A DNA stretch of 23,412 bases from Candidatus Bathyarchaeia archaeon (GTDB lineage: Archaea > Thermoproteota > Bathyarchaeia > Bathyarchaeales > Bathycorpusculaceae), in NCBI GenBank assembly GCA_050010515.1, contig JBEKKX010000038.1, positions 1 through 23,412 of the forward strand, given 5' to 3'. How positions within the stretch are numbered: position 1 is the stretch's first letter; every line of letters starts with the position of its first letter. Below the pieces are notes generated by a model. It ran no database searches, was not told the origin of the DNA, and saw nothing but the letters and a program-made list of their open reading frames with translations. Shown in pieces: positions 1 to 23,412 of this stretch. Both the position numbers and the translations under genes were made by a program.

Positions 1-116
1 AGCTTGCGGGTTGAACTTAAGAGGCCGTGCTTCAAGTTGTCTGAGATGGCGCATTATTTTAGAAGGCAAATTGAGCAGCCCTACAAGCCTCCCTAAGCCC
101 ACTTGCGGAACTACTG
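1..116 (+). mobile_element. Possible right end of an ISH3-family IS: last 31 codons of an ORF (1-96) and a candidate terminal inverted repeat ending at 116
   Basis: Frame 1 is open from base 1 to TAA at 94-96 (SLRVELKRPCFKLSEMAHYFRRQIEQPYKPP). GCGGAACTACTG at 105-116 reads CAGTAGTTCCGC on the minus strand, resembling CAGTA-type ISH3 termini as I recall them. The partner end is outside the window. Confidence 0.35.
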
Positions 117-281
117 TAATAGGCTCCTCTTTTCACTTACTTTAAACTTTAAGACTGGTTGAATATGTTTTGATAGACCTGTGCAAAATCCTTTTTTTGG
201 GACTTAGGTCTAATTTTGAAAAACCGTTTTATAGTACAAAGTTCTTTTGTTGAATGTTATACGGGTGAGAGGTCAAGTTTC

Positions 282-1313
282 ATGAGAAAGAGTATAGTTT
301 ATTTTTTTGTTGTGTTGACTCTGCTGTCTTTGGGACTAATTTTAGTTCCACGCGCATTTAGCCAAACACAAGACATCAAGATTGTAAACTACTCCTATTA
401 CGTTGACAACCTGGGATATCTTGACGTCGTCGGTGAAGTCCAGAATGTGGGTCCCAATACGGTTAATCCAGTCATCTTGACAGGTGCAATATACTCTTCA
501 GACGGGACGGATCAAAGTAATTCTTACTGTCAAGTTTGGGTATCATACCTAGAGCCACAGCAGGAAGCCCCCTTTTACATGGAATTTCAGCCTCCAAGCA
601 GCATTGGAATCTGGCAACTGCAAGACATCTCTAACGTTGACCTCACAGTTTATGAGGCGAATGCAACAAGTAGCTATCAATATCCAGATTTGAAAATTAC
701 AAGCAGTTCAGGAGCAGTTGGCACTAGTGGAGATTATAACGGTGCCTACTCGGTCAACGGCATCATTCAAAATACGGGCAGCCAAACAGCTACAAACATA
801 ACAGTGGTTGGCGCCTTTTTCAACTCTACAGGTACCGTAGTCGCGGTAGGATACACCAATTACCTAACTCCCGCTTCACTAGCACCTTCTGGAACGGTCT
901 CATTCCAAATTAGCGCATTTGACTTAAATCAGAAACAGGTACCTTCAAGCGAAAAAATTAAAAGCTATTCGCTTCTAGTTCAGACTGAGCTACCAATTCT
1001 TCAAGGAACTAAACCTATAGTTACTCCAAACCCCGAAAGCTCTTCTTCTCCCAGCTCTTCAAGCTCTCCGTCACCCACGCAAAAAACCGTTAATTCAAAT
1101 AGTTCATCGAATGCAGTGGCAATTTACGCAATCGCGATTGTAATAGTCATTCTTGCAATAGCCGGAGCTATACTGGTATTAAGTAAACGTAAGCCTCATG
1201 AAACCGTAAAAGCACAGAAAAAAGCAAGAAAGAAGAGTATGGTTGAAATTTTGCCGCTGGCATTTTTTAGTAAACAAAGCGCAATCAGCTTGCGGAAATA
1301 TGTTATTGTTTAA
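282..1313 (+). CDS. Membrane-anchored surface protein with two FxLYD-like domains
   Basis: ATG at 282 follows GGTGAGAGGT and a TTTTATA box. Signal peptide MRKSIVYFFVVLTLLSLGLILV; two V.GE/I(V/I)QN.G...V.G..(Y/F)...G motifs; Ser/Pro linker; C-terminal TM helix and basic tail. Confidence 0.75.
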   Translation: MRKSIVYFFVVLTLLSLGLILVPRAFSQTQDIKIVNYSYYVDNLGYLDVVGEVQNVGPNTVNPVILTGAIYSSDGTDQSNSYCQVWVSYLEPQQEAPFYMEFQPPSSIGIWQLQDISNVDLTVYEANATSSYQYPDLKITSSSGAVGTSGDYNGAYSVNGIIQNTGSQTATNITVVGAFFNSTGTVVAVGYTNYLTPASLAPSGTVSFQISAFDLNQKQVPSSEKIKSYSLLVQTELPILQGTKPIVTPNPESSSSPSSSSSPSPTQKTVNSNSSSNAVAIYAIAIVIVILAIAGAILVLSKRKPHETVKAQKKARKKSMVEILPLAFFSKQSAISLRKYVIV

Positions 1314-1339
1314 ATATTTCTTGTGCACACTGGTTGTTT

Positions 1340-2197
1340 ATGAGCTTTAGACCTCAAACTGGTTCACGCCGAAGCGCTGCTCGGCAATACTCAAAGTCTG
1401 CGCATGAAAAGAAAGCAAAGGAAAAAAAGCAGCGGTTAGGCGGCAACTATCATCAAGAAGAAACTGAGATTTCTGCAAAGGAAGTTGTTGAAAAAAATCT
1501 GGGTATCTTAAGCAAGCTTGGCAATCAAGTTTTTGCGCTTTCACCTTTCAGCCAATATTTCGATGATTGGCTCGTTAATCTGCGCCAGATAATTTCGGAA
1601 TTTGAGTCAAGCCCCTCCATAAATGTAGACGAGCAATTTGTTAAGGAGCGTTCCCAGATTTTTCTTGACGTTGAAGGTGGACTTGCCGAAAAAAGGCTTC
1701 AAGAAACAAATCTCACGGGTGAAGCAAAGGAACTAGCTGACAACAATCATCTTCTGGTGGAAACCGATAAAGAATATGCTGAAAAAACAAGAGAACTAAG
1801 CTTCAAAAGAAACGCAGAGGTTCAACGCTTATCTCATGACATCCTCGAATTAGAAGACGACGTAGCAAGCCAGGAAGAAATTAAAATCAGCTTTTTCAAG
1901 CCAATGGCTCGAAGAAGAGCGGCAGAAAAGCTTGCTCAAACAAAACAGAACCTAAAGTCTACAAAGAACGAATTAGAAGTGGCACTGCAGAGCTTCACTT
2001 CTGAGCAAGAGAAACTACATGACATTTATGAGAAGAAGAAGCAAGAGATTACAGAGAGAGTGGACAGTTTACATAAAGAGCTTGAAAAACTTGAAACCGA
2101 CACATCCTTAGACACAAGGCAAGCAGCATGCAACGCGCTGGCTAATGCAATAAACGCTCTTCTTCAAAGAACACCTCTATCGCCCGAGCATCAGTAG
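1340..2197 (+). CDS. Long coiled-coil hypothetical protein with basic N-terminus
   Basis: E/K/L-rich heptad pattern over most of the ORF; TTTAAATA box at ~1309-1316 upstream of ATG 1340. Confidence 0.75.
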   Translation: MSFRPQTGSRRSAARQYSKSAHEKKAKEKKQRLGGNYHQEETEISAKEVVEKNLGILSKLGNQVFALSPFSQYFDDWLVNLRQIISEFESSPSINVDEQFVKERSQIFLDVEGGLAEKRLQETNLTGEAKELADNNHLLVETDKEYAEKTRELSFKRNAEVQRLSHDILELEDDVASQEEIKISFFKPMARRRAAEKLAQTKQNLKSTKNELEVALQSFTSEQEKLHDIYEKKKQEITERVDSLHKELEKLETDTSLDTRQAACNALANAINALLQRTPLSPEHQ

Positions 2198-2467
2198 CCA
2201 GAATTAACAAGCTAAAAGCTAACCGAGCGTTTAACCCACTTTAAGCTGGTTTCCGCTTGGTTGTTCTTGACCCATCAAGATTTTCAGCGATTTAGCTTCT
2301 TCCCGCAATGCGTCAACTTCCCTTTCTAAAGCAGTAGCTTTTGCGTCAGCTGTTTTTTTAAGTTCTTCAATTTCAAGTAAAAGTTTTTTCTCTTCAGCTC
2401 TTAAATTTTTTAGTTTTTCAATTGTGTTTTTGAGGCTGCTCATTTCCTGTTGCCCCTTGGCGGCTAA
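2119..2467. repeat. Copy A of a ~350-bp dispersed cassette (3' end of ORF 1340-2197 plus the convergent coiled-coil gene and its leader)
   Basis: Aligns by eye with the reverse complement of 6847-7211 (shared GCAAGCAGCATGCAACGCGCTGGCT) and directly with 7943-8270. Confidence 0.85.
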
Positions 2468-2632
2468 ATTAAACTTTAATCCCGGATTATTTTTCTCTAA
2501 ACTTGATAGTGAAATAGACCTGTAATATCTTTCTTCTTCTAGCCGCTGTTGCAGGTAAGCTCTAGCATGTTCCAAGAATTTGGTTTTTTGAGAATCAGAA
2601 AGTTCAAGCAAATTGACTGACTTTTCATCCAT
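2231..2632 (-). CDS. Coiled-coil module protein (MSSLKNTIEK... from ATG 2443) with a possible 63-aa N-terminal extension
   Basis: The last 70 aa are highly similar to ORF 8027-8239. Either ATG 2632 (AAGGT upstream) or ATG 2443 (AAGGGG upstream) could be the start. Confidence 0.75.
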   Translation of the reverse strand: MDEKSVNLLELSDSQKTKFLEHARAYLQQRLEEERYYRSISLSSLEKNNPGLKFNLAAKGQQEMSSLKNTIEKLKNLRAEEKKLLLEIEELKKTADAKATALEREVDALREEAKSLKILMGQEQPSGNQLKVG

Positions 2633-2902
2633 TTCTATTTTACCTTGTTTAAGAAATACTGTTTCTTAATAAATCGCTTATTTCAACAGCAAACATATAT
2701 CCAAATTTGAAACATCTTAAATTACGCATAACTAATTATACATACACAATTAAGGATTAATCAGCATCAGTATTCATTCGAAGAGTGAAAGTGGGAGAAG
2801 GTTGGACACGTCGATTATATCAAGATACTTGACTCTTCGAATACAACCAAACAAATGAGCCCCACCTATAGGGCAGGAGTCCACGTCTAAGTAACAAGAA
2901 AC

Positions 2903-5900
2903 ATGAGGATGAAAAAGCTGAAGAAACTACAAGTCATAATAATCGTGCTGCTTTTCATTTCGCTAACAATTTGTACGTTAGTTAATTTCCAAGTTAAGGC
3001 TCAAAGCGCTGCCATCTGGGCTGATAAAGCTGACTATCACCCAGGAGAAACCGTAACCATATACGGTACAGGCTTCCTGCCCAACGCTAACGTAGCCATA
3101 AACGTTACTAAGCAGTCAGACGGAACCGTTAGCAGCTTCAACGTAATCTCAGACTCAAACGGGAACTTTACGACTTCTTACCAAATAGGCAACGTGGGTG
3201 CAACCCTCTATACCGTAACAGCCACAGACGGAACAAACACAGCAACAACAACATTTACCGATAGCACCTTCGGAATTGACACCAACTGCGAAGGGTTTGG
3301 CTCAATTTCCCGTTCGCAGTCGGTCCCAATTACTACAACATCTATGACGGCGCAAGCCAACGAGCTGATAATAATCGTGATCACACAAGGCAATTTAGGC
3401 CCTCGAACATTCGAACATTTTACAATTACCGACAGTTTCAGTAGTCATCTATCGTATACGCAAAGAGGAACCACCCTAAGGAGCGTCAGAAATGGAGAAG
3501 CAATCTCTGAATACTACGCAGTCACCAGCTCATCACAAACAGGATCCTTCAGAATTACCGTAATACCGCATCGTTATAACCGCGAAAACATTGACGTGCA
3601 AGTTTTCGGAATCTTAGGAGCAAATACGGCGAGCCCATTTGACTCTCACTCTGGTTTGCCTTACACAAGTTATTCCAAGGGTAGGAGCATACCGACCGTG
3701 AGGAGAGTATCTACATCCAACGCTAACGACATTATTTTAGGGTTGGAGGGAAACTCAGGCAGTACTGCGGAAACAGCCGGGTCGTATTTCACTGGGACTA
3801 TACTGCATAACGTTAACAGAGAGGGCAATAATGTAGGGTATAAAACTGTAACTTCGACCCTTTCGAGAAGCAGTATCGCATTCGGTACCCGCGTGACCAA
3901 CTGGGTTATGTACGTGGACGCGGTGAGACAAGCGCTTTCTGTTAGTGTGTCTCCTACTTCTTGGACGATAGATATGGGTCAGTCTAAGACGTTTACTGCT
4001 ACTCCTAGTGGCGGTTCAGGTTCTTACACGAGATACCAGTGGTATGTGTGTGAGGTAGCTCAGTCTGGCGCGACTGCGTCAACATTCAGTTATTCTCCTG
4101 CTTCCGCGGGTTCCCATTCGATTACTGTGACAGTTACTGACAGTCTTGACGTGACTTCTCCTCAATCTACTGGGGTTACTGTTACGGTAAATTCTGCATT
4201 GGTTGCTCCGACTGCTTCTGCTTCTGCGGGTACGATTGATCTGGGTCAAACTTCAGCTTTGACTTCCACAGCTGTTTTGACTGGTACAAGTCCGTATACG
4301 TATCAGTGGCTTCAGAAGGCTCCTGGCGCCGGTTCTTATTCACCGATTAGCGATGCGACTTCGTCTGGCTATTCTTTTGTTACTTCCGGTTCTACGACCA
4401 TTGGATCTTGGAGTTTTGAGCTACAAGTTACTGACAATGCTAGTGCGCCAGTTGTGGTTACTTCTACAGCGGTTTCTGTTTTGGTGAATGCTGCTCCGAC
4501 TGTGAGTGTGTCACCTACTTCTTGGACTATGGATGTTGGGCAATCTAAAACGTTTACGGCTACTGCTTCTGGCGGTTCAGCGTCTTACACGAGTTACCAG
4601 TGGTATGTAGATGGGCTGTTAGCTCAGTCTGGGACTGCGTCAGTGATGCCTTTTACTCCTGGATCTTCGGGTTCTTACCTGATTACTGTGACAGTCACTG
4701 ACAGTTTAGGTGTAACTTCAGCTCTGTCTTCCGCTGCTTCGGTTACTGTGGCTGCTTCGCCGACTGTAAGTGTCGCTCCTATTGGTCCGCTTACGATGGA
4801 TGCAGGCCAGGTTCAGGCGTTTACCGCTACGGCCAGTGGCGGTTCAGGCACGATTAATTATCAGTGGTACTTGGATAGTTCTGCGGTTGGCTCTAACAGT
4901 GCAAGTTATTCTTACACTGCTTCAGCGGGTTTGCATTCGGTTACCTGTAAGGTGACTGACAGCGCTTCTACTCCAGTTACTTCTCCTGCTTCTAACGTTG
5001 TTTCGGTTACGGTGAATTCTGCTTTGGCTGCCCCGACTGTGACGACTACTCCTGGCACGGTTGATCAGGGTCAAACAAGCAGTTTGGCTTCTACTGCTGT
5101 GTCTACGGGTACTTCTCCTTACACGTATCAATGGTTTGAGAAGGCTCCTGGCGGAAGTTATGTGATGGTGGGTTCAAACTCTGGAAGTTTCAGTTTTGCT
5201 ACTTCAGGTTCCACGGTTGCTGGTAGTTGGAGTTTCATTCTTGAGGTGACTGATAATGTGGGTGCAGCGGTGAACTCTACTGCTGTCTCGGTTGCGGTGA
5301 ATGCTGCTCCGTCTGTTACTGTGTCGCCTACTTCTTGGACTATGGATGTTGGGCAATCTAAGATATTCACAGCTACTCCTAGTGGCGGTTCTGGGTCTTA
5401 CACAAGTTACCAGTGGTATGTGAATGGGTCTGCTCAGTCAGGGCAGACTGCGTTAACGTTTAGTTATTCTCCTGCTTCTTCGGGTGCTTACTCGGTTACT
5501 GTGACGGTTACTGACAGTTTAGGTGCAACTTCAGCTCAGTCTACTGCGGCGACAGTTACGGTGAATTCTGCTTTGGCTGCTCCGACTGTGACGCCTACTC
5601 CTGACACGGTTGATCAGGGTCAAACAAGCAGTTTGACTTCTACTGCCGTGTCAACGGGTACTTCTCCTTACACGTATCAATGGTTTGAGAAGGCTTCTGG
5701 CGGAAGTTACGTTACAGTGGGTTCAAACTCTGGAAGTTTCAGTTTCGTTACTTCAGGTTCCACGGCTACTGGTAGTTGGAGTTTCATTCTTGAGGTGACT
5801 GATAATGTGGGTGCAGCGGTGAACTCTACTGCTGTCTCGGTTGCGGTGAATGTTGCTCCGACTGTGAGTATTGCGCCGGTTGGTCCGGTTACTTTGGATG

Positions 5901-6976
5901 CGGGTCAAGCTCAGACTTTCACGGCTAGTGCTTCTGGCGGTACGGGAACACTGACTTATCAGTGGTACCTGAACGGTTCACCTGTTGGAGTTGACTCTAA
6001 CACTTACATTTTCAGCGGGTCGGCTGGTTCATACTCGGTTACTTGCACGGTGACGGATAGTGCTTTTGTGCCGGCTTCTGCTGCTTCTAACGCGGTTTCG
6101 GTTACGGTGAACCAACTCACTATTACGGTTACTCAGGGCGCTAACGGTGTCATTGCTCCTGGAACAATCACTGTTAATTATGGTGGTAGTCAGACTTTCA
6201 CCATAACGCCGAATACTGGCTACTACATTGCCTCTTTAAGTGTTGACGGCTCCCCAGTGACGGCTGCGTCATCGTATACTTTCAGCAACATCCAAGCATC
6301 TCACACGATCACTGCGACTTTTGCGATTAACACGTACACGATTACGGTTACTCAGGGCGCTAACGGTGTCATTGCTCCTGGAACGATCACTGTTGATTAT
6401 GGTGCTACTCCGAGCTTCAGCATTACGCCAAATACTGGCTACCACATTGCGAGTATAACTGTTGATGGTGCGTCGGTGGCTGTTACTTCGCCTTCGGGTC
6501 AGACTTACCAGTTTAGCGCGGTTTCAGCTGACGGTTCATTGACTGCGACTTTCGCGATTACCACCTCCACAACACCGAAAGGGTCTTCGCCGTCGCCAAC
6601 ACCGACAGTGTCTTCGTCGTCGCCAACACCGACAGTGTCTTCGTCGTCGCCAACACCGACAGTGTCTTCGTCGTCGCCAACACCGACAGTGTCTCCACCG
6701 TCACCAACACCATTGTATCTAGTGCTTGCCGCTGTCATAATCGTCGCCGCAATCATCATTTTAATCTTTTCAGTAATAGCAATCAAACGTCGAAGACGAA
6801 AACTTGACAGCACATTACCAAACCCTGAAAATAAGTACACAAAAACAAATGTATTAGCCGCCAATGAGGAACAGGAAATAGCCAGCCTTAAAGGTAAAAT
6901 TGAAAAAATAAACAATTTGGAAGCTGAAAAGAAAAAACTTTTACTTGAAATTGAAAAACTCAAAAAAAAGGGCTGA
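2903..6976 (+). CDS. Large cell-surface/adhesin-like protein: signal peptide, N-terminal Ig-like domain, Arg-rich domain, 8 Ig/PKD-like repeats, 2 InlB-B-like repeats, Ser/Pro/Thr linker, TM helix, cytoplasmic coiled-coil tail
   Basis: 1357-aa ORF with repeated Y.YQW...(V/Q/E).VTD motifs, two TITVTQGANGVIAPG repeats, and TM LYLVLAAVIIVAAIIILIFSVIAI followed by KRRRRK. Confidence 0.9.
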   Translation: MRMKKLKKLQVIIIVLLFISLTICTLVNFQVKAQSAAIWADKADYHPGETVTIYGTGFLPNANVAINVTKQSDGTVSSFNVISDSNGNFTTSYQIGNVGATLYTVTATDGTNTATTTFTDSTFGIDTNCEGFGSISRSQSVPITTTSMTAQANELIIIVITQGNLGPRTFEHFTITDSFSSHLSYTQRGTTLRSVRNGEAISEYYAVTSSSQTGSFRITVIPHRYNRENIDVQVFGILGANTASPFDSHSGLPYTSYSKGRSIPTVRRVSTSNANDIILGLEGNSGSTAETAGSYFTGTILHNVNREGNNVGYKTVTSTLSRSSIAFGTRVTNWVMYVDAVRQALSVSVSPTSWTIDMGQSKTFTATPSGGSGSYTRYQWYVCEVAQSGATASTFSYSPASAGSHSITVTVTDSLDVTSPQSTGVTVTVNSALVAPTASASAGTIDLGQTSALTSTAVLTGTSPYTYQWLQKAPGAGSYSPISDATSSGYSFVTSGSTTIGSWSFELQVTDNASAPVVVTSTAVSVLVNAAPTVSVSPTSWTMDVGQSKTFTATASGGSASYTSYQWYVDGLLAQSGTASVMPFTPGSSGSYLITVTVTDSLGVTSALSSAASVTVAASPTVSVAPIGPLTMDAGQVQAFTATASGGSGTINYQWYLDSSAVGSNSASYSYTASAGLHSVTCKVTDSASTPVTSPASNVVSVTVNSALAAPTVTTTPGTVDQGQTSSLASTAVSTGTSPYTYQWFEKAPGGSYVMVGSNSGSFSFATSGSTVAGSWSFILEVTDNVGAAVNSTAVSVAVNAAPSVTVSPTSWTMDVGQSKIFTATPSGGSGSYTSYQWYVNGSAQSGQTALTFSYSPASSGAYSVTVTVTDSLGATSAQSTAATVTVNSALAAPTVTPTPDTVDQGQTSSLTSTAVSTGTSPYTYQWFEKASGGSYVTVGSNSGSFSFVTSGSTATGSWSFILEVTDNVGAAVNSTAVSVAVNVAPTVSIAPVGPVTLDAGQAQTFTASASGGTGTLTYQWYLNGSPVGVDSNTYIFSGSAGSYSVTCTVTDSAFVPASAASNAVSVTVNQLTITVTQGANGVIAPGTITVNYGGSQTFTITPNTGYYIASLSVDGSPVTAASSYTFSNIQASHTITATFAINTYTITVTQGANGVIAPGTITVDYGATPSFSITPNTGYHIASITVDGASVAVTSPSGQTYQFSAVSADGSLTATFAITTSTTPKGSSPSPTPTVSSSSPTPTVSSSSPTPTVSSSSPTPTVSPPSPTPLYLVLAAVIIVAAIIILIFSVIAIKRRRRKLDSTLPNPENKYTKTNVLAANEEQEIASLKGKIEKINNLEAEKKKLLLEIEKLKKKG
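5006..5860 (+). repeat. Near-identical ~306-bp intragenic direct repeats (5006-5311 and 5555-5860) encoding an Ig-like domain
   Basis: Both start GTTACGGTGAATTCTGCTTTGGCTGC and end GTTGCGGTGAATG(C/T)TGCTCCG with few differences between. Confidence 0.9.
6584..6711 (+). repeat. 27-bp coding tandem repeat (4 full units plus a partial) encoding the SSSSPTPTV linker
   Basis: Unit TCTTCG(C/T)CGTCGCCAACACCGACAGTG, contiguous with no spacers. Confidence 0.95.
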
Positions 6977-7211
6977 CGCGAAAGCTGCTACCTAGAGAGT
7001 GAAGTTGACGCACTGCGGGATAAAGTTAAATCGCAAAAATTCTAATGCATGGGTCAGAACCAAGCGTAGACCAGAGGCTCAAAAAAAATTATAAGAACAA
7101 AACGTTCTAAGAATTAAGTTTGTTAGTTCCCAGTTATTGTTGTTCAGGCGTTAAGGGGTTCTTTGGAGAAGAGCGTTGATAGCATGAGCCAGCGCGTTGC
7201 ATGCTGCTTGC
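6847..7211. repeat. Copy B (inverted) of the cassette: coiled-coil module fused to the surface protein, frameshifted distal half, and a relic of the 3' end of ORF 1340-2197 on the minus strand
   Basis: After the TGA at 6974-6976 the DNA still encodes ADAKAAT / LESEVDALRDKVKS / KILMHGSEPSVDQ in shifting frames. 7134-7211 on the minus strand encodes QAACNALAHAINALLQRTP...PEQQ*. Confidence 0.85.
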
Positions 7212-7434
7212 GCGCCGCGTGCGCTGTCAGTCAGTCACATACAGAACATCACACAACGCGAAAGAAAAAATACACTCGCAATAAAGAGCAGGGTAGATTA
7301 TATCTCCTTTAAATATTGTTTTCAAAGGTTCTGGTAACTTGTTGGATGGCACGCGCTCGAAAAAACATGCTTTATCATAAATATAAAATTAAAATACTTG
7401 CTGCTCTGCTAGGGCTTGAGGGGGAAAAAGCAGT

Positions 7435-7674
7435 ATGAGTGAAAATAATGTAACAAAGGAAGCATTAAGGAAAAAATACCTAAAAAAAATAGAGCAAGAT
7501 TTAGATGAATTGAAAAAGAACCAAACCCAATCCCAGTCCCCTGAAAACATAACATTTGATAAAGAAAAGGAAATAGGTTTTACGATAGAACTTATCAAAT
7601 ATTTAACTGCTGAATTGGCAAATACAAAAGCAGAATTATGGCTTCTAAAACAATCAACTAAAGAACCACACTAA
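7435..7674 (+). CDS. Small helical hypothetical protein
   Basis: 79-aa ORF with GAGGGGG upstream; charged amphipathic helices. Confidence 0.6.
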   Translation: MSENNVTKEALRKKYLKKIEQDLDELKKNQTQSQSPENITFDKEKEIGFTIELIKYLTAELANTKAELWLLKQSTKEPH

Positions 7675-7942
7675 GTCTAAATTTCTTTCTATTCTGGAGC
7701 ATCTCCATACTTAATCGTTATTGTATATCTGTATGATATTTGCTTCTATTTTTCCATTCACAGATTAATCAGGCAACATACCAGGCTAACATTCAGTTCA
7801 GTTCTCAAGGCGGAGAAAACCACGAATTCCACAAAAATAGCCGCGAGAAGCTTCATGCCAAAAGCTAACAAAAAACCAAAATTTCTTCGCATTCTATTGA
7901 CTCTAAAGAAATATCCCAAATACCTATAGCAAACGTCATGGG

Positions 7943-8270
7943 AAGAACTCCCATACCGCGTGAACAACAATAACCTGGACTAACAAGCTTAACTATTCTA
8001 GCGCTTAACTAATTCTGCAAACGCATTTATTTTTTTTGTTTCCGGTCTACGCTTGGTTCTGATACGTTCATCAGATTTTTTAGCGATTTAATTTCATCTC
8101 TCAGTGCGCCAACTTCACTTTCTAAGGCGGTAGCCTTTGCGTCAGCTGTTTTTTGGAGTTCTTCAATTTCAAGTAAAAGGTTTTTCTTTTCCGCTTCTAA
8201 ATTTTTTATTTTTTCAATTGTGTTTTTGAGGCTACTCATTTTATGTTTCCCCTTGACGGCTAATACATTT
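7943..8270. repeat. Copy C of the cassette (same orientation as copy A)
   Basis: AAGAACTCCCATACCGCGTGAACAACAATAAC matches the ORF 1340-2197 end (RTP..(P/R)E(H/Q)Q*). Its leader AAATGTATTAGCCG is shared with copy B. Confidence 0.85.
8027..8239 (-). CDS. Stand-alone 70-aa coiled-coil protein
   Basis: Continuous heptads; AAGGGG upstream of ATG; an in-frame stop 18 codons upstream shows it is not fused; TTAAATA box about 55 nt upstream. Confidence 0.8.
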   Translation of the reverse strand: MSSLKNTIEKIKNLEAEKKNLLLEIEELQKTADAKATALESEVGALRDEIKSLKNLMNVSEPSVDRKQKK

Positions 8271-8451
8271 ATCTTTTTAGCACTTAAGACTTATGTATTT
8301 AAGCTCTGTAAAATTACATTTTTCAAAATTGTTGGTTTCTTATATTTTTGGTGGTACAGTGGCTTGGGTGGCTCTTGATAGATGCAGTTTTATATAGGAA
8401 TTAGCAAATTAAACATAACCGTTCAGCTCCATATTGTTGGACTGTGTCTCA

Positions 8452-9798
8452 ATGAGAAAGACGATATTTAAAAAGCTTGAAGCGCAAGGGCTAATTGCGA
8501 ATTATAATCGTTTAAGAAAGAATTTGCCGCCTAAACTTCCCGATCGAGTGTTTATTTGGGATGAAACCTTCAGGGAAGGCATCAAAGCGCCAACCGTTTA
8601 TTTAACTTATGTTGAGCAAGTTAGGCTGGCGAAGTTAATGGACGAAGCAGGCGTCTCTGAGATTAACGTGGGTTTCCCAGCTTTGTCCGAAGATGAAAAA
8701 CGCAATGTTAAACGCATCGTAAACGAAAGCTTCTCAAACGCAAAGCTTACGGCTTCGGCTGAGCCAACCATAAACAGTGTAGGCGCCTGCCTAGAATGCG
8801 GTATAAAAGAAGTAACCATCGAGACACCCTTTAATGGTTTAAGTTTGCAATATAAGTTGAAATTAACTAAAGAGCAAGCCCAACAAAGAATAGTTGAAAG
8901 TATAGATTACGCAAAAAAGCATGGAGCAACCGTGACTTTCCTTCTTATGGATGGCACTAGAACCCCGCTTGAAGATATTTTACAAGTTTTTGAAGCAGCA
9001 GCCACCGCTGGGGCAAGAAGGTTAGCGATAGCTGACAGTGTTGGGTTCATAAGACCGCTTTCTATGCGGTATTTAATGTCGCACGTTCGAGATGGTTTAC
9101 CTGATTCTGTGAAAAATAAAGTAGCGCTTTCAATTCACTGTCACAACGATTTCGGGTTGGCAACCGCAAACACTCTGGCTGCTGTGGAAGAAGGCGTGTC
9201 ATACGTGCACACATGCATCGCGGGCTTTGGTGAACGCGCTGGAATAGCTCCGTTTGAAGAAGTTGTAACAGCGTTAGAGCTCCTCTACAATATTGACACG
9301 GGCGTTGATTTAGGAAAAATTTACAGGATAGCTCAAACAGCTGAAAAAGCCTTCGCTTTACCTATTCAATTCCATAAGCCCATAATTGGCGAAAACATTT
9401 TCACCCATGAAGTAGAAGAGGACGTAGAGGAAATGATGGCTCACCCATTGGTTTTCGAGCCTTTCCCACCTGAAATCGTAGGCAGAGAAACAACAATTTT
9501 CGTCGGAAGAAACACTGAGCAGACACTCATACAGAAGCTTTTGGAGAAAGCAGGAATCAGAGCTTCACCACGGCAAATGGACGAGCTCTTCAGGCGCATT
9601 AAGGGTCCGCAGGAAAGCTTAGACAAAGGCGAAGCCCAAATGATTTATTACCAAGTGAAAAAACTCATGAAGGAGCTGCTTAAGGGCTATACCATGGAAG
9701 AGTTCTGGCGTTTAGTTGAACAGGTAACAAGGCAAAAACCCAAATTGCCGAAAGACAAACTACAATCTCAGCAAACAGCTGATCAATTGATAACTTAA
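8452..9798 (+). CDS. DRE-TIM metallolyase of the homocitrate/2-isopropylmalate/citramalate synthase family, divergent, without a LeuA regulatory domain
   Basis: Motifs DETFREG, VGFP, DGTRT, ADSVG, HCHNDFGLATANTLAA, GFGERAG, KPIIGENIF. Confidence 0.85.
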   Translation: MRKTIFKKLEAQGLIANYNRLRKNLPPKLPDRVFIWDETFREGIKAPTVYLTYVEQVRLAKLMDEAGVSEINVGFPALSEDEKRNVKRIVNESFSNAKLTASAEPTINSVGACLECGIKEVTIETPFNGLSLQYKLKLTKEQAQQRIVESIDYAKKHGATVTFLLMDGTRTPLEDILQVFEAAATAGARRLAIADSVGFIRPLSMRYLMSHVRDGLPDSVKNKVALSIHCHNDFGLATANTLAAVEEGVSYVHTCIAGFGERAGIAPFEEVVTALELLYNIDTGVDLGKIYRIAQTAEKAFALPIQFHKPIIGENIFTHEVEEDVEEMMAHPLVFEPFPPEIVGRETTIFVGRNTEQTLIQKLLEKAGIRASPRQMDELFRRIKGPQESLDKGEAQMIYYQVKKLMKELLKGYTMEEFWRLVEQVTRQKPKLPKDKLQSQQTADQLIT

Positions 9799-10817
9799 CA
9801 GAGTTTCAGTTGCTTTTTTATTTTTTCTATCTCTTCTTGGCTTGTTTTTCTCGGGTAATTGTAGATTGGTCCGCTTGGTTTTTCATTGTAAAAGGGTCGA
9901 TTGCAATTTGGGCAGCCGGAGGTAAGAAAGGGCGTTCCATCTTCAATTATCTGTTTTAACCTATGGCTTACTATACCGAAATTTGTTATTTTGTCCTCAT
10001 TATCAAAATGCATATTCTCATACCTTACTAAACCATTAACCATTAAGAACCTCATAAGTTGCACTCGCCTGTATGATTCAAGCGGCGGCGGAGAATTATT
10101 TTCCAATCTTGTGCCTCGAATTGGTGTGAAAGCGAAAAGAGCTGGCAGAACACTCATGTCTACGCATTTTTGAATTATTTGTGCTGCTTCTTTTTCTGTC
10201 TCGCCTAGTCCAACAATCAGGTGAGTGCTCACGTTTCCCTTTCCAAAAACCGCTATGGCTTCACTTAATAGGCTGAACTGGTTTTCCCAACCGTAAGAGT
10301 TGCCTGCATCTTTACCCTTAACTTTATCGAATAAGGCTTCGGTTGCCGCATCCAATGCTATGCCTAATCTGTCAACGCCTGCCTTTGCCAAAAGCTCAAT
10401 ATTGACGGCATTAAGCGGTTGACAAGAAACCGAAACTGGAACCGCAGCTTTTTTCTTTATCTCCTTCACGAGCGCTTCAAGATGCACAAAAACTTGTGGG
10501 TAATTTAGGGCTTGGATGCATACCCGCTTAATTTTTCCCTGTCTAGCCATGGTGCCGAGCGCTGTTAGAACGTTTGGGGTTGGAAAGGTTGGCCATGAAA
10601 CCCTTGACAGCAGTTCCGTGTTGCTTTTGCTTCCTCTGGCTTGGGGGCAGAAACCGCAGTTAGCCGTGCACTTGCCCATCTTGTAAGTCATCAGGTACGC
10701 CGTCGTAGGCTCAGCATCTAACTTCCCTTTTAACAGTTCAAGAACTATAGCAGTGCCTGTTGAAACACGAATTTGCTCTGGTAAGCCGCTTTGGTTTGGG
10801 CATGTTTTTTCTGTCAA
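9795..10817 (-). CDS. lipS2: Radical SAM enzyme, biotin-synthase-like, LipS2-type archaeal lipoyl synthase component
   Basis: CTANCGFC (CxxxCxxC), LSRVSWP, THLIVGLGE, LFAFTP and C-terminal TSGCPNCNRP matching the TxGCPxC(N/D)RP signature of LipS2. Start placed at TTG 10817 (GGTG upstream); the ORF is open to 10886. Confidence 0.75.
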   Translation of the reverse strand: MTEKTCPNQSGLPEQIRVSTGTAIVLELLKGKLDAEPTTAYLMTYKMGKCTANCGFCPQARGSKSNTELLSRVSWPTFPTPNVLTALGTMARQGKIKRVCIQALNYPQVFVHLEALVKEIKKKAAVPVSVSCQPLNAVNIELLAKAGVDRLGIALDAATEALFDKVKGKDAGNSYGWENQFSLLSEAIAVFGKGNVSTHLIVGLGETEKEAAQIIQKCVDMSVLPALFAFTPIRGTRLENNSPPPLESYRRVQLMRFLMVNGLVRYENMHFDNEDKITNFGIVSHRLKQIIEDGTPFLTSGCPNCNRPFYNEKPSGPIYNYPRKTSQEEIEKIKKQLKLC

Positions 10818-11159
10818 AGGCTGCACCGAAATTAAAGGTAGCATAATGAGAAAACGGTATATTAGTTTAGGGCTATATGTAATCATGTTTTCTAGCTAAC
10901 TTATTGTGCGGCTTGCAAGTAGACTAAGAAAAATCCTCTTAAGGAATTACGATTAATTTTCGCATTGACTGGCACTTTTATGGCATTATTTGCTTGCTTT
11001 TCTTGCTGCTTTAAGATTAAGATGCCTATCTATCAATTAAGAAATTTTGACTTAAAAATCTAGGAATAACAAGAAAGTGAATTGACGAGTGCAACTCGGC
11101 TTTGATTCTGTCGGCAGTCCTGAAGGCAGTCTTGGGATCCGCGCTAGAGAATTTGCGCT

Positions 11160-12575
11160 TTAGAACAGACAGGGTCCTTGGTTTCTCACTTCGTTTCCTG
11201 ATTCTACAACTATGGGAAGCACTTCTTTGAGCTCTCTGAACTGCTTCAGTACTGTCACACCGAGTTGCGTGATCGCATAGAATTTTCTTTCTTTTCCAAT
11301 GATATTCACTTCAACCAGCCCCTGCTTAGATAAGAAGTCAAGGCACTCCCTCAGCAAGTTGCAGTTGACGTTAGCATTGTGCATGACCTGCATCAGCTTC
11401 AACGGACCCCCGCGAGCCAAGACCTCCAAGATATCCACATACATTTCCAGTTGAGGCCGTCTCATAGTTTTAGCCTTCTCTTCTGCAAGTAAACTTGGTT
11501 TACCTTGGTACGCTTGAATAGCGCACGCGTTAGATACACCTGAAACCTGTGGGGCTATGTTTTCGTTGCTTTTGAAGACTTGTTCAGAGGAGATCAGCGT
11601 TTCCTCGACCAGAGTGCATAGTTCATCCAGAATCAAAGCCAACTTTTCGCCTTTAGCAGTCAGGCAATAGGTTTTAGGCATTTTTCTCGTGAACACCAGC
11701 TTCTTTCCCTTCAGTCCTCTCAGACACTTGTAGGTTGTTCTCATGACAAGTCCTGTTTTTTCGGCGAGTTTCTGAGCAGAAATTCCCTTGTCAGGTATGT
11801 CGTTGTAAACTTTGCTTTCGGTGGAGGAAACCGTTTCTTTTGCAGGGTCGCGTTTTGATCTGAAGAAGAATATGTAATCTCTTTCTTTAGGCGTTTCTAT
11901 CAGGTTCATCGTTTTCAGTCTCTTTAGGATTCGCGAGACGATCTTTTGGGAGACAAGCCCGTTTATGTCTTCAAAGGTTTTGGGTCCGCTGAGCAAAGCT
12001 TTGAGTACAGTTTCTTCGTAGCACTCGGAATGAGCAGGTAGAGAGTTTACTATGTTAGCTGAACCTTCGATCAATTCTATGAGTCTGCCGCCGAACGTTG
12101 TCGTGTGGTACTGGTCTTGAGCCTCGACGGCAAGCCCAACTTCTAGCAATGGATGCAAGTACTCTTCAACTATGTTGTCTTGACTGTGTGAGTGGCCCGT
12201 CTTTCTGAGTTCTTGTTGAAGCTTGCGCACTGTATAGTGGCCTTTAGCAATCGTCATTAGAATGTGCAGTCGCGTGTCGTTTTTCAGTACGTTCATTAGG
12301 TCTTTCATGAAGTCTGGGTTTTCAATGGTCTCGTGTAGTCTTCTAAGCTCGTTCTTCAATTTCCAGGTTTTGCAGCGTGAGATGCATTCGAGCGGAGTTA
12401 GTGGGGTGCACTTCCGGCATTTCTCATCTAAGATTCTGAGCATTGCTGCGAAGTCACGATTTTTTTCCACGTTTCTGGTCGTTGCCAGTACGTTTAGCGC
12501 GCGTGTCGGATTCCAAAAGGTTTCCTGTGTAATATTGGGCGCGCGTTCTGTAGCCGCTTTTTCGATTGTTGCCAT
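11160..12575 (-). CDS. Multi-winged-helix DNA-binding protein with an N-terminal Cys cluster and a C-terminal ArnR1/HTH_45-like wHTH
   Basis: ATG 12575 follows GGTGAG. CRKC-x7-CISRC; three internal HTH-like segments; final module MRRPQLEMYVDIL...YAITQLG starts at internal ATG 11465. Confidence 0.75.
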   Translation of the reverse strand: MATIEKAATERAPNITQETFWNPTRALNVLATTRNVEKNRDFAAMLRILDEKCRKCTPLTPLECISRCKTWKLKNELRRLHETIENPDFMKDLMNVLKNDTRLHILMTIAKGHYTVRKLQQELRKTGHSHSQDNIVEEYLHPLLEVGLAVEAQDQYHTTTFGGRLIELIEGSANIVNSLPAHSECYEETVLKALLSGPKTFEDINGLVSQKIVSRILKRLKTMNLIETPKERDYIFFFRSKRDPAKETVSSTESKVYNDIPDKGISAQKLAEKTGLVMRTTYKCLRGLKGKKLVFTRKMPKTYCLTAKGEKLALILDELCTLVEETLISSEQVFKSNENIAPQVSGVSNACAIQAYQGKPSLLAEEKAKTMRRPQLEMYVDILEVLARGGPLKLMQVMHNANVNCNLLRECLDFLSKQGLVEVNIIGKERKFYAITQLGVTVLKQFRELKEVLPIVVESGNEVRNQGPCLF

Positions 12576-12576
12576 T

Positions 12577-12948
12577 TCACAACTCACCCGCTTCATCACA
12601 CAGTGGACATTGCGCACAACAAACGATGCTTTCAAACAGGTTTTTCAAACACACTTGATTTGCGATTTTGCTGCATTTCGTAAACGGTTGTGATACTTGT
12701 TTGTACTTTAGTATATCAACATCAAAGACGGAATAGCCCGATTTGCCGTTAGATAGCCAAACTTCAAGAGTCTTGCTTCGGAACAGTTCTTGGATTGTTT
12801 TGGCCTCTTGTTCGGTTATCAGCGGTTGCAGGATTGTCTTTCCTTCTATTTCGAATATCGCCATTGTAACGCACTTCGTCTCAGAGCTTAACGGCGCTAC
12901 AGACTCGCAAGCGAGATCTTGAACTTGACCAGATCCACATCTTTTCAT
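12577..12948 (-). CDS. Cys-rich hypothetical protein, probably translationally coupled to the multi-wHTH gene
   Basis: ATG 12948 follows GAGGAG; C-terminal C-x7-C...CCAQCPLC; its stop lies 1 nt before the next ATG. Confidence 0.6.
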   Translation of the reverse strand: MKRCGSGQVQDLACESVAPLSSETKCVTMAIFEIEGKTILQPLITEQEAKTIQELFRSKTLEVWLSNGKSGYSVFDVDILKYKQVSQPFTKCSKIANQVCLKNLFESIVCCAQCPLCDEAGEL

Positions 12949-13127
12949 AGCTGCTCCTCTGACGGTGAATACATGAGTGTATTTTCCGATAAAACGGTTC
13001 TTGTAAAGATTTATTGACACAAAAAAAATGTACTGAATAAGGATGATTCCGCTATTTATTGACTAAACGGGGCATCAGGTTTTTCCACAGATAAATTAAT
13101 TTAACTGAGCACGTTAGGTGTATCAAA

Positions 13128-14444
13128 GTGCTTGGGATGTCTGGTTCGGAGGAAGAAACCTACTCGGCAATGTTCAGTTCTTTAAGGCATCCGGCACGCC
13201 GCAAAATCCTTAGGATGCTTTCGGAAAAATCAATGACCTTTTCCGAGATTCTTGATCACCTCGGGATTCCAAGTTCACATTTGACCTATCACCTTGAAAA
13301 CCTCGGCGAACTGGTGGCGAAGAAAGAGGACGGAAAATACAAGTTATCCAGTTTCGGCGAAGCCGCTGTGGTAATGATGAAGGGAGCGGAAGAGGTTCCT
13401 GCAGTCCAAAAGAAAAGCTTTTCGTCGTTGCCTTTGAGGTGGAAGTCGCTGTATGCAATCTTCATAATAGTCATTGTGATTTTGGCAAGCATGTCCTACG
13501 GTCAATACGCCTCCTATAATCAGTTGTCTAAGGACTACGGCACTTTGGGCGCTAGTTTTGAAAAGGCGCAATTGCAGAATCAGCAATTGCTCTCGGGGAG
13601 CTCCTCCACTTACAAGGCGATGACTATGATAAAGGACGTTTTCCAGATAGATGTCACAAAATACCAAGTGACCCTTCTCAGTGACACTGCAAAACCCGCA
13701 GCCGATCTGGGAGGCATTGTTGAGGAAGTGCTGACATACTCTCTCGTGAACAACGCAAGCGACATTAACTTGGTCTTAACGTTTAGGAACGGTAACTTCT
13801 CGCTTTTTCAGCTCAACGTGATTGAAGGAGTGTCGTCCTTCACCCCGATCTACACTCAACATCAGCCGACTGACTTCTTAACGGCGGTAAGAGACATTAT
13901 AACAAGATACGCGTCTGTTGAGAATGATTCCTACCTGAAAGAGATGAGCCAGCTTCTATCCGTAGCCAACGAAACGCAGCAGGACCAAACCCTGGGCAAC
14001 GTCAAGCTAGAAATTTCTATAAACGGAGATAATGCTCAGTTCGTGTTACTATACACGGAGAATAACGTCGATTTCGCCGCCAAAAGTCTCCAAATAGTGT
14101 TTGAAAACGGCATCCTGGCCTCTTTGAGTGACGATTGGTCGCTCTACTCGATCGGAAGCACCCAAGTGAACATCTCTCAAGATCAAGCAATTCAAATCGC
14201 CAGAGGCGCGGTGAACACGTTCGCTTGGAACGCGAGCGGAGTGCAAATTTCCAATTTCACCGTGCTTCAAGAGCCCGTCTCGGCGGTGTTCTTTCCTAAA
14301 CCTCGAATAGATCTTTCCTTATTCCCTTACTGGTACATCACACTGTATCTCGACAAGGTTTACCCTGGAGGAGTTAACAGCATAGGCGTCGGGATATGGG
14401 CAGACACTGGACAGGTCGCGAACATCCAAGCGCTAAGCAGCTAA
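13128..14444 (+). CDS. Membrane-anchored one-component regulator: ArsR-type wHTH, TM helix, large extracytoplasmic domain
   Basis: FSSLRHPARRKIL...SSHLTYHLENL...Y.LS.FG; TM LYAIFIIVIVILASM; C-terminal ISQDQAIQIA...PYWYITL...IWADTGQV resembling a PepSY-like fold. Confidence 0.8.
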   Translation: MLGMSGSEEETYSAMFSSLRHPARRKILRMLSEKSMTFSEILDHLGIPSSHLTYHLENLGELVAKKEDGKYKLSSFGEAAVVMMKGAEEVPAVQKKSFSSLPLRWKSLYAIFIIVIVILASMSYGQYASYNQLSKDYGTLGASFEKAQLQNQQLLSGSSSTYKAMTMIKDVFQIDVTKYQVTLLSDTAKPAADLGGIVEEVLTYSLVNNASDINLVLTFRNGNFSLFQLNVIEGVSSFTPIYTQHQPTDFLTAVRDIITRYASVENDSYLKEMSQLLSVANETQQDQTLGNVKLEISINGDNAQFVLLYTENNVDFAAKSLQIVFENGILASLSDDWSLYSIGSTQVNISQDQAIQIARGAVNTFAWNASGVQISNFTVLQEPVSAVFFPKPRIDLSLFPYWYITLYLDKVYPGGVNSIGVGIWADTGQVANIQALSS

Positions 14445-14677
14445 GCGGAGAGGTAAGTTAAGCTTGGGAGAAACTTAAAACGGTAATTTCAGTTTATTAA
14501 AGCCCTTTCTTGGCTCGCAGGAGCAAAGCCCGAAACAGAAGCCCTTCAGCATTCGCGGATCAGCCTTTCCAAAAAAGCAACTGACGTTTAGGTTGGCAAA
14601 GCTTTATTATGTCACTGTGAAATTTTACATTCGGTTGAAACGAAATGCTTGCGATCTTCTATGTGGCGTGAGTTGGT

Positions 14678-15343
14678 TTGGCGGTGAAGTTAACTGATTT
14701 AGGCTTCTTAAAAGGCATAATTGCAGAGTGCATAGTTTCCACTTACAATATAAATGGGAAACCTGACGCAGCGCCAATGGGGGTCATCATGGAGGATGAG
14801 CAGCATCTCATCGTCAACCTTTTCAATTCGTCAACAACCTGCAGCAACATTAAAGCCAACAGGTGCGCGGTTGTAAATTTAACAAGCAACATAGAGGTTT
14901 TTTACAAAACAGCCTTCAAAGAAGCAAACCCTGACGGCAAACTGCCTCAAGAATGGTTTGAGCAAGCAAAAGCTGTTAACGCGCCTAAACTACGTTTTGC
15001 AGATGCAACCATTGATGTTTCAGTCACTGATATGACGTCAATTGGCACATTAAAAACCAGAGTCGTGTGCAACGTAGAGTTAGTGCAGGCGACACGGAAA
15101 TTTCCTCAGGTGCACTGCCGCGCCATGGACGCAACACTTGAAGCCATTATACATGCAACCCGCGTGAAAGCTTTTCTAAACGATGAAGGGAAACAAAAAA
15201 AAGTTAGCAAACTCTTGGAACTGATCGGTAACTGTAATGATGTGGTGAATCGGGTAGCTCCGAACTCAGCTTACTCTATAGTTATGGCTGATTTGATGGA
15301 AAGAATAGATTCATGGAGGAACAAAACTGAAGGTTTACGTTAA
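14678..15343 (+). CDS. DUF447 family protein (associated with pterin/methanopterin clusters)
   Basis: E.IVST...P.AAPMGV, S.T..NI, LEAIIHATR motifs; position in a pterin biosynthesis cluster. Confidence 0.8.
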   Translation: MAVKLTDLGFLKGIIAECIVSTYNINGKPDAAPMGVIMEDEQHLIVNLFNSSTTCSNIKANRCAVVNLTSNIEVFYKTAFKEANPDGKLPQEWFEQAKAVNAPKLRFADATIDVSVTDMTSIGTLKTRVVCNVELVQATRKFPQVHCRAMDATLEAIIHATRVKAFLNDEGKQKKVSKLLELIGNCNDVVNRVAPNSAYSIVMADLMERIDSWRNKTEGLR

Positions 15344-15501
15344 AAGCCCAGCTCAGCTGCATCTGGGATTAATAGATTTAAACGTGGACTTAAGCCAAAT
15401 GTTTAGAGGCTTAGGAGTACGCATAGACCAGCCGAACGTCATCGTTGAAGCTGAATGCGAAAGCAAACAATAAGGGAGCAACCATTAAACTTGTCAATTA
15501 A
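15327..15501 (+). pseudogene. mptG: Internally deleted beta-ribofuranosylaminobenzene 5'-phosphate (RFAP) synthase
   Basis: After GGAGGA: LKVYVKSPAQLHLGLIDLNVDLSQMFRGLGVRIDQPNVIVEAE (family N-terminus P(A/S)RLH.GLIDL.G..GR..GG.G). In another frame from 15457: AKANNKGATIKLVN* (family C-terminal N.GA motif). Confidence 0.8.
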
Positions 15502-15517
15502 CAAAACGGACAAAGAT

Positions 15518-17077
15518 TTGAGGGTGCTCTTGATTACAGGTGCACTTGCAGAGGACACGGTTAAACGCTATGCACAAGAAAGCAGCGTAAACACCGAAAC
15601 AGTTGCCCTCAAGATTCCAGTTGCAGCCCTGTTAACTCCTGAAACCATCGCCAAAGGCCTAAAAGATGTTGACGTAACGGGTTTTGACGTGATTTTGGTG
15701 CCAGGGCTCATCCGAGGAGACACATCCGTAATTACAAAAGCGTTTGGCGTCCAGACCTTTAAAGGTCCAAGCTACGCTGCTGATTTGCCAACGGTGCTGG
15801 ATTCGCTGGGAGAAGTTCAGCTTTCAACAGTTGTGCCCGCGTGCGATTTGCTGCGGGAGAAGCTTCAGAAAAAAGCCTTGCAGGAAATAGAGAAGGCAGA
15901 GCAAAACCGTGAAGAACTGCTAAAGAAACCCGGCAGCATGTTGATTAGGGACTTGGCGGTTGGCAGAGACTTTCCCATGCGCGTCTTAGCTGAAATCGTT
16001 GATGCACCATTAATGGATAAGGAAACAATTCAGAGGTTAGCAAAACACTTCGTCAAGGCTGGCGCAGACATTATCGATGTTGGTATGGTTGCAGGCGAAT
16101 CCAGACCTTCAGATGCAAAACGCATTGTTACATTTGTGAAGCAAGTTGTGGATGTGCCTGTGAGCATAGATTCGCTTGATCCAGCAGAGGTTCGAGCGGC
16201 GGTTCACGCTGGCGCTGACCTCGTATTGAGTGCTGATGCAGGAAACATTGACGCGATTGCACCCTATGTCTCTAATGTTGCTGTAGTTGTTATCCCGACA
16301 AATCAGCGCCAAGGGTGTTTCCCAAAAAAAGCTGAAGACCGCGTCAAGTTCATGGAGGAAATACTTGAGAAAGCAAAGAAGTTAGGCGTGACAAGGTGCC
16401 TGGCGGATTTGATTCTTGAGTCGTCAGACGTTTTGGAATCGTTTATTGCTTTTCGCCAATTCGCTGACAGAAATCGGAATGTGCCTTTGTTTGTTGGCGT
16501 TTCGAATGTTACTGAATTGATGGATGCGGATTCCATTGGCGTTAACGCTTTGCTGGCGCGGTTATCATCTGAGGTTGGCGCAAGCATCCTGTTGGCGACC
16601 GAAAAAAGTGACAAAGCGAAGGGAACTGTAGGTGAGGAAGTTGCTGCGGCTAAGATGATGTTTCTGGCAAAAAAACGTTGTTCAGTACCAAAAGATCTTG
16701 GCGTAGACCTGCTGTTACTTAAGGACAAAAGGAACCGGGAAGAATCGTACGACAAAGCTTTTGAAAAAAACGTGCAAGTGATTGCAGCCGAAAAACCTGA
16801 TTTAACGATGTTGGATGCGAAAGGCTCCTTCACGATAATGGTGGATCGCATTGGCAAAGACATAGTTGCGCTGCATTATGCTTCTACGAAGATGGAGAAG
16901 CCGGATAAGATAATCAAGGGCAAAACCGCTGACGCCGTTTACGCAAAGATTATTGAGTTGGGTTTGGTTTCAAGAGAAGACCACGTGGCGTACTTGGGGA
17001 GTGAATTGGCAAAAGCTGAAATTGCCCTGCGAACTGGGAAAGAGTACATTCAAGATAGAGCGATGTTTACAAAGTAG
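15518..17077 (+). CDS. Dihydropteroate synthase-like protein (MJ0107/Orf20 type: DUF6513-like N-terminus, pterin-binding barrel, DUF4346-like C-terminus)
   Basis: LLITG.LA, VAALLT, KGP, VLAEIVDAP, GADIIDVG, SIDS, GVSNVTELMDADSIGVNALL, PKDLG, DH.AYLG.EL.KAEIAL. TTG 15518 is preferred because 15455-15501 belongs to the mptG relic. Confidence 0.85.
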   Translation: MRVLLITGALAEDTVKRYAQESSVNTETVALKIPVAALLTPETIAKGLKDVDVTGFDVILVPGLIRGDTSVITKAFGVQTFKGPSYAADLPTVLDSLGEVQLSTVVPACDLLREKLQKKALQEIEKAEQNREELLKKPGSMLIRDLAVGRDFPMRVLAEIVDAPLMDKETIQRLAKHFVKAGADIIDVGMVAGESRPSDAKRIVTFVKQVVDVPVSIDSLDPAEVRAAVHAGADLVLSADAGNIDAIAPYVSNVAVVVIPTNQRQGCFPKKAEDRVKFMEEILEKAKKLGVTRCLADLILESSDVLESFIAFRQFADRNRNVPLFVGVSNVTELMDADSIGVNALLARLSSEVGASILLATEKSDKAKGTVGEEVAAAKMMFLAKKRCSVPKDLGVDLLLLKDKRNREESYDKAFEKNVQVIAAEKPDLTMLDAKGSFTIMVDRIGKDIVALHYASTKMEKPDKIIKGKTADAVYAKIIELGLVSREDHVAYLGSELAKAEIALRTGKEYIQDRAMFTK

Positions 17078-17339
17078 TGGTTTCAGAAGCCGACTTTTCT
17101 TGCGTTGATTTTGCTTCATAAAATCTTCTCTAAAAACAAAACTTCGATATTGACACATAAATGTATAATTTGAACAGCTGAAAAAGCATGGAAAAAACCC
17201 TCAATTAGTCGTCTGATTTTAGGGTTATTTTGCTTATAGCGCCTATTTTTGAACCGTTTCAGCGGTTGCGCCAGAATGTTTAGCCTTTAGCAAATTTTAA
17301 ATACAAATTGAAGTCAATTGTAACTTTGAGGTTATTAGA

Positions 17340-17390
17340 GTGGCTAAAGCTCCAAAGAAAGAAGAGAAAAAGGTTAAAAAGAAGAAATAA
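17340..17390 (+). CDS. Candidate 16-aa lysine-rich micropeptide MAKAPKKEEKKVKKKK
   Basis: TTTTAAATA box at ~17295, GAGGT 7 nt before GTG, and a T-rich tract after the stop. Confidence 0.5.
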   Translation: MAKAPKKEEKKVKKKK

Positions 17391-17592
17391 GGCGCTACAA
17401 AGTTCGCCTAAACCCTCATTTTCTTTTTCACAAAAAATACTCGGTTCCTTCAACGATGTGGCAAATTAGACATAAAAAGTGTTATAGCTATTCAAAATAG
17501 CACTTAGCTTTTTTTGGCGGGTTGAAGTAATTGGCTAAAGAAGCTTTATCTTTTTAAAAGTAAATAACTAGATTGAACGGTGAGAACAGAAT

Positions 17593-18516
17593 TTGGAAAG
17601 CAATCCGTTAAGTACACGCCTTGCAGGCTTGGCGCTGGAAAACCCAACCATTCTGGCATCTGGAATACTGGGTTACTCAGCTGAATCGCTTCACCGCGTT
17701 GCCAAGGGCGGCGCAGGAGCTGTAGTTACAAAATCCATCGGTATAGAACCAAGAGTTGGCTATGCGAACCCAACGGTGGTTCAGGCAGAAAGCGGATTAA
17801 TCAACGCTATGGGGCTGCCGAACCCTGGCATCGACTTGTACGCACAAGAAATAAAGTACTCTAAAATCATCTTGCGCCTTCCGCTTATAGTCAGCGTGTT
17901 TGGTTACTCAGCAGAAGAATACGCAACAGTTGCCAAAAAAGCCGTTGATGCTGGCGCCGACGCAGTCGAGCTTAATGTTTCCTGTCCGCATGTTAAGCAA
18001 ACTGGCGCAGAAATCGGTCAAAACCCAAAACTGCTCGCTGAAGTGGTTGAAATGGTGAAGGCGGCAGTCGGCAAACCTGTAATTGTGAAGCTGTCTCCAA
18101 ACGTTGCAGATATAACCGCAATAGCCCGGGCAGCAGTTGAGGCTGGTGCAGACGCTTTAACAGCCGTGAACACGCTGAAGGCAATGGCGATTGATTCTGA
18201 AACGATGCGTCCAGTTTTAAGCAACATAAAAGGCGGTTTATCTGGTCCAGCCATAAAGCCAGTAGCCCTACGATGCGTATATGACATTCGCGAGGAACTA
18301 CCCGATGTGCCAATAATAGGATGCGGCGGAATAACGGATTGGCGTGATGCCGTTGAGTTTTTCTTGGCTGGTGCTTCCGCAGTTCAGGTTGGCAGTGCCA
18401 TTGCGTTGGAGGACACGGAGGTTTTCCAAGCCATAACTAGAGGAGTGGAAGTTTACTTGAGAAAGAAGCATTATGGGAGTGTGAAAGAAATTGTCGGCCT
18501 CGCTCATCGCAGCTAA
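17593..18516 (+). CDS. pyrD: Dihydroorotate dehydrogenase family 1B catalytic subunit
   Basis: NP.ILASG, VTKS, INAMGLPNPG, ELNVSCPH, KLSPN, NT, GGLSG.AIKP, GASAVQVG; GGTGAG upstream of TTG. Confidence 0.95.
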   Translation: MESNPLSTRLAGLALENPTILASGILGYSAESLHRVAKGGAGAVVTKSIGIEPRVGYANPTVVQAESGLINAMGLPNPGIDLYAQEIKYSKIILRLPLIVSVFGYSAEEYATVAKKAVDAGADAVELNVSCPHVKQTGAEIGQNPKLLAEVVEMVKAAVGKPVIVKLSPNVADITAIARAAVEAGADALTAVNTLKAMAIDSETMRPVLSNIKGGLSGPAIKPVALRCVYDIREELPDVPIIGCGGITDWRDAVEFFLAGASAVQVGSAIALEDTEVFQAITRGVEVYLRKKHYGSVKEIVGLAHRS

Positions 18517-19309
18517 CACGCTTAGAACGACGGAAATCGTGCAGGTTAGAGTTGAGAGTCCAACCGTTAAAACTTTCATTGTGCCTGATAGGTTATGCTC
18601 TAAAGCTAAACCGGGGCAGTTCTTGATGCTTTGGATTCCGGGCGTGGACGAAATCCCCATGAGCATAATGGACGCAGGTAACGGGCTAGTTTCTGTTTCA
18701 GTCAAGCAAGTGGGTGATGCCACAAGGCATTTGCACAGCATGGCTGCAGGCGAAACCGTCGGCGTACGTGGACCTTTCGGTAACAGTTTCACTGAAAGCC
18801 GAGGCAGAGTCCTCTTGGTAAGCGGCGGAACAGGAACGGCTCCTTTGCTGTTTTTGGCAAAGCAGCTTTCAGCTAAAACTGAACGGTTGTCGTTTGTTGA
18901 GGGCGCCAAAACCAAAGATGAACTGCTCTTTATTCGGGAGCTTAAAGGCGTCTGCAACGAGAAAAGCTTGATTACAACAACGGAAGACGGCACTTATGGC
19001 TTGCAATGCTTGGTAACTGAGCCTCTAAGCAGCCTGTTGGACAGAGAAAAATTCGACATGATCTACACTTGTGGTCCAGAAGTGATGGTAAAGAAAATCT
19101 TTGAGCTAACCGAGCAACGCAAATTGCCTATAGAAGCAAGCTTAGAGAGGCTGATGCGCTGCGGCATAGGCTTATGTGGAAGCTGCGTGATTGGCAAATA
19201 CCGCGTTTGCAGGGATGGCCCAGTTTTCACCGCTGCACAGCTAAGAGAAGTTAAGGACGAGTTGGGAATTTCAAAAATGGGCTTTGACGGCTCAAGAATA
19301 CCCTTCTAA
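18491..19309 (+). CDS. pyrK: Dihydroorotate dehydrogenase electron transfer subunit
   Basis: PGQF.MLW.PGVDE.PMS, RGPFGN, GG.G.AP, TEDG, CGPE.M, SLER.MRCG.GLCGSC...VC.DGPVF [2Fe-2S] motif; overlaps pyrD. Confidence 0.95.
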   Translation: MSASLIAANTLRTTEIVQVRVESPTVKTFIVPDRLCSKAKPGQFLMLWIPGVDEIPMSIMDAGNGLVSVSVKQVGDATRHLHSMAAGETVGVRGPFGNSFTESRGRVLLVSGGTGTAPLLFLAKQLSAKTERLSFVEGAKTKDELLFIRELKGVCNEKSLITTTEDGTYGLQCLVTEPLSSLLDREKFDMIYTCGPEVMVKKIFELTEQRKLPIEASLERLMRCGIGLCGSCVIGKYRVCRDGPVFTAAQLREVKDELGISKMGFDGSRIPF

Positions 19310-19326
19310 ACGGCGTTTGATAAGGG

Positions 19327-19611
19327 ATGTTGCCTCAGCCAGAACTGGAAGAGCTTGCTCGAAAAGCAGTACTTCTCTACAACAGGGTTAGGAGCCCTGA
19401 AGTCACAGCCAAACTCGTATTCGCCACGCCAGCAATGCTCACGGTCTCGTTTTCCGGCGGCTTCTGCTACGGCTGCGGCGTACTCGACATCGTTGAAGGC
19501 TTCGCCCACCAATTCAAAGCCTTAACCAACAATGCAGAGTTGAAAGTGGGCAAGACAAGACAGATAAACCCAAGAACCTTCGAAGCAGATTACGTCGTCA
19601 AGGCTAAGTAG
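19327..19611 (+). CDS. Small archaeal hypothetical protein with a CxxC motif
   Basis: YN..RSPE...FSG.FCYGCGV.D..E.F motif; lies directly behind pyrK. Confidence 0.7.
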   Translation: MLPQPELEELARKAVLLYNRVRSPEVTAKLVFATPAMLTVSFSGGFCYGCGVLDIVEGFAHQFKALTNNAELKVGKTRQINPRTFEADYVVKAK

Positions 19612-19616
19612 CCAAT

Positions 19617-19734
19617 GTTGGGTGCCTCAGCGAAAAAAATTCTGGCAAAAAATTAATTCGGTTCCACATTAAAGATCCACACGGCTGTCGGCATAACTGG
19701 TATATATGGGTTCAATTCTCATCCCCCAGCTCCA
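19617..19734 (+). pseudogene. Degenerate tRNA-Cys-like sequence with an intron-like insert (copy 1)
   Basis: 5' GTTGGG can pair with 3' CCCAGC, followed by T-CCA. T arm ATGGG-TTCAATT-CTCAT. Decayed anticodon arm keeps GCA at 19691-19693. About 45 extra nt in the D region. Confidence 0.6.
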
Positions 19735-19808
19735 TGATTTCTCAGTTAGACTTGAGGATAGCAATCTTCTTATCATACGGGTTTGTTATACTATATTGGT
19801 AATACCTA

Positions 19809-20039
19809 ATGGCAATGGACGAAACTGTTTGCGCAAAGGTTCCAGCTGAACTTAAGAAAAAGTTATCCAGCTTAGGCGTAAATGTGAGCGAGCTGATAAG
19901 AGAAACCTTGCAGTCAGAAGTAGACCGATTGGAAAGAGAACGCCTAAACAAACTTGCCAAAGAGGTATCAGAAATTCTTAAAAAGATTCCGCCTGAAGAA
20001 TTTACTCAATCCATTCGGGCTACAAGGGACAGCAGATGA
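19809..20039 (+). CDS. vapB: Type II antitoxin, VapB/CcdA-like ribbon-helix-helix
   Basis: TVCAKVPAELKKKL...VNVSELIRETL and C-terminal IRATRDSR; ATGA overlap with the PIN gene. Confidence 0.8.
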   Translation: MAMDETVCAKVPAELKKKLSSLGVNVSELIRETLQSEVDRLERERLNKLAKEVSEILKKIPPEEFTQSIRATRDSR

Positions 20040-20458
20040 CAAAGTCGCAGTTACTGTTTGACTCCAACATCGTATACAAGCTCATTAGAGAACAGCCACA
20101 GGACGCCGTGGAAAAACTGGTTAATGGCACAACGATTTATTTAGCGTACTACGAGCTGGGCAATGCGTTGTGGAGAGAATGTCTTTTGCTTAAAAGGATA
20201 AGTATTGAAGAGGCTAAAAAATCATTGGATCTGATGTACTCGATTCTTGAACGTATGCAGGTAGCCTCGCTTGATAATGAGACAGGAAGCGAAGTATTGG
20301 ACACAGCGTACAAATTTAACTTGACATTTTATGACACAGCTTATGTTATAGAGGCAAAGAAATCTGATAAGATCTTAGTCACAGATGACATTAAACTTGC
20401 CAAAGCTGCAGAAAACTTAGGCATAAAAACCTTATCCAGCAAGACGCTTATGCAATAA
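20036..20458 (+). CDS. vapC: PIN-domain toxin
   Basis: LLFDSN, YELGNALW, LTFYD.AY, LVTDD.KL acidic PIN active-site pattern. Confidence 0.9.
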   Translation: MTKSQLLFDSNIVYKLIREQPQDAVEKLVNGTTIYLAYYELGNALWRECLLLKRISIEEAKKSLDLMYSILERMQVASLDNETGSEVLDTAYKFNLTFYDTAYVIEAKKSDKILVTDDIKLAKAAENLGIKTLSSKTLMQ

Positions 20459-20470
20459 TTGTCCCACAAC

Positions 20471-20590
20471 ATTGAGACGCAGAATGGAAAAAAACGTCAG
20501 ACTAAATGTTTCCTTAGCCGTCACATTAGGCATCAATAATTAGTCAGCCTGCAGAGCTGTTTTATAATGGTTCAATTCCCATCCCCAGCT
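20471..20590 (+). pseudogene. Degenerate tRNA-Cys(GCA)-like sequence (copy 2)
   Basis: Anticodon arm CAGC-CTGCAGA-GCTG (20545-20559), T-arm-like ATGGTTCAATTCCCAT, acceptor 3' strand CCCCAGC-T. The 5' part is decayed but colinear with copy 1. Confidence 0.65.
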
Positions 20591-20679
20591 TTTTAGGCGA
20601 ATCACAGGCTTTTTGATGAGTTGTTTGAGTTTTTCTATGTGGTGCCGTCAAGAGCGGTTTGGGTTGTTATGCGGTTGCG

Positions 20680-21063
20680 TTAGAGGTTTTTTCGGATTTC
20701 TTTGATTTTGTCGAGTAGTTTTGCTTCGGTGCTTTCTGGGGGATTTGCCTCAGGTGGAGGCGGGGTATCGTTTGGGTTGCCTGCGGGGCTGATTGTGACT
20801 TCAAATATGGCGCCTGCCAAGCTCTTTTCTTCATCACGCTCGAGGATTTTCATGGTGAGTTTAGGTACTGTTATGCGTCCGTCTACGGCTGTTTTTGCCA
20901 GGAACTCTTCTTCCCCGTAGCTTTCTGGCTCGAGGGATTTGACGGTGACTTTTAGCAGTTCGCCCGGCTGCATTTTGTGGCTCCACCGCAGAAGCGTTGG
21001 AATTGCAAGCCTGTTGTGGCGTTGAAGTTTAGCTTTGAATGTTTCCTGCTTTGTAAGCGGCAT
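20680..21063 (-). CDS. Tandem AbrB/MazE/SpoVT-like swapped-hairpin DNA-binding protein
   Basis: Two repeats: FKAKLQRHNRLAIP..LR....QPGELL.V and FLAKTAVDGRITVPK; AAGGTG upstream of ATG 21063. Confidence 0.7.
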   Translation of the reverse strand: MPLTKQETFKAKLQRHNRLAIPTLLRWSHKMQPGELLKVTVKSLEPESYGEEEFLAKTAVDGRITVPKLTMKILERDEEKSLAGAIFEVTISPAGNPNDTPPPPEANPPESTEAKLLDKIKEIRKNL

Positions 21064-21081
21064 GTAGAGTGCACCTTTTCC

Positions 21082-21130
21082 CATCTTTCAGTATCTTTAT
21101 GTATCTTTTTCTATCTTTTTATATCTTTTT
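21082..21130. promoter_or_regulatory. Five (T/C)ATCTTT direct repeats at exact 10-bp spacing upstream of the AbrB-like gene
   Basis: ccatctttca gtatctttat gtatcttttt ctatcttttt atatcttttt (21081-21130). Confidence 0.55.
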
Positions 21131-21287
21131 TAACCCTAACCAGCAACAAGTTCAAACGCTAAACCAAAAAACCAACCCAAAACACAAACACCCAAACCCC
21201 TCCTCCTACCTAATTTTTACACAATAAAACCGCTCACTAAAATCAATCGACGTAAAAGTCAAAAAACAATCAAAAAAGAGAAAAAGC

Positions 21288-22469
21288 TTATGTTTCTTCT
21301 TGGGGTAACCCAATCTTTCGCAAGTAATCTTTTGCATATCTAGGATTGTAGGATAGCAGCTCTTTGCTTCGTAGCAGTCTCCTCTCAAGCCTCTCTAATG
21401 CCACTCTAAAAGTTGGTTCAACACCCCAGCCTTCGCTTGCGCTAAAGAATGTTCCCTTCACCGTCCTAAACTGCAAACGGCAATGAATCAGCGGTGTTCC
21501 CCTTAGGCTTGTGTTGCCATGACTTTTCATGTAGACAAAAAGTGTTCCTAACTGGAAAGCGTCTTGATACTTATGCGCGAAGGAATCGAATTCTTCCATC
21601 ATGAATCCCTGCTGATCAGGGCTTACATCTACGTCTTTAACGCCGAACTGCACCGATAACTTCTTCTCAACAACTTCTAACTGGGAGATTGGCTCAAGAA
21701 AATCACGCTTCGTCACGATGCCAACTAGTCTTTCGTTTGAAACAACTGCTAAACAGGAAATGTCATGATCATGCATTATTTTCTCTGTGACGCGCAGGCT
21801 CGTTTGAGGTTCAACCGTAATTACTGGTCTAGCCATTATGCCTTTAGCTGGCACGCTTAGGGTTTCAATTTTTTCTCCAACTATATCTCCAGTTGTCTGG
21901 CGCTTCTGCGGCCAATAAATATTCTCCAAAATATCTTGAATGCTAATTATGCCAACAAGTTTGCCGTTGTCCATGACTGGAACATGAGAAATACCATATT
22001 CCCTCATTAAACTAAGAACCGCCCCCACAGAACGATTTGCCTCAATAGTGTGAGGCGCCCTAGTCATGATTTTCTCTATCGCGTTGTTACCCCACTCTTG
22101 AAGAACAGTCGCATGAATAATATTCTCATCAGTTACAAACCCCAACAGCTTATTCTTCTCAAAAACCGGAAGCTGCCTCATCTCACTCTCAATCATCAAC
22201 TTGGCCATTTTACTTAGGGAAAAATCAACAGTAACTGGGGGCGCAACCTTCATCAACGTTCTGACCTTGGTCGCGGTAGAATCAAGTCTTGACCTTAAAA
22301 TCGAGCGCCTAGTAATTATGCCTTCATACTTGCCCTTATCATTTAAAACAGCTAAAACCGGAGGCATACCTGTTTCAAATGCTTCTAAACACCGAGACAG
22401 TGTATCGCTTTCTTGAACAGAGTTAAACCCATTTGAATAGACATCTTTAGCAAAAATTAAGCTCGCCAT
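21288..22469 (-). CDS. Four-CBS-domain protein with a C-terminal HPF/RaiA-like domain; candidate ribosome hibernation factor
   Basis: Four CBS motifs (GIITRRS, GFVTDEN, GIISIQD, GIVTKRD), then a beta-alpha-beta-beta-beta-alpha segment ending FFSASEGWGVEPTFRVALERLERRL. ATG 22469 follows GGTG. Confidence 0.75.
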   Translation of the reverse strand: MASLIFAKDVYSNGFNSVQESDTLSRCLEAFETGMPPVLAVLNDKGKYEGIITRRSILRSRLDSTATKVRTLMKVAPPVTVDFSLSKMAKLMIESEMRQLPVFEKNKLLGFVTDENIIHATVLQEWGNNAIEKIMTRAPHTIEANRSVGAVLSLMREYGISHVPVMDNGKLVGIISIQDILENIYWPQKRQTTGDIVGEKIETLSVPAKGIMARPVITVEPQTSLRVTEKIMHDHDISCLAVVSNERLVGIVTKRDFLEPISQLEVVEKKLSVQFGVKDVDVSPDQQGFMMEEFDSFAHKYQDAFQLGTLFVYMKSHGNTSLRGTPLIHCRLQFRTVKGTFFSASEGWGVEPTFRVALERLERRLLRSKELLSYNPRYAKDYLRKIGLPQEET

Positions 22470-22589
22470 GACTAACACCAGATTGGAAAGGATATGATAA
22501 GGTTTGCATTGAGTTTTTATCCTCACAGAAAAAAGGAACACAACACACCTATAAGTGCTTTTTGAAACGGGGTTTTAGAGTTTACAGGA

Positions 22590-22670
22590 ATGACAGGACA
22601 GCAACTCTTAGAAAGCAAGATAGATGAACTCGAAGACATGTTTAAAAAAGACAAAGCAACAAAAAAATAA
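22590..22670 (+). CDS. Candidate 26-aa micropeptide MTGQQLLESKIDELEDMFKKDKATKK
   Basis: TATAAG box at ~22550, amphipathic helix pattern, and a T-run right after TAA. Confidence 0.35.
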   Translation: MTGQQLLESKIDELEDMFKKDKATKK

Positions 22671-22840
22671 CCTATTTTTTTATTCAATCCCAAAACCAAC
22701 ATACCAAGCCTTTCCAAGAAAATCCCCGAACCGCACAGCCCTAGCGCGCTAATCAGCGTCTTGGGCAAAGGGCTGACTTAGTTTAAGTTTGTTAAGTGCT
22801 TTTAAAAGCAATTAAAAAAAGGGGAATAGTGGATGTACTT

Positions 22841-23412
22841 TTACGTTGTTTGGGTTTGTTGAGTCTTTTTCTTGCGGCGTCTGTACCATACAAGGAGTAT
22901 CAGGATCAACACTATTATGATGACGATGACCACTATGAGCAAGTCAATCGCACTCAAAAGCGCGTGCGCAACGGTTAATGTTACCGTCACCGTGTTCGTA
23001 GCCGTGTTTATCACCGAGACCGAATCGCTGCCATAATTTGTGACATAGGCGTATGCGCCGTTGGGCGTTACAGCCACAATGTAAGGACGGCTTCCAACGG
23101 TTATCGTCGTCGTCACCGTGTTCGTAGCTGTGCTTATCACTGAGACCGTACCGCTGGGTTCTTTTGTGACATAGGCGTATGCGCCGTTGGGCGTTACAGC
23201 CACACCTTCAGGACCGCTTCCAACGGTTACTGTCGCTGTTACCGTGTTCGTAGCCGTGCTTATAATCGAGACCGTACCACTGGTGCCGTAATTTGTGACA
23301 TAGGCGTATGCGCCGTTGGGCGTTACAGCCACACCACTAGGATCGGTTCCAACGGTTACTGTCGTCGTCACCGTGTTCGTAGCCGTGCTTATCACCGAGA
23401 CTGTATCGTTGC
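22841..23412 (-). CDS. YVTN/YncE-family beta-propeller surface protein, C-terminal part (5' end outside the window)
   Basis: 42-43-aa repeats P.GVAVTPNGAYAYVTN...TVSVISTATNTV (DNA period 126-129 bp); C-terminal TM and RRRKKK; the frame is open to the window edge. Confidence 0.9.
   Translation of the reverse strand, partial: NDTVSVISTATNTVTTTVTVGTDPSGVAVTPNGAYAYVTNYGTSGTVSIISTATNTVTATVTVGSGPEGVAVTPNGAYAYVTKEPSGTVSVISTATNTVTTTITVGSRPYIVAVTPNGAYAYVTNYGSDSVSVINTATNTVTVTLTVAHALLSAIDLLIVVIVIIIVLILILLVWYRRRKKKTQQTQTT

Follow-up and report, generated by a model that had tools for sequence, protein, structure and literature searches.

Free and fused copies of a putative coiled-coil module, including the cytoplasmic tail of a surface protein, at a duplicated Bathyarchaeia locus

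GapR is a bacterial nucleoid protein that binds DNA as a dimer-of-dimers clamp. The bitopic division proteins FtsB/FtsL/DivIC, which have a leucine zipper beside the membrane, and the SNAREs join a membrane anchor directly to a heptad helix, involve pairing of paralogous helices, and occur in soluble and anchored versions; the FtsB/FtsL zipper lies outside the cytoplasm, and the SNARE anchor is C-terminal to the helix. For long heptad helices, self-association is the commonest role of coiled coils. Ordinary archaeal type I surface and S-layer proteins contain a signal, Ig-like/PKD repeats, a Pro/Thr stalk, one TM helix and a basic stop-transfer sequence. Such proteins normally stop soon after the TM helix, with only a short basic tail (10.64898/2026.08.21.746120).

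The DNA analyzed here (the window, 23,412 nucleotides from a Candidatus Bathyarchaeia archaeon) contains three copies of a unit of approximately 350 bp, built around a gene of 70 codons that encodes one long heptad helix; each unit also bears a piece of the 3' end of the gene at 1334-2197. Copy C (8027-8239, minus strand) is a free-standing 70-aa module gene with an AAGGGG site at 8249-8254, and its orthologues of 66-74 aa are present in most genomes of the genus. In copy A, the 70 codons of the module (2231-2443, minus strand; 75% identity to C) have kept their own AAGGGG site and ATG and follow an in-frame leader and a 63-aa helical N-terminal domain (2444-2632, minus strand), the whole ORF encoding 133 aa (2231-2632, minus strand). 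The retained part of copy B (6878-6976, plus strand) comprises module residues 1-32, approximately 4.5 heptads, and a TGA stop; its coding part (6878-6973) forms the last 32 codons of the ORF of a 1357-aa surface protein (2903-6976, plus strand). At the DNA level, A and C are 83% identical (2248-2467 vs 8044-8263), B and C are 82% complementary (6841-6968 vs 8149-8276), and A and B are 83% complementary (2353-2467 vs 6854-6968). With C as the query, a six-frame search of the whole genome recovered A and B with E values of 9.5e-23 and 8.5e-14, respectively. By these comparisons, the similarity of the three copies is far beyond chance, in agreement with an earlier sequence-only reading of this DNA that had placed them at the same positions. 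That reading had also described the leader of the free gene as being read in frame in both fusions, and the surface-protein copy as having lost its start signals. Indeed, the three copies have homologous leaders, and in A and B the leader forms part of the reading frame; the changes from ATG to ATA and from AAGGGG to AATGAG were both seen in B. Its treatment of the 63-aa extension as an unrelated ORF did not hold: this N-terminal domain is a conserved family, which alone matches four other loci (L024, L030, L036, and L037; E values of 2e-26 to 5e-15) and has an alignment of 27 rows. A fourth, distant paralogue (33% identity), a 95-aa ORF on another contig of the genome, adjoins a TFB gene.

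The 1357-aa surface protein (2903-6976) comprises a signal sequence, Ig/PKD-type repeats, a Pro/Thr/Ser stalk, a TM anchor, and a cytoplasmic tail, with Pfam matches above cut-off to BiPBP_C (64.3 bits; cut-off 26.8), Ig_3 (58.3; 30), PKD_4 (39.1; 27), and PKD (37.8; 23.5). It has the features of archaeal type I proteins, namely an N-terminal signal/TM segment, Ig-like/PKD repeats, and a C-terminal TM helix with basic residues (LYLVLAAVIIVAAIIILIFSVIAIKRRRRK). Unlike ordinary members of this class, it continues for 57 more residues, and its intact relatives for approximately 100. In translation, the segment 6713-6802 (plus strand) contains the TM helix (approximately 6713-6784) and a KRRRRK stop-transfer sequence (6785-6802), followed by a 25-codon linker (6803-6877, plus strand) whose 3' part shares homology with the free gene's leader. 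Orthologues have 1272 aa in genome G016 and 1541 aa in G130. Two paralogous surface proteins of the same genome end at the TM/KRRRRK point or 16 residues beyond it, without such a tail.

The module at the core of the family spans approximately 57 residues and forms one amphipathic helix whose heptads run without a break; L14, L21, L28, L39, and L46, invariant in 19 sequences, fit its hydrophobic a/d positions. In an AF2 model of a fusion protein with a homologue of the 287-aa protein encoded at 1334-2197 (pLDDT 91), the module is predicted as one helix (residues 2-56; block pLDDT 84-95), and the model of copy A (pLDDT 84.8) has helices at 13-39, 42-48, and 50-119. No Pfam or NCBIfam model reached its cut-off for the module. 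GapR_DNA-bd (GapR/UPF0335, PF10073) was the best Pfam match of the free module, scoring 17.8 bits for copy C (residues 3-40 of 70) against a cut-off of 22.6, and the same search with copy A gave no match to it. Both families consist of small helical coiled-coil proteins of approximately 70-90 aa; however, the module family is archaeal, its genes neighbour one for a helical bundle, and some of its members sit on TM anchors. Like the FtsB/FtsL/DivIC proteins and the SNAREs, the surface protein has a heptad helix joined to a membrane anchor, but no sequence relation to them was seen, and here a type I protein with a large Ig/PKD ectodomain has the helix as its cytoplasmic tail.

A profile built from 19 modules and searched among 1.84 billion proteins matched 503 proteins at E ≤ 1e-3 and 236 at E ≤ 1e-10. 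Among the best 150 matches, 84 are free, 21 have a Zn ribbon, six have TM anchors of differing kinds, three have the 63-aa N-terminal domain, two are joined to the 287-aa family, 28 have another N-terminus, and six have another C-terminus (two of these being junk repeats). The module is therefore as portable as had been proposed, since related genomes and metagenomes contain it free, behind the 63-aa domain or a Zn ribbon, on TM anchors, and N-terminal to the 287-aa homologue. Judged from these sequences, it is an undescribed, promiscuous coiled-coil domain of Bathyarchaeia, of moderate novelty. With the query used, 28 of the 120 genus genomes yielded no free gene, and in several it is disrupted or survives as remnants next to the 287-aa gene; it is therefore not essential.

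The 287-aa helical-bundle protein (1334-2197, plus strand; the 'long coiled-coil' ORF 1340-2197 of the sequence-only reading) is present in 117 of the 120 genus genomes, including 73 of 73 high-quality ones, and is a core protein of the genus; it matched no Pfam or NCBIfam family. The window carries two fossils of its 3' end: one accompanies copy B (7154-7211, minus strand; 91% complementary to 2119-2176), and the other, more decayed, lies downstream of copy C (7943-7992, plus strand; 72% like 2167-2216) and is clearer in the C copy of G016. The guess that the module is tied to this protein proved to be the best-supported part of the earlier proposal. The module lies within 1.5 kb of the 287-aa gene at 62 of 80 loci. 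It is convergent just downstream of that gene at 60 of the 80 and fused at two. Further fusion proteins of 310-387 aa occur at loci L027, L028, L029, L032, L034, and L039 and as proteins P0029-32, P0037, and P0058; in such fusions the module is N-terminal to a paralogue of the 287-aa protein. A type I membrane/surface protein gene (216-1313, plus strand) lies 20 nt upstream of the 287-aa gene on the same strand, and homologues of its product adjoin the 287-aa gene as 16 ORFs of related loci; Pfam gave nothing but a sub-threshold match to DUF3426 for this product.

The fold of the 287-aa family, taken from the AF2 model of the fused homologue mentioned above, includes a predicted long antiparallel hairpin (helices 158-221 and 229-283), which recalls CdvA, ESCRT-III, and PspA/Vipp1. 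VIA-align gave Z scores of 10.1 for PspA and 9.7 for Vipp1, amid unrelated hairpins with Z scores up to 11.3, and the best Foldseek E value was 0.047; the PspA and Vipp1 scores are of a size that generic helical hairpins also reach. Close relatives have cdvA, two ESCRT-III genes, and vps4 within a few kb of the locus, but this neighbourhood is not conserved among more distant members of the genus, where the distances are 6.4 and 13.3 kb and also 67, 145, and 435 kb. The CdvA model (PF18822) matched a neighbouring gene in G130 (34.2 bits; cut-off 30) and gave no match up to E 0.1 with the module, copy A, or the 287-aa protein; there was likewise no sequence match to Snf7 models.

As the sequence-only reading stated, a module follows the TM/KRRRRK segment of the surface protein; in the window, however, this cytoplasmic tail has been truncated by a frameshift to a stub, and the remnant that follows it is dead. 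This remnant (6977-7110, plus strand) corresponds out of frame to module residues 33-70, approximately, and a C-terminal extension. Homology past the stop was found between 6993-7043 and 2278-2328 (82%), 6993-7039 and 8078-8124 (85%), and 7035-7086 and 8030-8081 (79%), and in the six-frame search with C the match extends through one TGA and one TAA to query residue 56. The TGA stop of copy B is the product of a +1 shift in an A-run; with two further 1-nt deletions in 6977-7110, there are three 1-nt indels in all. Intact counterparts of the dead part are found in metagenome proteins P0012 and P0004. Because contigs of four other public runs cover the broken state without a gap (6665-7065, 6870-7087, 6929-7088, and 6939-7191), the truncation is real and not an assembly slip. 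Since copy B runs past its stop as an out-of-frame remnant, the tail in the window is a truncated form (linker and approximately 4.5 heptads) of an ancestral tail of approximately 100 aa.

The adhesin-tail fusion was detected in at least eight of the 120 genus genomes (G000, G016, G130, G094, G077, G004, G119, and G090) by an approach that favours tails still open through helix 1. These fusions have a common IAS(L/V)K motif and a homologous linker, and their ectodomains differ (650-1541 aa). Full-length tails are present in P0012, P0004, P0011, P0028, P0034, P0147, and G119. The fusion is inherited and is no accident of the window's genome. For module residues 2-30 of the eight genomes, a test of only 29 codons, pairwise omega was 0.08-0.42 in 28 of 28 pairs, and four independent pairs had 28.5 synonymous differences in 66 sites vs 32.5 non-synonymous differences in 282 sites (Fisher p 3.8e-8); for the first helix, pN was 0.115 vs a pS of 0.432. 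The retained helix is, on this codon evidence, under purifying selection, a signal that gene conversion from free or A copies could mimic. Absence of the fusion from related genomes and neutral evolution of its tail had been named by the earlier reading as grounds for rejecting its proposal; instead, related genomes do carry the fusion, and the retained helix does not evolve neutrally.

We consider it reasonably probable, taking the following account as a whole, that an undescribed Bathyarchaeia protein family has here undergone three-fold duplication and rearrangement of its locus, that the module is a promiscuous oligomerisation (coiled-coil) domain, and that the adhesin tail was inherited, selected, and then shortened, with helix pairing as its presumed mechanism. 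The fusion would have arisen once and then been inherited, because all B copies have the same change from ATG to ATA and the same linker. The tail would have been kept under selection, and some lineages still have it at approximately 100 aa; along the lineage of the window, the +1 shift in the A-run would have cut it to the linker and approximately 4.5 heptads, leaving the rest of copy B to decay behind the new stop.

It is unlikely, in our judgment, that the tail is instead a dead duplicate, in which a copy of the small gene came to lie behind an adhesin, the adhesin stop was lost, and the read-through decays neutrally, with gene conversion accounting for the conservation. Such a history would suit the loss of ATG and AAGGGG from copy B and its three 1-nt indels in the second half, the tailless paralogous surface proteins, and other evident read-through fusions of the module, with an MjaI endonuclease fragment (L038) and a transposase fragment (P0097). 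The linker is weakly constrained (pN/pS of 0.16/0.25, 0.12/0, and 0.12/0.27 in comparisons with G016 and G130), yet no stop or frameshift was found in the linker or helix 1 of any of the eight genomes (0/8), and a loss of 17 linker codons in one lineage is in-frame. The distal half of the tail has been lost independently in at least five lineages among these genomes (G000, G016, G094/G077, G130, and G004), by differing stops or frameshifts, so this half at least is dispensable. There are also signs of homogenisation within genomes: the G004 tail is 92-93% identical to C copies and 83-90% to other tails, and those of G119 and G090 most resemble (82%) the A copy within the same genome. But conversion should refresh the distal half too, which is precisely the part lost, and neutral decay fits poorly with the low pN/pS of helix 1 and with the persistence of the fusion across very different ectodomains in the eight genomes and several metagenome proteins, complete in several of them.

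Under the account of an inherited and selected tail, module helices would pair with one another, and the membrane-anchored copy would recruit soluble module-bearing proteins, such as the free 70-aa and the 133-aa proteins, and the 287-aa protein either directly or via these two; alternatively, the anchored module would cluster adhesins. The stub in the window may retain part of the pairing. Such docking of the tail, the free module, and the 287-aa protein may be suggested by the occurrence of the module in free and fused forms and on the inner tail of an adhesin, which hints at a link between cell surface and interior. More speculatively, and with the odds against it, adhesins might plug via a common zipper helix into a sub-membrane assembly of the 287-aa protein and small helix-bearing adaptors. 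If true, this would be a lineage-specific coupling of envelope and cytoplasm in a Bathyarchaeia genus, a primitive counterpart of adhesion-receptor/adaptor/cytoskeleton linkages, with swappable ectodomains on a constant anchor-plus-tail cassette.

A tail acting in cis only, zipping adhesins into dimers or oligomers for avidity or clustering with no contact to the free module or 287-aa protein, would match a module that is a single long heptad helix, and small proteins consisting of a signal peptide, one Ig-like repeat, a TM anchor, and the module do exist alone (P0011, P0025, P0028, P0034, and P0147). We hold this to be quite improbable. The tail is close enough to free and A-type copies (74-93% DNA identity in helix 1) for hetero-pairing to be possible, and in G130, G004, and G077 it stands where the free gene would be, in convergent orientation to the real 287-aa gene; action in cis would nevertheless be compatible with all of this.

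Other families of the order have a protein of approximately 140 aa composed of a Zn ribbon and the module, with two CxxC pairs before the helix. Its best ribbon match was Zn_ribbon_Brz (PF23454), at 22.9 and 17.7 bits, below the cut-off of 27.9; unlike Brz-type proteins, the three copies in the window have no ribbon. The Zn-ribbon form is probably the older form of the family. A further reading, which seems highly improbable, sees the module as fundamentally a coiled coil linked to nucleic acids or transcription, either GapR/UPF0335-like or acting with the basal transcription machinery, whose anchored copies would sequester the module or its partner at the membrane. In its favour, the Zn-ribbon form stands right after a TFB gene in L040, L041, L042, L044, and L046 and near one in L043 and L045, the genome's own distant paralogue also follows TFB, GapR is the top Pfam match, one source automatically names some members 'UPF0335 family', and P0185 joins the module to a putative winged helix (judged by eye). 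Against it, the GapR match is sub-threshold and covers half of the model, and in this genus the free gene is no longer at the TFB locus but is paired with the 287-aa gene instead. The order-wide form consists of a Zn ribbon, a helix, and the module; the leader may be a relic of an older, longer coding sequence, or it may have been captured by the fusions.

In addition, the stretch from copy B to copy C contains a helical ORF of 79 aa (7435-7674, plus strand) that is 72% identical to a 77-aa ORF in G016, travels with the adhesin, and lies within a segment that is inverted between the window's genome and G016. The module gene family occurs in peat-dwelling Bathyarchaeia.

The window, an entire contig of a 2.38-Mb genome, carries three copies of a 70-codon heptad-helix gene, referred to here as the module. 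Copy C is a free ORF of 70 aa (8027-8239, minus strand). Copy A is an ORF of 133 aa (2231-2632, minus strand) whose final 70 residues are 75% identical to the 70-aa protein. Copy B forms the last 32 residues (6878-6973) of a 1357-aa Ig/PKD surface protein (the adhesin; ORF 2903-6976, plus strand), where it matches module residues 1-32 and is preceded, in order, by a TM helix, the motif KRRRRK and a 25-residue linker. A sequence-only reading had described the module as free once and C-terminal in two fusions, with the leader of the free gene read in frame in copies A and B and the start of copy B lost. Our analysis agrees on each point: all three ORFs are as described, the copies are DNA repeats with 82-83% identity across 115-220 nt, the region upstream of the ATG is homologous in all three, and in copy B the ATG has become ATA and AAGGGG has become AATGAG. 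The duplicated unit exceeds the module gene, as copies B and C each carry a fragment of the 3' end of the gene at 1334-2197 (plus strand), which encodes a 287-aa helical-bundle protein. These fossils are DNA repeats at 7154-7211 (with copy B, 91%) and 7943-7992 (with copy C, 72%). Copy A retains both AAGGGG and ATG at the module start (2441-2460, minus strand), and the Met at this position is kept in 24 of the 27 rows of the family alignment; judging from sequence, this gene might yield both a 133-aa and a 70-aa product via an internal start. Its 63-aa N-domain is conserved in four other loci and many metagenome proteins. In the structural model of copy A the N-domain is helical, and leader plus module form a single helix (50-119). 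Between copies B and C sits a 79-aa helical ORF without known family (7435-7674, plus strand), which shows 72% identity to a 77-aa ORF adjoining the adhesin tail in a related genome, G016 (locus L024, 2280-2513).

The module is a real and promiscuous helix module, and its family is undescribed. Full-text literature searches returned nothing on the family or on archaeal surface proteins with coiled-coil tails; for archaeal S-layer proteins, one preprint gives a short basic tail as usual (10.64898/2026.08.21.746120). Of the 120 genus genomes, 92 have the module (56 of the 73 of high quality), and it extends to further families of the order (28 of 41 genomes). Run against 1.84 billion proteins, a profile built from 19 modules gave 503 matches at E<=1e-3. 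The best 150 of these 503 comprise 84 free modules, 21 Zn-ribbon forms, six TM-anchored forms with different anchors, three with the N-domain, two joined to the 287-aa family, 28 carrying a different N-terminus (some 11 of them look like truncated ribbon forms) and six with a different C-terminus (two being junk repeats). In a search for longer module proteins, 39 of 488 candidates passed E<=1e-4. Among them are the N-domain form (131-141 aa), small proteins that combine a signal peptide and a single InlB-B-like repeat with a TM anchor and the module (P0011, P0025, P0028 and P0034), a 1096-aa adhesin whose tail is full-length (P0012), proteins in which the module is fused to the 287-aa family (P0029-32 and P0037), and a methyltransferase (precomputed PF08241) with a C-terminal module (P0001). 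In other families of the order, the gene of a Zn-ribbon-plus-module protein (~140 aa) adjoins the TFB gene. The fourth, distant module copy of the window genome (95 aa; L004 1486-1773, on another contig) lies directly after the TFB gene and is without the ribbon. Besides these forms, the module is attached to a C-terminal portion of an MjaI restriction endonuclease (PF09568, E 2e-30) at L038 1642-2193 and to a transposase-like fragment in P0097; together with P0001, these look like more read-through fusions of a locally duplicating gene.

Genomically, the module is strongly tied to the 287-aa protein. The latter is encoded in 117 of the 120 genus genomes and in all 73 high-quality ones, usually with paralogues (the second copy in the window genome, on another contig, has 42% identity), and has a patchy distribution in the rest of the order (30 of 151 genomes). 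Eighty related loci, 73 of them named Candidatus Bathyarchaeota or Bathyarchaeia, were gathered with this protein as query. The module lies within 1.5 kb of the 287-aa gene in 62 loci: 60 of them have it immediately downstream in convergent orientation (four of these with the frame split in two), and in two it is fused N-terminally to the 287-aa protein. In the AF2 model of one such fused protein (pLDDT 91.0, pTM 0.60), residues 2-56 form the module helix and 58-67 a loose linker, behind which comes a six-helix bundle containing a long hairpin. For the 287-aa protein, family models, fold searches and the Protein Atlas (best score 0.79, to unnamed clusters) single out no known fold or family, and fold searches with the fusion model were unspecific (best Foldseek E 0.047; VIA Z <=11.3 on generic hairpins). 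Complex prediction for the 287-aa protein with the free module, run without controls, scored 0.00 and is taken as evidence neither for nor against contact.

Some variation was observed around this gene pair. The small gene beside the 287-aa gene is frame-split or a short remnant at L057, L068, L072 and L091 and in G047, G092, G106, G117 and G120, which reflects either repeated loss of the free gene in the genus or assembly errors in those genomes. In other genera (e.g. G162:C84:10198-11166 and G040:C1:918323-919282) the 287-aa family lies inside open frames of ~530-590 aa with two successive partial matches, a larger and possibly duplicated form. A conserved protein of ~240 aa adjoins the fused module-plus-287-aa genes of three genomes (L028 255-980, L029 3115-3831 and L039 3404-4129), with a PadR-like gene nearby in L028 and L039; a resemblance of the ~240-aa protein to nucleotide cyclases found no support, with no Pfam family matched.

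The sequence-only reading had named the absence of fusions from related genomes as evidence that would count against it. Seven other genomes carry adhesin-tail fusions (G016, G130, G094, G077, G004, G119 and G090); in all of them the former start reads I-A/V-S/K/D-L/V-K and the linker is homologous, with different ectodomains and ORFs of 650 to 1541 aa. The simplest locus is that of G003, a one-contig genome, with an HMGL-like gene, one free 70-aa gene, the convergent 287-aa gene and the membrane protein gene; the adhesin is absent from it. In G130, G004 and G077 the tail is convergent to the 287-aa gene, at the position of the free gene in G003, and a free copy lies upstream of the adhesin, which explains the fossil at 7154-7211 in the window. 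The window segment 2803-7718 (adhesin, tail and 79-aa ORF; ~4.9 kb) is inverted relative to G016 (L024 6645-2244).

The tail of the window adhesin is truncated. Homology of copy B to A and C extends beyond its stop, to about 7110. A +1 shift relative to the other copies in an A-run (6958-6965) creates the TGA at 6974-6976, and two 1-nt deletions follow, the first roughly 25 nt further on and the second within an A-run near 7031. When it is read through these breaks, the remnant corresponds to the C-terminal portion of intact metagenome adhesin tails (P0012, 1096 aa, and P0004), including an extra stretch beyond the module; thus, the window tail is a cut-down form of a ~100-residue tail. The broken state is real and not an assembly artefact: contigs of four other public runs span the breaks gap-free, and the stretch is present in 20 runs from 16 studies of peat and wetland metagenomes (10 of the 20 flagged as possible sources). 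The runs listed for 6600-7400 include no RNA dataset. Phase variation at 6958-6965 was rejected, because one A fewer still reaches a stop caused by the next deletion and the length is constant in the four public runs. Elsewhere, the tail ends with a stop after residue 34 in G016 (unrelated DNA beyond, the remnant being lost) and after residue 38 in G094 and G077, with a shift after about residue 38 in G130 and about 47 in G004, and by divergence after about residue 53 in G090; it is complete in G119. The window's own frameshift comes after residue 32, and every truncation point lies in the second half of the tail. These points were dropped as a test, because tails broken earlier would escape recognition as fusions.

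The main alternative is that the tail represents neutral decay plus gene conversion, which may still hold, particularly for the window's own stub. Signs of gene conversion are present: the G004 tail resembles C copies more than it does the other tails, and those of G119 and G090 are nearest to the A copy of their own genome. This alternative is weakened in that the fusion persists across eight genomes with different ectodomains, full-length tails exist elsewhere, and the tail carries a signal of selection. Over module residues 2-30, omega was 0.08-0.42 for 28 of 28 pairs among eight tails (0.07-0.87 for free genes). Four phylogenetically separate tail pairs together have 28.5 synonymous differences over 66.0 sites and 32.5 non-synonymous ones over 282.0 sites (pS 0.432 vs pN 0.115, Fisher p 3.8e-8), in a test that covers 29 codons and whose ascertainment favours tails still open. 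Neutral evolution of the tail, which the earlier reading had also set against itself, is therefore not what helix 1, the first part of the module, displays; constraint on the linker is weaker (pN/pS 0.16/0.25, 0.12/0, 0.12/0.27 and 0.20/0.71). The adhesin-tail fusion is inherited, and helix 1 is under constraint.

The general view is that archaeal surface proteins finish inside the cell with a few basic residues, and to our knowledge little has been established on how, or whether, an archaeal adhesin is connected to the cytoplasm. The module would be one for coiled-coil docking or oligomerisation. We infer that module helices would pair with each other, so that membrane-anchored copies might recruit soluble module-bearing proteins or cluster adhesins. 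Gene order in 60 of the 80 loci, the gene fusions and the selection signal on the tail argue that one helix family is common to adhesin tails, free small proteins and a core helical-bundle protein. This opens the way to concrete and cheap binding experiments in a peat and wetland lineage that is abundant yet uncultured, delimits three protein families that lack annotation (the module, the 63-aa N-domain and the 287-aa partner), and provides a clear case of domain shuffling through local duplication, inversion and read-through.

The gene upstream of the 287-aa gene (216-1313, plus strand) encodes a type I surface protein with a Ser/Pro stalk, a TM helix and a Lys-rich tail. Homologues of it, 16 ORFs in related loci, lie beside the 287-aa gene, so membrane protein, 287-aa and small genes may form the conserved core as a trio. 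In the closest relatives (G003, G004, G130 and G077), the region a few kb upstream of this trio contains cdvA (Pfam CdvA, 34.2 bits), two ESCRT-III-like genes and vps4 (L031 1470-5005, L026 10274-12958, L025 15-1593 and L033 9979-10926). A link to the ESCRT/Cdv system was rejected, the linkage being gone in more distant genus members: vps4 is 6.4, 13.3, 67, 145 and 435 kb from the 287-aa gene in five complete or near-complete genomes. The window contig begins just short of the expected position of cdvA, ESCRT-III and vps4. At its other end, tandem repeats of ~126 nt (84-88% identical) run from 22969 to the contig end at 23412 and are probably part of another repeat-rich gene cut by that end.

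Follow-up and report, generated by a model that had tools for sequence, protein, structure and literature searches.

A stretch of 23,412 nt from a Candidatus Bathyarchaeia archaeon (contig JBEKKX010000038.1; hereafter the window) contains two overlapping ORFs bracketed by a direct repeat, at 19617-19734 and 20471-20590. In the original prediction both repeat copies were taken for full-length but dead tRNA-Cys genes with an intron-like insert of about 45 nt in the D region. This raises the question of what these repeats are and how a two-gene unit came to lie between them. Here we compare the locus with its relatives and consider it highly probable that the repeats are tRNA-Cys att scars around an integrase-less vapBC cassette, left by serial integration and decay in a CIME-like manner. 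This removes the misleading reading as dead, intron-bearing tRNAs and suggests att scars as the first interpretation to consider for other incomplete tRNA copies of this kind.

Origin of the repeats

The genome that contains the window (G000) has one tRNA-Cys(GCA) gene, identified as intact by ARAGORN and Rfam (62.1 bits) at 25036-25108 on the minus strand of contig C17. By BLAST, copy 2 (20545-20590) corresponds to tRNA-Cys positions 28-73 with 93.5% identity over 46 nt (E 3e-13), and the more decayed copy 1 (19682-19726) to positions 25-69 with 82% identity (E 5e-8), its T arm being 96% identical over 26 nt. The final 22 nt of copy 2 are identical to the end of tRNA-Cys and the 21-mer GGTTCAATTCCCATCCCCAGC is an exact match. 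The T-arm part of copy 1 is also homologous to the left fragment in relative G046. The 3' parts of both copies were recovered by a repeat search (36 nt at 81%), and local alignment of 19686-19734 with 20545-20594 gave a score of 47, versus 12.7 +/- 2.4 for shuffled sequences, none of 2000 reaching it. The repeats at 19682-19731 and 20545-20590 are partial direct copies of tRNA-Cys, comprising its 3' two thirds with the anticodon stem at one end and the discriminator base at the other, that is, att scars that repeat the 3' portion of a tRNA gene still intact in the genome. Both window junctions recur without a single difference in independent public contigs (record 18 of run X16 equals 19039-19839; record 5 of run X12 equals 20017-20773), which makes a chimeric assembly unlikely as the source of the tRNA-Cys identity of the repeats.

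The colinearity of approximately 120 bp that had been described thus holds for the 3' parts, but locally the 5' parts (19617-19685 versus 20471-20544) align at chance level, with 371 of 2000 shuffles reaching their score. Likewise, the origin from tRNA-Cys stands for positions ~25/28-73 of both copies, but the tRNA's 5' half is absent: the approximately 75 nt upstream are unrelated to it and, when aligned with positions 1-27, do no better than chance, their scores being reached by 260 and 117 of 2000 shuffles. ARAGORN predicted no tRNA gene in the window, nor on the complete contig C38 when introns were allowed; Rfam reported no tRNA at E <= 10 within 19000-21200; and the copies of 118-120 nt fold no better than shuffled sequences (z +0.95 and 0.00). 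On these results, together with the 5'-part alignments, a tRNA with a non-canonical intron was rejected.

A reading of the two copies as full-length pseudogenes of tRNA-Cys, or as tRNA-like RNAs, with such a D-region insert is exceedingly improbable and has been largely refuted. The acceptor pairing claimed for copy 1 does form in the MFE fold (6 bp, GUUGGG with CCCAGC), as does its T arm, but the 5' strand of the pairing is changed in its sole homologue, on contig C45 of G004. When the 5' parts are aligned globally, their score also exceeds chance weakly (7 of 2000 shuffles); however, the one in copy 2 shares homology with the coding tail of a different cassette, and in G019, L098 and L094 the fragment starts approximately 10 nt or less after the vapC stop, with no 5' half at all. 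A single repeat family comprising both 5' parts was also considered and remains unproven, the local alignments being at chance and that one global test weakly positive. As predicted, copy 2 retains the anticodon arm CAGC-CTGCAGA-GCTG. The CCA ascribed to copy 1, on the other hand, belongs to the cassette, whose conserved left end opens with these three bases; they follow ...CAGCT in 9 of 25 related loci, and the native tRNA-Cys gene continues with TTTTT instead (3' flank TTTTTGG). On alignment the outcome is mostly the one that the original prediction had itself named as speaking against whole tRNAs, namely a partial match to tRNA-Cys with a functional tRNA-Cys elsewhere.

The window cassette

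To the left of the cassette lies the hypothetical gene orf94 (19327-19611, plus strand, no Pfam match), which follows pyrK, an order conserved in G016, G003, G020, G013, G004 and G046. The next 70 nt (19612-19681), formerly considered the 5' part of copy 1, are not tRNA-derived and are homologous only to the segment behind orf94 on G004:C45 (local score 73 versus 15 +/- 2.5, 0 of 500 shuffles). They lack similarity to the spacer family of copy 2, the scores being equalled by 66-401 of 500 shuffles, and probably represent the tail of a cassette that has since been lost. Att copy 1 forms the attL side, with decayed tRNA-Cys positions ~25-73 at 19682-19731 on the plus strand, and is followed by the conserved left end of the cassette (CCATGATT...CTTCTTATCATAC...TTATACTATATT; 19732-19808, plus strand). 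This left end aligns in G019, G007, G011, G002, G013 and further related loci, and is presumably the vapB promoter region.

The gene vapB (19809-20039, plus strand) encodes an antitoxin of 76 aa that is 81-96% identical among related cassettes and matches Pfam CcdA below the cut-off (E 5e-4). Its stop overlaps the start of vapC by 4 nt as ATGA. The PIN-domain toxin VapC (20036-20458, plus strand, 140 aa) passes the Pfam PIN cut-off of 23.6 with 25.3 bits, aligns with the PIN protein PAE2754 (PDB 1v8p) over residues 30-134 (E 3.4e-9) and, as read from the sequence, retains D9, E40, D100 and D118. The ORF calls and the PIN match confirm that the direct repeat brackets vapB and vapC, and a PIN toxin preceded in one operon by a small predicted antitoxin identifies the pair as a putative type II VapBC system.

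Downstream of vapC, a spacer of 86 nt (20459-20544, plus strand), previously regarded as the 5' part of copy 2, is flanked by CAATAATT repeats. G046, L093 and L091 have this spacer, G019, L098 and L094 lack it, and it aligns with the end of a cassette with a UPF0175 gene in G004:C45 and L096; it is what is left of the tail of a different type of cassette. Att copy 2 (20545-20590, plus strand) forms the attR side and, like the native tRNA-Cys, is followed by a T5 run (20590-20594, plus strand), which may act as the vapBC terminator. The right chromosomal flank is the hypothetical gene orf134 (20680-21084, minus strand, no Pfam match), which has a homologue with 57% amino acid identity at the same locus in G019:C27, where any att is lacking.

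The cassette thus measures 0.86 kb, contains only vapB and vapC between its att copies and has a vapBC operon that looks intact. As in CIMEs, attL and attR are kept and the genes for integration and transfer are missing. No integrase or recognizable Int(N) or Int(C) remnant was identified in or beside it: tblastn with Int(N) and Int(C) from G098 and G096 matched the att-encoded peptide only, by which the 5' parts were also rejected as Int(C) remnants.

The same cassette in relatives

In relatives the cassette is found directly behind tRNA-Cys as well as between fragments. In G007:C29 a tRNA-Cys gene, with the contig cut at tRNA position 22, is followed by vapBC and a fragment, and in two metagenome contigs a complete tRNA-Cys continues directly into CCATGATT and vapBC, one of these contigs also including the usual upstream thioesterase gene. 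G019:C168 has tRNA-Cys, an element of 5.6 kb, a short att, vapBC and a fragment of tRNA positions 26-72, and in G011 and G002 vapBC lies between two fragments. The cassette also occurs inside rows of cassettes of 0.5-2.5 kb parted by tRNA-Cys fragments. Of the 25 VapC loci inspected, 15 have an att-like left junction and nine a right fragment detected by BLAST; by eye, L096 keeps approximately 12 nt more. A true tRNA-Cys lies at most 2.2 kb upstream at 5 of 27 VapC loci.

Two att classes and their integrases

The loci examined yielded 71 BLAST matches to tRNA-Cys, 16 of which are full length, whereas 31 start at positions 20-33, 24 at 47-57 and none at 34-46. The fragment starts therefore fall at tRNA arm boundaries, the long class at the anticodon stem and the short class at the T stem; that att sites are located at arm boundaries is a rule described in part of PMC8371274. 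Fragments that start at the T stem adjoin canonical tyrosine integrases, and such integrases (PF00589) adjoin the tRNA-Cys end in G075 and G072. The long class is found inside a split SSV-type integrase gene in two relatives. In G098 (PF16795, 28.3 bits) the att-encoded SWGWELNPHITALQ ends Int(N) and opens Int(C), and an element with a canonical integrase lies directly behind a long-type fragment; another Int(C) overlies a fragment of the long type in G096, at 25.3 bits and below the cut-off of 27. Since an SSV-type Int(C) adjoins only 2 of the 31 long-type fragments in the loci examined, it is the att class by itself that would link the vapBC cassette to the SSV-type integrase family.

Across 120 genomes of the genus, nearly all of which are MAGs and kin so that the counts are not independent, the 21-nt tRNA-Cys end (at most one mismatch) is present in at least two copies in 41, in one copy in 67 and not at all in 12, and by coordinates a PF00589 integrase adjoins a tRNA-Cys end in at least 14. 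In this widespread peat and soil genus of Bathyarchaeia, tRNA-Cys is thus much used for integration, with two integrase families sharing one target. G000 itself has no cognate canonical integrase, its best match being 35-40% identical (C9:66711-67961), and in searches of G000, G046 and G019 with canonical tRNA-Cys integrases no match at E <= 1e-60 exceeded 37% identity. The SSV-type Int(C) matches nothing in G000 except the tRNA-Cys gene.

Fragments behind toxin-antitoxin cassettes mostly belong to the long class and keep the anticodon stem-loop. Cleavage within the anticodon loop of tRNAs is known for some VapC toxins, and one could envisage that the anticodon and T arms in the vapBC 3' UTR are a decoy, substrate or regulator of the PIN RNase, in a transcript that might end at the T5 run. 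We regard this as very unlikely: cassettes with cargo of other kinds are likewise delimited by tRNA-Cys fragments, an example being the transglutaminase-like gene that precedes a long-type fragment in G041; the location inside SSV-type integrase genes accounts for the fragment length with no RNA role; and the anticodon loop of the fragment is mutated in G019 (CTACAGA), G007 and L091.

The pyrK-orf94 locus

In the window the cassette occupies a secondary site, with no intact tRNA, where an array lies between orf94 and orf134. Content at this locus varies cassette by cassette. In G046 the order is pyrK, orf94, HepT-MNT, att, vapBC, att, a two-gene ABC cassette, an att core, orf134 and a CBS gene. 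G004:C44 has the ABC cassette only and G004:C45 four other cassettes, two of which are toxin-antitoxin pairs. More distant relatives (G016, G003, G020 and G013) have neither an insert nor a tRNA-like sequence here. The one breakpoint that could be resolved on the pyrK side, between G000 and G046, falls within att, the shared bases being 20578-20588. Hence relatives have an empty or differently occupied site with its breakpoint at att, as is to be expected of att scars. Environmental contigs that pass 20588-20596 run into at least four different sequences, among which is the start of the ABC cassette of G046. No integrase was found at the array ends in G000, G046 and G004.

How the array arrived here is left unexplained by the att-scar model, because there is no intact tRNA at the locus, nor was an ancestral att seen at the empty sites of G016, G003, G020, G013 and G019:C27.

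Proposed origin and mobility

In the scenario that we favour, an element would have entered by means of a tyrosine recombinase whose site spans the anticodon arm to the tRNA 3' end. In this genus the long att class appears to lie inside SSV-type integrase ORFs, which would split themselves upon integration. Loss of the integrase halves would then leave attL-vapBC-attR, an archaeal counterpart of the bacterial CIME, and later elements would have joined the att copies, or have been deleted between them, resulting in arrays that differ between close relatives. VapBC may aid retention of the cassette. The scar of serial integration that was among the explanations offered at the outset agrees well with the partial 3' tRNA-Cys copies, which resemble attL and attR, and with relatives in which the cassette lies behind the true tRNA-Cys and in multi-cassette arrays. 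The other proposal, a minimal toxin-antitoxin cassette moved or amplified through whole-tRNA repeats, is borne out in part, since the cassette occurs with the same ends in at least three genomic contexts, but the repeats are not whole tRNAs.

It is possible, albeit doubtful, that all cassettes are relics only, each eroded independently from an integrase-bearing element, so that the 0.86 kb unit was never mobilized by an integrase in trans and arrays changed solely through deletions and through homologous recombination among repeats or strains. The short cassettes examined all lack an integrase, and the absence of close canonical integrases from G000, G046 and G019 fits as well. Across genomes vapBC is 76-82% identical at the nucleotide level, roughly following the flanking housekeeping genes (71-79%), which suggests mostly vertical descent. 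Neither an excised circle nor an empty-site joint or tandem copy was found in contigs of runs X12, X13, X16 and X20, although contigs drop rare forms and those free of joints say nothing on the absence of excision products. A metagenome scan for a junction of the anticodon arm to the left end gave two matches, both ordinary tRNA-Cys-to-vapBC junctions. Against relics only, the vapBC unit occurs with the same ends at no fewer than three loci and behind different left neighbours: tRNA, a PanE/kinase element, HepT-MNT, and cassettes of the hairpin and G000:C5 types. Its order relative to cassettes with a AATCGCACCTCAAATCAAAAG tail is reversed in G019 and G011 as compared with G046. Identical ends are unlikely to have arisen by independent erosion and therefore at least one relocation of the reduced vapBC unit is required. 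Homologous recombination between repeats of 20-50 nt, rather than an integrase, could be the cause of this cassette shuffling.

A more far-reaching and equally tentative idea, which we do not expect to hold in full, is that the tRNA-Cys att copies form an integron-like platform for gene capture, in which integrases provided in trans by passing elements would insert, excise and reorder small cassettes singly, toxin-antitoxin cassettes would stabilize the arrays and secondary chromosomal sites, the pyrK-orf94 locus among them, would be seeded. The SSV type would serve the long att and the canonical type the T-arm att. Toxin-antitoxin pairs of the PIN, HepT or DUF3368 kind make up many of these cassettes.

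As to its present state, the vapBC cassette in G000 is probably stranded, because this genome has no close homologue of either type of tRNA-Cys integrase. Since the exact 22-nt core is kept, copy 2 could, judged by its sequence, still be a landing site for an incoming element.

Comparison with known systems

What we describe is a hot spot where very small cassettes, toxin-antitoxin pairs in many cases, stand in rows that vary among close relatives. It is possibly undescribed: a limited literature search, which included portions of PMC11697101 and PMC10848311, gave no description of a tRNA-Cys hot spot in Bathyarchaeia.

The SSV-type integrase family is described in parts of PMC7253208 and PMC8371274. 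SSV-type integration resembles the present case in that att spans the tRNA anticodon arm to the 3' end inside the integrase ORF and in that the gene is split into Int(N) and Int(C), as in G098, after which the captured element decays. The window cassette differs in having no integrase halves, in its size of 0.86 kb and in its non-tRNA site, and the hosts here are mesophilic peat Bathyarchaeia rather than hyperthermophiles. Its cargo is similar to the archaeal VapBC of the Pyrobaculum PAE2754 type, by sequence alone, in the VapC alignment and in the small upstream antitoxin gene with its 4-nt overlap.

In CIMEs, or cis-mobilizable elements, according to part of PMC5704250, the integration genes are lost and attL and attR kept, and new elements join the flanking att sites, which results in tandem arrays. 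The CIMEs of Streptococcus and other bacteria thus share with our locus an att-flanked, integrase-less unit and tandem accretion. Unlike them, the present units have an archaeal host, comprise one or two genes, many being toxin-antitoxin pairs, and lack conjugation machinery, and mobilization is here only proposed. The ssrA islands of Dehalococcoides, as presented in part of PMC3146451, target one small-RNA gene with varied cargo and strain-level diversity, and some have an integration module. Many varied islands at one small-RNA gene target are the common feature, but those islands are described there as approximately 12 kb in size, with an integration module in about half, as opposed to mostly 0.5-2.5 kb and no integrase here. 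Unlike those of Dehalococcoides, our arrays occupy in addition a secondary locus that is not a tRNA gene.

Chromosomal integrons contain rows of small, mostly single-operon cassettes between recombination sites, among which toxin-antitoxin cassettes are frequent, and in both respects they resemble the present arrays. There is however no IntI/attI platform here, and the sites are direct copies of the tRNA 3' part rather than attC hairpins. Membership of the integrons was therefore rejected, the sites being tRNA-Cys fragments and the array ends in the three genomes being free of integrase. If the cassettes do move singly, they would be a simple counterpart, in archaea, to integron cassettes or to the accretion of CIMEs, and a tractable case for the trapping of genes in chromosomes by split ("suicidal") integrases.

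The repeats are partial copies of tRNA-Cys

The window holds, between upstream pyrD and pyrK and a downstream CBS-domain gene, orf94 (19327-19611), a 70-nt spacer (19612-19681), the tRNA-like stretch of copy 1 (19682-19731), vapB (19809-20039), vapC (20036-20458, with an ATGA stop/start overlap), an 86-nt spacer (20459-20544), the tRNA-like stretch of copy 2 (20545-20590), a T5 run (20590-20594) and orf134 (20680-21084, minus strand). The genome of the window, G000, contains one tRNA-Cys(GCA) gene (contig C17, 25036-25108, minus strand; ARAGORN, Rfam 62.1 bits). Copy 2 matches it at 93.5% across tRNA positions 28-73, or 94% across 50 nt with the T-run included; copy 1 does so at 82% across positions 25-69, its T arm reaching 96% across 26 nt. 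The score between the 3' parts of the copies was reached by none of 2000 shuffles. For the two spacers, taken as the 5' parts, the local alignment score was reached by 371-468 of 2000 shuffles and global alignment gave a weak likeness (7 of 2000); alignment of the tRNA-Cys 5' half found no match in either. Since, moreover, neither ARAGORN nor Rfam calls a tRNA at either copy and neither folds better than shuffled sequence, the original prediction of two full-length, dead tRNA copies is not supported. The copies are att-type partial tRNA-Cys copies, i.e. attachment-site scars, bounding an integrase-less vapBC unit. Copy 2, with an exact 22-nt core, would still be a usable target, copy 1 having probably decayed.

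A third tRNA-Cys fragment of G000 (contig C5, 77516-77591, equal to 7516-7591 of locus L070) covers tRNA positions 20-67 and has no adjoining TA genes. The last 12 nt of tRNA-Cys (CATCCCCAGCTT) recur some 20 nt beyond it, which looks like nested scars. The fragment's upstream arm shares homology with the left-hand neighbour of the L093 vapBC cassette. ARAGORN also reports four G000 tRNAs whose introns are long or unusually positioned: Asn(att) (C45:13516-13889, 277 nt), Trp (C12:33539-33711, 92 nt), Arg(tct) (C22:42876-43029, 57 nt) and Ala(ggc) (C24:30296-30440, 54 nt). These may be partly false and partly genuine intron-rich archaeal tRNAs. In relatives a hydrogenase gene, a 120-aa thioesterase and tRNA-Cys follow each other in the same orientation. 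The G000 homologue of the hydrogenase (C17:46841-47644) lies 21.7 kb from tRNA-Cys on the opposite strand and tblastn at E 1e-5 finds no thioesterase, suggesting that the locus is rearranged relative to its kin.

The vapBC genes

VapC scores 25.3 bits against Pfam PIN (cut-off 23.6), aligns with the Pyrobaculum PIN protein PAE2754 (1v8p; E 3.4e-9) and contains the acidic residues D9, E40, D100 and D118 of the PIN signature. The CcdA-like Pfam match of VapB is sub-threshold. The two genes probably form an operon terminated by the T5 run, and they may favour retention of the cassette.

Immediately upstream of the orf134 start, a repeat search located four tandem 10-nt units (21075-21184; ATCTTTnnnT on the plus strand, AAAGATA on that of the gene). 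In many relatives, short matches to it (50-110 nt, at positions 2585-2710 of the 18491-22541 query) turn up more than once, at several loci of each genome, and it may be a common promoter/operator or a small repeat family.

Recurrence of the cassette

Forty relatives were compared using 18491-22541 as query, and matching regions were retrieved. The 0.86 kb vapBC unit recurs with identical ends, both at the tRNA gene and elsewhere: directly behind tRNA-Cys in G007 (contig C29), behind tRNA-Cys and a 5.6 kb element in G019 (contig C168), and between two fragments, at another locus, in G011 and G002. Its left end always comes directly after ...CAGCT and reads CCA(A/T/C)..., then a conserved CTTCTTATCATAC...TTATAC motif; at its right end the vapC stop is followed by tRNA-Cys positions ~26-73. 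A related-locus search gave 27 VapC loci, with a true tRNA-Cys at most 2.2 kb upstream in five. Among the 25 inspected, 15 have the att-like left junction and nine the right fragment by BLAST, a trace being visible by eye in L096 too. The att is absent from a more distant VapC clade (L106-L111 and L113, 67-73% identity), within which L109-L111 and L113 have one left flank in common. A metagenome scan for the junction of anticodon arm and left end returned two contigs, each with a complete tRNA-Cys and then directly the cassette.

Variation by whole cassettes

At the orf94/orf134 locus, four relatives (G016, G003, G020, G013) lack vapBC and tRNA-like sequence, the CBS gene following soon after pyrK-orf94, and no ancestral att was found there in relatives with empty sites. 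G046, whose VapC and PyrK are 95% and 97% identical to those of G000, carries reversed HepT+MNT, att, vapBC with the 86-nt spacer, att (positions 26-71), a two-gene ABC cassette and a 13-nt att core, against 70-nt spacer, copy 1, vapBC with 86-nt spacer and copy 2 in G000. The two align at 92% up to 20588, and beyond the ABC cassette the alignment picks up again at 20578, which places the breakpoint inside the common att core. Arrays vary by whole cassettes, with breakpoints in att. In one peat run, G000-identical contigs (~11x) occur alongside G046-type contigs (~79x) in which vapBC continues into the start of the ABC cassette. Among environmental contigs, at least four different sequences stand behind the att end. 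The 86-nt spacer, missing from G019, L098 and L094, has its homologue in the tail of a UPF0175-gene cassette (G004:C45, L096); the 70-nt spacer is conserved only in G004:C45.

In G004, contig C44 (49956-55389) has the ABC cassette only, and C45, a whole contig of 6.1 kb, has att, PIN+UPF0175, att, UPF0175+DUF3368, att, four unknown ORFs and att. C45 looks like a second locus version in the same MAG, with unlike cassette content, a hint at either several strains in the population or a mixed bin.

Arrays, att classes and integrases

The near-exact 21-nt tRNA-Cys end is present at least twice in 41 of 120 genomes, once in 67 and not at all in 12. Arrays behind the true tRNA-Cys are found, for example, in G062, G095, G041, G049, G059 and G071; that of G062 has five att sites within 5 kb, the tRNA gene included. 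At least nine of ~15 short cassettes (<=1.2 kb), a sample neither random nor independent and with several matches under Pfam cut-offs, encode a toxin (PIN, HepT or DUF3368-type) and a small partner. Fragment starts are bimodal (31 at positions 20-33, none at 34-46, 24 at 47-57, beside 16 full-length genes), which fits the anticodon-arm and T-arm sublocations described in passages of PMC8371274. Several families of T-arm-class att have, 4-6 nt 5' of the T arm, a hairpin of 6-8 bp that is unrelated in sequence and stands approximately at the place of the anticodon arm (L081:4925-4993, L077:2968-3036, L085:399-467, L088:4157-4225 and others); it may be an arm site for the integrase, or it may be coincidental.

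Canonical integrases (PF00589) lie directly beside a tRNA-Cys end in G075 (22 kb element) and G072 (twice in tandem), and judged by coordinates they do so in no fewer than 14 of the 120 genomes; the far att of such elements is of the T-arm class. In G098 the gene of an SSV-type integrase is partitioned and contains a long-class att: att-encoded SWGWELNPHITALQ forms both the end of Int(N) (81 aa) and the start of Int(C) (294 aa; PF16795, 28.3 bits). G096 has a second Int(C), below cut-off at 25.3 bits. A canonical-integrase element stands directly behind the long-class fragment of G098, so later elements integrate into earlier scars. Also in G096, a 77-aa ORF (L127:1002-1235, minus strand) runs antisense into the true tRNA-Cys and occupies the place of Int(N). 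Towards its N-terminus it resembles the window VapB (33% over 43 aa, E 0.002). G000 contains no close homologue of either the canonical or the SSV-type tRNA-Cys integrase. Matches by tblastn to the ends of these integrases (C8:16220-16315, C44:15223-15402, C2:88985-89095; 32-61 aa, 37-59% identity, C-terminal or N-terminal) may be integrase remnants elsewhere in its genome.

Origin and comparison with known systems

The vapBC unit may derive from an ancestor element with an SSV-type integrase, both halves of which would have been lost; cassettes could then be gained and lost through integrases acting in trans or through recombination between repeats. Integration in tandem at tRNA genes is already known. 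So are split SSV-type integrases (PMC7253208, PMC8371274), att-flanked integrase-less remnants (cis-mobilizable elements, CIMEs; PMC5704250) and, in Dehalococcoides, arrays of ssrA islands (PMC3146451). The Bathyarchaeia literature searched made no mention of tRNA-Cys cassette arrays. Compared with these systems, what is new is the group of hosts, the very small size and TA-richness of the cassettes, the use of one tRNA by two integrase families, and the secondary locus.
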